A DNA stretch of 63,845 nt, filler included. It is 4 parts of 4 records of this genome, joined end to end, with 100 filler letters (N's around TTAATTAATTAA, not from the genome) between each part and the next. Parts side by side here need not be neighbours in the genome. Positions count along the whole stretch, not along the records: positions 19,286 to 38,160 come from SRR2962707_2172; 3 more parts are not named here. One strand, 5' to 3'. Shown here one piece after another: positions 1 through 63,845 of the stretch (position 1 is the first letter of the stretch; each line of letters opens with the position of its first letter). The notes under the pieces were generated by a model. That model had not been told where the DNA came from and made no database searches. It saw only the letters and a program-made list of their open reading frames with translations. The position numbers and the translations under genes were made by a program.

Positions 1-496
1 GATCCAGGCCGTGTATGTGCCCGCCGACGATTTCACGGATCCGGCCGCGGCTCATATCTTTTCGCATCTTTCAGCCTCGGTGGTCCTGTCGCGCAAGCGG
101 GCGAGCGAGGGGCTCTATCCGGCGGTCGATCCGCTGGCCTCGGCCTCGGTGATGCTGACGCCTTCGGTGGTTGGGCAGCGGCACTATGATATCGCCCGCG
201 CGGTGCGCCGGACTTTGGCCGAGTATGAGGAACTGCGCGATATCATCGCCATGCTCGGACTTGAGGAATTGTCGGCGGCTGACCGGGCTACTGTGGCGCG
301 GGCCCGGCGGCTGGAGCGGTTCCTGACGCAGCCCTTTTTCACCACCGGCTCGTTCAGCGGCATGGAAGGCAAGATGGTGCCGATCGCCGATACGCTGACC
401 GGCTGCGAGACGATTCTCGGGCAAACCCAGTTCGATCTTCCCGAAAGTGCCTATTACATGATCGGCGGTCTGGATGATCTGGAGGCCAGCTCATGA
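1..496 (+). CDS. atpD: F0F1 (N-type) ATP synthase subunit beta, 3' part (truncated by window start)
   Basis: IQAVYVPADDFTDP, YPAVDPLAS and ARRLERFLTQPFF motifs of F1 beta; first gene of the D-C-Q-R-B-E-F-A-G order. Confidence 0.97.
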   Translation, partial: IQAVYVPADDFTDPAAAHIFSHLSASVVLSRKRASEGLYPAVDPLASASVMLTPSVVGQRHYDIARAVRRTLAEYEELRDIIAMLGLEELSAADRATVARARRLERFLTQPFFTTGSFSGMEGKMVPIADTLTGCETILGQTQFDLPESAYYMIGGLDDLEASS

Positions 497-903
497 GCAT
501 GGCATCCGACATGAATGTCATCCTGCGCCTGCCCAATCGTACTCTTTTCGAAGGGCGGGCGACGCGTGTGACGGCGGTTGCCCCCAATGGTGCGTTCGGC
601 ATTTTGCCAAACCATGTTGATTTTGTCACAGCCCTTGTGCCGTCGGTCATGACGCTGCGCCTTGTCGATGGGTCCGAGGAGATCTTCGGTCTCGATGAAG
701 GAATGCTGGTGAAGAAAGGGCATGAATTGGCGGTGTCCGCCATGCGCGGGGTTCATGGTGATGATCTCGACAGCTTGCAGGACACCGTGGAGGCGAGTTT
801 CATTCAGATGGATGAGGACGAGCGTCAGGCGCGGTCCGCCTTGTCGCGGCTTGAGGCAGACATGGTTCGGCGCTTTGCCGAACTGCGGAAGCCGCAGCAA
901 TGA
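493..903 (+). CDS. atpC: N-ATPase subunit epsilon
   Basis: GAFGILPNHVDFVTAL epsilon motif; ATGA overlap with atpD stop. Confidence 0.93.
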   Translation: MSMASDMNVILRLPNRTLFEGRATRVTAVAPNGAFGILPNHVDFVTALVPSVMTLRLVDGSEEIFGLDEGMLVKKGHELAVSAMRGVHGDDLDSLQDTVEASFIQMDEDERQARSALSRLEADMVRRFAELRKPQQ

Positions 904-1187
904 CGTCAGAACCCGACAAACCCACCGAGGAAATCGGCCGCCACGCCAAGCGGATGAAAACGACGCGCGAAAATCCCGGTCCGAGCCCGCTTATGGGCAT
1001 CAGCACCTTCGGGATGATCGGCTGGTCCATCGCAGTGCCGACGGTTGGCGGGGCGCTTCTGGGAATCTGGCTCGACCGGGTGGCGCCTCAAAGGTTTTCG
1101 TGGACCATTACGCTGATCCTGGGAGGCGTCATTCTGGGGGCGTTCATCGCCGGGACCTGGATCAACAAGGAGGGAGGGCGCAAATGA
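900..1187 (+). CDS. atpQ: N-ATPase AtpQ (AtpZ/AtpI-like, 2 TM)
   Basis: FGMIGWSIAVPTVGGALLGIWLD motif; operon position. Confidence 0.88.
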   Translation: MTSEPDKPTEEIGRHAKRMKTTRENPGPSPLMGISTFGMIGWSIAVPTVGGALLGIWLDRVAPQRFSWTITLILGGVILGAFIAGTWINKEGGRK

Positions 1188-1483
1188 TAGTCGTTGATTG
1201 GACAGCCGTGATCCTGGGGTTAGGCGTTGGTACGGTTATGGGAATAGTCTTCTTCGTCGGCTTGGCTGTCGGCATCCGGCGCGCATTGCGTACCAAAGCC
1301 CCCATTGGAATACTGACACTGAGCGCCGGGGTACGGCTCGCAGCTTTCCTTGGCATTGGTTGGGTCGTTGTCAGTCAAGCCGGGCCGTGGGCTGGGCTCG
1401 GCTATGGCATAGCGTTCCTTATCGTTCGGTTTGTCGCCACGACACTTGCCCGCAGTGAAACAGCCACGGGGGATGCGCCATGA
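1184..1483 (+). CDS. atpR: N-ATPase AtpR membrane subunit (99 aa)
   Basis: Internal ATG at 1184 of ORF 722-1483, overlapping atpQ stop; three hydrophobic segments with intramembrane Arg (GVRLAA, IVRFV); lies between atpQ and atpB. Confidence 0.82.
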   Translation: MIVVDWTAVILGLGVGTVMGIVFFVGLAVGIRRALRTKAPIGILTLSAGVRLAAFLGIGWVVVSQAGPWAGLGYGIAFLIVRFVATTLARSETATGDAP

Positions 1484-2175
1484 ACCTGTCACCCGATCAG
1501 ACAATCATGTTCGAGATTTGGGGCATCCCGATCAACGTAACCATTTTCTACACCTGGGTCGTGATGGCGGTTCTTACGGGTGTCTCGATGCTGATCACCC
1601 GCAACCTCCGTCCGGATGTACCGCCCAACCGCTGGCGGACAATGCTGGAAGTCATCCTGCAGGGCATTCAGGGACAGATCCAGGAAATCGCTCCGGGGCC
1701 CTCACGGAACTTGCTCTATTTCTCGGGAACACTGTTCCTCTATGTCGCCATGTCAAATCTGATGCTGGTTGTTCCGGGGTTCGAGCCGCCGACATCCTCC
1801 CTGTCGACGACCACCGCGCTGGCGCTTTCCGTTGTGCTTGCCGTGCCGCTGTTCGGCATTATCAGCCGGGGACTGGGCGGCTATCTCAAAACCTATCTGG
1901 AGCCTTCCTTCATTATGCTCCCGTTCAACATCATTTCGGAATTCACACGGGCGATCTCGCTCGCGATGCGCCTTTACGGCAACATCATGAGCGGAGCCGT
2001 AATCGGGGTCATCTTGCTCAGTGTGGTGCCGTTCTTTTTCCCCGTGGTGATGGATTTGCTCGGTCTTCTGACCGGGATGATCCAAGCCTACATCTTTGCA
2101 ATTCTGGCGACGGTCTACATCTCCGCCGCCACCGCTCCTCAAAAATCCTTGCAGCCTGAAAGGGATACCCCATGA
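1480..2175 (+). CDS. atpB: F0 subunit a
   Basis: SLAMRLYGNIMSG (conserved Arg) and IQAYIFAILATVYI motifs. Confidence 0.97.
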   Translation: MNLSPDQTIMFEIWGIPINVTIFYTWVVMAVLTGVSMLITRNLRPDVPPNRWRTMLEVILQGIQGQIQEIAPGPSRNLLYFSGTLFLYVAMSNLMLVVPGFEPPTSSLSTTTALALSVVLAVPLFGIISRGLGGYLKTYLEPSFIMLPFNIISEFTRAISLAMRLYGNIMSGAVIGVILLSVVPFFFPVVMDLLGLLTGMIQAYIFAILATVYISAATAPQKSLQPERDTP

Positions 2176-2459
2176 CAGACCTTGGCATCATTGCCGCAAT
2201 TTCCATCTTTACAGCCGGGCTCACCGTGTCATTCGGCGCCATCGGTCCTGCACTTGGTGAAGGGCGCACCGCTGCAACGGCACTCACCGCGATCGCGCAG
2301 CAGCCCGATGCCGCTTCGACCATTTCGCGGACCCTGTTCGTCAGCCTGGCGATGATCGAGTCGACCGCGATCTACTGTTTTGTCGTCGCCATGATCCTGA
2401 TTTTCGCCAACCCTTTCTGGACCGCTGCTTTGGAAGCGGCAAAGACCGCAGGCAACTGA
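2172..2459 (+). CDS. atpE: F0 subunit c, N-ATPase Na+-type
   Basis: GPALGEG in helix 1, QQP loop, ESTAIY in helix 2. Confidence 0.97.
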   Translation: MTDLGIIAAISIFTAGLTVSFGAIGPALGEGRTAATALTAIAQQPDAASTISRTLFVSLAMIESTAIYCFVVAMILIFANPFWTAALEAAKTAGN

Positions 2460-2462
2460 CCC

Positions 2463-3233
2463 ATGTCCATCGACTGGATCACAGTGGCTGCCCAGATCGG
2501 CAATTTTCTGGTGCTGGTCTGGCTTCTCAAGCGGTTTTTCTATCGCCCCATCCTAGATGGCATCGATGCACGCGAGGCAGAGATTGCGGACAGGATGAAA
2601 GCTGCCGTGCTTGCCAAGCAAGCGGCGGAAACCGTCGAGGCGGATTACCACGAAAAGGTTCGGGCTCTGCATGTCGCGCAATCCGAAATGGCTGAAACAA
2701 TCAGACAAAAGGCCGAAGAACAGCGTGACGCTCTTCTGGCTGATGCGCGTGAACGGATGGACCAGGAATATGTAACGTGGACAGCGCATCTTGACGAGGA
2801 AACGCACAAATTCACCACCGCGATGCATCAGGCGGGGGGGCGTGCGCTGTTGTCACTCATGCGCAAGGCCTTGAGTGATCTGGCCGAGCAAAAGCTGGAA
2901 GGGCAGATGGCACATCATCTGGCCGAACAGATCAAGTCGACCGCCACAGATTTGCGTCACACTGCGGGCCAACCCGCAAGCGCTGTGGTAACCAGTCACG
3001 AAACGCTTTTGCCGTCAGCACAGGACGAACTGACAGCTGAATTGCGGGCGGTTTTCCCTGAGATCGCCGTGCGTTTCGAGACTGATGAAAAGCAATCTCC
3101 TGGTCTGGTTTTGCGCATGGGCGGAGCGGAGCTGGCCTGGACCGTTGATTCCTATGTCGATGGTCTTGGTGCCGTGATCGCGGATCAGTTGAGCAAGGCA
3201 AGCCTACCGGAAGTGCGGCGCCATGAGCACTGA
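2463..3233 (+). CDS. atpF: F0 subunit b, extended (b/delta-like C-terminus typical of N-ATPases)
   Basis: [29 protein letters not shown]-terminus, coiled coil, 256 aa; no separate atpH in the operon. Confidence 0.92.
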
Positions 3234-4761
3234 AGCCCGCCGAATGGAAACCAGCCCTGAAACAGTCTTGAAGGCTCTTCTGGCGACCCCGTCTCCCGGC
3301 CCTCAATTGAGCGAGATCGGATCGGTGGCGGAAGTCGGTGACGGGATCGCCATTGTTACCGGGTTGGAGCGCGCCTTGTCTGACGAGTTGCTTCAATTCG
3401 CCAGTGGTGTGCAGGGCATCGTTCTTGATCTGGAGCCAGGGCGGCTGGGAGTTGTCCTTCTGGGACCGTCTGACCGTGTAACCGTGGGAGAGAGCGTCAT
3501 GCGCTCGCACAAGGTTGTCAGTGCGAAGGTTGGGCATACCCTTTTGGGTCGTGTTGTGGACGCACTTGGCAACCCGCTGGACAGCAACGGAGAAATCAAG
3601 TCGGAGACCACCCGTCCCGTTGAGATGGATGCGCCGAAAATTCTCGACCGGCAGGCCATTTCGCGTCCTCTGGCGACGGGCATCAAGGTGGTAGATGCAG
3701 CCGTACCCGTTGGTCTGGGGCAACGCCAGCTGGTGATCGGCGACCGGCAGACCGGCAAGACGTCGCTGGCCGTGGATGCAATCCTCAATCAGAAATCCAG
3801 CGATCTCATTTGTATCTATTGCGCTATCGGGCAACGTGGCGACGCTGTGGCCAAGGTGGTCGGGGCCATTCGCGATGGTGGGATGATGAAGCGCAGCATT
3901 ATCATGTCCGCTGGAGATGAAGATGCTGCCGGTCTTGCCTATGTCGCACCCTACGCAGCACTGACGATGGCCGAACATTTTTCTGCTGAGGGCCGGGATG
4001 TTCTGGTGGTGCTGGATGATCTCACCCATCACGCCCGGTCCTACCGTGAGCTCTCGCTGCTGTTGCGGCGGCCTCCGGGGAGGGAAGCCTTTCCCGGCGA
4101 TATCTTCTACATCCATGCCCGGCTGCTCGAACGCGCAGGTCAGTTTACGCAAAAAGCCGGCGGCGGCTCGATCACCGTGCTTCCGGTCGTAGAGACGCAG
4201 GCCGAGAACCTGTCTGCCTATATTCCGACCAACCTGATTTCGATCACTGACGGGCAGATCTATCTGTCGCCTCGTCTTGTGCGCAAGAACCAGTTTCCCG
4301 CCGTCGATCTGGGCGTGTCGGTTTCGCGCGTGGGTGGCAAGGCGCAAAGCAAAGCCTTCCGGTCTGTGGCCGGCAATCTTCGTGTGACCCTGTCGCAATT
4401 TGAGGAACTGGAGGATTTCGCCCGTTTCGGCACCCGGCTGGACGACGCGACCCGTGCGCGGCTGACACGGGGCGCTGCGGTCAGGGCGTCGCTGCGGCAA
4501 GCCGAGCGAGATCCGATTCCGGCGATCGAGCAGCTCGCTGTTCTGGTCTCGGCCATGGATGGAGGCTTTGACGGCTTGAGTGAGGCCGATACCTTCCGGG
4601 TCATGACGGCCATCAGAACGGCCGCCGCGCGTGAGTTGGACGATGTTGCAAAGCGGATTTCGCAAAATGCAGCCATTGATGACGATGACCGCAAGCGGAT
4701 GATCGGGTTCGGACAAATCGCGCGCCGTGCCCTGGAGGAGCAAGATGGCGCAAACCCTTGA
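3223..4761 (+). CDS. atpA: F1 subunit alpha
   Basis: GDRQTGKT Walker [25 protein letters not shown]. Confidence 0.98.
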
Positions 4762-5638
4762 TACTCTGGTTCGGCGCACAGCAAGCATACAAGGCATTCG
4801 AAGCGTTGTTCACACGATGAAGACCTTGTCGGTCATCAATGCCGCTCCTTACGAACACGCAGCCTTGGCCATCGAAGCCTATCATCAAACGGTTCTGGAC
4901 GGGCTGCATGCCTTCCTGTCCGGGACCGGTGCAATGGATGCGGCCTCCCCCGACATTGCCAAGCGTGTCCTTGTTGTTTTTGGCTCCGATCACGGTCTGT
5001 GCGGAAATTACAATGAAGCGATTGCCGCACATGTGAGGCAACATGTCGACAAAGACCCCGGCGACGCCACGACCGTGCTCTGCATTGGTGCTCAAATGGC
5101 GGATGCCTTGCAGGATCAAGGCTTCGATGTCGAGAAGACATTCTTTCCTGCCGCGTCCGTCGATGGCCTGGAACGGCTCGCAAATCTTCTGACAGAGCGG
5201 CTTGGCCAGATCAGCCGTGCCAGCCATCCACGTGAAATCGCCGTGTCCCTTGCCTATTCCGCGCGCGGAGAGGCGGACGTCCCGACACTCAGGATCGCGG
5301 CCCTGTTGCCGCTTGATCCGTCTCTCATGCACGATCTTCGCACAAGGCCCTGGGATTCGCGAAGCCTGCCCTTTTATTCAATGCCGCCCGATGATCTGTT
5401 CAGGGCGCTGATCCGCAGTCATCTGTTTGCAAGCATGTTCCGGGCTGCTGCCGAGGCCATGGTCACCGAAAACGCCGCACGCCTCGCGCTGATGCAGCAG
5501 GCTGAACAATCGGTCGATGACAGGCTGGAAGAACTCAAGTCCGACACGCGATTGGTCCGCCAGACTGAAATCACCACCGAGCTTCTCGATGTGATCATCG
5601 GCTTCGAAGCTCTGAAAAAGAAAAAGCCCGCCGGGTAA
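4745..5638 (+). CDS. atpG: F1 subunit gamma
   Basis: [23 protein letters not shown] and [13 protein letters not shown] motifs; ATG at 4745 overlaps atpA end. Confidence 0.95.
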
Positions 5639-5645
5639 GCGGGCT
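5615..5645 (-). terminator. Intrinsic terminator for the Crp/Fnr gene, embedded in the atpG 3' end
   Basis: Stem AGCCCGC (5625-5631)/GCGGGCT (5639-5645) followed on the minus strand by TTTTCTTTTT. Confidence 0.6.
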
Positions 5646-5725
5646 CCTGGAGCGGCGGTCTGTTGTCAGCTCATCACCAACCCGAAAACAGAGCGAAAAG
5701 AATTTCTGCTGTCACTTGCTGACCA

Positions 5726-6538
5726 TCAGGCAAAGCGAGGATTGCCCCGCGTTGCAGTATCTATGCCGGTTTCTGTACAGATCCGGTATTTTTCAGGGTT
5801 TGCAAGGTCAATGCGGCCTTTGCGTTTGAGTTCGCTGAATGTGCGGCTGACTGTTTCTGCTGACAGGCCGAGGTGGTCCGCGATGTCACGGCGGCACATG
5901 GGCAGGGTGATGTACCCGGTTGTCGGCCTTGAGGACGCAAACTCATACAGGAAGTTGAACAGGCGCTCAGACGCCTTGGCGCTGACCATCGATAGCAATT
6001 GCCGCTCGCGATTTTTCAGCTGATCGCAGACGTGCGCCCTGATTTCGTCCCGCAATGTGGAGTCGGATGCGAGGGCCTGCTTCATCTGCGCATGGGTAAT
6101 CGACTTCACGATGACATGGTCGACGGCCTCCGCAGTGAAATGCCAGCTGTCGATGTCCGAAATTCCGACAAATTCGCCCTTCTTTGCAAAGCGGAAAATT
6201 TGCCGTGCCCCCTCCGGGCTGAAAGCGCAACACCGGACGACTCCCGAGACAACAAGATGAAATTCTTTGATCGGTTCGCCGTGCAGCAATATCGTTGTAT
6301 TTGGCTGAAAATGATGTTGGAAGGATCTGGTTTCAAAAAGAGAGAAAAGCTTTTCGCGATGATGGCTGTCAGTCGTTTTGCGCCTTTCTGATTCCGTCGG
6401 AGAGAGGTTTCCGAAACTTGATCGCGGATTTATCTGAAATACATTTCCCGCATCTGTTTTTTGCTTCAGGGCCGGGTTCACTTCGGAAAATGAAATGTCT
6501 GTCGTCGAAACCGTTGCGCTTGGCGTTGTCACGGCCAC
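5726..6538 (-). CDS. Crp/Fnr-family regulator, FixK-like (no N-terminal Fe-S Cys cluster); start uncertain
   Basis: cNMP-binding-like domain (LVVSGVVR..GARQIFRF..GEFVG) and HTH LPMCRRDIADHLGLSAETVSR with the FNR/FixK ExxSR recognition helix. Confidence 0.9.
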   Translation of the reverse strand: MAVTTPSATVSTTDISFSEVNPALKQKTDAGNVFQINPRSSFGNLSPTESERRKTTDSHHREKLFSLFETRSFQHHFQPNTTILLHGEPIKEFHLVVSGVVRCCAFSPEGARQIFRFAKKGEFVGISDIDSWHFTAEAVDHVIVKSITHAQMKQALASDSTLRDEIRAHVCDQLKNRERQLLSMVSAKASERLFNFLYEFASSRPTTGYITLPMCRRDIADHLGLSAETVSRTFSELKRKGRIDLANPEKYRICTETGIDTATRGNPRFA

Positions 6539-6728
6539 ACTCCTGATCTTATGACGGTGCTTTATGTGAGTTCAATCGAAGCTTGACGGCATTTGCCAAT
6601 GGGCCTGGCCGTCCTTGTCGCTATGCAACTCGGTTCTGTTCGATACCAACTCGACGGTCCGGAATGTGAAAACGCGGCATCCCGCTCACCGTCGTTGGCA
6701 TATTTCTGTTTACGGATGGAACGAACAA

Positions 6729-6754
6729 GCCGCCTTGATGTGCATCAAGGCGGC
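6729..6754. promoter_or_regulatory. Perfect FNR/FixK box (TTGAT-GTGC-ATCAA, 6735-6748) inside a 26-bp inverted repeat
   Basis: GCCGCCTTGATG-TG-CATCAAGGCGGC, about 200 bp upstream of the FixK-like gene. Confidence 0.75.
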
Positions 6755-7068
6755 AAATTTTTTGGCCTCGCAATGGGGCCTCGGATTTCAGCGCAAGAAG
6801 CGTGACAGCGTGACCGACGATGAGTTCAAGGCAGTTGCCGGGCCTGTGCTCGTGCGCCGGGCGGCCTGACGTTTATCGCGTCAAGTGAACCCATTTGAAT
6901 AATGGCGGACGTCAACATTCTCAGTATCAAGGCACTGCGTATGCTCGGGCGAGGGCCGTTTTTGGTCAAGGCAGCAAAAGCGCACAGGATCAGATCAAGA
7001 CTGCCCATCTATTCTTCGATTGGAAAGATTGCCCCGCCGTGCATTTCCATATCTCGCTGTGCAGTTAC

Positions 7069-7752
7069 TCACACCACTTCAACAGTAAGCGGTTCAAGCC
7101 CTTCAATCCTGGCCACCATCAAGTCACCTTTGTGGACAGGGCCGACACCTGCCGGTGTGCCCGACATGATGATGTCACCGGGCTGAAGTTCGAAATACTC
7201 GGAGAGATACGAAATCATCTCGGGGACTTTCCAGATCATTTGATCGAGGTCGCCTTCCTGCTTGATCTCGCCATTGACCAGGAGCTCCACCCGCCCATTC
7301 GCAGGGTGACCTACCTGGGACACGGTCTGTAATGGTCCGATTGGTCCGGAGCGTTCAAAAGCCTTTCCGATTTCCCATGGGCGGCCTTTTTTCTTGGCTT
7401 CGCCTTGCAGGTCGCGCCGTGTCATGTCCAGACACGGCGCGTAGCCGTACACATGGTCAAGCGCATCGGCGACCGGAATGTGTGTTCCACCGGTCTTCAG
7501 GGCAACCGCCATTTCGATCTCGTAATGGACATCCGATGTCTGGTTTGGATAAGGGAATTGGCCCGACGCATCCAGATTGTCCGGGTTCTTCTGAAAAAAG
7601 AACGGCGGGTCCCGATCCGGATCATCCCCCATTTCAATGGAGTGGGCGGCGTAATTGCGGCCTATGCAATAGACGCGCCTCACCGGAAATTCCCCACCGC
7701 CAAGCACTGGAATTGCAGGAATTTTCGGAGCAGGAATGACAAATTCGGGCAT
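7069..7752 (-). CDS. Fumarylacetoacetate hydrolase family protein (FAHD1/fumarylpyruvate hydrolase-like)
   Basis: RVYCIGRNYAAH, HYEIE, DMTRRDLQ, WEIGK, GTPAGVG motifs. Confidence 0.95.
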   Translation of the reverse strand: MPEFVIPAPKIPAIPVLGGGEFPVRRVYCIGRNYAAHSIEMGDDPDRDPPFFFQKNPDNLDASGQFPYPNQTSDVHYEIEMAVALKTGGTHIPVADALDHVYGYAPCLDMTRRDLQGEAKKKGRPWEIGKAFERSGPIGPLQTVSQVGHPANGRVELLVNGEIKQEGDLDQMIWKVPEMISYLSEYFELQPGDIIMSGTPAGVGPVHKGDLMVARIEGLEPLTVEVV

Positions 7753-8088
7753 TGAGGTCGCTCATCTGAATTGTGGAGTGTTGTCGGCATATTGCACGAT
7801 TCATTGAAAAACAAACGCGCGATCGCGAATGGCTGAATGTTCAGCCTGCACGCGATTATGGCCGCGGGAGGGGCCCATCCCTGAAATTCGCAGCTTACCC
7901 GCCATCCGAACTGCACAGGCTTGAGTCGGTCTGATGAAAAGCGGATGCTGCGGGGCGTCGATTGGTGATGCTTTTGAAGATCGCCGACGGGTTGTAATAC
8001 CTCTTTGCAATGTGAATTTCGAGTGGATGTCAGTTTGAAAAAATCAACAATAATAATGGCATACATACCAGGTAGATGTTCCATCATG

Positions 8089-8117
8089 GTTCAGTTTGGA
8101 GTCGTTCTAAACTGAAC
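8089..8117. promoter_or_regulatory. Irr-binding iron control element (ICE) in an extended inverted repeat
   Basis: TTTGGAG-TCG-TTCTAAA (8095-8111) versus consensus TTTRGAA-N3-TTCYAAA, flanked by GTTCAG/CTGAAC; directly upstream of the iron cluster. Confidence 0.72.
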
Positions 8118-8176
8118 TGTTTGACTCCACTTTCCATATACATTACCGAAATACTCATGTTTGAATGAGCGGGGAA

Positions 8177-8710
8177 ATGATGGCCGGAATGGAACACGAT
8201 GATTGCGCGGATTGTCCTGCTGCGGCGTATTTGCGCCAGCCGCCGGAGAACCTGGTCGTCAACGGCTATCGCAACTGGATCGCGGGCCTGGCCCATTCCG
8301 ATTCACGCTATTGGGATGCCGCCTGGTCAGCTCACGCGAAAGCGCTTGGCGCAATCAATGGACAAGTGGCTCTCGACGCCATGGCCTCCCTTGTCCGTCA
8401 GCTTGGCGCCTGCGCAACATGTCCGCTGCGGTTCTACAAGCCCGGTGCCGGCCATTTGTGCCGCGACGAGTGTCTGGTGCTTGGCATGGTGGCAGGCGCG
8501 CAGCATGGAGATGAAGATCTTCTGGTGCAGTCCGCGAAACTGCTGACCTGTTCCGATGCATGTGTCGAGGTGATTGAAAGCGCCAGCACCTACGCCGCAA
8601 TCCTGCTTGGCCACAGCCAAAGGCTTGCCCCGATCCCGCTCAGCGCCATCGCCGACATCGACATGAGGTCCACTTTTGCCGCAAATCCGGCAAGTGGTTC
8701 GATTCACTGA
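8177..8710 (+). CDS. Cys-rich hypothetical protein heading the iron cluster
   Basis: ORF 8165-8710 with GGGGA RBS before ATG 8177; CADC, CATC, HLCRDEC and C-x3-C; ends 33 bp before the probable imelysin start. Confidence 0.75.
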   Translation: MMAGMEHDDCADCPAAAYLRQPPENLVVNGYRNWIAGLAHSDSRYWDAAWSAHAKALGAINGQVALDAMASLVRQLGACATCPLRFYKPGAGHLCRDECLVLGMVAGAQHGDEDLLVQSAKLLTCSDACVEVIESASTYAAILLGHSQRLAPIPLSAIADIDMRSTFAANPASGSIH

Positions 8711-8743
8711 ATGAAATTAAAGCAAAACGAGGTATCCCCGATC

Positions 8744-10018
8744 ATGAACCGCATCGCACATTTACTTGCATTTGGCCTTGCCGCTTCGACCGCCATGACC
8801 ACTGTGGCTGTAGCCGAAGTCACGCCGGAAGCTGTTATCGCGCATTACGTTGATATCGCGGAAGCCAAATACAGCGATGCCCTGCAGACCGCCAAGGCGC
8901 TCGATGCAGCTATCGAGAACCTGCTCGCAAACCCGACGGATGAGTCACTGCAGGCTGCAAAGGCCGCTTGGCTTGCCGCCCGCGTGCCCTATCAGCAGAC
9001 CGAGGTCTATCGCTTCGGAAATGCGATTGTTGATGACTGGGAAGGCCGGGTTAACGCCTGGCCGCTTGACGAAGGTCTGATCGATTACGTCGATGCGAGC
9101 TATGGCTCCGAAAGCGACGAGAACTCGCTCTTCAGTGCAAATGTGGTCGCCAACCCATCCATCGAGATCAATGGCAAGACCGTTGATGCAACCAGCATCA
9201 CGCCTGAGTTCATCTCCGGAACGCTTCAGGAAGCAGGTGGTATCGAAGCCAATGTTGCTTCGGGCTATCATGCCATCGAATTCATGCTTTGGGGCCAGGA
9301 CCTCAATGGAAATGGTCCCGGCGCCGGCAGCCGCCCGGTGACAGATTACAGTCTTGAAAACTGCACCAATGGCAACTGCGAGCGCCGCCGTGACTATCTT
9401 GGAGCGGCGAGTGACTTGCTGGTGGCTGATCTTGAAGAGATGGCTGCCAACTGGAAAGAAGGCGGCGCTGCGCGGTTGGCCGTCGAGGAAAGCGGCGTGG
9501 CCGGAGGCTTGTCGACAATCCTCACCGGTATGGGGTCGCTGTCTTATGGTGAACTGGCTGGCGAACGCATGAAGCTTGGCCTGTTGCTAGGTGATCCTGA
9601 AGAAGAGCACGACTGCTTTTCCGACAATACCCACAATTCACATCGCTACGACGCCGTCGGCATTCGCACAGCCTATACCGGCGTCTACACAAGGCCCGAT
9701 GGAACAGACATGACGGGCCCGTCGCTTGCCGATCTGCTGGCCGCCAAAGATCCTGCCATTGCAGGGGAGCTTTCTGGTGATCTCGATGCCACGGTCACCG
9801 CCATGGAAGCGATGGTCGATCGCGCGGAGAAGGTCGAAGCCTATGATCAGATGATTGCTGTTGGCAATGATGAGGGCAATGCAACGGTTCAGGCCGCGAT
9901 TGATGGCCTGATCACCCAGACACGTTCGATCGAACGCGCCATCGCCGCACTGGAACTTGGCACGATTGAATTGGAAGGGTCTGACAGCCTCGACAGCCCT
10001 GACGCAGTTTTCCAGTAA
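8744..10018 (+). CDS. Imelysin (peptidase M75)/IrpA-IcmP-like periplasmic iron-binding protein
   Basis: Signal peptide; VNAWPLDEGLIDYV, GYHAIE (GxHxxE), EEEHDCFSDNT; GAGG RBS before 8744. Confidence 0.93.
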   Translation: MNRIAHLLAFGLAASTAMTTVAVAEVTPEAVIAHYVDIAEAKYSDALQTAKALDAAIENLLANPTDESLQAAKAAWLAARVPYQQTEVYRFGNAIVDDWEGRVNAWPLDEGLIDYVDASYGSESDENSLFSANVVANPSIEINGKTVDATSITPEFISGTLQEAGGIEANVASGYHAIEFMLWGQDLNGNGPGAGSRPVTDYSLENCTNGNCERRRDYLGAASDLLVADLEEMAANWKEGGAARLAVEESGVAGGLSTILTGMGSLSYGELAGERMKLGLLLGDPEEEHDCFSDNTHNSHRYDAVGIRTAYTGVYTRPDGTDMTGPSLADLLAAKDPAIAGELSGDLDATVTAMEAMVDRAEKVEAYDQMIAVGNDEGNATVQAAIDGLITQTRSIERAIAALELGTIELEGSDSLDSPDAVFQ

Positions 10019-10028
10019 GAGCACGGCC

Positions 10029-10346
10029 ATGATCGTTTGCAGCTGCAACATTGTATCAAAAAGAGATATCCAGGACGTGATCCTGGATTTTCTCCACGCA
10101 GACGAATGGCAGCTAATCACGCCGGGCAAGGTGTTTCAGGCGGTGAGCGCGCGCGGAAAATGCTGCGGCTGTTTTCCGGGCGTGATCGACATCATCGTTG
10201 AAACGACACAGAAATATCACGCCCAGATGCAGAGCCCGGAGCCAAAGGTGGTGGACTTGCTCAACCGCATTGCCAGCCAACGGCTGCGTATGGAAAATGC
10301 AAAAAAGAGGGCGGCCGCCAAAAGGCAGTCGCCACTGGTGGCCTAA
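10029..10346 (+). CDS. bfd: Bacterioferritin-associated ferredoxin
   Basis: MIVCSCN...KCCGC [2Fe-2S] pattern directly upstream of bfr. Confidence 0.9.
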   Translation: MIVCSCNIVSKRDIQDVILDFLHADEWQLITPGKVFQAVSARGKCCGCFPGVIDIIVETTQKYHAQMQSPEPKVVDLLNRIASQRLRMENAKKRAAAKRQSPLVA

Positions 10347-10391
10347 TGGTGCAAAATGCGAAGCGTTTTCACCACAAGGACCCGGACGTTT

Positions 10392-10874
10392 ATGAAAAAG
10401 AGCAAAAAAGTTATCGAATGCCTGAATGAGGCCCTTTTCCTGGAGCTCGGCGCGGTCAACCAGTACTGGTTGCACTACCGTCTGCTGGATGATTGGGGTT
10501 ACACAAAGCTGGCGGCGAAGGAACGGGCGGAGAGCATTGAGGAAATGCAGCATGCCGACAAGATCATCGAGCGGATCATTTTCCTCGACGGTTTTCCCAA
10601 TCTGCAAACGGTTGCCCCGCTCAGGATTGGCCAGAACATCAGGGAAGTGCTCGAAAGCGATCTGGCTGGCGAGCAGGATGCATGGACTGCCTACACCAAG
10701 TCTCGCGATATCTGCGAGAAAGAGGGTGATTATGTCAGCAAGAACCTGTTCGAGGCCCTGATCGCAGATGAGGAGGGGCACATTGATTTCCTTGAAACTC
10801 AACTCGAGCTTCTCGGCAATCTGGGCGAACAGAAATATGGTCAGTTGAACGCTTCACCGGCGGATGCCGACTAA
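10392..10874 (+). CDS. bfr: Bacterioferritin
   Basis: [20 protein letters not shown] (heme Met), [12 protein letters not shown] ferroxidase ligands. Confidence 0.97.
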
Positions 10875-10891
10875 ACAGTCAAGAGACGGCA

Positions 10892-12583
10892 ATGACAGTC
10901 GCAACACAATTACCGGGATCGGTTTTGGCCCCGGAGAGAGAATTTTATGCGCCAGTCCCTGTTCATTCACGGCAGCGTTGTATGACCGAACACTTTTCAC
11001 TACTCAACCGATTTGTATCGCCTATCCGCAGACCAGAACGCCTTGGCAGGCGGCCTTTGTCCATGCTGGTTTGCAGCCTGGCTGCAAGTGTCCTGCTCGC
11101 CTCGTTGGGTCCTGTGGCTGCCGCAGACGGCGCTGATTTTCCGGGTGTCCGTGACGACCTTACTGCCAAGGACCGCAAACGGGTTGAACAGGTGGTTCAG
11201 CCTGCGACGACGTTTCAAGCTCCCGAACAGTTCGAACGGATGCAGGGCGGCGCTGGCACATCCACCAAGCTGGTCAATCGCGATGCACTGTCGCAATTCA
11301 ATGCCAATCTGACATTCGAGCAAGAGGAAACCTTCAAACTCGGCAACGCCTTGTTCCGCAAGCTTTGGGTGTCATCCCCCTCGTCGACATTGGCATCAGA
11401 CGGTCTCGGACCTCTTTTCAACGCACGCGCATGTCAGAGTTGTCACATCAAGGATGGCCGTGGGCATCCGCCCGAAGGTGCAGCGGACGCCACCTCGATG
11501 TTTCTTCGTCTGGCGCGTCCCGCACGCACTGATGAAGAGCGCCGGGCGCTGGAAGATTTTCTGGTCGCCTCGCTACCTGACCCCACCTATGGCGGGCAGT
11601 TGCAGGATTTGGCAGTGCCCGGCCTGAAGGCCGAAGGCCGCATGGTGATTGCTTACCAGGAACAACCGGTTGAGCTGGCTGACGGCTCTGTCGTGTCCTT
11701 GCGCAAACCGAGCTACAGCGTCGAAGACCTGGGTTTCGGCCCGCTTGATCCGGAAACCACACTTTCACCACGCATGACGCCGCAGATGATTGGTATGGGG
11801 TTGATCGAAGCCATTCATCCGGCCGATATCCTGGCGCATGCTGATCCTGAAGATCGCGATGGCGATGGTGTCTCCGGCCGTGTCGCCATGGCCCGCGACC
11901 CCGCCACCGGCAAGCTTGCCCTCGGGCGGTTCGGCTGGAAGGCCCAAAATGCGACAGTGCGCCAGCAATCCTCCGGTGCTTTTGCCGGTGATATCGGAAT
12001 TTCCACGCCAGACGATCCGGCAAGCCATGGTGATTGCACGCTCCATCAAGCCGAGTGCATGGCGCTGCCCACGGGAGTGCAGTTGGACCTTGGGCAAACC
12101 GAGGCGCCTGATCCGGTGCTCGGTCTGGTAACATTCTACTCCCAGAACCTGGCTGTTCCGGCGCGTCGAGATGTGGACGCTGCCGAAGTATTGGCCGGCA
12201 AGAAGATATTTTACGATCTTGGATGCGCCACCTGTCATGTCCCCAAATATGTCACATCCCGGAAAGCCGCGACAAAGGCACACCGGTTTCAGCTGATCTG
12301 GCCTTACTCCGACTTTCTGTTGCATGACATGGGTGAAGGCTTGGCAGATGGCCAGCAGGTCGGCTCAGCCAATGGCCAGGAGTGGCGCACACCGCCGCTT
12401 TGGGGCACTGGCCTGACTGAAATCGTCAATGAGCACACGTTTTTTCTCCATGACGGGCGTGCACGCAATCTGACTGAAGCCATCCTCTGGCATGGCGGCG
12501 AAGCGGAAAATGCGCGGGATGGATTTACCGGGCTGGAAAAGACAGATCGGGACAACCTTCTCAAGTTTCTGGAAAGCCTGTGA
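10892..12583 (+). CDS. Di-heme oxidoreductase family protein (DUF1111); true start probably downstream (10982 or 11063)
   Basis: DGLGPLFNARACQSCH and CATCH (two CxxCH); GRFGWKA; WRTPPLWG; LHDGRARN..EAILWHGGE. Confidence 0.93.
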   Translation: MTVATQLPGSVLAPEREFYAPVPVHSRQRCMTEHFSLLNRFVSPIRRPERLGRRPLSMLVCSLAASVLLASLGPVAAADGADFPGVRDDLTAKDRKRVEQVVQPATTFQAPEQFERMQGGAGTSTKLVNRDALSQFNANLTFEQEETFKLGNALFRKLWVSSPSSTLASDGLGPLFNARACQSCHIKDGRGHPPEGAADATSMFLRLARPARTDEERRALEDFLVASLPDPTYGGQLQDLAVPGLKAEGRMVIAYQEQPVELADGSVVSLRKPSYSVEDLGFGPLDPETTLSPRMTPQMIGMGLIEAIHPADILAHADPEDRDGDGVSGRVAMARDPATGKLALGRFGWKAQNATVRQQSSGAFAGDIGISTPDDPASHGDCTLHQAECMALPTGVQLDLGQTEAPDPVLGLVTFYSQNLAVPARRDVDAAEVLAGKKIFYDLGCATCHVPKYVTSRKAATKAHRFQLIWPYSDFLLHDMGEGLADGQQVGSANGQEWRTPPLWGTGLTEIVNEHTFFLHDGRARNLTEAILWHGGEAENARDGFTGLEKTDRDNLLKFLESL

Positions 12584-13671
12584 TGAAACGTTTTATCGTC
12601 TCTCTTGTCGCGCTGACGATCACCGCCGGTGCTGCTACGGCGGCGCAGGATACCCCGCGTCCACCGATCGCACCGGTGCTTGAAGAGATGCTGGAGGGCT
12701 ATATCCGGCCCGGATATGCAGCGCTTGATGGTGCGGCGGTGGAACTTGGCACAGCAATGTCCACCCTCTGCAGCACCCCTTCAGAAGCCAATCTACAAGC
12801 CGCGCGATCCGCATTTCGCTTAACCGTTGACCGCTGGGGACGTATGGAATGGTTGCGGCTCGGACCGGTAATGTCCGAGAACCGTCTGGAGCGCATCCTG
12901 TTTTTCCCCGACCGCAAGGGAACCGGAAGAAAACAGGTTCAGGCAGCAATTGCATCGAAAAGCGATACCGTCACCAGCGTGGAGTCTCTTGCAGGCCAAA
13001 GCGTTGCGATGCAGGGCCTCGGTGCGATCGAATTTCTGCTTTTTGGCAGCGGCAGTGACGCGCTCAGCGGGTCAGAGGCTTCCCACCGATGCGCTTTTGC
13101 GCAGTCCGCCGCTGGCAACCTTGTCAATCTGTCAGAACAGATCATCGCCGGTTGGCGCGATGACACCGACCTCGTAGCTGTCTTTCTAAAACCCGGACCG
13201 GGCAATCCACTGTTCAGAACGGATCAGGAAGCATTGAACCTGCTTCTGGGTCAGATGATTCACGGGCTTGAAGCCATACGCGACACCCGGCTGCGTGCGT
13301 TCCTCAACAAGCAAGAGCCAACCCGGGACAGGCCGAAATCGGCTCTTTTCTGGCGTGCCGGAATGACACTGCCGTCCATCGAGGCCAATATGGAAGGCCT
13401 TGAGGCGTTGTTCAATGAAAGCGGCATCGAAATCATCTCGAAAGGCATGGCGCCCAGGCTCGCAGACGCCATTAGGTTTGAATTCAGACAGGCAATTCGA
13501 ACCGCGCACGGCCTCGATGCACCAATCAGCGACCTGCTCGCGGACCCCCAGACCCGGGATAAACTCGTCTATCTCGATTATGCCATCAAGATCATCATCG
13601 AGCGTCTTGACCAGGAATTTGCTCAGGCGGGAGGCCTTGCGGTCGGGTTCTCGTTCGGAGATGGAGATTGA
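12580..13671 (+). CDS. Second imelysin-family protein (HxxE degenerate)
   Basis: Signal peptide; RILFFPDRKG, QGLGAIEFLLF; C-terminal GFSFGDGD. Confidence 0.88.
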   Translation: MMKRFIVSLVALTITAGAATAAQDTPRPPIAPVLEEMLEGYIRPGYAALDGAAVELGTAMSTLCSTPSEANLQAARSAFRLTVDRWGRMEWLRLGPVMSENRLERILFFPDRKGTGRKQVQAAIASKSDTVTSVESLAGQSVAMQGLGAIEFLLFGSGSDALSGSEASHRCAFAQSAAGNLVNLSEQIIAGWRDDTDLVAVFLKPGPGNPLFRTDQEALNLLLGQMIHGLEAIRDTRLRAFLNKQEPTRDRPKSALFWRAGMTLPSIEANMEGLEALFNESGIEIISKGMAPRLADAIRFEFRQAIRTAHGLDAPISDLLADPQTRDKLVYLDYAIKIIIERLDQEFAQAGGLAVGFSFGDGD

Positions 13672-14744
13672 AACCTGTTGTCCTTGAAAGACGCAAGTTC
13701 CTTGCGGGCGCAGGTGTTGCCTGGCTGAGCAGCCTCACACCTGCCGGTGCCGAAAAACTGCTGGCCGCCGATAACCTGTTTGCATCCGCCTACAAGGATG
13801 CAGGCGGCAGCTATGGTGTCGCCATTCTGGATGAAGCGGCTGCAATCGTCTCAACCCATACATTGCCCGGCCGCGGTCACGGCTTTGCGGCAAACCCGCG
13901 GGTGCAATGGCTGGTCGCTTTTGCGCGCCGTCCCGGCAATTTCGCAGTTGCACTGCACCGCCGGCAGTCCATAGACCCCATTCTCTTTCACACACCCGAG
14001 GATCGACACTTCTACGGCCACGGCGTCTTTTCCGAAGATGGCCGTCTGCTCTATGCGGCCGAAAATGCGTTTGAAACAGGCGAGGGGGCCATTGGCGTCT
14101 ATGACGTCACCGACGGCTTCACCCGGATCTCGGAATTCCCGTCATACGGCGTCGGTCCCCATGAAATCGTGCTGATGCCGGACGGCAAAACGCTGTGCGT
14201 GGCCAATGGCGGCATTCGCACGCACCCGGATCAGGGACGCCAGAAGCTCAATTTACCGACCATGGTGCCCTCGATGGCTCTCATCGATACCACGACCGGT
14301 GCATTGCTTTCCTCCCACGCCCTGCCTGCAAACCTGCATCGCCTGTCTCTGCGCCACATGGCGGTCGACGCCCGCCATCAAGTCTGGATCGGCGGCCAGT
14401 ATGAGGGCGATCTTCTCGACAATGTTCCGGTTCTTGCTCGGCTCGATGACGATCAGGGCCTTGTATCTGTCGAGCTGGAAGACCATGTTGCCGCGGCACT
14501 GAACAAATATGCCGGATCTGTTGCGATCAGCAATGACGGGATGACACTTGCTGTCTCATCACCCAAAAGCGGTGTGCTGGTCAGGATTGACACGATAACC
14601 GGTAAAACTCTGGACATGGCGTTCGACGCAGGCACCTGCGGAGTTCAGGCCCGGCGGGAGGGCTTCATCAGTTCGAATGAGACCGGGCGTTTCGGTCAAG
14701 CCAGCCATCAGTGTGCCTGGGACAACCACATAGCGCGTGTCTGA
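13668..14744 (+). CDS. DUF1513 family protein, Tat-exported beta-propeller
   Basis: ERRKFL Tat-like signal; RGHG, FARRPG, RHFYGHG, GPHE, NGGIRTHP, WDNH motifs. Confidence 0.92.
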   Translation: MKPVVLERRKFLAGAGVAWLSSLTPAGAEKLLAADNLFASAYKDAGGSYGVAILDEAAAIVSTHTLPGRGHGFAANPRVQWLVAFARRPGNFAVALHRRQSIDPILFHTPEDRHFYGHGVFSEDGRLLYAAENAFETGEGAIGVYDVTDGFTRISEFPSYGVGPHEIVLMPDGKTLCVANGGIRTHPDQGRQKLNLPTMVPSMALIDTTTGALLSSHALPANLHRLSLRHMAVDARHQVWIGGQYEGDLLDNVPVLARLDDDQGLVSVELEDHVAAALNKYAGSVAISNDGMTLAVSSPKSGVLVRIDTITGKTLDMAFDAGTCGVQARREGFISSNETGRFGQASHQCAWDNHIARV

Positions 14745-15604
14745 TCTGATCCATGTTGCGCAAACCGCAGCACGGTTTTGCGGTTTTTCGCGGCATGCAG
14801 AAACAAGCAGCTTATGCGCATCACCCGGATCCGGTTGATGCCACACTCATTCATCTCTTGGAAAAACCGTTTCAAGCAGGCGAGGCAGACCTCGGTTCAC
14901 TCAAAAGAAATGCTGATTCCCGGAGGCTGAAACCGCTCCTTGACTGCAAGATTTTGCAGTCCGCGGTTAAAACTTTAGCTTTTGAGCAAGTCAAATAAAG
15001 TGCTGCGGCGTACGCAGCCGAGCTTTTTGCAGCCGGAGCGTTGTATTGCTCAGAAGATTCGTTTGAACTTGCGACGCGCATCTCTTGTATGAAGATGAAG
15101 CGAAAAACTCGCGAGTGTGGTAATCGCGATCATAATCGCGCCTATTTCAAGAACAATCATTGCTCAATCCCAGCTGACATCATTGCCATCGTCGGAGTAA
15201 CTGGTACACAGCGCAACTTGTCCGAAGCTTATGTCGCAATAAAAAGTGTTGCATGAAACTGCCCTGATCCTGGCAAGGTGAACCGAGGTTCGGACCGGCT
15301 ATATGATTAACACTGGTAACTGGCGTTAACCTTCGGGCAAGGATTAATACGTAAAAAACAATCTAATCTCCGGATTGTGGATTTGCGCGATCGTTCCGCT
15401 CCCACAAAGGCATGAAGCCGCTCCGAGGTTCCGGCCAGATCCGGATTTCCAGAATTTCATGGGCCAAGCGGCACACGGTATGAAGACGCCGGCTGATTCC
15501 TGTCAGAATAAATGACAGGTGCATCCGATGTTTGACGCTACATACGCTGCAAAGCTGGCCCAATTGGTATTTTCGGCTCAGAGCCGTCTTTTGGGGTTGA
15601 TAGC

Positions 15605-17182
15605 GTGGGGAATGTTCAAGCAAGGGTGAGGGATGCAGCGGCCGCTGATGGCCTGCGCGCGCGCCTTGACCTGACCAAGCTTGATCAAGACAGCGGAGAT
15701 CGTCTGCGCGACATGCGCCCGATGATCGAAGCCGAAGCCCGGGTCGCTTTGTCAGCCTTCTTTGAGCGCCTGCAAAACACACCCGAGATTGCTTCGCTGT
15801 TCACCTCCAGCCGTCAGATCGACCGGCTCGAAGAGCTGGAAGTCGCGCATTGGTCGATCCTGGCTGATGGCCGGTTCGACGGACTTTATGTCGATCGCTC
15901 GGTCATTCTCGGAGAGGTGCGTCAACGTATCGGGCTGGACGCCGGCTGGTCGATCGGCGGTCATGCGCTGGTGCTTGAGCGTGTCATTCGCCGCCTTGTC
16001 GATGAAAGCCGGACAGGCGTATTCAAGGCTTTCTCTCGCAAGGCCGAGCGGGCGCTTCTGGCCGATCGCCTCGTCGACGTGGTCAAGGCAACGCTTATCG
16101 ACATTGATATGCAGGTTTCGCACCGTTTGGCTCAACAGAGCAAGACGCTGACAAACAAACGCGAAAAGCAGATCACTGAAGAACGCAATCTTGTCGAGGC
16201 CACCCTCGGCGCGGCGTTGGCGCAACTTGCCGAGGGCAATCTGTCTGTGCGCATCGAGCCACAGGCCATTGAAACACACCAGCAGGCAGCTGACGATTTC
16301 AACCGCGCCGCCAGCCGTCTTGAAGACCTTATAACCGGTTCGGCGGCCAACCTGCACAAAGCCGAACAGCTTGCGGTTCAGTTGAGCGACGATCTCGAGG
16401 CTGTCCGCGTCGAAATCGAACGTTATGGCGAGAACGTGGGCGAAGAACATGACGGCCTGGCAGCGATTGCCAGCCGCATACGTCTGACGGCCGAGACCGC
16501 ATTGAAGGCTGAAACCCTGATAGCTGATGCCCGCGTGAGCGCCGAGGCTGGCGACCGGGTCGTCGGTGAGGCGATCGATGCCATGGCCGGGGTCGAGAAA
16601 TCCGCCGAACAGATCGGCAAGATCATTTCGGTCATCGAGGAAATTGCGTTTCAGACCAACTTGTTGGCTCTGAATGCCGGCATAGAGGCAGCCCGGGCCG
16701 GCGATGCTGGCCGAGGCTTTGCCGTCGTTGCCACCGAAGTTCGCGCCCTTGCACAAAGGTCTGCCGGTGCGGCCAATGAAATCAAGGATCTGGTGTCTGA
16801 CGCAAAATCCCATGTCGGACGCGGTGTTGCTCTGGTTGATCAGACACGGTCAGCCATTTCCGGTCTTGTCGACCAGGTGGGCAACATTTCAGAATCTGTC
16901 GCCGGCGTTGGCACTCAGGCACAAACCGAAGCCGATCACATCGGCGGTTCAGCCACGTCTCTCGGTCGGATTGCAGCCTTGATCAACTCCGGTGGGGCGC
17001 GCTTTGCCGGCGCTGCTGAAACCGGCGCCGATCTGCATCTTGTCATTTCCGAGCTAGGCGAACAGATCCGCCTGCACCGGCAGCAGCATCATGCCGGATT
17101 TCAAAGCGTTGAATTGTCCGCTCAGCGGGCGCCTGTCTCAACTTCACAGGCGCAGCCGTCACAACGGAGGCTCTCGCGATGA
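15605..17182 (+). CDS. Soluble globin-fold methyl-accepting chemotaxis protein (IcpA/HemAT-like)
   Basis: No TM; N-terminal protoglobin-like region; [40 protein letters not shown] hairpin; first gene of che operon. Confidence 0.9.
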
Positions 17183-17245
17183 GCCTGATTGAGCAACAGA
17201 TAGCAGCAAATCGCTTCCGCCCATTCACACGTAAGGATAGTCGAC

Positions 17246-17545
17246 ATGTCGTCTGACGGTACATCACCGAAGGTACTGAAACTGCCGGAGGTTCTCGACC
17301 TCAACGCAGCCAGTCGCCTGCATGAACAAGTACTCGCCCACAAGGGTGAGGACATTGATATCGACGCATCTGACGTGAGCCGGGTTGGCGCTCAATGCGT
17401 CCAGGTGCTGTTGGCAGCTGCCAAGAGCTGGCGTGCCGAGGAGCAGAATTTCAAAGTTACTCCGGCTTCGGATGTCTTCGTCAAGACTTTGCAATTATTA
17501 GGAATTTCGGATGAAGCTCTGCTTCCAAAGGAGATACTGAAATGA
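17246..17545 (+). CDS. STAS-domain chemotaxis protein (CheS/CheX-like of alphaproteobacteria)
   Basis: LPEVLDLNAA..IDASDVSRVGAQCVQVLLAA; lies between MCP and cheY. Confidence 0.88.
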   Translation: MSSDGTSPKVLKLPEVLDLNAASRLHEQVLAHKGEDIDIDASDVSRVGAQCVQVLLAAAKSWRAEEQNFKVTPASDVFVKTLQLLGISDEALLPKEILK

Positions 17546-17907
17546 AGAAGAAGGTCCTCACAGTGGACGACTCGCGGACCATCCGCAACATGTTGCTGGT
17601 CACTCTGAACAACGCCGGCTTTGAAACCGTGCAAGCCGAAGACGGTGTTGAAGGCCTGGAGGTGCTCGAGGAGTCCAATCCGGATGTCATCGTAACTGAC
17701 ATCAATATGCCCCGGCTTGATGGTTTCGGCTTCATCGAAGGCGTGAGGCAGAACGAACGCTTCCGCGCCATACCAATCTTGGTGCTGACGACTGAAAGTG
17801 ACGCGGAGAAAAAGAACCGCGCCCGTGAAGCCGGAGCAACTGGTTGGATCGTCAAGCCATTTGACCCGTCCAAACTGATCGCAGCCATTGAGCGTGTAAC
17901 CGCCTGA
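17542..17907 (+). CDS. cheY: Chemotaxis response regulator CheY1
   Basis: VDDS, TDINMP, TTES, WIVKPF receiver motifs. Confidence 0.95.
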   Translation: MKKKVLTVDDSRTIRNMLLVTLNNAGFETVQAEDGVEGLEVLEESNPDVIVTDINMPRLDGFGFIEGVRQNERFRAIPILVLTTESDAEKKNRAREAGATGWIVKPFDPSKLIAAIERVTA

Positions 17908-17920
17908 CAGGATTTTTCCT

Positions 17921-19185
17921 ATGGATATGAATGAAATCAAGGAGATCTTTTTCCAGGAGTGCGAGGAACAACTCGCAGAACTGGAATCCGGTCTACTCCG
18001 ACTCAACGATGGTGACACCGATCCGGAAACGGTGAATGCTGTTTTTCGTGCTGTACACTCTATCAAGGGTGGCGCCGGAGCCTTCGGGCTCGATGATCTC
18101 GTCTCCTTCGCACATGTGTTCGAGACAACACTTGATTGCGTTCGATCCAACAAACTGGAGGCCTCGCCAGACCTGCTGAAGGTGATGCTCAGGTCCGCTG
18201 ATGTGCTCGCTGACCTGACCGCAGCGTCACGCGATGGCGGCACAGTTGACTCCTCCCGGACCTCAGGTCTGGTGGCCGAACTCGAAGCCTACGCCAAAGG
18301 CCAGCCACTGCCGAGCGCCACCGCTCCCGCTGCTGCAGCGCCCGCACCAGCCCCTGCTCAACCGGAGGTGCCCGTTGTTGAGGCGCCAGCGGCAACCGAC
18401 GACAGCGGCTTCCAGCCTGTTCCCTTCAGCTTCGATAGTGATGATGAACTGGCCATTAGCGCAGCTTCTGTGTTCATGGTTCGCTTCAAGCCCCGCTCGG
18501 ATCTCTACGCCAAGGGCAATGAATCGGTTCTGCTGCTGCGTGAACTCGCCAAGGTTGGCGATCTCCAGGTACGTTGCGAAACAGACGATCTTCCTTCGCT
18601 GGATCAGCTGGACCCGGAAGGCGCCTATTTTTCATGGCTGATACGGGTCGAAACCGAAAGCGATGAAGAAGCCATCCGTCAGGTCTTCGAATTTGTCGAG
18701 TGGGATTCCACTGTTGAAATCACGGCTAGCGCCGATGACGAGGCCTTCTCTGCTCCGAGTGCTTCGGGTGAAGAACAGCCGATGGCAGCGATCCCGTTTG
18801 ACCTTTCGTTGCTGGAAGATGAGCCGGTCGTTCCCGTCGAGACCGCAGCACCAGAGGCTCCGGCCGCTGCCGCCGGTGAACCGGCGCTGGCCCCTGCGAG
18901 CATGCCGCTCGCAGCCAAGGCCATTGCCGCCGAAGCCGAGAAAAAGGAAGCTGCCGCTCCCGCGGTTCCTGCAGCACCGCAGACAATCCGCGTTGATCTT
19001 GACCGTGTTGACCGTCTGATCAACCTGGTTGGTGAGCTGGTTATCAATCAGGCCATGCTGGCGCAAAGCGTGGTTGAAAATGAAAGCGGTGGTTCGTCCG
19101 CCGTCAATCTGGGCCTTGAAGAACTTCAGCAGCTGACCCGGGAAATCCAGGACAGCGTGATGGCCATCCGCGCCCAGCCGGTCAA
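17921..19185 (+). CDS. cheA: Chemotaxis histidine kinase CheA, 5' part (truncated at contig end)
   Basis: FRAVHSIKGGAG Hpt domain; TIRVDLDRVDRLINLVGELVI dimerisation domain. Confidence 0.97.
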
Positions 19186-19285
19186 NNNNNNNNNNNNNNN
19201 NNNNNNNNNNNNNNNNNNNNNNNNNNNNNTTAATTAATTAANNNNNNNNNNNNNNNNNNNNNNNNNNNNNNNNNNNNNNNNNNNN
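19186..19285. other. Artificial contig linker
   Basis: N44-TTAATTAATTAA-N44 (stops in all six frames); genes on both sides are truncated. Confidence 0.98.
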
Positions 19286-19655
19286 CATCCTGCGGGACGA
19301 AGCCATGCACTTCTCGTTCGGGCTGAAAGTGGTGAACCAGATCCTGGAAGAGGAAAACATCACGCTGGACCCCAAAGCCGTGCGCGATATGTGGGACGAG
19401 TCCGAAGCCGCTGAAACCGCCTACGCCAACTACATCCTGCGGGACCCGATCCTGGGCTATTCCGCCGAGTACCACAGCGAGCAGTTCCGTTTTGTGGCCA
19501 ATCGCCGGGCCAGAACCGTTGGCCTGGACGAACCGTTCCCGGGCGCGAAGAACGTCTCACCCTGGCTGGATGAGCAGGCCACCCTGCGTAAAGAGAAAAA
19601 CTTCTTTGAAACCCGGGTCATCGAGTATCAGACCGGCGCGCAGTTGGAGTGGTAG
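19286..19655 (+). CDS. nrdB: Class I ribonucleotide reductase beta subunit, 3' part
   Basis: ILRDEAMH di-metal motif; KEKNFFETRVIEYQ C-terminus. Confidence 0.93.
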
Positions 19656-19693
19656 CAACGTACTGACCTTCAGTCCGGCGGGCTGGCCGGCAC

Positions 19694-21361
19694 TTACGTG
19701 CCGTTCAGAATCCAGCCTGCCGCCTTCTCCGCAATCATCAGTGTGGGGGAATTGGTATTACCGCTGGTGATGGTCGGCATGACACCGGCATCCACCACGC
19801 GCAGGCCGGCGACGCCACGAACTCTGAGGTGAGGGTCGACGACTGCCATGTCATCGTCTGCCCGCCCCATGCGGGTGGTTCCCACAGGGTGAAAAATCGT
19901 GGTGCCAATGTCTCCCGCCAACCGGGTAAGTTCCTCATCGGTCTGGTACTGAAGGCCCGGCTTGAACTCTTCCGGCTCATACTTGGCCAATGCCTGTTGC
20001 TCTGCAATGCGGCGCGTTACCCTAAGGGAATCCGCTGCGACCTTGCGGTCTTCCTCGGTGTTCAGGTAGTTGGGGGCAATGGCGGGCTTGATTCTGGAGT
20101 CCCGGCTACGAATACGCACGGTACCGCGGCTCGTCGGGTTGAGGTTACAAACACTGGCGGTAATGGCTGGAAAGTCATGCAAAGGCTGGCCAAATGCCTC
20201 CAGACTCAATGGCTGAACGTGGTACTGGATGTTGGCGTACTCATATTCTTCGGAACTGCGGGTAAACAGACAGAGTTGGGAGGGAGCCATGCTCATGGGG
20301 CCGGAGCGGGTAAGCAGATACTCCAGCCCAATTCGTGCCTTGCCAATCAGTGAGTTGGCCATGGTGTTCAGGGTCTTCGCGCCCCGAACCTTGTAGACCG
20401 ATCGAATCTGCAGGTGATCCTGAAGATTCTCGCCGACGCCGGGTAAGTCGGCAACAACCGGGATATCGTGTTCCCGAAGCAGATCCGCGGGGCCAATGCC
20501 CGACAGCTGCAGCAACTGGGGGGATCCGATAGCGCCGGCTGAGAGGATGACTTCGCGGCGTGCGTGGGCGGTGATTTCTCCCTCTCCCGGTCGCTCCACA
20601 CGTACGCCGGTGCATCGGGGCATTTCACCGGCCGCCATGTCCAGCGCCATGACATGGGTGGAATGCCACAGTGTCAGGTTAGGGCGCGTCTTGGCCGGCC
20701 GCAGGAACGCCTTCGAGGTGCTCCAGCGCCAGCCGGAGCGCTGGTTGACTTCGAAGTAGTCAACGCCTTCGTTGTCGCCGCGGTTGAAGTCCCGGGTTCG
20801 GGGAATGCCAGCCTGAACGCAGGCGCTGGCAAAATCCTCCAGAACGGTCCATTTCAGCCGCTGATGCTCGATCCGCCACTCACCGCCGTGGCCGTGGTAA
20901 TTCCCGTGTTCCGGATCGGCGTCGCCTTCTTCGTCCAACCGGTAGTGATCTTCATGACGCATAAAGTCGGGTAGGCAGTTATCCCATGACCACGCCTGCT
21001 CTCCGGTAACATCGGCCCAGTGGTTGTAATCCCGGGCCTGGCCACGAATGTAGAGCATGCCATTGATGCTGGAGCAGCCACCCAGGGTTTTCCCCCTGGG
21101 GTAGATCAGTGATCGACCATTCAGGCCGGGGTCCGGCTCGGTGCGAAAGCGCCAGTCCGTGCGCGGATTGTCGATGCAATAAAGGTAGCCCACTGGAATA
21201 TGGATCCAGTGGTAATTGTCACGACCGCCCGCCTCGATCAGCAGCACCCGGTTGGCCGGGTCGGCACTCAGACGGTTAGCCAGCAGGCAGCCGGCAGAGC
21301 CGGCCCCGACGACGATGTAATCAAACTCGTGCTGCCCGTGTGCATTGTTGTTATTGGACAT
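19694..21361 (-). CDS. GMC oxidoreductase (choline dehydrogenase-like; candidate 3-hydroxypropionate dehydrogenase)
   Basis: GAGSAG, RGKTLGGCSSINGM, GENLQDH, FHPVGT, GNTNSP motifs. Confidence 0.93.
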   Translation of the reverse strand: MSNNNNAHGQHEFDYIVVGAGSAGCLLANRLSADPANRVLLIEAGGRDNYHWIHIPVGYLYCIDNPRTDWRFRTEPDPGLNGRSLIYPRGKTLGGCSSINGMLYIRGQARDYNHWADVTGEQAWSWDNCLPDFMRHEDHYRLDEEGDADPEHGNYHGHGGEWRIEHQRLKWTVLEDFASACVQAGIPRTRDFNRGDNEGVDYFEVNQRSGWRWSTSKAFLRPAKTRPNLTLWHSTHVMALDMAAGEMPRCTGVRVERPGEGEITAHARREVILSAGAIGSPQLLQLSGIGPADLLREHDIPVVADLPGVGENLQDHLQIRSVYKVRGAKTLNTMANSLIGKARIGLEYLLTRSGPMSMAPSQLCLFTRSSEEYEYANIQYHVQPLSLEAFGQPLHDFPAITASVCNLNPTSRGTVRIRSRDSRIKPAIAPNYLNTEEDRKVAADSLRVTRRIAEQQALAKYEPEEFKPGLQYQTDEELTRLAGDIGTTIFHPVGTTRMGRADDDMAVVDPHLRVRGVAGLRVVDAGVMPTITSGNTNSPTLMIAEKAAGWILNGT

Positions 21362-21388
21362 GGTCTGTCTCCAGGACTGGTTTGCGTG

Positions 21389-22900
21389 TTACTTGGCGGT
21401 TGGCATCACAAACTCGGCACCGGCATCGATGGAGTCTGACCAGCGCTGCATAATGGATTTCTGCCGAGTATAGAATTTAACGCCCTCTTCACCGTAGGCA
21501 TGGGTGTCGCCAAACATTGAGCGTTTCCAGCCACCGAATCCGTGCCAGGCCATGGGAACCGGAATGGGCACGTTGATACCGACCATGCCAATCTGAATGC
21601 GACGGCCAAATTCACGGGCGACGCTGCCGCTCTCGGTGAAACAGCTGACACCGTTGCCGAATTCATGATCATTGATCAGACGGATGGCGGTCGCAACATC
21701 GGGAACCCGCACACAGGCCAGCACCGGGCCGAAGATCTCTTCCCGGTAAATTGTCATCTCCGGTGTGACATGATCGAACAGCGTACCACCCATCCAGAAA
21801 CCTTCGCCGCAGCCTTCACCCGTTGACGCTGCATCGAAGTCGCGGCCGTCGACCACCAGTTCAGCGCCTTCAGCCACACCTTTATCAATATAACCGGTAA
21901 TGCGCTGGTGAGCGCTGGCACTGACAATCGGACCCATTTCGGCGTCCAGGTCCATGCCGTTCCTGACCTTCAGGCTGCGTGCCCTCTCGGCCAGCCTGGG
22001 GATGAGTTTGTCAGCGACATCACCGACCAGAACCGCCACGCTGATGGCCATGCAACGTTCGCCGGCACTGCCGTAACCAGCGCCAATGAGTGCATCCACG
22101 GCTTTGTCCAGATCGGCATCGGGCATAACCACCATGTGGTTCTTGGCGCCGCCGAGGGCCTGAATGCGCTTGCCGTGACGGGCGCCATTTTCATAGATCA
22201 GATTGGCAATCGGAGTGGAGCCGACAAAACTCAGCGCCATGACGTCCGGGTGGTCAATGAGCGCTTCCACCGCACCCTTGTCACCCTGCACCACATTGAA
22301 GACGCCGTCGGGCAGGCCAGCCTGTTTGAGCAAATCAGCGAGCATCAGAGATGCACTGGGGTCGATTGGGCTGGGCTTGAGCACAAAGGTATTGCCGGCA
22401 GCGATCGCCACCGGGAACATCCACATGGGCACCATCACCGGGAAGTTAAACGGCGTAATACCAGCGACCACGCCCAGGGGCTGGCGGGTCGTCCAGTTAT
22501 CGATACCGGTACTGACCTGTTCGGTATAGTCGCCTTTGAGAAGCTGGGGAATACCGCAGGCAAACTCCACGATATCAATCCCCCGGGCAACTTCCCCCTG
22601 AGCGTCGGTAAAGACCTTGCCATGTTCGCGAGTAATCGTTTCGGCCAGTTCGTCTTTGTGCTGGTTAAGCAGTTCCAGAAACCTGAACATGACACGTGCG
22701 CGACGAATCGGCGGGGTGTCCGCCCAGCTTGGGAAGGCAGCAGACGCAGCGGCCACGGCCTGATCAACATCATAGCGGTTGGCAAGAGCGGTCTGGCCTG
22801 AGACCTTGCCGGTAGCGGGATTGAATACGTCCTGAGTTTGGCCGGAGCTGCCTTCTGAAATTCGCCCATTGATATAATGCTGGATCGCTGGATTGCTCAT
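21389..22900 (-). CDS. mmsA: CoA-acylating (methyl)malonate-semialdehyde dehydrogenase
   Basis: [21 protein letters not shown] (catalytic Cys), [18 protein letters not shown] at 22900 after an AGGA RBS. Confidence 0.93.
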
Positions 22901-23044
22901 GGTTGTCTTTTCCTGTTTTTGATTCAGTTTGTTGTAAGGGCTCTGGAAGCCATTAATCGGGGCATTCGTCGCCATTGAATAAGAATTGAACAGATAATTT
23001 ACGGTTGGTCAGGTACCGAAGCAATTGAGTTATTTTAAATCATG

Positions 23045-23063
23045 ATATAAGTAATGCTTATAT
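23045..23063. promoter_or_regulatory. LysR-type operator
   Basis: Palindrome ATATAAG-TAATG-CTTATAT containing T-N11-A, between divergent mmsA and LysR. Confidence 0.65.
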
Positions 23064-23088
23064 TGAAGCTCAGGAGGGAACGACGGCT

Positions 23089-24033
23089 ATGCAACACTTG
23101 CAGGGATTACGTGCCTTTGTGTCTGTGGCTCGTGAGGGGAGTGTTTCCAGGGCTGCCGAGCGACTGCATCTGACACAGCCGGCCGTGAGCCTGAAGCTGA
23201 AACAGTTACAAGATGATCTTGGCCTCAGGCTTTTTCGGCGTAAGCCGCAGGGTTTGGTGCTGAGTGCTGATGGTCACAACCTGTTGCCGGTGGCCGAAAA
23301 GGCGTTGGCGGGGATAGCTGCATTTGAGCAAAGCGCCCAGGCATTGCACAGCACTGTTCGTGGACGCCTTAAGATTGGCACCATCGTGGATCCGGAATTT
23401 ATCCGTCTGGGGTCGTTTCTACACCAATTGGTGGCTCGCGCGCCCCAACTTGAAACCGAGCTGCATCAGGGAATGAGTGGCCGGGTTCTGGAACAGGTTC
23501 GTAATGGCAGCCTGGACGTTGGTTTTTTTCTTGCCCCGCCAGGTCTGGGCGCTGGACAGTCATCGCCAGAGTTAATGTACAGAGAGCTGACCCGGTTTGA
23601 CTATCACGTTATTGCACCGGCGGGATGGGCGTCACGGGTGGCGGACAGTCGCTGGTCGAGCCTCGCCGGGCTCCCGTGGATCGTGACACCGCCGGATTCA
23701 GTGCACAATCGGTTATTGGCTGACGCAATGGAGCCTCATGGATTGGTTCCAAATGGCGTTGCACAGGTCGACCAGGAAGCCTGCATGCTGGACCTGGTCA
23801 GGGCGGGCGTCGGGCTCAGCCTGGCCCGGGATGCCCTGGCGATGGCAGAGCGACAGGAACGGGGGCTGGTCGTTGTGGAAGGCGTGCGTATCCCCTGTGC
23901 CCTGAGTTTTATCTGGCGCAAGGACCGTGAGGAGGAGCTGGTGATTGCAGAGGCGCTGGAGGCTCTTGCCGGTGTGTGGTTGTTTGAGACTCTTGATGAC
24001 ATCGACCGTGAAAATCGGCCCATTAGCCCGTGA
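23089..24033 (+). CDS. LysR-family regulator divergent from mmsA-GMC
   Basis: SVSRAAERLHLTQPAVSLKLKQLQ HTH. Confidence 0.95.
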   Translation: MQHLQGLRAFVSVAREGSVSRAAERLHLTQPAVSLKLKQLQDDLGLRLFRRKPQGLVLSADGHNLLPVAEKALAGIAAFEQSAQALHSTVRGRLKIGTIVDPEFIRLGSFLHQLVARAPQLETELHQGMSGRVLEQVRNGSLDVGFFLAPPGLGAGQSSPELMYRELTRFDYHVIAPAGWASRVADSRWSSLAGLPWIVTPPDSVHNRLLADAMEPHGLVPNGVAQVDQEACMLDLVRAGVGLSLARDALAMAERQERGLVVVEGVRIPCALSFIWRKDREEELVIAEALEALAGVWLFETLDDIDRENRPISP

Positions 24034-24925
24034 CACTGTCCATCAGGCGCTGGCGGAACCAAATATGGGCCGGGTCATTGTCCATCATCGGTGCCCACAG
24101 CAGGTAGACCGGCAACGAGGGTACCTCTACCGGAAACGGCAGGGTCTTCAGCCCGAATGCCCGGGCGTACTGCTGGGCCAGACGTTCGGGCACCGTGGCA
24201 ATCATGTCGGAGCGGCTGCAGGTGGCCAGCATACTGGCGAACTGGGTGACCCGGGCCCCGGTTCGCCGCTGCCAACCCGGTTCGTTGAGGATCTGGTCCA
24301 GAGGCAAGCGCCGGTTCCGATCCGGCAGTACGACGTGTTCGGCGTCCAGAAACTGCTGTTTGCTGCAATCGCCCTGCAGGTCTGGGTGGTCCTGTCGTGC
24401 CACCACCGCAAGCCTCTCCGCGAGAAGCACTTGCCGCCGTAGTCGATCGTTCTCTGTTGCAAAGGCATCCACGGCAAGATCCGCTTCGGCGGTATACAGC
24501 CTCTGGGGCATGTCATCGCCGGCCAGGGCGACCTCCACCACCACATTGGGCGCCTCGCTTCTCAGGCGTGTCAGTAACGTTGGTAACACCACCATTTCGA
24601 AATAGTCGTTGCTTAGCACGCGAAAGCGTCGCTGGCTGGTGCCGGGCACAAAGCGATTGGCCGGGTCCAGTGTGTCGCGCATGGCGCCGAGTTGCTGGCT
24701 GAGGCTTCTGTGCAGCTCACGGGCGCGGGGCGTCGGCACCATACCCTGATGGGTACGCACAAACAGTGGATCACCCAGGGTATGACGCAGGCGCTGCAAT
24801 GCGGCACTGATGGCGGGCTGGCTCATGCCCAGGGTGTCTGCGGCACGGGAGAGTTGCCCGGCTTCCATAATGGCGTCGAACACCGGCAGTAGGTTGAGGT
24901 CGACGCTTCGTAAGTTCAGTTTCAT
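24023..24925 (-). CDS. LysR-family regulator (NodD/LeuO-like) divergent from the desaturase
   Basis: DLNLLPVFDAI..SRAADTLGMSQPAISAALQRLR; DPAHIWFR. Confidence 0.95.
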   Translation of the reverse strand: MKLNLRSVDLNLLPVFDAIMEAGQLSRAADTLGMSQPAISAALQRLRHTLGDPLFVRTHQGMVPTPRARELHRSLSQQLGAMRDTLDPANRFVPGTSQRRFRVLSNDYFEMVVLPTLLTRLRSEAPNVVVEVALAGDDMPQRLYTAEADLAVDAFATENDRLRRQVLLAERLAVVARQDHPDLQGDCSKQQFLDAEHVVLPDRNRRLPLDQILNEPGWQRRTGARVTQFASMLATCSRSDMIATVPERLAQQYARAFGLKTLPFPVEVPSLPVYLLWAPMMDNDPAHIWFRQRLMDSVTG

Positions 24926-25016
24926 GGATAATACTTATACCAAATATTGAATAGAAAGATATAGCTCTCCCCAGTAGCGTCAGAAGACGTACAAACCCTC
25001 GTCTCGGAGAACAATA

Positions 25017-25889
25017 ATGGACGATCAGAAACTGACGATGCTGGTTACGGCTTTTATTGTGGTTACCGCCCTTTGGGAGGTAGTCAGCGGCCGTACCCGT
25101 GAAGGTCGCAAGAACACGCAGGACTGGCGCATGGCATTTCTTGCCACGTTCATGATGGTGGCGGTGCAAAGGCCGTTGGTGTTGCTGTTGCTGACGCTGG
25201 GTCTGTCAACGCTGATTCCTGGCAGCGCCGGTTCACTGGCCTGGCTCGAACAGGCGTATTTCTGGCCCACGTTGATCGTGTTTTTCTGCGTGGAAGAGTT
25301 TATCCACGGCAGTTTCCACCTGTTTGCCCACCGGCGCCGACCCAATAACCGTGTTCTGCAATGGGTTCAGGCGTTTTACAAGATGAGCCACCGCCCGCAC
25401 CACATGTCGGGCGGCCAGGACAACAAGGGCCAATTGACGGTAACGCAGACCTTCGTCAATGGCTGGGCCTGGTGGCTGATCATGCCCAACTACACCTTCC
25501 AGTTGCTGTGTCTTTATCTGGGGCTGGTAGAGGTGTTCCTGATTGCCACCGCCTTCAAGGGACTATGGGCGGCCCATACTCATGTGAACTGGAATTATGA
25601 CCTGTATTTCCACAACCACCGCTGGGCCTGGGTTCGCAAGACCATGTGGGCACTGGCGCATATTCTGGTCTTTCCCACTCAGCACCACCATCATCACGCC
25701 CGCGGGCCCAATTCAGCCAAGAATGTGACCTCCACGCTGGCGATTTACGATTGGCTGGTGTTTGGCACCCTCGCCATTGAAACCAGCAAACCCAAGGTCT
25801 ATGGCTGGCGCCAGAAAGACCACGAGGCAAACAGTGCATTGAAACGCTATTTCTGCTGGGATGTTCGACCCTACGTGCCAAAAACCTAG
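25017..25889 (+). CDS. Sterol desaturase/fatty-acid hydroxylase superfamily membrane protein
   Basis: TM helices; His boxes HGSFH, HRPHH, HTH, HHHHH; YDWLVFGT. Confidence 0.85.
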   Translation: MDDQKLTMLVTAFIVVTALWEVVSGRTREGRKNTQDWRMAFLATFMMVAVQRPLVLLLLTLGLSTLIPGSAGSLAWLEQAYFWPTLIVFFCVEEFIHGSFHLFAHRRRPNNRVLQWVQAFYKMSHRPHHMSGGQDNKGQLTVTQTFVNGWAWWLIMPNYTFQLLCLYLGLVEVFLIATAFKGLWAAHTHVNWNYDLYFHNHRWAWVRKTMWALAHILVFPTQHHHHHARGPNSAKNVTSTLAIYDWLVFGTLAIETSKPKVYGWRQKDHEANSALKRYFCWDVRPYVPKT

Positions 25890-25905
25890 GCGGTGAAATT
25901 TTTTT

Positions 25906-25930
25906 GGAATAAACGCCAGGCTCAGCCGTC
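25906..25930 (+). promoter_or_regulatory. Putative ECF-sigma promoter 1
   Basis: GGAAT-aaacgccaggctcag-CCGTC (N15), 48 bp before ATG 25978. Confidence 0.7.
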
Positions 25931-25977
25931 TCCCTGATGAAAGCCACCCGAAACGGGTAAATCAGGAGGACGTAACC

Positions 25978-26490
25978 ATGAAAAAGCATGTACTGACACT
26001 CGCAATCTGTTCCATTCTTTCCACCGGCGTTTTCGCCGCAGGAGGGTCTGGCGCGGCCAATGCAAACGCGCAGGCTGAAACCAACATGAGTGCGGAAGCT
26101 AGCACCCGCAACGGTGTTTCCGCGAATGGTGGTGCCTCTGCAAGCGCAGAGGGCAGTGTCAACGGCGAAGCCGCTCGAGACGAAGCTGCCGACCAACGCC
26201 AGGCGGCCAGTGAAGAAGCCCGCGGAAGGGCCGATCAGGCGGTCAGCGCTGGCGTTGAAACCGGCCAGAAGGTGCGAGCAACCGCCGATGCTACAGCGGA
26301 CACGGCTCGCGATGAAGCTGGTGAGAAGCGCGAACAGGCGCAAGAGCGCATGAACGAGACCCGAAATGCTGAAATTCGCGCTGAAACCAATCAGCAGATC
26401 GGAACGTCTGTATCTGAGAGCGTCCGGAGTGAAGTGCAGAACTCCGTCAAGGGGACCGTGAAAGGGTCCGGCAGTGGTGGCCTGCTATAA
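25978..26490 (+). CDS. Secreted Ala/Glu/Ser/Gln-rich low-complexity protein
   Basis: AGGAGG RBS; Sec signal MKKHVLTLAICSILSTGVFA; mature chain has no F/W/Y/H/C/P. Confidence 0.85.
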   Translation: MKKHVLTLAICSILSTGVFAAGGSGAANANAQAETNMSAEASTRNGVSANGGASASAEGSVNGEAARDEAADQRQAASEEARGRADQAVSAGVETGQKVRATADATADTARDEAGEKREQAQERMNETRNAEIRAETNQQIGTSVSESVRSEVQNSVKGTVKGSGSGGLL

Positions 26491-26506
26491 CCACTCCTCC
26501 AGACTC

Positions 26507-26534
26507 GCCGGGCCATAGGGCCCGGCTTTCTTTT
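26507..26534 (+). terminator. Intrinsic terminator/attenuator between the secreted protein and barrel genes
   Basis: GCCGGGCC-ATAG-GGCCCGGC followed by TTTCTTTT. Confidence 0.7.
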
Positions 26535-26559
26535 GGACGCCCAAGTGAAAGGAGCAGAC

Positions 26560-27528
26560 ATGCAGTTGATTCAACGTATTTTGACCTTGCCCCTGGCCAT
26601 TGGCCTGGCGTCACCGGTATTAATGGTTCAGGCGCAGGAGAAAGCGTCAGCGAACGGATATCTTGAAGGCGGTTACGAGCACGACAGCAACGTGACCGTG
26701 GATGAACTGAACACGTCCGCCGATGAGAGCGATCAGGCCTGGGTTTTCGACGCCGGTCTGGAAGGCATCCTGAAACCCACCGAGCGGTTAAACGTGACGC
26801 TCGGCTATTCGCTCTCGGGCAGACGGTACCAGAACCTTGATGAATTCGATCAGGACATTCACCTGCTGTCGGCCGATGTCAGTTATGACTTCGACCCGGT
26901 CACCGTTGGCACCAGTTACTACTATTCCCACGCAACCCTGGGGTCAGACCCGTTCCTCGATTTCCGGCGTGCCAGTGTCTATCTGGGCAGCCTGCTCGCG
27001 GAGGACGTTTATCTGCGTGGCAGCCTGCAGGACAAGCGCAAGGAATTTGATGACAGTGATGCGCGGGATGCCGAGATAAAAGGCGCCAGTCTGGATGCGT
27101 TCTTCTTTTTCAACCAGGCCCAGAGCCACTTTCTACTCGGCCTTGACGGTGATCGCGAAGATGCGGAGGCGAAAGCCTACGACAATGACCTGCTTCGCGT
27201 TCGGGTAGCGTTGGTGCATCGGTTTATCCTGGCCGGCGAGGAAAACCGCCTGCGGTTTGGCTGGCGTTACGAGGACAGGGAGTATGAAGAGGTGACCGTC
27301 ACCAGTACCAGCCCGGTTCTGACGGACCCTCTGACCGGTGACCTTACCGAACGCTCAAGCAATGAGCGGGCGGACAAAGCCCGTATTCTGGAGGCCAGCT
27401 GGCGGATTGGACTCAACGAGGTGTTTAGTGTTGAGCCCAGTGTTTCCTGGGGCCAGTACACCTCGAACGTGGATTCTGCGGATTACGACAAGACGGTGGC
27501 GGGGGTGACGCTCAGGGCGGATTTCTGA
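26560..27528 (+). CDS. Outer-membrane beta-barrel protein (possibly DUF560/Slam-like barrel)
   Basis: AGGAG RBS; signal peptide; GGYEHDSNV first strand; alternating amphipathic strands; C-terminal VTLRADF. Confidence 0.8.
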   Translation: MQLIQRILTLPLAIGLASPVLMVQAQEKASANGYLEGGYEHDSNVTVDELNTSADESDQAWVFDAGLEGILKPTERLNVTLGYSLSGRRYQNLDEFDQDIHLLSADVSYDFDPVTVGTSYYYSHATLGSDPFLDFRRASVYLGSLLAEDVYLRGSLQDKRKEFDDSDARDAEIKGASLDAFFFFNQAQSHFLLGLDGDREDAEAKAYDNDLLRVRVALVHRFILAGEENRLRFGWRYEDREYEEVTVTSTSPVLTDPLTGDLTERSSNERADKARILEASWRIGLNEVFSVEPSVSWGQYTSNVDSADYDKTVAGVTLRADF

Positions 27529-27538
27529 AACCCGACAG

Positions 27539-28873
27539 TCAGAAATCCAGAAAGCCGTGACCGAATTCGGTGTCCCGGCCAGGACGGCCAAGATCCTTCG
27601 CTGCATTGATCAGGGCACCAATGGCCTTGTCTTCCGAAAGTTCATTACGTTGGCAGGCCAATGCAGCGGCAACCACTGGCGACGCCAGCGAGGTGCCGCT
27701 GTCTGCAACCATGCCGGCATCAGGGTGTGCTACCGGAACGGTGACGCCGTTGCTGGCAAACATCACCTGTTCACCCCGATTGGCCCAGCGGTAGAGCTTC
27801 CCGGAACTATCAGCCGCCGTCACACCGATCACTTCCGTGTAGGCGGCCGGATATAGTGGCGGGGCAGAGGGCCCTTGATTGCCTACCGCCGCAACCATCA
27901 GCACGCCGCGCTCCCTGAGGCGGCTCACCGCCGCGGCGAGAAGCTGGTTGTCCGGGCCGGTCAGGCTGATGTTGATAACCGACAAATCCTGACCGGCCAG
28001 CCAGTTCAGGCCTTCCAGTAAATGACCAAGTGTGGCGCCTGAGAGGGTGCGATCCCGGTCATAGAACACCGAGGCATTGAAGATCGTAGCCTGCGGCAGC
28101 CGGGCAGGCCATTGCCCAGGCCGGTTTCCCACCAGCAGGCTGGCGACGGCCGTGCCGTGAATTGCCGGCTCAGTCAGTGTTCCGTCCACTTCCGCCAATG
28201 CCAGAAAACGCTCCTGCACAACCTGTGCATTTTCAAATACCCGATGGTCTGTGGCAATGGACGTATCCACCATTCCAACGCGAACCGGGGCGGTGCAGAG
28301 GCTACGCCACTGTGGCACTTTGGTCTCTGACAGGGGCTCTTTCGCACCCGTTTGCGGAGCATAGATATGGTTGCGGTCCAGCCGATCCGCGAGTTCTGGT
28401 AGGGCGTCCTGTAGGGCATTATGGGAATCCAGCTCGGCAGTGACCCGGAACCGCACCACGGTCATACCCAGGCCGGTCAGCTCTCGGCGTTCGAGAACTG
28501 TGATCCCCGGCTGGTCAAGGCGGGCGAGTTCCGCAGCGGTACCGGTCACCAGCCACTGACCTTCCACGGCACGGAAACCGTCGTCCAGTTGGATATCATT
28601 GAACGCTTTCTGTCCCTGACGCGTGAGAATGGGAAGGACTGACGGTAACGCTTCGAGCTGTTCCATGAGCTCTGTGGCCTGTGTGTTGATCTGCTTCTCA
28701 AGGCGACGGTCCATGGCCTGCTCCACCATGCGCTGTGTCTTCTGTTCAACCTGGCGGGTTATCGGATCTATCTGGCCGCTGGTTACGTCACCGACACCGA
28801 TGGACAAGGCCGGTGCGGAAAGCGTGCAAAGAGCGATTGCAGGGAACAAGTGTCTCAAGAGAAAAGGTTTCAT
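27539..28873 (-). CDS. Secreted S8 subtilisin-family serine peptidase
   Basis: Signal peptide; triad VGMVDT / HGTAVA / SGTSLASP; AAVGN oxyanion Asn. Confidence 0.93.
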   Translation of the reverse strand: MKPFLLRHLFPAIALCTLSAPALSIGVGDVTSGQIDPITRQVEQKTQRMVEQAMDRRLEKQINTQATELMEQLEALPSVLPILTRQGQKAFNDIQLDDGFRAVEGQWLVTGTAAELARLDQPGITVLERRELTGLGMTVVRFRVTAELDSHNALQDALPELADRLDRNHIYAPQTGAKEPLSETKVPQWRSLCTAPVRVGMVDTSIATDHRVFENAQVVQERFLALAEVDGTLTEPAIHGTAVASLLVGNRPGQWPARLPQATIFNASVFYDRDRTLSGATLGHLLEGLNWLAGQDLSVINISLTGPDNQLLAAAVSRLRERGVLMVAAVGNQGPSAPPLYPAAYTEVIGVTAADSSGKLYRWANRGEQVMFASNGVTVPVAHPDAGMVADSGTSLASPVVAAALACQRNELSEDKAIGALINAAKDLGRPGRDTEFGHGFLDF

Positions 28874-28910
28874 CGTGCCCGTCCGATTAAAGATGTGTGT
28901 CATACGATAC

Positions 28911-28935
28911 AACGGCCCGGCGGAAAAAAAATTCC
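28911..28935 (-). promoter_or_regulatory. Putative ECF-sigma promoter 2 (S8 gene)
   Basis: Minus strand GGAAT-tttttttccgccggg-CCGTT (N15). Confidence 0.7.
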
Positions 28936-28944
28936 TTCGTTCAT

Positions 28945-28969
28945 GGAATAAATCGGTTTCACGACCGTT
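28945..28969 (+). promoter_or_regulatory. Putative ECF-sigma promoter 3 (autoregulatory)
   Basis: GGAAT-aaatcggtttcacga-CCGTT (N15) upstream of the sigma gene. Confidence 0.7.
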
Positions 28970-29000
28970 TTACCGATAACACCTTTGGAAATGGAAGGCT

Positions 29001-29492
29001 ATGAAAGAGGAAATCACCGAACTATTACCAAGGCTCCGACGATTCGCCTACTCGTTGACCGGCTCCCTGTCAGACGCCGACGACCTGCTACAGAATACGG
29101 TGGAGCGTTTGTTGACCCGGGACATGCCGGACGACGCCGACCTTACCAAGTGGGCATTCCGGGTTTGCCGTAACGTCTGGATAGACGAGTGTCGCGCGCG
29201 TAAGGTTCGGCGGGACGCCGCGGAACATCCGGAGTTGACGGATGGCCAGGTGATCAATGGCGAGCACCAGACCACCAAAGAGATCGAATGGCACCGAGTG
29301 GACGCTGCGATGGCAAGATTGCCACAGGACCAACGCCAGATTATCTCCCTGGTGGCAATCCAGGGCATGCCCTACAAAATCGTGGCTGAGATTCTGGAAG
29401 TGCCCAAGGGTACGGTGATGAGCCGGCTGGCCCGAGCCAGGGTGGCATTAAGCGAGGCCCTGGCGCCTGTAACCATGAGGACCGATTCATGA
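29001..29492 (+). CDS. ECF RNA polymerase sigma factor
   Basis: LPRLRRFAYSLTG..DADDLLQ (region 2); AEILEVPKGTVMSRLARAR (region 4). Confidence 0.95.
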   Translation: MKEEITELLPRLRRFAYSLTGSLSDADDLLQNTVERLLTRDMPDDADLTKWAFRVCRNVWIDECRARKVRRDAAEHPELTDGQVINGEHQTTKEIEWHRVDAAMARLPQDQRQIISLVAIQGMPYKIVAEILEVPKGTVMSRLARARVALSEALAPVTMRTDS

Positions 29493-30214
29493 AGATGACT
29501 GATGAAACCCTGTCGGCTTTCCTCGATAACGAACTGACCGACGCGGAAATGGAAGCGGTTCGGGACCAGATTGAGAAGGATCCAACGCTGGCAGATCGAC
29601 TGGCCGAGATGGCGTCCGTGGATGCCGAACTACAGGCGCATTACGGCTCGATCGATGACCGTCCCATGCCGGCATCAATTACCCGAATGCTGGAGGAAAA
29701 GGCCTCCCGGAGTGCTGCGCCCGCGCAGGACAATGTGGTCACTTTTCCGTGGTGGCGCAGGCTGCCCGGCCACACGGGTAAAGCGATCGCCGCCGCTATC
29801 ATCGCGGGGGTGGCGCTGACACAATGGCTGACGGTAGCAACGGACGGCGATCCGATGTCGCCCGCGGTAGCGAACGTTCTGGATAGCCAGCTCAGTGGCG
29901 AGGTTTACCAGGTTAATGACCAGACAAGCCTGACGCCGAGACTGACGTTCCAGAGCCAGGCCGGCCAATGGTGCCGTCAGTTCCGCCTGGAGACGCAAAC
30001 GTCCGCGTCGGAGCAAATTGCCTGTCGCACTGGCGAGGGTTCCTGGGAACAGGTGGCCACTGCCGAAGCAGAGCCTTCCCTGGCACCTGATGTATACCAG
30101 ACAGCGAGCGGTGGCAGTGTGCTTGACGAGGAACTGGACCGGATGATGGCCACGCCCCCCGTTGGGCCGAACCAGGAGCGTGCGTTGCTTGAACAGCAGT
30201 GGAGGCGTAATTAA
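29489..30214 (+). CDS. Transmembrane anti-sigma factor
   Basis: DETLSAFLDNEL anti-sigma N-terminus; one TM; periplasmic domain with WCRQF..IACR Cys pair; ATGA overlap with sigma. Confidence 0.88.
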   Translation: MKMTDETLSAFLDNELTDAEMEAVRDQIEKDPTLADRLAEMASVDAELQAHYGSIDDRPMPASITRMLEEKASRSAAPAQDNVVTFPWWRRLPGHTGKAIAAAIIAGVALTQWLTVATDGDPMSPAVANVLDSQLSGEVYQVNDQTSLTPRLTFQSQAGQWCRQFRLETQTSASEQIACRTGEGSWEQVATAEAEPSLAPDVYQTASGGSVLDEELDRMMATPPVGPNQERALLEQQWRRN

Positions 30215-30315
30215 CAGTCCTGCGTCCCAGCGGTTTGCGGTTCCGGTGGATGGCAACACGGGGGAATCCAGCTAGTATCAAGGTGTTTATCCTTCGCTGA
30301 CCTGATGGGGCCGTA

Positions 30316-32205
30316 ATGACCGAATACTTTATCCAGGCGTTTATCTATCTGACCGCCGCTGTTGTGGCGGTGCCATTGGCGAAGCGCCTGGGTTTGGGGT
30401 CGGTTTTGGGGTATCTGGTGGCCGGTGTCGTCATCGGTCCGGTGACGGGGCTGGTGGGCCAGGAAACCGCAACCATTCAGCATTTTGCCGAGTTTGGTGT
30501 GGTCATGATGCTGTTTCTGGTGGGCATGGAGCTGGACCCGAAATCCCTCTGGGCCATGCGGATTCGTTTGCTGGGCCTGGGCGGCCTGCAAGTGGTGCTC
30601 ACCTCCGCTGCCGGAATGGCGATTGCCTGGTGGATGGGGCTGCAATGGCAGACCACCGTCGCCGTTGGCCTTATCTTCTCATTGTCTTCCACCGCCATTG
30701 TGCTGCAGACCCTGAACGAGAAGGGGCTTAGCAAAACCGAAGGGGGCCGGGGCGCTTTCTCGGTGCTGTTGTTCCAGGATATTGCGGTCATTCCCATGCT
30801 GGCGGTGATTCCCCTGCTGGCGATATCGGAGTTGGCGGGCGTTGGGGCGACGGACCCCGGGCACCAGGGCGGTTTCAGCCTGGTGGCACATCTACCGGGC
30901 TGGGCTCACGCCCTGGTGGTGATCGGCTCTGTGACTACGGTGATCGTCGGCGGTCATTACCTGAGCCGGCCCCTGTTTCGTTACGTGGTTCAGTCCGGTA
31001 TGCGGGAGGTTTTTACGGCCACCGCGTTAATGCTGGTGATCGGTATTGCCGCGCTGATGAGCGTTGTCAATCTGTCGCCGGCGCTCGGGGCTTTCCTCGC
31101 CGGTGTGGTGCTGGCCAACAGCGAGTTCCGTCACGAACTCGTGGCCAACATCGAGCCCTTCAAAGGGCTACTGCTCGGATTGTTTTTCATCACGGTGGGT
31201 GCCGGTATCAACTTTGAGGTGCTGGCGGCGCAATGGGGCACAGTGATCACATTGGCGCTGGTGGTTATCCTGGTCAAGGCAGCAATTCTGCTGCTCCTGG
31301 CATTGTTATTCGGGCTGCGGGGCCGTGATGGCTGGCTGTTCACCCTCGGGCTGGCCCAGGCCGGCGAATTCGGCTTCGTGCTGCTGACCTACAGCATGCA
31401 GAACAGTGTGATCCCGGCGGACATCGCCCAGCTTCTGGGATTGGTGGTGGCACTGTCCATGTTCCTGACGCCGCTGTTGTTTATTGCCTACGACCGGCTG
31501 ATCTTGCCGCGGTATCGTGAAGCCCGCAATGAGCAGCGGGAAGCCGATGTGATCGAGGAGCAGGCGCCAGTGATTGTGGCCGGGGTTGGACGATTTGGCC
31601 AGATTGTGTGCCGGTTGTTGCGCGCCAACAAGATTCCCATTGTCGCGCTGGATCTGGCCCTGGATCAGATCGAAAACCTGCGACGTATCAACATCAAAAG
31701 CTATTTCGGTGACGCCAGCCATACGGGGTTACTGGAAACGGCGGGCATCGCCCACGCGCGCTTGCTCGTGGTTGCGATTGACGACCGGGATAGAGCCGTG
31801 GCCCTGGTGCACCATGTAAAACAACACTACCCCGGCGTCTGGGTACTGGCACGGGCGTTCGATCGGGGCCATGGCTATCAGTTGCGCCAGGCCGGCGCTG
31901 ACGACGTCGTGAGCGAAACCTACCATTCTGCGGTGGAGCTGGGTGGCCATGCACTGACCGCATTTGGCGTTCACCCATTGCGGTCGCGGCAGATGACCTG
32001 GGCATTTATCAATAATGAGAAGTCCCACGAGGACGAACTGTTCGACGCTTGGAAGGAAATCGAAGAGGGTATCCGCTTTAGCCCCCGTTATGGTGAGCTG
32101 TTCATGAAGCTGGAGGACACCCTGAGTGACGTGATGCAGCAGGACTGGGAACCGCCCAGCCGTGAGGAGGTGCCCTTGTGGTCACCTCCTAAAACGGACG
32201 AGTGA
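30316..32205 (+). CDS. Glutathione-regulated K+ efflux protein KefB/KefC-type (CPA2 antiporter with KTN domain)
   Basis: LGLGSVLGYL, HELVANIEPFKGLLLGLFF, GVGRFGQ. Confidence 0.92.
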   Translation: MTEYFIQAFIYLTAAVVAVPLAKRLGLGSVLGYLVAGVVIGPVTGLVGQETATIQHFAEFGVVMMLFLVGMELDPKSLWAMRIRLLGLGGLQVVLTSAAGMAIAWWMGLQWQTTVAVGLIFSLSSTAIVLQTLNEKGLSKTEGGRGAFSVLLFQDIAVIPMLAVIPLLAISELAGVGATDPGHQGGFSLVAHLPGWAHALVVIGSVTTVIVGGHYLSRPLFRYVVQSGMREVFTATALMLVIGIAALMSVVNLSPALGAFLAGVVLANSEFRHELVANIEPFKGLLLGLFFITVGAGINFEVLAAQWGTVITLALVVILVKAAILLLLALLFGLRGRDGWLFTLGLAQAGEFGFVLLTYSMQNSVIPADIAQLLGLVVALSMFLTPLLFIAYDRLILPRYREARNEQREADVIEEQAPVIVAGVGRFGQIVCRLLRANKIPIVALDLALDQIENLRRINIKSYFGDASHTGLLETAGIAHARLLVVAIDDRDRAVALVHHVKQHYPGVWVLARAFDRGHGYQLRQAGADDVVSETYHSAVELGGHALTAFGVHPLRSRQMTWAFINNEKSHEDELFDAWKEIEEGIRFSPRYGELFMKLEDTLSDVMQQDWEPPSREEVPLWSPPKTDE

Positions 32206-32217
32206 TGTTTGCGATGG

Positions 32218-35200
32218 CTAGTTGGTGCTGAACCGGCGCCGACCCCATCCCATCATAAACAGCAGGGCCAATAACGGCCAGGACATGCTACCGCCGCCAC
32301 CGCCTGACGATGAGTCGTCAGAGGCCGAGCCGGAGGAAATGGAGTTGTCCACTTGCTGGACGTTGTAGGCCGACAGCTCGGCGTCCGGATCAAGGGAGCT
32401 GTAGATCCGCCCCACACCCTCCGCAAAGGCCTCAATTTCAAAAGTATTGTCCAGAAGCTGTCCATCCATGGTGATACGGGTTTGTCTGAGTGTGACCAAC
32501 ACGGCACGCGGCTCGCCGTCTACGCTGGTTGTGGACTCCTCAATCAATTCAATGGTCGTGGTGAAATTGACCTGATTGCCCTGCCGGCCATTGATGTAGC
32601 TGGAGAGGGTGGCACGTGAAGTGACATTCGTGCCCAGCTCAAGCGAGCTGGGGATCATTAGCAGACCATCCCCGTAGGTGATTCGAATCCGATCTCCTTC
32701 CGAATCAACAAACCGGCTTTCAAGCAGATAGACGCCAGTAGTACGACGTACCAGGCGGTCATCGCCATTTGGGAAAATGAACTTGAACATACCTGCGCCG
32801 CTTATGGATTCGCTTCGGAACTGGTAGCCATCCGATGGGTCGGAGAAAACCCAGGTGATGTCCCCCAAGGGGAAAAAGTCCATCGTATTGTGGGTGGGAA
32901 AGTCGTCAGAAACGTCGGGATTGTAACCGGAGGCGACTTCTGAGGCGTTCGTGGCGCCGTCACCGTCATAGTCCTGGGACGCATCATCGGGATTGTATGG
33001 GTCGAGCGCCAGATACTGGTCTTCCAGCGAGTCTGGCAGGCCGTCTCCATCGGAATCGCGGTTGGGATCGTCTGGATCCGGCTCCGGATGAGCACCTGCA
33101 GTAAATGCCAGGTTATCAATCCAGATGGCATCGTCGTAGGAGGAGACGGAGCTGTCCTTGTCGTAAGAGAATCGAATTACGGTGGTACCGGCAGGCACCG
33201 AAATGCTCACCCTACGCCACTCCGGGGTAGAGCCGGAATGGCTTCGGCTAAAGAATTGTTGGCTGCCATTGGTGTATATCCGCAGGTAATCGCAGCAGCG
33301 CTCTGTTGACTCGCGGTAGTCCAGTTCCAGGGTTCCCGCAGGCAAGGGCGTTTCAAAGACCCATTCGATACTGCTTTCCTGATTGTCATCAATAGCGCCT
33401 GAACGCAGGCTGAACTGACCTTCGGAGGCCTGCTGGGAGTCAACGCTCCAATCGGCGTTGCTGGAAACAGAAACGTTGAAATCGTCGGGTACGACACCCA
33501 GTTCAAATCCTTCGCGATAGGGTGTGTCCGCAGGATAATCCTCTTCATCGATCATGGATGTACCGTTGAGGTACTCGCTCAGATTGCTGTAACCGTCTGC
33601 GTCCAGGTCTTCCTGGGCATCGGCACTGTCAAAGGGATCCAGTCCCACTGCGAGTTCGTCTGTGTCGGGGATGCCGTCGTTGTCGGAATCATTGTCACAG
33701 GCGTCGCCAAACTCATCGCCATCATGATTGTCTTGATTGGCATTGGCGGTGTTGGGGCAGTTATCTTCGAGGTCAAACAGCCCGTCGTCGTCAGTGTCCG
33801 CTGTGAAATCGAGTACTGAGATGTCAGGCCCCCCGCTTGCGGCCATTTCAATCGCCACCAGGTGGGCGCCATAGGCCAGAATACGGGTGTCCAGGGCATC
33901 GAATATAGAGTTCTCTTCAAGGAGCTCGTAGTTGTCGGACCAGGTTTGCAGCACGGCATTGCCATCAACTGCTGCAATGGTGTGGAGGGTACCTCCCGTC
34001 CAGGCGGCGTCTGTTATTTCATTGGACAGATAGTTGAGTTCGGCGAGGGAATAGGCGTCGTGGAGCTTGCCTCCGCCGGTCAGCAGCAATTGGCCTGCAG
34101 GGTCGAAGTGCAAAGGTGCGGCTGCGTAGCCGCTGCTGTGATAGGGGGAGTCGCCCTTGCTGCCCAAAAGCCCGGTGGTTGAGCTCAGCTCGGACCATTC
34201 AATGTCATTGGGCGATGTTCCGGACCGGAAGTGATAGATACGCTCGGTGACAGGATTCCATAGGTATTCTGAGCTGGCGTGCCGCCATTCAACGGAGTCC
34301 ACCATTGTTCCGGATGCGTCAAAGCTGTAGAACCGCTCCCAGGCACCGGAGGCATCCACCGCAAAGAGATAATCGCCTGCGGATTCCAGACCCAGAACAC
34401 TTTGTGGCAGGTTGGTGAACGGAGTTTCCTGAAGTGTCCCGGTGGACATGACTATCTGGCTGATCTTTCCACCAGTGTAGCCCAGGTAAAGTCGCCCATG
34501 GGCTGGGGAATACGTCATCCACGTGGGTGGGTTCAGCAGGCCGATGCTGTCAACATAGGTTTGCGTTTCCGCCGACCAGATGTGAATGGCCAGTGTCTCC
34601 CGGTCGGCCAGATACAACAGGCCTTCCTGGCTGTCGAACTCGATGAAATCCGGGATGAAATCCGAAGTTTCCGGATTGGGGGGCTCGCCTGGTGATGGCG
34701 TGGCAAGACTGTCGAGGTCCAATACTTCAACACCGATCTGACTGCTGTTCTCGTAGAAAGCAAAGACAGCGTCACCGTAGCTGGCAATTTTCAGAGGTTG
34801 CTGGTTGAGGCCCATCTGAGCCACTTCCAGCATGGCGTTGTTGTATTGATGAACGGTATTGCCACGGAGCACCAGCAGGTCGCCCTGCCAGAAAGTCATA
34901 TCGTCAAACGCGCCAGCAAGGCTGCCGGCGTAGGTCAGGTCGTTGGCGAAATAAAGGATGCCCTGATTGTCGAGTACGCGACTTTCATCCGGGAACAGGT
35001 AAAGTTGACTGGCACTGGGATAATCTCCGTGGGCGGGGCTGTCCATATCGCTCCCCATTGTGCCATCCGCATTGAGTGGGATTTTAACAATATCGGACGG
35101 TGAAGTGCCGTCTGACCGATAGTACAGCGCTGACTGTGCTGGTGATCCCACAGATCCGGTCCCCCTGTAGAAAACCGTTTTTTCTTCTATGAGTGTGTAA

Positions 35201-35592
35201 TCTGACAGGTTCCGAGCCATGACCCGGTTGAAACCCTGTACCAGATAAAGGGCGTTTCCTACCGCATGGAGTGCCGTCATGTCTTCGCCGGTGTTGGCAA
35301 TGAAAGTCGGTGTCTGCGAATCGAGATCTATTGCGTAGGCACTGCGCCGATAGGCCACATACAGATTGTTACCCTGAATTTCTGCGGCTGTTGGTACGTT
35401 ATTGAGGGGAATATCCGACAACATGGATTGCGACACCATGTCGTAGCGGACGACTTTATTCGGGGCAGCGAAAGTGAAATAAATCACACCATCGTCCTGG
35501 TCGATATCAACCAGCGCAGCGTGAGAAACGGTCGAAAAAAAGCAAAAACACACCAGAAAGAACGCTTTCAGCGCCTTTGGAGAATGTCGCAT
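32218..35592 (-). CDS. Large secreted surface protein with duplicated beta-propeller-like modules, TSP3-type Ca-binding repeats and GlyGly-CTERM anchor
   Basis: Signal peptide; DTDDDG..DNCP, DSDNDG and DSDGDG repeats; C-terminal SSSGGGGGSMSWPLLALLFMMGWGRRR. Confidence 0.85.
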   Translation of the reverse strand: MRHSPKALKAFFLVCFCFFSTVSHAALVDIDQDDGVIYFTFAAPNKVVRYDMVSQSMLSDIPLNNVPTAAEIQGNNLYVAYRRSAYAIDLDSQTPTFIANTGEDMTALHAVGNALYLVQGFNRVMARNLSDYTLIEEKTVFYRGTGSVGSPAQSALYYRSDGTSPSDIVKIPLNADGTMGSDMDSPAHGDYPSASQLYLFPDESRVLDNQGILYFANDLTYAGSLAGAFDDMTFWQGDLLVLRGNTVHQYNNAMLEVAQMGLNQQPLKIASYGDAVFAFYENSSQIGVEVLDLDSLATPSPGEPPNPETSDFIPDFIEFDSQEGLLYLADRETLAIHIWSAETQTYVDSIGLLNPPTWMTYSPAHGRLYLGYTGGKISQIVMSTGTLQETPFTNLPQSVLGLESAGDYLFAVDASGAWERFYSFDASGTMVDSVEWRHASSEYLWNPVTERIYHFRSGTSPNDIEWSELSSTTGLLGSKGDSPYHSSGYAAAPLHFDPAGQLLLTGGGKLHDAYSLAELNYLSNEITDAAWTGGTLHTIAAVDGNAVLQTWSDNYELLEENSIFDALDTRILAYGAHLVAIEMAASGGPDISVLDFTADTDDDGLFDLEDNCPNTANANQDNHDGDEFGDACDNDSDNDGIPDTDELAVGLDPFDSADAQEDLDADGYSNLSEYLNGTSMIDEEDYPADTPYREGFELGVVPDDFNVSVSSNADWSVDSQQASEGQFSLRSGAIDDNQESSIEWVFETPLPAGTLELDYRESTERCCDYLRIYTNGSQQFFSRSHSGSTPEWRRVSISVPAGTTVIRFSYDKDSSVSSYDDAIWIDNLAFTAGAHPEPDPDDPNRDSDGDGLPDSLEDQYLALDPYNPDDASQDYDGDGATNASEVASGYNPDVSDDFPTHNTMDFFPLGDITWVFSDPSDGYQFRSESISGAGMFKFIFPNGDDRLVRRTTGVYLLESRFVDSEGDRIRITYGDGLLMIPSSLELGTNVTSRATLSSYINGRQGNQVNFTTTIELIEESTTSVDGEPRAVLVTLRQTRITMDGQLLDNTFEIEAFAEGVGRIYSSLDPDAELSAYNVQQVDNSISSGSASDDSSSGGGGGSMSWPLLALLFMMGWGRRRFSTN

Positions 35593-35877
35593 ACAACGTT
35601 CCCTGTTTAAGTGACTGGACAACGATACTGAACGCGGATCAGGCGTTCTTCACACACATCACGTGCGTCGTGCACGGTATGATGTTAATTGATTAAGGAT
35701 AGTTAATCATCCGCGGCATTAACTTGATAGATGTCTCATTGGGGAAACCCCAGTCTGTTGATTCTCCACTGAAGGTTCTGTTCATTCATGCAAATACAGC
35801 TATCACATTTGTGGAATATCTGTTCGTTTTTGAAAGGGGTAGTCTGAATTCACTGAAACACGAAGGAGAATTCAGAC

Positions 35878-36627
35878 ATGAAGGTACTGATTGTACTGGC
35901 CCACCCGGAAAGGCGGTCATTCAGTGGGGGTTTGGTGGATGTGGCTACGGAAACCCTGAATCTGGCGGGGCACGAGGTAGAAATAGACGATCTCTATGGG
36001 GAAGGTTTTGATCCGGTGGAGCGTTCGTCGTGGTATGGCAAGCGTCAGGATGAGTGCTATTTTGCTCCGCTGACGGAGCAGCGGGCTCACTATGATGCCA
36101 ATGCATTACCTCAAGACGTGCAGCGTGAGATAGCCAGGCTGAATTGGGCCGATCTGGTGATTTTCCAGTTTCCGCTATGGTGGCATTCTCAACCCGCCAT
36201 ATTGAAGGGCTGGTTTGATCGTGTGTTGGTCTATGGCGGACTTTACTCGGGAAGCATGCGCTATGATCGTGGCTATTTTCGCGGTAAACAGGCGATGTGT
36301 TCCGTGACCACAGGTTCGCCGGAGCAGGCGTTCATGCCATTTGGCCGCGCCGGCAATATGGTGGAATGGCTGTGGCCGGTTCATTCTTCACTGTATTACG
36401 TGGGCTATGACGTGCTGGCACCGCACATAAGCTATGGGGTGCAGGGTGGCGGCATCCGCTATCAGGAGGAAGGCGCGTTCCGGGACCATCTGGAGGCACT
36501 GAAAGACCAGTGGGCGCACCGGTTGTCGGGGATTGAACAGGACGCGCCAATTCCCTTTACTGGCTGGAATGACTGGGACGATGCCGGAGTGCTCAAACAC
36601 TCGAATCCGACGCGTTGGCGGTTGTGA
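35878..36627 (+). CDS. NAD(P)H:quinone oxidoreductase, flavodoxin-2 family
   Basis: VLAHPE..SFS, DLYGEGFDP, FQFPLWW..PAILKGWFDRV. Confidence 0.93.
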   Translation: MKVLIVLAHPERRSFSGGLVDVATETLNLAGHEVEIDDLYGEGFDPVERSSWYGKRQDECYFAPLTEQRAHYDANALPQDVQREIARLNWADLVIFQFPLWWHSQPAILKGWFDRVLVYGGLYSGSMRYDRGYFRGKQAMCSVTTGSPEQAFMPFGRAGNMVEWLWPVHSSLYYVGYDVLAPHISYGVQGGGIRYQEEGAFRDHLEALKDQWAHRLSGIEQDAPIPFTGWNDWDDAGVLKHSNPTRWRL

Positions 36628-36693
36628 GCAACGTTGTGATTTGCCCTGAGAAGACTATGCTTGAGCTAAGGCCCGGCAGAGGAGAGCATCGCC

Positions 36694-37800
36694 TTGGCAC
36701 AACAACGGGACGTCACGGTCTTTTACGATGAACGGGTATTGGCCCATCACCCCGATACCAACATGGATTTCCTGCCCGGCCGCCTGGACAAACGGGTACG
36801 TTCCATTCTTTCAGGCCTCAATGTGCAGTGGAAGTACCCCGAGCATCCAGGCCGTATTACCGCGATCATGGACTTGCTCGCCCGTGATCCCGTTCCCGGT
36901 GTCCGGATCGAGCCTGGTAAGGCGGCAACGCCGGATCAGTTGAGCCGGGTTCATACGACTTCGTTCCTGGACGACATATTCTCATTGCGGGACGAAAGTG
37001 CGTGGCTGGATGTGGATACCACAGCCGTTTCACCGGGCAGTGTTGAAGCTGCCGAAGTGGCTGCAGGCACGGCCATCGCAGCCGTGGAAGCGGTGGTTGA
37101 GGGCCGAACGAACAGCGCCTTCGCAATGGTCAGGCCGCCTGGTCACCATGCTGAGCCAGTACGCGCAAGGGGGTTCTGCCTCTTCAATAATGTTGCCGTT
37201 GCGGCTGCACACGCGCAGGCGGAGCTGGGCTGTGAACGGGTATTGATCGTCGACTGGGACGCCCACCATGGCAATGGTACCCAGGACATCTTCTGGGCGG
37301 ATCCGGACACCATGTTTTTTGATATTCACCGGGCCGCACCGTTTTACCCAGGCAGTGGCGCGTTAACCGACGTAGGCGCCGGCCTGGGCGAGGGCACCAC
37401 CATTAACGTGCCCATGCCCGGTGGCGCGGGCGATGTCGCTTACCTGAAAGCGCTGCGGGAGATACTGGTACCCGCCGCAGACTACTTCAAACCGGACCTG
37501 GTACTGGTTTCCGCCGGCTTTGATGCCCATTGGTACGACCTGGCGCTCAATGTGTCCTACGAAGGCTTCTCAGCCATGACGGGCATTGTGCAGGAAATTG
37601 CGGACAAGCACTGTAACGGCCGGCTGGTCATGGTGCTGGAGGGCGGTTACAATACCGAATCATTGTCTCATGGCGTGCACGCAGTGCTTCGGGCACTGGC
37701 CGGTGGCACGTTGGCGGAACCAAGGGTCTGCGGCATGGAAGAAGTGGACACTGCCATCGATTTTCATAAGGGCGCCTTCGAGCCCGATAACACGGATTAG
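36694..37800 (+). CDS. Histone deacetylase-family (class II-like) amidohydrolase
   Basis: RPPGHH, GFCLFNN, DWDAHHGNGTQ, SAGFDAH, LEGGY; TTG start after GAGGAG. Confidence 0.93.
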   Translation: MAQQRDVTVFYDERVLAHHPDTNMDFLPGRLDKRVRSILSGLNVQWKYPEHPGRITAIMDLLARDPVPGVRIEPGKAATPDQLSRVHTTSFLDDIFSLRDESAWLDVDTTAVSPGSVEAAEVAAGTAIAAVEAVVEGRTNSAFAMVRPPGHHAEPVRARGFCLFNNVAVAAAHAQAELGCERVLIVDWDAHHGNGTQDIFWADPDTMFFDIHRAAPFYPGSGALTDVGAGLGEGTTINVPMPGGAGDVAYLKALREILVPAADYFKPDLVLVSAGFDAHWYDLALNVSYEGFSAMTGIVQEIADKHCNGRLVMVLEGGYNTESLSHGVHAVLRALAGGTLAEPRVCGMEEVDTAIDFHKGAFEPDNTD

Positions 37801-37829
37801 TCCTTCTCTGCAGCCTTCCCAAAAATAAA

Positions 37830-37866
37830 ATAGCGGTTTCCTATCGAACGGCTAAAAACAATCAAT
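37830..37866 (+). promoter_or_regulatory. OxyR binding site upstream of ahpC
   Basis: ATAG-N7-CTAT-N7-CTAA-N7-CAAT versus consensus ATAG-N7-CTAT-N7-ATAG-N7-CTAT. Confidence 0.7.
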
Positions 37867-37947
37867 TTGAATGTTTTTGATCAAATCAATACTTTAGCCA
37901 ACTCAAGTTAGCCAATGCCTAAACTCAACCAACGGGAGATATCTACT

Positions 37948-38160
37948 ATGGGTATGATTAACAGCGAAATTAAACCGTTCAACGCCACCGCCTTTAAAGG
38001 CGGCGAGTTCGTTGAAATTTCTGAAGCCGACGTAAAAGGTAAGTGGTCTGTCTTCTTCTTCTACCCGGCCGACTTCACTTTCGTATGCCCGACCGAGCTG
38101 GGCGACGTTGCCGACAAGTATGAAGAGCTGCAGAAGCTGGGTGTGGAAGTATTCTCCGTA
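37948..38160 (+). CDS. ahpC: Alkyl hydroperoxide reductase C, 5' part
   Basis: [17 protein letters not shown] peroxidatic motif; truncated at contig end. Confidence 0.96.
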
Positions 38161-38260
38161 NNNNNNNNNNNNNNNNNNNNNNNNNNNNNNNNNNNNNNNN
38201 NNNNTTAATTAATTAANNNNNNNNNNNNNNNNNNNNNNNNNNNNNNNNNNNNNNNNNNNN
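38161..38260. other. Artificial contig linker
   Basis: N44-TTAATTAATTAA-N44; abrupt drop in GC after it. Confidence 0.98.
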
Positions 38261-38318
38261 GGGCAAAGATAGATAAATCCTTGCCCTCTGTGCAAATTTT
38301 AAGAAAATTAAATAGAAA

Positions 38319-40388
38319 CTATTCTACTTTGAAAGTATCCTCTGCAATATCTTGGTTTACCAACACCTCAGATGCTTTCATCTCGATCTTCTGTGGACCC
38401 ATTGTCTGTTTCAATGTATGTGGAAACATAACACCATTCACTTCTTTATAATCCAGATAATCAACGGTTTGAGTAAACGCACCTTGTGGTGTTTCTGTCG
38501 TTTTACTATATCTGGTTTTTAATCCAGTATTTACGTCGAAATAAACTGTATAGTTGTTTCCTTTAGACAATTTAACATCAACGGCGTATGCATCGCTACC
38601 ATTTACTTCCTCTATGGCAGACAGCTTCAATTCTGCTCCGAGTTCTTTTAAAGCTAGCTCACTAAAAAGGGCATTTGAAATCACTTGTTCTTCAATGGTT
38701 GCTTCATCTAGAGTAGGCTTATTCCCCATCTGGGCGATTGAAGCAGTCTGTCCATCAGAAACGCTGGACATCACAGTCATTCCTCCCATTCCAACACTCG
38801 TATTTGCTTTCATACCCTTTGCCATTATTTGGGTCATTTCAAGCTGCCTACCCATCATTTCTCCAGACATTTTGATAGTCACGTTTTCAATTTTGCTGAT
38901 TGCGTTCTCACCACCTAATGCTTTCTTATAATCAGCAATGACTTTTTCTGCAGTCAGTCCTTCTGGCAACTTAGCCAATGATGGATCCACCTCATTTCCA
39001 TACGTATCGTAGTATGTCAGCGTGCCAAATTCTTTTAGCTTCTCTGAAACCTCGCTGGCTTTACCCACCACATTGATGTAGGCTTTTTCAGGGCTGAGAT
39101 ATTTCTGCGCAGTAGCTTTTACATCTTCGATGGTAACCGCCTGTACTTTCTGAAGATACGTATTATAATAATCCTCAGGAAGGTCATAGATGGCAGTATT
39201 TAAGGCAAAATTTGCTACGGTTTGAGGTCTTTCCAGTGACTGGGAGAAACTACCTGAGATAGAATTCTTCGCTAGTTCAAGCTCCTCCTCAGTGATCTCA
39301 CCATTTCTCATCTGCTCCATTTCATAGATCATCTGGACGATTGCACTATCAGTAACTTCATTTCGTACTTCAGCATTTGCGGTAAATCGAGAAACCAACT
39401 CATCAGAAGAAAGTGAAGAACGGCTACCATAGGTATACCCTTTGTCCTCTCTCAAGTTCATGTTTAGCTTCCCAGAGAATCCACCACCCAGGATTTGATT
39501 CATTACCCTCACCTTTATTTCATCCTCAGAACCTACCTCCAGTTTTACCGGGTAAGTAATGTTAATCACTGATTGCACTGAAGCCGACCGATTCACTAAA
39601 CTAACCTCGGTTTTTTCCGGTGCCTGAGGCATCTCAAAGGTTGGCATTGGAACTTCGCCTTGCTCCCAGCTTCCGAAATAGGTTTTTACCATTTTTTTCA
39701 TCTGCTTAGGATCCACATCACCAACAATCGCCAAATAAGAAATATTTGGTTTGAAGAAAGTTGAATGATAATTTTTCAAATCTTCAACTGAGATATTGTT
39801 TGTTGTCTCCTCTGTCTGAATCTCACCATAGGGGTGATCTTTTCCATAAACAATGGCCTGATTTAAATTCCCCGCAATAGCATTCGGATCATCCTTGGCT
39901 GAAGCCAGCCCGGAGAGGGTCTGCTTTCTGATTTTCTCCAGTTCTTCTTCAGGAAAGGTTGGATTGAAAGCCACATCAGTCATCAGTTCCATGATTTTTT
40001 CCTGATATTTCGATAGTCCCGATGCAAACACATTCGTTGATCCAGCGAAAACTGAAGCACCAATAAAATCAATCTCCTCATCCAACTGCTCTTTGTTTCG
40101 GGTCTCCGTTCCGCGCATCATCATCTGACCAACCATGCTCAGGTATCCAACTTTATCTTCTTCCAAAAGTGGTTCACGATCTACCAGAAGATTGAAACTC
40201 ACTCTTGGAAGTTTGTGATTCTCGATGATAAAAACTTTCAGTCCATTCTTCAATTCGAATGTTTCATATTCCCCAATGTTGATTGGTCTTGGGGTTGCCG
40301 GTTCCGGCAATTTGCTCCGATCCACCTGTGCAAAAGCACCTACTATTCCGATGGTCAGAAAGAGGGTAAGTATATTTCTTAAGTTCAT
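38319..40388 (-). CDS. M16B peptidase non-catalytic partner with extra C-terminal domain
   Basis: LKNGLKV; no HxxEH; LNMNLREDKGYTYG (R/Y pair); about 210-aa beta-rich extension. Confidence 0.9.
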   Translation of the reverse strand: MNLRNILTLFLTIGIVGAFAQVDRSKLPEPATPRPINIGEYETFELKNGLKVFIIENHKLPRVSFNLLVDREPLLEEDKVGYLSMVGQMMMRGTETRNKEQLDEEIDFIGASVFAGSTNVFASGLSKYQEKIMELMTDVAFNPTFPEEELEKIRKQTLSGLASAKDDPNAIAGNLNQAIVYGKDHPYGEIQTEETTNNISVEDLKNYHSTFFKPNISYLAIVGDVDPKQMKKMVKTYFGSWEQGEVPMPTFEMPQAPEKTEVSLVNRSASVQSVINITYPVKLEVGSEDEIKVRVMNQILGGGFSGKLNMNLREDKGYTYGSRSSLSSDELVSRFTANAEVRNEVTDSAIVQMIYEMEQMRNGEITEEELELAKNSISGSFSQSLERPQTVANFALNTAIYDLPEDYYNTYLQKVQAVTIEDVKATAQKYLSPEKAYINVVGKASEVSEKLKEFGTLTYYDTYGNEVDPSLAKLPEGLTAEKVIADYKKALGGENAISKIENVTIKMSGEMMGRQLEMTQIMAKGMKANTSVGMGGMTVMSSVSDGQTASIAQMGNKPTLDEATIEEQVISNALFSELALKELGAELKLSAIEEVNGSDAYAVDVKLSKGNNYTVYFDVNTGLKTRYSKTTETPQGAFTQTVDYLDYKEVNGVMFPHTLKQTMGPQKIEMKASEVLVNQDIAEDTFKVE

Positions 40389-40410
40389 AATTTCTTTGCT
40401 TTTAATAGGT

Positions 40411-41760
40411 TTATTGATCGTCTAGTTTTTCATCCTCCGGCTTCTGCTGAGCAGATTTAGGCAGGTAGTAAAGCGTTACCCGGTTATCCGGAGTGAGGTA
40501 TTTCTTTGCCACTCGCTTGATATCCTCTTTCGTCACCGCCATGTATCGGTCAATTTCACTATTGATCAAATTGGCATCACCATAATAAACATGGTAGTCT
40601 GCCAGACTCTCAGCAATTCCTCTAACTGTGCTATTTGAGCTCACAAAATTGTTCTCAATTTGATTTTGTAGTTTTTGGAATTCTCTATCACTGATATCCT
40701 CGTTCTTAACCCGCTCAATCTCAGCCATCATCGCCTCCTCGAGTTCTTCAGGAGTATTCCCTACGTTAACAAGACCAAGAGAAACAAAAAGACCTCCATC
40801 TTCCAAGGCAAAAGGAAATGAGCCTACAAAAGCAGCAATCTGCTTCTCATCAACAATCTCCTTTTGGAATCTCGAACTTTGCCCCCCTGAAAGAAGAGTT
40901 GTTAGCATTTGCATTGCATAGTAATCATCTGATCCTTGCTCCGCCATTCGATATGCCTGGAATACGCCAGGAAGCTGCACATTATCAAATACCTCTTCTC
41001 TCACTTCACCTCCTAAATCAGGAGCTTCAATTTCCGGGCGAGGAATGTCTTTTGTCCCTTTAGGGATTTCAGCAAAATATTTCTCAACCAGCTTCTTTGT
41101 TTCCTCAATCTGGATATCTCCGGCGATCGACAGAGTTGCATTATTTGGCACATAGAAGGTCTCGAAAAAATCTTTGAAGTCTTCTTCTGTGGCATTATCT
41201 ATATCCTCGAAAGAGCCAATTGGTGTCCATGAATAAGGAGTGCCTTCATATGCTTTTCCAAAAATTTTCTCCTGGAAAGACATATAAGGCTGGTTGTCAA
41301 TTCGAGTTCTTTTTTCCTCTTTTACTACTTCCTTCTGCGTAGCTACGCCAGTACTATCAATCTTGGCATGAAGCATTCTCTCTGACTCCATGTACAGACC
41401 TAGCTCCAGCTGATGTGATGGAAGTGTCTCATAATAAAAGGTCCGATCAAATGAGGTGTTTGCATTCAGCTGACCACCTGCATTTTGAATGATTTTGAAG
41501 AATTCTCCTCTTGGAATATTGGGAGATCCCTCAAACATGAGGTGCTCAAAGAAGTGAGCAAAGCCCGTTCTACCGTTCGGTTCATTTTTTGAACCAACAT
41601 GGTACAGGACAGATACATTAACAATCGGAGTTGAGTTATCCTGGTGAAGGATCACATGCAATCCATTGTCCAGGTCATACTCCACAAAATCAATTCGCCG
41701 CTCCTGAGCCAATGCTCCGAAAACTGCGAATAACAGGATTAAGATTAGGGTATTTCGCAT
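40411..41760 (-). CDS. M16B zinc peptidase, catalytic subunit
   Basis: TGFAHFFEHLMF (HxxEH), NANTSFDRT, VVKEEKR. Confidence 0.95.
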   Translation of the reverse strand: MRNTLILILLFAVFGALAQERRIDFVEYDLDNGLHVILHQDNSTPIVNVSVLYHVGSKNEPNGRTGFAHFFEHLMFEGSPNIPRGEFFKIIQNAGGQLNANTSFDRTFYYETLPSHQLELGLYMESERMLHAKIDSTGVATQKEVVKEEKRTRIDNQPYMSFQEKIFGKAYEGTPYSWTPIGSFEDIDNATEEDFKDFFETFYVPNNATLSIAGDIQIEETKKLVEKYFAEIPKGTKDIPRPEIEAPDLGGEVREEVFDNVQLPGVFQAYRMAEQGSDDYYAMQMLTTLLSGGQSSRFQKEIVDEKQIAAFVGSFPFALEDGGLFVSLGLVNVGNTPEELEEAMMAEIERVKNEDISDREFQKLQNQIENNFVSSNSTVRGIAESLADYHVYYGDANLINSEIDRYMAVTKEDIKRVAKKYLTPDNRVTLYYLPKSAQQKPEDEKLDDQ

Positions 41761-41812
41761 ATTAGTTTGGTTTTACGATTAGTACAAATACAATATTAAT
41801 TAGATGAAATCA

Positions 41813-42811
41813 TTATCTGCCAATCTTGTTCAGAACATCCTTCACATGATTTTCGCTTAGCCTTGGACCAAACTTGCTTACGACCGCTGAGCTAGCGGCA
41901 CTTGCCAGCTTACCCGCCTCCTCATGTGACTGTCCATTGGTAATTCCATACAGAAAAGCACCTGCAAACATGTCACCAGCTCCGGTTGCATCCACAGCTT
42001 TTGTAGGGAACGGCGCAATTTCATAGTAAGTAGTGCCGTCATAAACAACAGCACCATCCTTTCCTTTGGTAATTACAAATTCCTTAGCAACCTTCCTGAT
42101 CGCTTCTTTGGCTGCTTCCATCCCCTCCACTCCGGCGAAAAGTTCGGCTTCATGAATATTACAGAAAAGCAGATCCACACCATCACCAACAATTTCTTTC
42201 ATTTGATCGCCAAAGTATTTTACCATGGATGGGTCTGAAAAAGTAAGACTGACTTTGACATTATTTTCCCGTGCAATCCTTTTAGCTTCTTTCATAGCTT
42301 CAAGCCCTGTCGGAGATGAAACCAAAAAACCTTCCATGAACAAGTAGCTGGCATTCTTTATAGCTTCTTCGCTTAGTTCATTTTTTGAAAAATCTGTTGT
42401 GATGCCCAGATAGCTATTCATCGTACGCTCGGCATCCGGGGTGATCATCACCAGGCATTTCCCTGTTGTTCCTTTATGCAAATGGTTAGGATCCAGATTT
42501 GTATCAATGCCTGCCTTGATAAGGTCATTTGCATACAATTCGCCATCAGAATCATCAGCTACTTTGCACGTGTAGTACCCTTTACCACCAAACTCTGCCA
42601 GACCAAAAATGGTGTTCGCAGCTGATCCACCTCCTTGTTTTTTTCTTATCTTCCCTTGCACTCCCTCTAGCAAAACTCCTTGCCGTTCTTCATCCACGAG
42701 TGTCATTAAGCCTTTTTCTACTCCATTATCCTTAAAGAATTGGTCTTCTACTTCAATTTCATAATCAACCAGCGCATTACCAATGGCACATACATCGTAC
42801 TTCTTGTTCAT
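41813..42811 (-). CDS. PfkB-family (adenosine kinase-like) kinase
   Basis: IGNALVD, GGSAANT, DATGAGDMFAG. Confidence 0.93.
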   Translation of the reverse strand: MNKKYDVCAIGNALVDYEIEVEDQFFKDNGVEKGLMTLVDEERQGVLLEGVQGKIRKKQGGGSAANTIFGLAEFGGKGYYTCKVADDSDGELYANDLIKAGIDTNLDPNHLHKGTTGKCLVMITPDAERTMNSYLGITTDFSKNELSEEAIKNASYLFMEGFLVSSPTGLEAMKEAKRIARENNVKVSLTFSDPSMVKYFGDQMKEIVGDGVDLLFCNIHEAELFAGVEGMEAAKEAIRKVAKEFVITKGKDGAVVYDGTTYYEIAPFPTKAVDATGAGDMFAGAFLYGITNGQSHEEAGKLASAASSAVVSKFGPRLSENHVKDVLNKIGR

Positions 42812-43692
42812 TTTTTCTTTGTTAAAGTCAATGCCCGGTCCGGATAATCAGTAATTATCCCATCAACCTCCCAGGCTAATACTTTGTTTAATTCATCGAA
42901 ATCGTTGACTGTCCAGGGAATTACCTTCATCCCGGTACCTTGGATTTCTTTCACAATTTCCTGCGAAAGTAATTGATAATAGGGGGAATAGATTTCCGGT
43001 TTGAAACCAAGTGAATCAATGTTCGTCTTCCAGGATTGCTCATTTTCAATCAATAAAGCGAGTTGGACATGAGGGTATTCCTTTTTGAAATATTGCAATG
43101 TTCGAAAATCAAAGGACTGAATGGTGATTCGATTCAATATTCCTTTCTTCTGAACTAAATCAAAAACCAGATCTGAAAATACCTCTGGTGAAGGATGAAA
43201 AATAGTATCTGTCTCCTTCTTGGTCTTCAGTTCAATGTTATATCGAAGAGGTGAAAGATTTTTGCTTTTAGAGAAAGACTCCACACTGTCAATAACATCA
43301 GAAAGAAGTGGTTTGATCGTATTTATTTGCTTTTGCTCCGGGAAACGAGGGTTTTGAGTAGACCCGCAATCAAATTGTTTGATCTCTTTATAGGTCAGTT
43401 CATATATATTAATAACCGAATCCTCCGGTATTGGATTACCATAAGTATCTAAACAAAAGACTGAAGAAAAAAATGGCTCATGACTAACCACTAGCTGGTT
43501 GTCTTTTGAAACAACAAGATCCATTTCAAGCGTAGTGACGCCCAATTCAGCCGCCATGATAAAAGCCGGAAGACTATTTTCGGGAGCGAGCCCTCTTGCA
43601 CCTCTATGACCTTGTATATCCATGCCAATGCGTATCTCTTTTTTAGGAGAGCAGCACAGCAAAATAATTGATAACACAATGAAATTCCTCAT
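42808..43692 (-). CDS. Glycerophosphodiester phosphodiesterase (probable lipoprotein)
   Basis: GHRGARGLAPENS, EMD, NIELK, WTVN, DGIITDYP. Confidence 0.95.
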   Translation of the reverse strand: MRNFIVLSIILLCCSPKKEIRIGMDIQGHRGARGLAPENSLPAFIMAAELGVTTLEMDLVVSKDNQLVVSHEPFFSSVFCLDTYGNPIPEDSVINIYELTYKEIKQFDCGSTQNPRFPEQKQINTIKPLLSDVIDSVESFSKSKNLSPLRYNIELKTKKETDTIFHPSPEVFSDLVFDLVQKKGILNRITIQSFDFRTLQYFKKEYPHVQLALLIENEQSWKTNIDSLGFKPEIYSPYYQLLSQEIVKEIQGTGMKVIPWTVNDFDELNKVLAWEVDGIITDYPDRALTLTKKK

Positions 43693-44768
43693 GCTAAAAA
43701 TTTGATCCGGGTGAAGATGTAATCCAGAGATTCTTCATTGATGACCAGACGATAATAATCCGAATCGCCTAGTTGCTCCGGTTCGTACCCACTACTTTTT
43801 AAGTATTTTTTACTGATCTTTTTATCAAACCAGTGTACAAGTCGAATCTTATCATCTTCAATTTCGAGGCACGTCATTCCCCTCTTGCCCACAACACATC
43901 CGGAATTAAAGAGGCATGGAATGTGAAATAGTGTATTGTATACGTAGCTCTGGAAACTATGATCCTTGTTCTCCTTGTAGTATTTCTTCAGCTCCTTTTT
44001 ATGGGACTTAATCTCTGCCTTTATTTCATCATGATCCTCATCATCTGCATAGGAATAATCCCTGCAGAGCTGCTCGATTTTGTACTTAAGCCTGTCCACT
44101 TTGTGTAGTGACTCAAAAAGTGGTCGATGGGTATGGCCAATGATAGAAACCACCTTATTGAATGATGAAAAACCATACACCCTTTTCTCAATTTTATATT
44201 GCTTCTGACTACTATGAGAAACCGAATAGCTTTTAATGCCCAGCGGGTTAGCGAAATATTTTAGCGTAAACCCAATGAGCTCATTATGCTCCTGGTATTT
44301 TTTGCTGGCCTGGTGGCCATGAAAGATGAATAAATTATGCTTTCCAAATCTCAATCGAAGTGACTCATAGTGCTTATAATCAAAAGGGAGCTCTTTCATT
44401 AGCTGAAGCTCCAGATCATGATTGCCTATTGTTTTGAAAAGTGATTTTTTTGCATTGAAGCGATCAAAAAGGTCATAAATCTCTTTCCACTTATTTACGA
44501 TCTTCTTTAGTTGAAACCGTTGCAATTCTTCTATATCACCATTCAAGATTAACGCATGATCCTTTTCCAGATAGTATTCCTTTAATGCAGTGCTAAAAAG
44601 ATTCGCATTTTGCTTGAAATCGTCGGTGGATCCCCCATCCCCCATGTGCAAATCAGAAAATATCACCCATCGCTTTTTTGATTTCACATCAAAAGACGGA
44701 CTCTCACCATAGAGCTTATCCAATTTTCTGTAAAGTGCCTTTGTGCTTATCTGATTCTTCTTGGCCAT
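43689..44768 (-). CDS. Calcineurin-like metallophosphoesterase
   Basis: SDLH, GD, GNHD, HGH, GHTH motifs. Confidence 0.9.
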   Translation of the reverse strand: MAKKNQISTKALYRKLDKLYGESPSFDVKSKKRWVIFSDLHMGDGGSTDDFKQNANLFSTALKEYYLEKDHALILNGDIEELQRFQLKKIVNKWKEIYDLFDRFNAKKSLFKTIGNHDLELQLMKELPFDYKHYESLRLRFGKHNLFIFHGHQASKKYQEHNELIGFTLKYFANPLGIKSYSVSHSSQKQYKIEKRVYGFSSFNKVVSIIGHTHRPLFESLHKVDRLKYKIEQLCRDYSYADDEDHDEIKAEIKSHKKELKKYYKENKDHSFQSYVYNTLFHIPCLFNSGCVVGKRGMTCLEIEDDKIRLVHWFDKKISKKYLKSSGYEPEQLGDSDYYRLVINEESLDYIFTRIKFLA

Positions 44769-44873
44769 TTGTGGATTTCAAAGGAAATCAAGTTGCCAAG
44801 TTAGAAATTCTACTATCAAATAAGGGTTGTATTTTAACACCTAGAGCAAAAAGATAACATTGAGATAACCATC

Positions 44874-45341
44874 TTACTGATTCATCTTCTCCCAGTTTGA
44901 GTCTGCTTTCACTTTATAGCTTTTCGGGTCAGTATTCCATTCCTCCTTTAAGCTTCCAGTCAGTGAAGTCATCCAATCATCATAAAACAGCTGAAGTTTC
45001 CCATCCTGGATTTGCCACATTGTAGGGTCGGGCTCCATTTTACCAGAAGTTTCTGCTACTGCATAAGCGCACCAACCTCCATATGCAGGTAGATATTTAG
45101 TTGGCTTTTCCTGAAAAAGTAACCGGTTTTTGGTGTTGGAGAAATAGTATTTCAATCCTTCATAGGTGACGACTTCATCCTCTATCCCCACTTTAGGTTC
45201 TCCTTGCTCAAAATAGGCTACAGGATCATAACCTGCTAATGCAACACCGTTCAGATTGTATACCGGGCCTTTTGGTTCTTCTGGGCTGCTGGAGCATGAA
45301 AACAAGATTAAAGCAGGCAATAAATAAACAATTCTCTTCAT
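44874..45341 (-). CDS. YHS-domain lipoprotein
   Basis: Lipobox LFSC; GYDPVAYF; YLPAYGGWCAY. Confidence 0.88.
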   Translation of the reverse strand: MKRIVYLLPALILFSCSSSPEEPKGPVYNLNGVALAGYDPVAYFEQGEPKVGIEDEVVTYEGLKYYFSNTKNRLLFQEKPTKYLPAYGGWCAYAVAETSGKMEPDPTMWQIQDGKLQLFYDDWMTSLTGSLKEEWNTDPKSYKVKADSNWEKMNQ

Positions 45342-45486
45342 GACTAATTTTTGATTTTGGTCTGAATACGAATCGGATTAGAAGTTGGCTAAAGAAAAAA
45401 GCGCTAAGGTTTATTGAGGTCTTGGAGCAGACATTCGGATTTTTTCATAAACTGATTATTTTAGTGATTCACACATACCTAACCAC

Positions 45487-45840
45487 ATGCCAGAAATAAA
45501 AAAGATTACTCACAAAGGAAAAGAGATTATTTATGTCGATTATCGGGGACAGTCTGAGGATGAGATGTTAGAAACCGCATCCTCCTTGAGAGATTTTTTA
45601 CTATCTGACCCTGGTGAACATCTCCGGCTTGTAAATATCACCGAGACTCCAGCTACGAGAAAGTTCACTGCTTTTATACGTGAAATGGGTAAAGAAACTA
45701 AACATGTCCCGGTCAAAGGAGCAGTCGTTGGAATTACTGGGGCTAAGAAAGTGCTTCTCTCAGGGTACAATCGATTGCTTGGTGGAGCTATGCGTCCTTT
45801 TGATGATGAGGAAACGGCGAAAGAATATTTGGTAAGTTGA
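45487..45840 (+). CDS. Hypothetical protein (possibly STAS/SpoIIAA-like fold)
   Basis: 117-aa ORF; HKGKEIIYVDY start, FDDEETAKEYL end; followed by a hairpin. Confidence 0.7.
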   Translation: MPEIKKITHKGKEIIYVDYRGQSEDEMLETASSLRDFLLSDPGEHLRLVNITETPATRKFTAFIREMGKETKHVPVKGAVVGITGAKKVLLSGYNRLLGGAMRPFDDEETAKEYLVS

Positions 45841-45843
45841 AAC

Positions 45844-45871
45844 AAAAAGGCAGCCCCCTCGGAGCTGCCTT
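45844..45871. terminator. Terminator between convergent genes
   Basis: AAGGCAGC-N9-GCTGCCTT with A-tract on the left (U-tract for the minus-strand gene). Confidence 0.65.
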
Positions 45872-45903
45872 GACAAAACCACCTTTAGTTCTGCCTGCCT
45901 TAG

Positions 45904-48354
45904 TTATCGTTTAAGGATTCGATGAGAAGTTCTTTGGCCGTCCTGATCTTGGATTTGGAGAATGTAGGTGCCTTCTTTCAGATTTGAAAGATCAAGACTG
46001 GATGATGACTGCTCTATTACAATCTGCCCTCCCAAATCAAGCAATCGAAGCGATTTCAACCTTTTTCTTTTTGTATCCACAGTTAACATTTCTGAAACCG
46101 GGTTCGGGTAGATAGTAATGCTTTCGTCCTCAAGTGCCGAAAGAACTTCCTCTATCGTCAGTGTGCCATCAGTTAGTTGTAGATTATAATTATCATCCGA
46201 TCCTCCGGAAAGGACAATATCATAGGTTCCTGCTGACCCGGCCGTAGCGGTGGTTGAGGCGGCTGGTTTGTTGTCTATGGCTGTTTCATCTTCATTATTT
46301 ACAAATCCTGAATAAGTGAGTGCAAAGGAAGCAGGAAGTGAGTCTTCTTCTGTTATAGTAACATCATTGGCAGTTACTGAGAGCGGGGCTTTAGTGATGG
46401 TAAGTGTACCCGATGTATTCGTCACACTGTAGTTGCCCAGTTTATTATCCGGATCATTCAAAGAAGCTGTGATATCAAAACTACCAGCCACTGACCCATC
46501 CGCTTGTGTAGCATAAGTTGCGGAGATATTGTCGTTGTTTACAACCCCAGTTACAGTACCATCAAAGGTGGGAAGAGTGACTCCATAAGTAACAGATTTA
46601 TCATTGGCGATTACTGAGAGCGGAGCTTTATTGACAACAATACTAACTGTCTTTGAATTGCTCAAGCATGTACCATCGCTTCCCACACTTGCCTCAATAT
46701 CAAAACTTCCATTGACGGCCTGATCGGGTCTGAATTTTAATCCTGCTGCGCCTGCAGAAAGCGATACGTAATCTCCATTATTTATTTGAGTGCTTTCATC
46801 ATTTAGATATAGTGTTCCTCCTTGAATGTTGGTAATCCTATAATGATTAGAAATCTGATCATCAGCATCAGGTGACATGACTAGCCCAGTGCTATTGAAT
46901 GTTCCATAAAAAGTAGTTGCTGCTGAGACTGCTGGTTCAATTGGACCCTCTACGTTAAGCTGAACCAAAGAATCAAGTCCAGACTCTGAAATAAACAACT
47001 CCGAATAAACACCTGGTTCAGTAATCGTTTGTGTTCCTAATGCAATTGATTCACCGGGACAGATTGTCTGATTCAAAGTCTGATTGTATGACAGATCAAA
47101 ATATCTGACAACACCACCAATTGTTTCGAGTTGCGAGCCAATCAAAAGTTTGCTTCCTTCAAAAGCAACTGAAACTCCTAGGTTTCCATTGGCGGAATAA
47201 GCTATTCCATCAATTTCATGTAAGGTGTTTCCTGAGAGCATGTCATAGATTAGGACTGATCCAACAGGAGAATTATTCCCCATTGTTGGACCCGTAGATG
47301 CCCCGTTACCGATAACGATTATATTTCCCTGCAAGACGATATCGGTATTGGAAAATACATTTGAAAAACCTGGAAAAGGCATGTATGAAGGCAATGGAAT
47401 AAGCTCTTGCTCATTCTGAGTGGATTGTGATGACCACATTGCATCCTCCTTCTTAAACACATAAACATTGGTCTCACTGGCGGAGCTTACATCGGCTGCC
47501 CCTATTGTCGTTATGACGTCTTGAGTAGAAAAAACAATTCCTCCAAATCCATCATTATTTGATCTATCTGATCCAAAAAGTATTATGTCCTCTACTGTAG
47601 TATTGGCCCATGTGCCACTTACGGGTCTTTCAAAAACATGTAATGTACCGGCACTTGATCCGGTGAAAGCTCCACTTACGATAATATCGTCACCAAACGT
47701 AGCAGACTGACCTAAATAGTCTGCACCTCCCACATTCGTAGAGGTTAACTCGGCTCTCAAAAACGCAGAAGTCCATGATGAGCCACTCTTTTCGAAAACA
47801 TATATACGACCGGCTGAAAGCGTCCCTCCAACATCTTCACGCGGAGCACCCACCAATATTTCAGGTCCGTTAATATCAACACTAGCACCGAACCCAGACT
47901 GGTTAGCAGCAGTTGGGGGAGCAGGAGTGTTAAGCTTAATTGTTTCTGTCATATCGGTCCAGCCGCTAACAGGCTTCTCAAAAATGTAAGCTCCCTGATT
48001 GGCATAATCATTTCCGGCATTAGCAACAACAATTACATCTCCCTCCATGGCAATTGCATTTCCAAATCCTTTGCCAGCAGACTGATCACTACTGGTAAGC
48101 TTAGCCACCTCTACCCATTCATTACTAGTAGTATTGAGTTCGAAGACATACACAGCTCCTGCTCCTGCATTGTGGCCAGGGGCTGAAATTACGGCTGTAT
48201 TGCCGCTAATTTCTATTTCTCTTCCAAATTGATCCACACTTCCCGAACCATTGGGGGTATCGCTTCCCCGGAAGGTTTGTATTTCGGTGAGACTTTGTGA
48301 AAAGCTAATAAGCACGGTGAGCACCATAGCTAAGGCAAGTGAAATTCGATTCAT
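45904..48354 (-). CDS. T9SS type-A-sorted protein with FG-GAP beta-propeller and MBG-like repeats
   Basis: Signal peptide; FG.S/A..GA..GAVYVF repeats; two KAPLSV.AND modules; IYPNP..LSNLKEGTYIL CTD. Confidence 0.88.
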   Translation of the reverse strand: MNRISLALAMVLTVLISFSQSLTEIQTFRGSDTPNGSGSVDQFGREIEISGNTAVISAPGHNAGAGAVYVFELNTTSNEWVEVAKLTSSDQSAGKGFGNAIAMEGDVIVVANAGNDYANQGAYIFEKPVSGWTDMTETIKLNTPAPPTAANQSGFGASVDINGPEILVGAPREDVGGTLSAGRIYVFEKSGSSWTSAFLRAELTSTNVGGADYLGQSATFGDDIIVSGAFTGSSAGTLHVFERPVSGTWANTTVEDIILFGSDRSNNDGFGGIVFSTQDVITTIGAADVSSASETNVYVFKKEDAMWSSQSTQNEQELIPLPSYMPFPGFSNVFSNTDIVLQGNIIVIGNGASTGPTMGNNSPVGSVLIYDMLSGNTLHEIDGIAYSANGNLGVSVAFEGSKLLIGSQLETIGGVVRYFDLSYNQTLNQTICPGESIALGTQTITEPGVYSELFISESGLDSLVQLNVEGPIEPAVSAATTFYGTFNSTGLVMSPDADDQISNHYRITNIQGGTLYLNDESTQINNGDYVSLSAGAAGLKFRPDQAVNGSFDIEASVGSDGTCLSNSKTVSIVVNKAPLSVIANDKSVTYGVTLPTFDGTVTGVVNNDNISATYATQADGSVAGSFDITASLNDPDNKLGNYSVTNTSGTLTITKAPLSVTANDVTITEEDSLPASFALTYSGFVNNEDETAIDNKPAASTTATAGSAGTYDIVLSGGSDDNYNLQLTDGTLTIEEVLSALEDESITIYPNPVSEMLTVDTKRKRLKSLRLLDLGGQIVIEQSSSSLDLSNLKEGTYILQIQDQDGQRTSHRILKR

Positions 48355-48407
48355 AGTGCAATTTTTAATAGGCAAATTGCGGCCTATTAGAGATTGATTT
48401 GAGCTAG

Positions 48408-48460
48408 TCTAGGGAGCGATGTTGTCTCTCTAAGGAACGTATGTGAAATTCTAATGAACG
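48408..48460 (-). promoter_or_regulatory. Three direct repeats at exact 21-bp period, putative LytTR operator
   Basis: + strand TCTAGGGAGCG (48408), TCTAAGGAACG (48429), TCTAATGAACG (48450). Confidence 0.72.
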
Positions 48461-48464
48461 GAAA

Positions 48465-49208
48465 TTACTGCAAACCCAATCCATCCACTCTTTGCAAAAA
48501 CTCTTCTTTTTTACGCTGAGAAATTGGCACCCTGCTTCCATCGGATAATTCTACCTCACCCCCATCCGATTTATGGATTTGTTTTATGTGCTTTAGATTA
48601 ATCAAGTGAGATTTATGCACCCGGAAAAAATCGGCCGGAGTAAGCAGTTCATCATAATAGCCCATCGTTTTTGACACCACTATTTTTTCTTCTGCTGTAT
48701 AAAAAATGGTGTAGCTCTGATCAGATTCACAGTGGATTATTTCTTCAAGTTTATGAATGTGAATTTTGTTTTGAGTTTTTAGTATGATCTTCTGCTCCTG
48801 CAACGTGGATTGAAGGTTATGCTGTAAGGTCTTTAAAAGTGTATCCTGATTCTCATCAATGGAGTTTTTTACTTTTGCTATGGATTCATTCAATGCTTTG
48901 AAGCTCACAGGCTTTAATAGAAAATCGACCGCACTGAAGCGGAAAGCATCCACTGCATACTTTTGGTGAGCCGTAATAAAAATCACTTTGAAATCAATCG
49001 AAGAGAACATATTTAGCAGATCAAAAGAAGTGTCAGACCCCACTTCGACATCTAACAAAACCAGATCAGGCTTAATCTTATTGATATCTGAATAAGCCTC
49101 ATCGATGCTTTTTGCGCTACCAGCTACTTGCACATCCATCTCCCCTAACATCGTCAAGGTGTTTTCAAGAATCCGGACCTCATCCTCCACTACATAAACA
49201 GTAATCAT
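48465..49208 (-). CDS. LytTR-family response regulator
   Basis: VVEDE, LLD, FITAH, FLLKP receiver; FFRVHKSHLINL LytTR domain. Confidence 0.95.
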   Translation of the reverse strand: MITVYVVEDEVRILENTLTMLGEMDVQVAGSAKSIDEAYSDINKIKPDLVLLDVEVGSDTSFDLLNMFSSIDFKVIFITAHQKYAVDAFRFSAVDFLLKPVSFKALNESIAKVKNSIDENQDTLLKTLQHNLQSTLQEQKIILKTQNKIHIHKLEEIIHCESDQSYTIFYTAEEKIVVSKTMGYYDELLTPADFFRVHKSHLINLKHIKQIHKSDGGEVELSDGSRVPISQRKKEEFLQRVDGLGLQ

Positions 49209-51196
49209 AGAGCTTCTCTTTTTGGCATGGTAATGCTAACCAATACTCCGCTTATATCTTCTCGGTTTTGGATGGAAAGTTTCGTTTCTTGATTGGGATA
49301 AAGCAACTCCAAGCGATCACTGGTTATTGATATCGCTTTAGAAGTATGTTGACCTGGACCACTTGTTTCTAATCCGTTACCATCATCCTGAATATGGATC
49401 AGCAGTTGGTTGCTTTCCATTTTAAAGGAAACATCAATGTGACCCTGTTCACGACCTTTGAACCCGTGCTCAAATGCATTTTCAATAAACGGCTGTATGA
49501 GAACCGGTGGCACCACTATGGTATCCACATCAATACCATCCTCCACCTGAATTTCATAGGTAACCATTGGGAATCTAATTTGCTGTACCGTAAGGTATTT
49601 TTCAAGTGTTTGAATCTCCTGTTCCAGGGTGATCCAGTCTTTTGAAGAGTGATTAAGAATATCACGTGTCAGCTCACTAAAAGTAGTCAAATAATCTGAC
49701 GCCACTCTTTTATCTCCTTTGAAAATAAAAGCATGAATGGAGGAAAGGGCATTGAACAAAAAATGAGGATTCATCTGTGATCTCAACAATTTTTGCTCTA
49801 TCAGCAGCTTTTGCTGAGCCATCTTTAGTGTTCTGTTGCGATAGAAACTGTATCCAATGACAACTGCCGAAACAAAGACGAAAGCTGAGATAATCAACAA
49901 AGCACGCTGCTGACGAATGCTCAATTCTGCGATTTGTTGTGCCTGTTCCAGGTTTACGATTTGTTGTTCCTTCTTCTCCGATTCATACTTAGTTCTCAGC
50001 TCTTCTATTCGATTAAAGTTCTCTTGACTAGCGATGCTATCCCTAAATGCAATGGATTCTCTGTGCAGGTTGTACGCTTCTTGCCAGTTTCCCTCAGCTA
50101 TGGCAATTTCAGAAAGTAAATTCAATGCATGCGCTGCGGTTTTTGGTATTTTAAGACGCTTCGCTATCTCCTTCGCTTCCAACAGTTGATTTTTAGCTTG
50201 CCTTTTATTGTCTCTTTCCAAGGACAACTCTCCAAGTGTGAGCAAGATATCTGCAACCATTTGCTCCGAACCAATCTCCCTGGCATAGGACATGGCTCGC
50301 GTGCTTTCTCTTTCTGCTTCATCCATTTGATCTTGCTTTCGAAAAATCAGACTTAGCATATTGTAGTCATTGACCAGCCCTCTTTTGTCGTCGATTTCCA
50401 CACCGATTGCAATGGCCTTTTTAATATAATAGAAGGCACTATCCAACTGATCTTCATAGGTATAATAAGTTCCAAGGTTACCATAAGAGCGATGCGCGCG
50501 TCGTTGATCTCCCATGGATTCTGCAAGCCTGGCTGCCCGAAACATGTACTGTTTCGCCAGCAACCCGTAGCGATTTCTTTCTTCTTCTGCACCTAATCGA
50601 TTGTCCGGTGAGCTTAATTCACCATAAGAAGCACTTAAATTCAAGTAGGATACGAGCTTCAGATCATCAAATTGATGCTCTTCAGCCAATCGCAAAGAAG
50701 CGAGGCTATACTCGATCCCTTGTTCGTAATCATTGGTTTGGTTAGAGATGTAAGCCTGAGAAGTATAAACAACACACTTTTTTCGATCCGCATTAAAATA
50801 AGAATGGGTACTGGCCTGATCTAAAAGTTCATGGGCACTTCGATATGCTTTCATCGCCTCCTTATATTTCCCCTCAGCACTGTTTATTCTTCCAATTCGA
50901 TAACGTGCCAAACCTGACAAGCAGAAATCACCTGCTTCGACTCCCAAATCAATGACTTTTAAAAATTGATCTAAACGATTTGAATCATTATTCAACCTTG
51001 CGCTGAAGTAGCTATGATAAGCTTTGGCTTTAACAGTCTTAGGGTGGTTGAGCTGATCAACATAAAAACGCAAGGAGTCAAGGTCATGACTATCCCAATA
51101 AGCACATTTTTTTAGTAGATGATCATTTTTATCATCGGTCAATTGTCCTAACGACCATATCCCCACGAATAAAAAAAGGAAGTAAAATCCTCTCAT
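49205..51196 (-). CDS. LytS-type sensor histidine kinase with periplasmic TPR repeats
   Basis: LRSQMNPHFLFNAL, QPFIENAFEHG, DDGNG; TPR-like helices; start placed at 51196 because a terminator lies at 51228-51256. Confidence 0.93.
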   Translation of the reverse strand: MRGFYFLFLFVGIWSLGQLTDDKNDHLLKKCAYWDSHDLDSLRFYVDQLNHPKTVKAKAYHSYFSARLNNDSNRLDQFLKVIDLGVEAGDFCLSGLARYRIGRINSAEGKYKEAMKAYRSAHELLDQASTHSYFNADRKKCVVYTSQAYISNQTNDYEQGIEYSLASLRLAEEHQFDDLKLVSYLNLSASYGELSSPDNRLGAEEERNRYGLLAKQYMFRAARLAESMGDQRRAHRSYGNLGTYYTYEDQLDSAFYYIKKAIAIGVEIDDKRGLVNDYNMLSLIFRKQDQMDEAERESTRAMSYAREIGSEQMVADILLTLGELSLERDNKRQAKNQLLEAKEIAKRLKIPKTAAHALNLLSEIAIAEGNWQEAYNLHRESIAFRDSIASQENFNRIEELRTKYESEKKEQQIVNLEQAQQIAELSIRQQRALLIISAFVFVSAVVIGYSFYRNRTLKMAQQKLLIEQKLLRSQMNPHFLFNALSSIHAFIFKGDKRVASDYLTTFSELTRDILNHSSKDWITLEQEIQTLEKYLTVQQIRFPMVTYEIQVEDGIDVDTIVVPPVLIQPFIENAFEHGFKGREQGHIDVSFKMESNQLLIHIQDDGNGLETSGPGQHTSKAISITSDRLELLYPNQETKLSIQNREDISGVLVSITMPKREAL

Positions 51197-51227
51197 CCAC
51201 CTAAGATAGGTGGAAGGCGAATAAATC

Positions 51228-51256
51228 AAAAAAGCCCGATAATTACTCACCGGGCT
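51228..51256 (-). terminator. Intrinsic terminator
   Basis: AGCCCG-N12-CGGGCT followed by a T-run on the minus strand. Confidence 0.6.
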
Positions 51257-51279
51257 CAATCAAATAATTAATGCTTAAT

Positions 51280-51975
51280 CTATCTCTTTATCTTAAATGC
51301 AACAACCTCTTTCGAGATATTGTAAAATTCATCGTATGCCGTCACTTCGACCTTAATCGTCTCATCTGTTATCGTAGAAAGCTCTTCCGTCAGATCAATG
51401 GTATGTAAATCATCGCTTTCCTTTTTTGGGCCTTCATTGATTTTGAAGGTCACTTTCTGGACAGCCACTTTCTCATCTGCAATTTCCAACATGACATGAA
51501 CACCGTCAGGTAAGACCGGCATTCCATCTTTGAAAGAAACTGGAGTGGCATTGAAGGAGGATTTCACCCTCGGTCCTTCTTTATCAATGTATACCATATC
51601 CATTCGGACCTGCTCCTGGTTTCCTTCTTTATCGACACTGTAGTATAACATCTTGTACTCTCCATCAGCCAGATCATGTGGCATCATTTGACGACCATCT
51701 GACTGCATGTAGGGAGAATCACCCACCTTGAAATAAGTAGTCTCAATACCTGAGCCTTCTTCTATTATTTTGAATTTGATACGAGTTGCAGGGCCGTACA
51801 CAAAATCTCCGGTATGTGTTCGCAACAAGTCAGTACGAGGGGCTACCAAATCTCCTTTTCCTACAGTACTCTCACTTGAATTGGATGGCCCGTTTTCTAA
51901 CGCCATCTGCGCATTTGATCCGAGACTTAATATGATGAACAAGAATGCTCCAAGGGTTTTAAGTGAGTTATCCAT
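51280..51975 (-). CDS. Secreted protein with Ig-like (OmpL47-type) beta-sandwich repeats
   Basis: Signal peptide; D..AP.T, GSGIETTYF, YYSVDKEGNQE, IDKEGP pattern. Confidence 0.65.
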   Translation of the reverse strand: MDNSLKTLGAFLFIILSLGSNAQMALENGPSNSSESTVGKGDLVAPRTDLLRTHTGDFVYGPATRIKFKIIEEGSGIETTYFKVGDSPYMQSDGRQMMPHDLADGEYKMLYYSVDKEGNQEQVRMDMVYIDKEGPRVKSSFNATPVSFKDGMPVLPDGVHVMLEIADEKVAVQKVTFKINEGPKKESDDLHTIDLTEELSTITDETIKVEVTAYDEFYNISKEVVAFKIKR

Positions 51976-52173
51976 CTAGCTATTGATTAATTGAATTTAT
52001 GCAAAGATGATGGATAGATCGGTGGATGAATATGCGTGAAAAAAAGGGATTTGAAATAGGTGATATGATTAGTTGCTCATCCGTAAGTTTTTGTCAAGTC
52101 AATTAATAAGTAGCTGATAATATGCTATTTACTAAAAAAACCTCAAGCATTAGTATCAGCCACAACTCTAAAA

Positions 52174-54632
52174 CTAACCGATGACCTCCCATTCAAGATT
52201 GCCAATGTACTTGTAAGCAACCTTGCCTTGTTCATTCATGGCGAAGAGATAAATCCATTGATTATCGCATAGATGGCGGATCGAGTCATGCTTTTCCAAA
52301 ATTTTACTCATTTCATCCACAGGCGCCTCAATGATCACATTCAGTCGCTGAGGTTCATGCTGATAGTTTTTACCATCGTGGACCGACTGCCAAGGTAATC
52401 CCACCCGCAAGTCTCCTGCAAATCCCTCCAGTACGCCGACTCCCCCCACTACATTATGTAAGGTTTTATTGCCTGACCCGAATTTCTTGTTGTCGACCGT
52501 GGAAGCAAAGTACTGGAGGTTGATCCAGCTGGTTACCACCATAGGGGCCGTCATGATCAGTTCCAGAACACTAAAATCCTTATCCTTTTTCCAGGAATAA
52601 TTGTGCATAAATGCTTTTGCGCCGAAGCTCAATTGAGAAGTGCGTTCTCGTGGCGCAACTATAAAAGAAGAGCATCCAGCCAATCCCCACTCCGGCCTCA
52701 CCTGCGACCAGTCTTTACTTCTCTTCAATATCTGCTTCTCAATATCTCCTTTCGTGATGTGCATCCTTGAAGCACGCTCTTTTCTCGAAGCTTCCCCTGC
52801 AAGTTTCAGGGCATATTTCAATTCATCCAGCACATGATCATTTTGAGAAAGAAAATCATCTGTCTTAAAAAGTGTGACATTGTCGGTGGTGGTATCATGC
52901 AAAGCCGGTACGAAGTTCGTCCTGCTTGGAATTTCTATGTCTATTTTGCGAAGTGCTATCCTCACTTCCGGATCGTTAAGCACTGCCGCTGCTACTTTTG
53001 CATTGGCTTCACCCGAATGTCCTCCACAAGCCCCACAATCTAATCCTGTAGCATGTGGATTATTTACCGTAGAAGAACCGTGCCCGACTATGAGAACAAT
53101 TGGTGCTAAATTCTCAGTAAGCGACATTGCCCTGAGCGCAGATGCTGCCATTTTTATTCGATCATCGAGGGAGATTCCCGCTACCTGATCTTTCCAGTTT
53201 TCCTGAGTTAGCCGTATGGTCTTACCTTCCACTTCACTCTTTGACAAGCCTTGATTATCCGGGTGAGTCACCGGACGTGAAAGTCCAAGGGCATCAGAAA
53301 GAAGTTTCGGCAGGAAGAAAAGCCCGAGAGGACTCACGAAACTAAAGCAGCTTATTGCGCCTTTCTTGATGGATTTCCAGGCAACTCCAACCTGAGCCTG
53401 GAGCGATCGTTTCTTTATGGCTTTTTGCTCCTCCGCTGCTGACTCTTTTATGGTATGCGAAGGTGAAAGCAATACCGGGCATTGATTCATTCCTTCATCA
53501 TGTGCCAGCGGCACGTATTTAACTGGAAAAGCAAAAAACCTGCAAAACCGAGCGTCTCAATTCGGTCATTGGCTGCTTCCAGATTTCTTCTGAAAAGTTC
53601 TGATCGTACATCTATGCAGAACACTGCCTGAACATTTGTTTTCTCTTTCGTGCCGGGAAAAGATTTCTGACTGTTAATCTTATCGATAATCGCTCGTTGG
53701 TTCGCAATGTCAAAAGCTTCCTGTAAAATAAGCCTGGTCGCAAAGGCTTCATTAAGCGCTGGTTTTGTAATATTTTTCTCTGTCTCTAACCTGGCCTGCA
53801 GCCAGGCGTAATCCATCTGTGGATACAAAAGCAGTTCCTTAAGGCACACTTCCCAAACCAACATCACAGTAAGGAACTCTTCGAGAGATTGTCCTTCATT
53901 ACCTTTCAATTTGGCCTCCCAGTCTATCCTGGCAGCAAAGCCTGCCCACCCGTTCATTTTGAGAAGGAGACTGCTCAGATAATATTCGAGAGACTCATCA
54001 TTTATTTCCAGTATCTCTAAAGCCCGTCCAGCCGCCTCCAGGTGATTGTTAGAGAAACTACGTACGAGCCCCCTGAAACCCTTCAGTCCCATTGCTTCTG
54101 GTGCAAAGTCAACTTCTGCCTCTTTTTTCCAGGCCGCAAATAATGAGGTGTTGGTGTCAGCAGTATCCCAGATGGCCTGCTTATTATCAAAATATGCGGT
54201 TGCCCAGAATGAGATGCGGTCAATCATGAACCTGTGCCACTTTTTGCCGTTCAGCTCACTTGCGACATCCGCCACCGTTTTGACATGAAATTCGTCAGAT
54301 GATGTCTCAATTGTGTGTAAATGATGGATGAATTTATTTGCATCCTTCTTTATACCATAATTATCGTGCTCCAGTGCCTTGGCGATATCTTCCCTTATAA
54401 TTCTTCCTTTTCGAATAGCATCCAGATAAAAACTAACAGGAAGTGTAGGCTTAATTTTTCCACTTCGATGAAGAAACTCCATGGCCTTACCAAACTTCAC
54501 ATCGGACATTCCGAGATATGGATTTACTGCCACGAAATTTTCCAGGGACCAGAGAGGAGCTATTTTGCTTGTGCCTTTTCGTAAGGCCTCTCGAATTTCA
54601 ACTTGATTGTTTGCTACTTGAGCGTTGATCAT
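52174..54632 (-). pseudogene. dabA: DabA/MpsB (DUF2309) inorganic-carbon pump subunit, split by a 1-nt frameshift at A6 53533-53538
   Basis: PLW..FVAVNP and FCIDVRSE in ORF 53487-54632; GHGS, DCGACGG, RPEWGLA, WINLQY in ORF 52174-53514; one extra T restores GFAGFFAFPVKY (819 aa). Confidence 0.9.
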
Positions 54633-54642
54633 GATATGTTGT

Positions 54643-56313
54643 TTAGTTGCTTAGAAGTATTTCTTTTTCAGGAATAGTCAATCTTTCATTCGGATTTTCC
54701 TCAAGGGATTCCATCTCTTCTTTCACCGCAAGATTTACCCACTTAAATTTTTCGTTTTTCAATGAACCGATGATTCGGTCAAAAATGACATTTGCATAGA
54801 GTCCGTTTCTAAGATGAACCCCGAGCCGGTATCCCAAAGCACTATCTTTGAATTTAAGCCTACTAATCTGGGCCAAAACGATCAGGGTGTAGATGGAAAC
54901 CAAAGCAATCGAGACCCATTGAATTGCCAATGCGGGTGTATTTAGTTCGGGTATTTGCGTATTAAGGAGAACTCTTGCTCCATCCTCGAAAGTGAAAAAA
55001 GATCCCAGTACGAGCAAGGCTATTCCTCCAGTCCATAGGATCGCTTTCCAATTACTCTTAGAATCCACGGTAGTTGCAATCACCTGACACAGTCCAAGTA
55101 CGATCACCACACCGACAATCATGAGACTGAAAGATTCATCTGGCCGGACATCCCAGAGGTAGCAAAAGGCCCCATACATAGCAAGTGCGAATACAATGCT
55201 TAATGTTATTCTCCATACGCTACCCATGCGTTCAGGAGTAAGAACTTTTTTAGCTCGCATTATCTCAACCACGCTACCAGAGGAAAGAAAAGCATGCGCT
55301 TTGTAAAATGAATGTGCCACCACATGTAGTATCGCAGCTGAGTATACCCCCAAACCACATAGGAGTAGTGAAAAACCCATATGTGCCACGCTGGAGTAGC
55401 CAAGTGATATTTTAATCGATGGCTGTGTGAGAAAAACCACTGAGGCAAACATGGCAGTGAAGCCTCCGATTATAATCAGCATCATGGATGCTGGAGTAGA
55501 TTCTATCATTAGAAACCCCAACCGGGCCATGAGAAAGGGGCCGGCATTCAAAAGTCCGGCATGTAATAGTGCTGATACAGGTGTTGGCGTTTCAACCACC
55601 TCGATCAACCATCCATGGGTAGGGAACTGGGCAGACTTTAAAACAGCAGTAATCACGAGAAAGATGCTTGCCCAGATCAGGAAACCATCAAGTACGCCGG
55701 CACTTTCAATATGTGCAAAAATCTGGGAAAGTTCTCCTGTGCCAGTAGAAAGGTAGATAAGCCAAATGGCTATTCCTAAACTCATATCACCTGCTCTGGC
55801 TACAATGAATTTTTTACGTGCCGCTGCTATGGCTTGTGGACGGTTGCGATAAAACACTAACAAATAATGCAGGCACACACTGGTGATGATCCAAAAAATC
55901 AGTATTTGAAAGAGATTTCCTGAAAGTATCAGCAACTCAACTGAAGCTATGGTTGTTGAGAGCCTGCTAAAAAAGACCGTCTTCCTTGAATCTCCATCTA
56001 AATAGTTGCGACTGAAATTTAGAATTACAAAGCCCAGAATGGATATCATCACAAACATGGTCACGCTGAGTGGGTCCAAACGCGTTGAAAACCCCAGCCC
56101 TTCATATCTTAAAAGTGTTGATTGAATGGTTCCATACTTAAATACAACTGCAGCGGAGATAAGCGAAACAGCGATCCCTACAACAGCGAGATAGATTGAA
56201 CTTGTTTTTATGTAATCCGAACTTCTGAACAAACCAGACCAACACACTAAAGCATACAAAAGCAATGTGAATGGAGCTATCAGAGGGAGAATGATTAGTA
56301 TTTGTTCCTGCAT
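54643..56313 (-). CDS. dabB: DabB/MpsA, NuoL/ND5-like proton-conducting membrane subunit
   Basis: KSAQFPTHGWL..ETPTPVSALLHAG, YSSVAHMGF, HSFYKAHAFL; 10 bp upstream of dabA. Confidence 0.92.
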   Translation of the reverse strand: MQEQILIILPLIAPFTLLLYALVCWSGLFRSSDYIKTSSIYLAVVGIAVSLISAAVVFKYGTIQSTLLRYEGLGFSTRLDPLSVTMFVMISILGFVILNFSRNYLDGDSRKTVFFSRLSTTIASVELLILSGNLFQILIFWIITSVCLHYLLVFYRNRPQAIAAARKKFIVARAGDMSLGIAIWLIYLSTGTGELSQIFAHIESAGVLDGFLIWASIFLVITAVLKSAQFPTHGWLIEVVETPTPVSALLHAGLLNAGPFLMARLGFLMIESTPASMMLIIIGGFTAMFASVVFLTQPSIKISLGYSSVAHMGFSLLLCGLGVYSAAILHVVAHSFYKAHAFLSSGSVVEIMRAKKVLTPERMGSVWRITLSIVFALAMYGAFCYLWDVRPDESFSLMIVGVVIVLGLCQVIATTVDSKSNWKAILWTGGIALLVLGSFFTFEDGARVLLNTQIPELNTPALAIQWVSIALVSIYTLIVLAQISRLKFKDSALGYRLGVHLRNGLYANVIFDRIIGSLKNEKFKWVNLAVKEEMESLEENPNERLTIPEKEILLSN

Positions 56314-56356
56314 TTAATTTGATTTTTTTGATGTGCTTTAAATATTATTCGATCGA

Positions 56357-56602
56357 TTACGTGCTACTCATCATCCTGTTTGCAGAAAAACTATTTGCAT
56401 CCCTCTGAAGAGAGGCGAGTGCAAAAGCCGCCAGGAAAATCACAGCAGAAAATGACCCGGCTAACGATCCATATATGAATCCTGCCTCGATGTAATCATA
56501 CGTTAATGACTGATTCCAAAGGTTGGAAAGGTAGGCGCCAATCTTGGCGCCTGAAGCCCCTCCAAGGACTAACCCTACTACTATGTATCTAAAAGTCTTC
56601 AT
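56357..56602 (-). CDS. Small 2-TM glycine-zipper membrane protein
   Basis: 81 aa; GLVLGGASGAKIG and GFIYGSLAG GxxxG helices; co-oriented upstream of dabB. Confidence 0.65.
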   Translation of the reverse strand: MKTFRYIVVGLVLGGASGAKIGAYLSNLWNQSLTYDYIEAGFIYGSLAGSFSAVIFLAAFALASLQRDANSFSANRMMSST

Positions 56603-56630
56603 GTTATTTCCTTATTTGGTTTAATTTCAA

Positions 56631-56993
56631 TTAGTCAGTAATCTCCACTTTTAAAGAGCGAGTGTAGGTGATGTTTTTTCCTAACTCTTCCGCCCTGAGT
56701 AAAAAACTATGAAGTGTCATCTGGGAAATCCCTTCAATTTCCAATTCAGAATCAGACAGCCGATTTACCTGCAGTTTTTCACCCTCACCCTTTCTCTCCA
56801 CTGTTGCGATAAAAAGCTCCTCTAATCCAGGAGTTTTCTCGCGTACCCTTCGTTTGAGATCCTCAGACATAGAACTGGTCCGCACATCGACTGTACCCAT
56901 GATCAGCGTTAGTTCATCATTCCTTTTATCTGATCGTGACAACTGATTTTGTCTTGACTCGGTATCTCGCATTGTTTTCATTAGAAAAGACAT
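56631..56993 (-). CDS. Hypothetical protein, first gene of the dab unit
   Basis: 120-aa soluble ORF, 28 bp from the next gene; divergent from LysR. Confidence 0.6.
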   Translation of the reverse strand: MSFLMKTMRDTESRQNQLSRSDKRNDELTLIMGTVDVRTSSMSEDLKRRVREKTPGLEELFIATVERKGEGEKLQVNRLSDSELEIEGISQMTLHSFLLRAEELGKNITYTRSLKVEITD

Positions 56994-57082
56994 ATCATTT
57001 TTTTACTTGACAAGGCGAAAATACGAGGGGTAATTCATTAAATTTTATTTAATTTTATTATGTATTACATAAATAATAATAT

Positions 57083-58006
57083 ATGAATTACACATTGCAT
57101 CAGCTCAGAATATTTCTTAAAGTCGCTGAATTACAGAGTATTACAAAAGCTTCGGAGGAATTACATTTAACACAACCGGCTGTATCAATTCAACTAAAAA
57201 ATTTACAAGATCAGTTTGAATTGCCCTTGACAGAAGTGGTAGGAAGACAGCTTTTCATCACGGATTTTGGAAAACATATGGCGGAAGCAAGTAGGCGAAT
57301 TCTCTTTGAGGCAGACAATATGCGATACACCATTGACCAATTCAAAGGCATAATGACCGGAGAAATAAAAGTATCAGTTGTGTCGACAGGGAAGTATGTG
57401 ATTCCATACTTTTTAAAGTCATTCATGGAAAAATATCCCGGGGTAAAAATCAATATTGATGTTTCAAATAAAAACCAGGTGGTGGAGAAATTGATCAAAA
57501 ACGAGAGTGATTTTTCACTCGTTTCTGTACTTCCGGCTGGCATTGATTTGAAAACTGTAGAGTTGATGGAAAACCGTCTTTTCCTTGTAGGGAGTAGCAA
57601 AGATCCAAATCCTCCCACTAGACTAAGTGATCTAAAAAAGGCAATGCTCGTCTTTCGGGAGGAGGGATCTGCAACAAGGAAAGCCATGGAGGAATACCTT
57701 GAAAAGAATAAAATCATCCCTAAAAAAAGTATGCAGTTAGTCTCAAACGAGGCAGTAAAACAGGCCGTTAATGCCGGAATTGGGTATTCCATTATGCCAC
57801 TTATCGGGCTTAGAAATGAACTGGCAAACAAAAGCTTGAATATTTACCAGTTGAAAGGATTACCCATTATTACCAATTGGAATCTTGTCTATAATAAATC
57901 CAAAAGGTTGACTCCCGCACAGCAAGAACTGATTAGGTTTATTACTGACAATAAAAAAAATCTAATAAAGGAGCATTTTGACTGGGCTGTTGAGAAGATC
58001 AGTTAA
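57083..58006 (+). CDS. LysR-family regulator, CbbR/CmpR-like
   Basis: YTLHQLRIF..TKASEELHLTQPAVSIQLK..LTEVVGRQL, VVSTGKY, REEGSATR, SNEAVKQAVNAG. Confidence 0.9.
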   Translation: MNYTLHQLRIFLKVAELQSITKASEELHLTQPAVSIQLKNLQDQFELPLTEVVGRQLFITDFGKHMAEASRRILFEADNMRYTIDQFKGIMTGEIKVSVVSTGKYVIPYFLKSFMEKYPGVKINIDVSNKNQVVEKLIKNESDFSLVSVLPAGIDLKTVELMENRLFLVGSSKDPNPPTRLSDLKKAMLVFREEGSATRKAMEEYLEKNKIIPKKSMQLVSNEAVKQAVNAGIGYSIMPLIGLRNELANKSLNIYQLKGLPIITNWNLVYNKSKRLTPAQQELIRFITDNKKNLIKEHFDWAVEKIS

Positions 58007-58039
58007 ACCATTTATCCCACCATTGAGATTGGAGGATTA

Positions 58040-58128
58040 CTCATACGCACGACCATACCGCACTTCCCCTCGTGAATGCTTCGCATTTACCTCATACGCA
58101 CTTCCTTGCCACACAGCCCCTCGTGAAT
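58040..58128. repeat. Degenerate two-copy tandem repeat, 51-bp period
   Basis: CTCATACGCAC at 58040 and 58091; CCCCTCGTGAAT at 58066 and 58117. Confidence 0.7.
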
Positions 58129-58197
58129 TCCGCTGCGCTCCATTTCGATCGCAGCGGCGAACCGCCCCGTAGGTTCTCATCCCTCAAAAAATGCATG

Positions 58198-58227
58198 AAA
58201 AAACCTCAATCGAGTAGATTGAGGTTT
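58198..58227 (-). terminator. tRNA terminator
   Basis: AAACCTCAATC-GAGTA-GATTGAGGTTT hairpin with a T-run on the minus strand. Confidence 0.75.
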
Positions 58228-58235
58228 AGAAGATG

Positions 58236-58310
58236 TGGGCGCTGAGGGATTCGAACCCCCGACCCCCTCGGTGTAAACGAGGTGCTCTGAACCAACTGAG
58301 CTAAGCGCCC
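58236..58310 (-). tRNA. tRNA-Val (anticodon TAC), CCA not encoded
   Basis: GGGCGCT/AGCGCCC acceptor stem, TAGCTCAGTTGG D-arm, CCTCG-TTTACAC-CGAGG anticodon arm, GGTTCGAATCC T-arm. Confidence 0.97.
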
Positions 58311-58326
58311 TTCCTTAAAAGGACTG

Positions 58327-58334
58327 CAAATTTA
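58327..58334 (-). promoter_or_regulatory. Bacteroidota -7 promoter element
   Basis: Minus strand TAAATTTG matches TAnnTTTG, 16 bp upstream of the tRNA. Confidence 0.7.
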
Positions 58335-58335
58335 G

Positions 58336-58435
58336 NNNNNNNNNNNNNNNNNNNNNNNNNNNNNNNNNNNNNNNNNNNNTTAATTAATTAANNNNNNNNN
58401 NNNNNNNNNNNNNNNNNNNNNNNNNNNNNNNNNNN
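58336..58435. other. Artificial contig linker
   Basis: N44-TTAATTAATTAA-N44. Confidence 0.98.
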
Positions 58436-58465
58436 AGCAGTAGCAGCAGCAGTAGCAGCAGCAGT
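58436..58465. repeat. (AGC/AGT)n microsatellite at contig start
   Basis: Ten AGY triplets. Confidence 0.85.
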
Positions 58466-59407
58466 TGCAGACTGACGCTCAATGTTGCGCGTGCCTGGTG
58501 GCGCTTCTTCGGGACTGTTTTCCTGCTCCTTTGCACGAAGTCCAGTTGCAACAACATGACGACGACGAAGTCCTCCTCGTTGCAGCAGGGCCGCCCCCGC
58601 CGCCTCCGCAGCAGCAGCAGCAGCAGCAATGGCGGCAACGGGCTGCCGATGGCCTTCGTCGTCAGCGGTGTCAACTTGTCCGGTTGTGTGATTTCTGCGC
58701 GAGCGAGTGCAACCGAGCGCAACAAGCGGAGGTGGCAACGTCGCCACAATAACTTGACAACTGCGGAAAAAGAGCAGGGCGTACTGCCTCATGAAGAAGC
58801 ACAGTCTGGGCTGGTTCATGACTATTGGCCATGCATGATGCGTGTGGTTGAGGATGTGCAACAACATGTGGCGAGGCGGGGAGGAGGGTGTCTTGATGAT
58901 GCAGGCTCTGCTACTAGCTGCAGCTCCTCCGAAACGCCATTTCGACAAACATGGGATATTGTTCAAGAGGCAAAGTCAGTCGGTGGGCGCACCGATGTCC
59001 CACTTGTGTTTTTCAACACTCAAACGCGAGCTGATAATTTACTGTTTTCCAGTCTCCAGGAGTCTGTGCGACAGGATTCGTCAAACTGGAAGCTCTGCGA
59101 CTGTAATGAGCACTGCGACGTTGTGGGAATGGATGCTGGGAATGGGCTGCGCTGCCATTGCCACGTGGCAAACCCATATTGTACTAAGGTTGGCGTGGAA
59201 TTTGCTGCGCTTGACTTGATTTCCAAGCAACGCATTGTAGCATTGTGTTTACTGAGAAATTTGCACTTTCGCTTAAACCTGTGTGGAAGGCAAGGGTACC
59301 GAGGCGAGTGTTCGTTGGCAGCTATTCTCGTGCAGCGGTTTGTATTTGGTGTTGGTTGTTGCGTCGGTTTCCGGTTTGCCATTGGGTCAGTCAAACTCGC
59401 TTACTGA
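58436..59407 (+). CDS. Possible coding exon(s) of an unidentified eukaryotic gene
   Basis: Frame open from contig start to 59407, with poly-Ser tracts; no recognisable motif; exon limits unknown. Confidence 0.3.
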   Translation, partial: SSSSSSSSSSCRLTLNVARAWWRFFGTVFLLLCTKSSCNNMTTTKSSSLQQGRPRRLRSSSSSSNGGNGLPMAFVVSGVNLSGCVISARASATERNKRRWQRRHNNLTTAEKEQGVLPHEEAQSGLVHDYWPCMMRVVEDVQQHVARRGGGCLDDAGSATSCSSSETPFRQTWDIVQEAKSVGGRTDVPLVFFNTQTRADNLLFSSLQESVRQDSSNWKLCDCNEHCDVVGMDAGNGLRCHCHVANPYCTKVGVEFAALDLISKQRIVALCLLRNLHFRLNLCGRQGYRGECSLAAILVQRFVFGVGCCVGFRFAIGSVKLAY

Positions 59408-60280
59408 CGATTGTTGCATGCGAAAATCGCACCAACAGGCTGGGCATGACACGGTAACACAATTCAGTTCCTTGATGCACTTGCTTCTCGAACAAATGCT
59501 ACCTTGGCAGAACTTTTACGTTTTGGTCACATTCATTTCAGGTCATGCGAAACAGCCCACTGACATTGGTGCTGTTGGAAGACCCGTTGGTGCGTGTCGC
59601 TTTCACAATGATTTCACCAGCGAACGGCGGCACCCCATTTTCTGCACGGGAGTTCTTCGTTGTTTTCTTCTTTTGACACCCTATTATTGTCTGTCGTCGC
59701 AATGCAGGCTCGTGCCATCGCAGGCTTTGAAAAGATTTTGCAAGATCAGCACCACCACCTCCACCACTTGTTCCATGTGCGTGCTCTTGCTGGTGTTCGA
59801 AATGGGTGCTAAAATTTCGACTTTCTCTGTATTTCAGGCCTTCAAAGCTTACTTATTTTGCAAATTTATGCGCAGGCTCAAAACGTGTCGCTGCTGGACT
59901 ATATCGCTCTGTTCAGGTGCCCTATTGTGTTTTGATAAAGTTTGTGCATTCCTTTTGGATTTCCCGGTTTCATGCACTCGTCTGCCGATTTTTATTGTCA
60001 GCTTATGCTGATGCCTGTCTCTCTCGCTGCGCTGGTGTAAACATGCGACTCTGAATCGTGTTCAGTTGTTCGCACTCTGTCAGTCGTTTGTCCCTTCTTC
60101 CTTGTGTCTGCCGCGGAAGCAAAGTATTTTCGAAACGGTAAAACTCAGCTTTGCGCTAAAGTGGTTCTCCGCTGTGACCTGCAGCTTTTCTCGTCGTGCA
60201 GAAAATTCGCAATGAATGAAGCCATTGGCGTCTCTTGCGTTTGAACTTTCGGTTGCGTTTTGTGGTTTTCGATGCCAAAG

Positions 60281-60963
60281 GTACAGCTACTTTGGCATGG
60301 GAGATGGGCAGGAAGACGTCTTGAGCGTTGCGGAAGTCCTTGCAAATACGAAAGAGCTAAACCTGAACTCTAGCGGCGGGAAGTGGAAAAATGTGCTTGC
60401 GCGGATGCAGGACAGTGAACAAAGTCCGCGAGATGCAGCCATTGTTGGCAACGCGTGTGGACCAGAGCATTTGCATTCAGCAAAGGTAATAGGCTACGAG
60501 TGTGTTGTTTCGTGTTTTCCTGTTGTCCGTGGCACTCCCTTCATGCTTTGTTGTTGCGGTCTTGCCTAGTTGCTGCTGCAGAACGCGCTGGTTGGGACCG
60601 TAAGCCACCTTTCTGAGTTCGCAAGACTCTTGAAGCACGTTTGGGGCCCGTTTGAGTTTAGTCACAGGCGCTGGAGCAGGTCGGACACCTTCGACGGTCG
60701 GTACCTATCAAGGGATTCGTTTATCAAGCACGCTCAAGTACTTGAATCTCATATCCGCGAAATTCAGGTAGCTTTCGGATCAACCCCTGGTCTGGAAAGA
60801 GGCTTTGTCTTCTGTAATTGTTCCACTTGTTGGCCATGTTGGCTTTCAAACTCTACGACCTCTGTCTTCATGCATGCAGGACGCGCTGGCAGACGAGTAC
60901 GACCTCTTTTTCTTGGCGGAGCATCTAGTCACCTGCCGAAATCGTCGTCACCACAGCACTTGA
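60281..60963 (+). CDS. Terminal three exons of an unidentified eukaryotic gene (about 60281-60485, 60570-60767, 60880-60963)
   Basis: Two phase-0 GT-AG pyrimidine-rich introns (60486-60569, 60768-60879) join into one open frame ending TGA at 60961. Confidence 0.5.
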
Positions 60964-61227
60964 TAACTTCGACCCGCACACACCGGCAGCAGGTCAGGTT
61001 CTCAGCCAGTGCGAGTGGGGTTAGTTCACGAAATGTTTCTTTTATGATCTATCATAAATTGTAACTTGGTTCATAAATCGGAACTTGGTTCATTAAGTTC
61101 GTAATCTACACATCTAATAGCCTCTGCCGCCATCGGCACGAAACCTCTCGCGTCGGCTCTGGTCCGCACTAATAAATACTGGTCTTTGACGAAACTGCCA
61201 CCTATATCTGTGTCGCCAATATGTACT

Positions 61228-63234
61228 TCAGTCGTCAAAAGTCAATTTTGTGCTCTTGGTCCCGATCAAACTTTCGTCAGGGCCGAAAGCACCGTATAGG
61301 TTGTGCAGCTTCTTCTTGGTGAACAGCGGGTAAGTTTTGATTTTTTCCGGCACTGGCTGGTTCGCCTCATTCAGAACGTTCACAAGCTGTCCGGCCAAAC
61401 TCTTGTTCTCATCGGTGAAGAATGTGTGCGAGATGCCAGTCTTTCCAGCTCGGCCTGTGGAGAGTAAGTCACACCAACAATACACAGGGAAACGGGATGA
61501 GCTTGGCGGACGGAAGACGATTAAGCAACGTTGACAGGTTGATTATCGGTTGGGCGATGGTTCAGAAACTCTCATGTCTCCATGAAAGAACGACGTTTCG
61601 TAACATGTGGGTTCTAATGTCCCTATCGGAGTAGCATCACTACCAGTCGCCCAAGCGAAATGCGAAACAGGCACGCATGTGGATAAAAAAACAAGCAAAA
61701 GCGCACCTGTACGACCGATGCGGTGGCAATAATCTTCGACAGTCAGAGGGAAGGAGTAGTTGATCACCACCTCGACATTGGGGATGTCCAAACCACGTGC
61801 AGCCACATCTGTTGCAATGAGCAGTGGGACTTTGCCGGACCGGAAGTCTTCTAGTGCTTGGGTGCGCTGAGCTTGTGGAACATCGCCGTGGATGGCTTCG
61901 ACATTGTATTTTGGTTGCCCTGGCCCTCGCCCAGGTCGCTTGAGCATGTTTGACAGCCAAGCAGCTTCTTTCTTGTACAAAACGAAAAGCAAGACGCGGT
62001 TCTTGCAGCCTGCGGAACCATGATACTTCTCCAGCACCTCATACAGCCGTGCTGTCCGCCTCGAGCCTCCAGATGGGCCTGGGAACACTTCGACTGTCTG
62101 AGTAACTCGCGAGTTGGCGCTCAAATCGAGGCTGCCCACATTGATGTGCACAACGTGATCCTTCATGAGCTGTGAAGCGAGCTTTTTTACTTCGTCTGGC
62201 CAGGTTGCACTGAACATGATGGTTTGTCGGTTTGGGGCACATTGGCCAACAATTTCCTTGATGTCGGGAGCAAAGCCATCGTCCAACATCCGGTCTGCCT
62301 CATCGAGAATCAAGAAACGGATTTGTGCAAGCGAGAGCAAATTGTCTCGTGCCATATGCACCAAGCGGCCACAGGTCGCCACTACAATGTCAATGTGCGT
62401 GGACTTGATCTTGCGGATCATTTGCCCCATGGGCACACCGCCGTAAACGCACATGCTAGTAATATCCATAAACTCAGATATCTCTTTCGCGACCACGTCA
62501 CTCTGCATCGCGAGCTCGCGTGTCGGGGCAATCACCAAGGCAAACGGCCCGTTCTTGACCGATTTCATTGTCGGGTCTTCTTCTTTCAACCGGAGAATTT
62601 TCAGGACCGCGGGCAGAAGAAAGGAAAGCGTCTTGCCAGAACCAGTTGCAGCAATTCCAATGACGTCACGACCCTGCAAGAGCGGGGACCAGCACTGCGA
62701 CTGAATGGGGCTAGGCTTCACGAACTTCTTCGACTTGAAATAGTCGAGGAAAGGCTGGGCAAAGGCGCCCAGCGTCGGTCGCAAGTCATCAAACTGTAAC
62801 ATTGGCTTGAACAAGTTCCAGGCGTCATTCGGCGGATGCAGCAGAATTTCGTGCTCGTCTCGGTGCGCCTTGACCTGCGCCTCCGTGAGTTGCTGCATAG
62901 CGACAGACTCAATGAAGCCATTCGAGTTCTTGGACGACGATGCAGGAGCTGGGGCACTGCTGCTGGCCGTTGACTCCTTCTTTTCTGGCTTCTTGGCCTT
63001 TTTGTCTTTCTTGGCTTTCTTGGCCGCCTTTTTCTCTTTCTTCAGCCGTTTTTTCTCCGCCTTGGCGGCGGCGGCAGTCGCTGCTGCAGCTGCGGCCGCA
63101 GCCTCTGCCTTTTTCTTGGCCTTCTTGGCCTTTTTCTTGGCCTTCTTGTCCTTCTTCCTCTGGGCCTCTGCCGCAAGGTCGGATCCGACGATTTCGTCGG
63201 CCTTGCGCTTCGTGGGGCGGGCGTCCTCGGACAT
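61228..63234 (-). CDS. DBP3: DEAD-box RNA helicase DBP3-like, 2 exons (63234-61707, 61454-61228), 584 aa
   Basis: Q motif, ATGSGKT, PTRELA, DEAD, SAT, ARGLD; intron 61706-61455 (GTGCGC...CCACAG) splits HRIGRTG/RAG; Lys-rich N-terminus; KKKLHNLYGAF..KLTFDD C-terminus. Confidence 0.9.
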
Positions 63235-63627
63235 TCTGTCTAGCTCAGCTCACACAGTCACTCAAGTCGCTCACGTCACCCTCCTTCCACAAAATACAAA
63301 ATTGGAGTGAAAGAGAGAAATATTTCCCACGACCTGCGTCGCACTGGGCTACAAACGATCAAAACCAAACGCCCTTTCGAAGAAGGTTCAGGCAGCAGGG
63401 ACCAGGTGGCAGCACGCAACGGAAAATGGCTCCTTGGATCTCAGATCGAAGACGCACCGAATCAACGGAGCCCCGAATCAAACATGCGTGCATCTCTCGC
63501 ACCTCGACCTCCTCGCTCACCATCTCTATCCTCTTCTCCCTCCACTTTTCCCCGGCTCTCTGGTGGTGCGTGCAGCGACGAAAAGAAAGAAGCTGTTGTC
63601 TCATGACAAAGTCGTGTTGAGTGAGTC

Positions 63628-63642
63628 GTGTGTGTGTGTGTG
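63628..63642. repeat. (GT)n microsatellite
   Basis: GTGTGTGTGTGTGTG. Confidence 0.85.
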
Positions 63643-63822
63643 CGATTGAGTGCGAGGGAGCGGAGTGTAAGGCTGGCCACCAACGTTGTCGAGATCCAGG
63701 GTGTTTTGGCCATGCCACACGCCTAACTAGAATCTCGATAAAGACATTCAAAAGCACGTACCAAATGGGTAATATGTACATATTTAAAGAATCTCCAACG
63801 TTTCCGTTGCGGCCATCCAGGC

Positions 63823-63845
63823 TGAGTGAGTGAGTGAGTGAGTGA
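63823..63845. repeat. (TGAG)n microsatellite at window end
   Basis: More than five TGAG units running off the end. Confidence 0.85.

Follow-up and report, generated by a model that had tools for sequence, protein, structure and literature searches.

Several described systems invite comparison with the locus considered here. In the sigma-E/RseA envelope stress response of E. coli, DegS and DegP are the proteases, and regulated proteolysis of anti-sigma factors is known both there (RseA/DegS) and elsewhere (RsiW/PrsW). SphB1 and NalP are subtilisin-type autotransporters. Closest to our locus are the ECF26 sigma factors, for which the classification of Casas-Pastor et al. (2021, PMC7826278) names a subtilase at position -1 as a genomic context and gives a motif with -35 GGAATAAA and -10 GTT. 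For S. meliloti, Lang et al. (2018, PMC6180224) report induction by RpoE6 of SMa0142, the divergent protease (log FC 4.7), together with adjacent genes and ecfR6, making the local regulon there an experimental one, and 27 of the 40 RpoE6 target genes overlap the general stress regulon of that organism. Grossman et al. (2021, PMC8406197) describe, for the type 11 secretion family, a 14-strand barrel topology and characterised Slam-family members that are translocons with an N-terminal TPR domain; SSN cluster 4 appears in that account as 105 sequences without a characterised member, and the account shows secretion by none of them. The known type 11 cargo, as set out by Grossman et al. (2025, PMC12282271), carries a C-terminal 8-strand barrel (TbpBBD/lipoprotein C) domain.

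The window, by which we mean the whole 63.8-kb stretch of DNA analysed, holds at 25906..30214 a five-gene cassette of a marine Marinobacter, in three transcription units each preceded by GGAAT-N15-CCGT. This cassette is best explained as an accessory, self-contained ECF26-family regulon, with the following features.

25906..25929, plus strand: ECF26-type promoter of the small-protein gene, GGAATAAA ... CCGT (exact pattern match; 34/34 Marinobacter loci)
25930..25977, plus strand: conserved 5' leader (21 leaders aligned)
25978..26490, plus strand: small secreted hydrophilic protein, 170 aa (ORF)
26507..26534, plus strand: intrinsic-terminator-like hairpin (8 G-C pairs) and T-run, in the interval between small gene and barrel gene
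26560..27528, plus strand: outer-membrane beta-barrel, 322 aa, DUF560/Slam family, SSN cluster 4 (PF04575)
27539..28873, minus strand: predicted pro-subtilisin, S8 subtilase, 444 aa (PF00082, 89.6 bits)
28912..28935, minus strand: ECF26-type promoter of the protease gene, GGAATTTTTTTT ... CCGT (pattern match)
28945..28968, plus strand: ECF26-type autoregulatory promoter of the sigma/anti-sigma operon, GGAATAAA ... CCGTT (pattern match)
29001..29492, plus strand: ECF sigma factor, 163 aa, ECF26-like (RpoE6-like; Sigma70_r2 and r4_2 domains)
29489..30214, plus strand: anti-sigma factor, 241 aa, single-pass (sub-threshold zf-HC2 and RseA_N)

Barrel and protease were both matched in the same nine of 25 genomes sampled from the genus, and the remaining 16 gave a match to neither query, which bears out the expectation of the preliminary description that the five genes occur together. 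Gene order and orientation are retained in all nine of the cassette-bearing genomes, and the M. algicola DG893 locus is 96% identical. Among 58 loci seeded on the barrel, the protease adjoins the barrel in 56 and the sigma and anti-sigma genes lie near it in 53; every locus in which the protease or the sigma/anti-sigma pair is missed is at a contig end. That cluster-4 barrels adjoin the ECF26-protease core wherever the locus has enough DNA is, we believe, new. In Alpha- and Gammaproteobacteria the protease, sigma factor and anti-sigma factor form an invariant trio, while the remaining members vary.

The ECF26 core and its promoters

By sequence comparison, the core of sigma factor, anti-sigma factor and divergent subtilase is the known ECF26 arrangement and not an orphan, homologous to RpoE6-EcfR6-SMa0142 of S. 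meliloti. The earlier statement that the module had no functional description was thus too strong, as RpoE6 induced the divergent serine protease and its neighbours. The sigma factor shares 39% identity (E 3e-33) with the one encoded at the pSymA protease locus of S. meliloti; the anti-sigma factor aligns with its counterpart over the full length at 26% identity (E 2e-9), including the periplasmic domain with its Cys pair. The proteases are 37-39% identical through prodomain and catalytic domain, the protease gene is divergent from the sigma gene in both places, and the local regulon is small in both. The promoter is likewise of the form GGAATA(A/G)A ... CGT given for ECF26 and S. meliloti (PMC7826278, PMC6180224), and the pSymA locus has four GGAATA-N15-CGT sites where 0.03 would be expected. 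Beside the anti-sigma gene on pSymA there is also a gene, with its own motif, for a small secreted tetrad-repeat protein, (NSSS)n. Unlike the cassette here, the loci of S. meliloti and Paracoccus lack a DUF560 barrel; since these alphaproteobacterial modules work without it, the barrel is dispensable for the sigma-protease core.

GGAAT-N15-CCGT has exactly three matches in the window, one just 5' of each transcription unit, all with the same spacing and with the protease and sigma promoters back to back, 9 bp apart, as had been described. The sites lie 48 nt upstream of the small-gene ATG (25978), 38 nt upstream of the likely protease ATG (28873, minus strand; a TTG at 28912 would give a longer protein but overlap the -10 element) and 32 nt ahead of the ATG of the sigma gene (29001), and the sigma-operon promoter matches the published ECF26 -35 and -10 motif. 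By itself the count is only mildly unusual: 100 dinucleotide-preserving shuffles of the window gave a mean of 0.64 matches, and three or more were reached in two of the 100, as they might be if the copies were chance matches in front of genes that are not co-regulated. The weight of the argument therefore falls on placement and conservation. The copies occupy the only three suitable intergenic positions, each in the correct orientation. When 35 Marinobacter and 23 non-Marinobacter loci were scanned with the relaxed pattern GGAAT-N15-17-CGT, the sigma promoter was kept in 32 of the 33 Marinobacter loci having the region (the sole miss reads GAAAT), the protease promoter in all 32 in which the sigma promoter was located, and the small-gene promoter in all 34 having the region; outside the genus, the sigma promoter was kept in 20 of 20 loci (of the 23) and the protease promoter in 19 of those 20, with TGAAT in the one exception. 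Over the 58 loci the sites persist in relatives from 98% to about 27% barrel identity, while the flanking DNA diverges. The motif agrees with the published ECF26 consensus, and equivalent promoters are reported as mapped in S. meliloti (PMC6180224). On conservation, coincidence appears extremely improbable, and we reject it.

A stricter pattern, GGAATWWW-N13-CGT, found 16, 7 and 8 sites in three complete or near-complete relatives, against 6, 1 and 6 for a reversed-pattern control, and the only sites recurring in all three genomes were the three at the cassette locus. The proposal of an autoregulated ECF sigma factor with a small local regulon is upheld by these three conserved, correctly placed promoters, both in the conservation of the motif and in the genome-wide scan.

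Leader, probable attenuator and barrel

The leader of the small-protein gene has an inner hairpin, ACCCG-AAA-CGGGU, and an outer stem, CCUG/CAGG, in which the initial two G of the Shine-Dalgarno sequence are included. Over the 21 aligned leaders 79% of cells are paired, versus 15-45% with the partners slid; helix 1 is 90% paired, and one U-A pair is replaced by G-C or G-U in four sequences. The encoded protein has a signal peptide, with cleavage likely after VFA, is rich in Ala, Gly, Glu and Ser, and has no family match in Pfam or NCBIfam. Its mature part (pI 4.73, GRAVY -0.86, 12% Gly) contains no aromatic residues, Cys or Pro, and a C-terminal tetrad repeat, (I/V-x-x-x) x6, spans residues 141-164. 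The hairpin that follows the gene, GC-rich 26507-26526 plus TTTCTTTT, is present at this interval in 19 of 19 Marinobacter sequences examined, the window included, and is likely an attenuator. The barrel gene has no GGAAT-N15-CCGT motif of its own and so must be transcribed by read-through. Three transcription units, as first proposed, are then a fair reading, with a probable internal attenuator in the first. Contigs from RNA libraries cover this region, in a form that shows neither strand nor start sites.

The barrel had been called only analogous to Slam. It scores 34.2 bits against PF04575/DUF560 (cut-off 22), and SSN cluster 4 of the type 11 family includes its orthologues from M. algicola DG893 and M. 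salarius (PMC8406197); by sequence it is a Slam homologue and not merely an analogue. The AlphaFold2 model (pLDDT 85.9, pTM 0.78) has 14 strands and no periplasmic TPR domain, the C-terminal residue is Phe, and the nearest solved folds are those of the 14-strand OmpG and CymA. Compared with the type 11 systems of Slam1, NilB and HrpB, the barrel is likewise above the PF04575 threshold, is predicted to share the topology and adjoins a gene for a Sec-dependent secreted protein; it differs in lacking the TPR domain, in having neighbours without the cargo domain, in the absence of a TonB or metal-uptake context, and in being under ECF control.

A channel-like barrel beside a hydrophilic protein might also belong to an envelope-protection response without dedicated export. 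The small protein would then act as a periplasmic, LEA-like hydrophilin protecting the envelope from cold, desiccation or osmotic stress. The barrel would be a structural outer-membrane protein or an ordinary small channel, and the protease would remove damaged envelope proteins, a task that falls to DegP in the sigma-E response. The glycine content, hydrophilicity and lack of aromatic residues of the mature small protein suit such a role, as do the likeness of the barrel model to the monomeric channels OmpG and CymA, its lack of a periplasmic domain, and the overlap of RpoE6 targets with the general stress regulon (PMC6180224). The ESM Atlas gives the cluster of the small protein the automatic label 'Late embryogenesis abundant protein'; as this is the protein's own cluster, the label is only a lead. 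We nevertheless consider envelope protection unlikely, because a generic porin would not be expected to adjoin the protease and sigma pair wherever the DNA suffices, and because the barrel is above the threshold of a family whose characterised members are described as translocons (PMC8406197).

In layout the locus also resembles the subunit, barrel and peptidase of a Fap-like functional amyloid or fibre system: next to a barrel and a protease it has a small, secreted low-complexity protein produced in excess. Such a system is very improbable here, given that Pfam and NCBIfam searches of the five proteins returned no Fap family, that the barrel is DUF560 and the protease an S8 pro-subtilisin rather than a C39 peptidase, and that the small protein is highly charged and Ala/Glu-rich, with no aromatic or Gln/Asn-rich imperfect repeats. 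The small gene is, moreover, absent from the barrel-bearing Halieaceae-type loci. As the barrel remains in those loci, the small protein cannot be its only partner.

Protease, tetrad repeat and a proposed function

The protease consists of a signal peptide, an amphipathic helix (35-74) with hydrophobic residues at every fourth position, a prodomain-like domain (79-172) and a catalytic domain (198-444). Asp203, His239, Asn332 and Ser395 are invariant in 40 sequences, and the enzyme appears catalytically intact. Profile matches in the PDB are to subtilisin BPN' (to E 1e-41), and the best Foldseek matches to the AlphaFold2 model (pLDDT 83.6) are unprocessed pro-subtilisins, aligned over 372-410 columns. 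The prediction that the protease is a zymogen with a prodomain, a pro-subtilisin, is new. Were this subtilisin to reach the surface through an outer-membrane barrel, as we propose, the logic would be that of SphB1 and NalP, although barrel and protease are separate genes here, and the barrel is DUF560-type with 14 strands where the autotransporter domain has 12.

A strict tetrad pattern (at least six consecutive units of [VIL] and three polar residues) matches only the small protein, both among all ORFs of the window and in the Marinobacter loci. In Halieaceae-type loci it matches only an N-terminal extension of the protease (24-180 residues), and in locus L051 it matches both proteins. Repeats of the small protein and of the protease pro-region align pairwise with E 5e-6 and 0.026, a similarity that is no proof of common descent since the repeat is of low complexity. 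The repeat was not found in the three barrel-less protease loci examined, and the pro-regions of the S. meliloti and Paracoccus proteases have poly-Asp/Gly tracts in place of Val tetrads. This hydrophobic-every-fourth-residue repeat, carried by the small protein in Marinobacter but by the protease pro-region in Halieaceae, has to our knowledge not been described before; its shift between the two proteins argues for a specific shared partner, and against envelope protection.

On balance we lean towards a self-contained ECF26 regulon in which the barrel exports or anchors tetrad-repeat proteins and the protease acts on the small protein, the anti-sigma factor or both. The layout can be read directly, while the regulatory mechanism is modelled on the ECF26 family. 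The membrane anti-sigma factor would hold the sigma factor, which when freed would read three GGAATAAA-N13-CGT(T/C) promoters, one for its own operon (positive autoregulation) and two for the divergent protease gene and the small-protein gene; past the small gene, the terminator hairpin would let only part of the transcription continue into the barrel gene. To judge from sequence and models, all three products go to the envelope. The small protein, probably abundant, is acidic, hydrophilic and disordered or helical, with the tetrad repeat at its end, and the conserved partner of the barrel would be whichever protein carries that repeat, the small protein in Marinobacter or the protease pro-region in Halieaceae. 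We infer that the barrel exports or anchors these proteins at the cell surface, and that the protease, which would mature at the surface or in the periplasm, has as its target the small protein, the anti-sigma periplasmic domain (cleaved in a feedback) or both. The repeat would leave with the prodomain on processing, and so it cannot anchor the mature protease. Against export stand the lack, in the small protein, of the C-terminal 8-strand barrel domain of every verified type 11 cargo (PMC12282271) and the lack, in the barrel, of the TPR domain of characterised Slam proteins (PMC8406197).

The anti-sigma factor as a possible substrate

The start of the anti-sigma gene overlaps the sigma stop codon. 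The N-terminal domain is class-I-like, without a His/Cys zinc motif, and its similarity to the N-terminal domains of RseA and MucA is sub-threshold only. One hydrophobic span (about residues 96-116) precedes a periplasmic domain in which C162 and C179, in a C-R-x-F/Y ... A-C motif, are invariant over 40 aligned sequences; similarity to the 17-kDa antigen family PF16587 is sub-threshold (E 0.044). A predicted complex of this domain with the protease, run without supplied alignments, scored a weak 0.42 versus 0.00 for the best of three controls, with at least 43% of contacts agreeing between runs and a partner pLDDT of at least 76. In calibration, 51 of 78 solved complexes and two of 108 mismatched pairs attained the same mark, but scores of 0.60 or less included only five of the 78 solved complexes and all four passing mismatches (of 180); by that calibration a weak pass misleads more often than not, except where the proposed pairing was probable beforehand.

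The complex score, weak as it is, fits a reading in which the protease is the dedicated site-1 protease of the signalling path, rather than part of the output, and cuts the anti-sigma periplasmic domain, with the small protein and barrel modulating or reporting the signal. The protease gene being sigma-dependent, such a switch would be self-reinforcing. The invariance of the protease/sigma/anti-sigma trio in Alpha- and Gammaproteobacteria fits as well, and regulated anti-sigma proteolysis is established elsewhere. We hold this possible, if rather doubtful. Overexpression of RpoE6 alone induced its targets, a result that, as reported, is silent on any need for the protease (PMC6180224). With nothing to check a purely positive feedback, the system would stay locked on, and secreted degradative subtilisins are typically made as zymogens with a prodomain. 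We also know of no S8 enzyme among the site-1 proteases of ECF systems.

The locus shares with sigma-E/RseA a membrane anti-sigma factor with a periplasmic sensor domain, an autoregulated sigma factor, a periplasmic protease within the regulon and, in Halieaceae-type loci, a sigma-dependent small RNA. However, the ECF group and promoter differ, the protease here is an S8 zymogen and not an HtrA-type S1 enzyme, and the regulon appears limited to one locus. Other local targets are DUF6065 and a glyoxalase-type enzyme in S. meliloti, and an alpha/beta hydrolase in Paracoccus.

Gene order and promoters

The genes of the Marinobacter module are those named in the preliminary description: a 170-aa secreted protein (25978-26490, +), a 322-aa barrel (26560-27528, +), an S8 subtilase (27539-28873, -), an ECF sigma factor (29001-29492, +) and a single-pass anti-sigma factor (29489-30214, +). 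The genus is taken from the names that near-identical proteins and loci carry in their sources. Among 41 related genomes, 25 of the genus and 16 of other families, the barrel is present in 9 of the 25 and in none of the 16; the protease is present in the same nine, with one distant, differently organised match in another family. That match, a barrel-less S8 gene in genome G026, runs in the same direction as its sigma and anti-sigma genes, is without the motif or repeats described below, and was set aside as a different arrangement. All nine carriers of the genus keep the order and orientation of the five genes, and the flanking genes vary. A locus scan with one genome per species gave 58 loci, of which Marinobacter contributed 35, and Halieaceae, Cellvibrionaceae and unnamed Gammaproteobacteria the other 23. 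The protease adjoins the barrel in 56 of the 58, and the sigma and anti-sigma genes come next in 53, with all of the misses at contig ends.

Three GGAAT-N15-CCGT sites had been claimed, and these are present at 25906-25929 (+), 28912-28935 (-) and 28945-28968 (+), with no others in the window; the central two are indeed back to back, 9 bp apart. The sites stand 48 nt from the start of the small gene (25978), 38 nt from that of the protease gene (ATG at 28873, minus strand) and 32 nt from that of the sigma gene (29001), and no such site precedes the barrel gene. Shuffled versions of the window contain 0.64 matches on average, and 2 of 100 shuffles attained three, so that the count by itself is weak evidence and it is the position of the sites that carries weight. 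Scored as GGAAT-N15-17-CGT, the sigma promoter is kept in 32 of 33 Marinobacter loci and 20 of 20 loci of other taxa, the protease promoter in 32 of 32 and 19 of 20, and the small-gene promoter in 34 of 34 Marinobacter loci. Both misses are one-base changes within the -35 element. Relaxing the spacing adds just two sites in the window, at 23394 (+), inside a LysR-type gene, and at 38783 (-).

The regulon had been described as self-contained, and a genome-wide scan of three relatives is consistent with this, as the only sites common to all three are those of the locus. The strict pattern GGAATWWW-N13-CGT occurs 16, 7 and 8 times in these genomes, against 6, 1 and 6 in the reversed control. The sites outside the locus are mostly within open reading frames and none is common between genomes, and we rejected them as targets; the intergenic ones include one 5' of a 351-aa putative lipoprotein (genome G006) and one 5' of a 471-aa reading frame (genome G003). 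Within the reach of a pattern search, then, the regulon looks confined to the locus. Contigs from four RNA-library runs yielded no readable transcript start, end or strand. In two of these runs a single 80-87 kb contig covers everything, so DNA carry-over is possible there. In the two runs of the other study, contig depth is 122-288 over the small gene and proximal barrel and 5-10 over the protease, sigma and anti-sigma genes, a kind of depth that cannot rank genes, and the high-depth contigs also extend into the gene upstream of the small gene.

Upstream of the small gene lies the gene for a 290-aa membrane protein (25017-25889, +) with the His clusters HRRRP, HRPHH and HHHHH and no Pfam or NCBIfam match at E up to 0.01. 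It adjoins the module only in the closest relatives, and thus we do not count it as part of the module. On the other side, 32218-35622 (-) encodes a secreted protein of 1134 aa in which thrombospondin type 3 repeats are matched below the Pfam threshold; the run of Gly, hydrophobic segment and cluster of Arg at its end resemble a C-terminal sorting signal. In M. salarius R9SW1 (CP007152.1; genome G001, loci L017 and L033), the barrel, protease, 290-aa and Kef-type genes are each split in two frames over about 7 kb; so many breaks in so short a stretch suggest sequencing errors rather than decay.

The ECF26-like core and its protease

At 163 aa, the sigma factor has the minimal sigma2-sigma4 ECF architecture (Sigma70_r2 at 44 bits and Sigma70_r4_2 at 57 bits, both above cut-off); among NCBIfam models the best was PRK12511, below its cut-off. 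The excerpted description of group ECF26 (PMC7826278) gives a target and autoregulatory promoter with -35 GGAATAAA and -10 (C)GTT, an anti-sigma gene at +1 whose product spans the membrane once, and, for subgroups s4, s10, s14 and s27, a subtilase at -1. In the module, GGAATAAATCGGTTTCACGACCGTT stands 5' of the sigma gene and agrees with this consensus, as do two further copies, all of them conserved. The anti-sigma gene is at +1 and overlaps the sigma stop codon, and its product has a single hydrophobic span at about residues 96-116, as read from sequence and alignment. The divergent S8 gene lies 128 bp upstream of the sigma gene and is present in all 53 loci holding the sigma. One listed ECF26 trait is absent, the anti-sigma zinc-finger motif HxxxCxxC: the zf-HC2 match scores 18.1 bits against a cut-off of 22.2, and the first 60 residues contain no His or Cys, although this N-terminal domain still aligns with S. 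meliloti EcfR6.

The nearest proxy for the ECF26 assignment is RpoE6, an ECF26s14 member from the protease locus of S. meliloti pSymA, with which the sigma is 39% identical. The anti-sigma aligns with EcfR6 from end to end, a periplasmic C-R-x-F ... A-C-R motif being part of the match, and the protease shares 37-39% identity with its pSymA and Paracoccus plasmid counterparts. The module core appears to belong to a known kind, ECF26 with subtilase. In the account of Lang et al. (2018, PMC6180224), overexpression of RpoE6 induced the divergent serine protease SMa0142, ecfR6, SMa0146, SMa0148 and SMa0139, and the authors state that they could give RpoE6 no role.

The periplasmic domain of the anti-sigma (29840-30211) carries two invariant Cys in a C-R-x-F/Y ... 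A-C motif and resembles, below threshold, the 17-kDa common-antigen family (PF16587, E 0.044). The listed context of ECF26 subgroup s12 includes DUF1194 and a 17-kDa antigen (PMC7826278, in part), and DUF1194 is given as the top co-occurring family of cluster-3 barrels in the excerpts of PMC12282271. Since DUF1194 appears in both contexts, ECF26 and DUF560 may be linked more than once.

Residues D203, H239, N332 and S395 of the protease are invariant in 40 aligned sequences. From the motifs DT, HGT, GN and GTS, we take these to be the Asp-His-Ser triad and the oxyanion Asn. In the model (pLDDT 83.6), residues 35-74 form a long helix, residues 79-172 a compact prodomain-like fold at pLDDT above 90, and residues 198-444 the catalytic domain. 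The top Foldseek matches, pro-subtilisin E and pro-Tk-subtilisin in their unprocessed forms, align over 372-410 columns as compared with about 258 for mature subtilisins; Pfam I9 gave no match in the protease. Because the longer alignments take in the prodomain, the protease is predicted to be made as a zymogen, a pro-subtilisin with its prodomain docked on the catalytic domain.

The layout, conservation and family assignments of the module are established by these comparisons, and family membership suggests how it might operate. The anti-sigma would sequester the sigma until some periplasmic event removes it, and the freed sigma would then amplify itself and turn on the protease and the small-protein/barrel unit. 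Whether that event is cleavage by the divergent protease was considered in a single complex prediction, made without alignments, which lent it weak support: protease residues 27-444 with anti-sigma residues 118-241 scored 0.42 as compared with 0.00 for the best of three controls. By the calibration of the tool, passes with such a score are wrong more frequently than they are right, except for pairs that were already probable, and so we keep cutting of the anti-sigma by the protease as a rival only, possible and on balance doubtful.

The barrel and its candidate cargo

The preliminary description was sound in its observation of the motif and genes and is supported in part in its interpretation; its view of the layout as analogous, not homologous, to Slam-cargo pairs does not hold for the barrel. 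The barrel matches PF04575 (DUF560, 'surface lipoprotein assembly modifier') at 34.2 bits against a gathering score of 22, over profile positions 31-286 of 288, and its M. algicola DG893 and M. salarius orthologues appear in cluster 4 (105 sequences) in the entries of Table S1 consulted (Grossman et al. 2021, PMC8406197). On this score and listing the barrel is a Slam homologue, a catalogued but uncharacterised member of the DUF560 family. The locus of M. algicola DG893, a non-pathogenic marine strain carrying the module, is 96-97% identical. The same entries place Halieaceae proteins in cluster 4, including one from the strain behind locus L058, and list cluster-4 members without the TPR signature IPR011990 (PMC8406197). 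The AlphaFold2 model (pLDDT 85.9) has 14 predicted strands, starting at about residue 29, and the nearest solved folds are the 14-strand OmpG and CymA.

Unlike the characterised Slam/type 11 members, the barrel has no N-terminal periplasmic TPR domain (there is no TPR Pfam match, and the strands begin directly after the signal peptide), and its neighbours have no C-terminal 8-strand-barrel (TbpBBD/lipoprotein C) cargo domain, which was found neither in the protease nor, at E up to 10, in the small protein. Fap amyloid secretion had also been offered as an analogy; its defining barrel (FapF-type), peptidase (C39-type FapD) and repeat subunits (FapB/C) are all absent from the Pfam and NCBIfam matches of the five proteins. 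According to the parts of Grossman et al. (2021, PMC8406197) consulted, verified cargo is confined to cluster 1 of the ten type 11 clusters, the others being expected to have 'as-yet-unknown cargo', and the nine clusters besides cluster 1 hold no characterised protein in the main text.

No family was found for the small protein. Its mature part of 150 residues is 21% Ala, 12% Gly, 11% Glu and 11% Ser, with no aromatics, a pI of 4.73 and a GRAVY of -0.86. The middle varies between species and the C-terminal 50 residues are conserved, ending in a repeat with Ile or Val at every fourth position. A lipoprotein seems the less likely reading, as the conserved Cys11 lies in 'LAIC', which is not a canonical lipobox and is too near the N-terminus; a signal-peptidase-I site after VFA/AFA appears to fit better. 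So hydrophilic a protein might simply stay in the periplasm as a hydrophilin, with the barrel a channel and the protease a housekeeping enzyme, a reading without export that we consider unlikely.

Our preference for a barrel with partners comes from the distribution of the repeat. A strict tetrad pattern, at least six consecutive units of Val/Ile/Leu plus three polar residues, matches one reading frame in the entire window, the small protein, which is also the only match in the Marinobacter loci. In the Halieaceae-type loci the barrel lacks an upstream small gene and the pattern, covering 24-180 residues, matches the protease alone, whose pro-region is extended by 150-250 residues of acidic V-E-x-x repeats. 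In a Cellvibrionaceae locus (L051) the repeat is found on both proteins. Small-protein and protease repeats align pairwise at E 5e-6 and 0.026, although low-complexity sequence cannot prove homology. By eye, the hydrophobic residues in the shorter helix 35-74 of the Marinobacter protease are likewise spaced four apart, but this helix fails the strict pattern. The proteases of barrel-less loci lack tetrads in all three loci examined, a small number, and bear poly-Asp/Gly or Pro/Ala tracts instead. Since loci that lack the small gene keep the barrel, the secreted protein always found beside it is the pro-protease; and since the repeat is common to all candidate partners, we propose that the barrel handles tetrad-repeat proteins.

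In an alphaproteobacterium, too, the core comes with a small secreted protein of four-residue repeats, to judge from the pSymA sequence, where a fourth copy of the motif lies just downstream of the anti-sigma gene and points at a minus-strand reading frame whose product would have a signal peptide and then about 17 N-S-S-S units. At this place in the S. meliloti pSymA locus (L108, CP140933.1), 3724-4182 is annotated as a plus-strand hypothetical protein with an acidic Glu/Leu repeat, and the ECF26 motif at 4137-4160 (-) points at the minus-strand N-S-S-S frame; the annotated strand may be wrong. Two Marinobacter loci have a second copy of the small-protein gene (L023:10676-11021 and L032:13854-14391), 65-67% identical and some 4 kb beyond the downstream end of the module; in front of it stands GGAACAAAAACC...CCGT, a variant form of this type of promoter.

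A more far-reaching reading makes the cluster-4 barrels a distinct type 11 branch. The recognition element would be an amphipathic (V/I-x-x-x)n helix in place of the canonical 8-strand barrel domain, borne on a separate hydrophilin-like protein in Marinobacter or on the pro-subtilisin propeptide in Halieaceae; the secretion unit would be hard-wired to the ECF26 switch, and the exported protease would cut the periplasmic sensor domain of the anti-sigma. Taken whole, this is in our estimation unlikely to be right; if true, it would make the module the first type 11 system in which the regulator is defined and the cargo signal is something other than a barrel.

ECF26 with a divergent subtilase is widespread, and two literatures each hold half of the module, neither with a function. 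The locus unites them, as the barrel is wired to the ECF26-protease core in every cluster-4 locus with enough DNA. Full-text searches found no article joining DUF560/T11SS with ECF sigma factors, and 'ECF', 'RNA polymerase' and 'cluster 4' are all absent from the main text, as excerpted, of the 2025 cargo paper (PMC12282271). We also came across no published account of strict coupling between cluster-4 barrels and the ECF26-protease core, of the pro-subtilisin nature of the protease, or of the migrating tetrad repeat, the candidate cargo feature that the cross-family comparison singles out. With a candidate regulator (sigma/anti-sigma) to switch the system on, three reporter promoters and two candidate cargoes, all in a marine bacterium that is harmless and can be cultured, the module makes the function of the type 11 barrels outside cluster 1, and of ECF26-subtilase modules, experimentally approachable.

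RNA elements

Behind the small gene, at 26507-26534, is a GC-rich hairpin with a T-run, kept in 19 of 19 Marinobacter sequences examined. A terminator scan of the region gave 4 against a shuffle mean of 4.5, not above shuffles, so we accept this hairpin on its conservation only. As a terminator it would make the small protein far more abundant than the barrel. In the leader of the small gene, CCUG can pair with CAGG overlapping the ribosome-binding site. Pairing in helix 1 amounts to 90%, and 4 sequences have one pair changed on both sides, which hints at translational control. An Rfam scan of the window region and of four Halieaceae-type loci gave no family at gathering score.

Of the 23 non-Marinobacter loci, 12 have a third ECF26-type promoter, GGAATAA-N17-CGT, immediately beyond the 3' end of the anti-sigma gene and directed towards that gene, giving these features:

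L055:11355-11627, minus strand: candidate small RNA, with the third ECF26-type promoter and a terminator
L054, L056, L058, L059, L061, L062, L063, L065, L066, L071 and L074: candidate small RNA at the same place

The predicted transcript is conserved, 239-338 nt long, with an intrinsic terminator and no conserved reading frame, and RNAalifold gave 35 pairs, 14 of them changed on both sides. A covariance model built on its 3' domain recovered the 12 sequences used for training and no others, with nothing in the window or in the Marinobacter or Luminiphilus loci. We regard it as a candidate sigma-dependent small RNA. The Marinobacter small-gene leader (25930-25977) reads GAUGAAAG, a hairpin with a GAAA loop, AGGAGG, 7 nt and AUG, and the 5' end of the Halieaceae RNA reads AAAG, a hairpin with a GUGAAAC loop, GAGG, 7 nt and GUG or AUG. 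Given this resemblance, the Halieaceae RNA may descend from a one-time small-protein mRNA.
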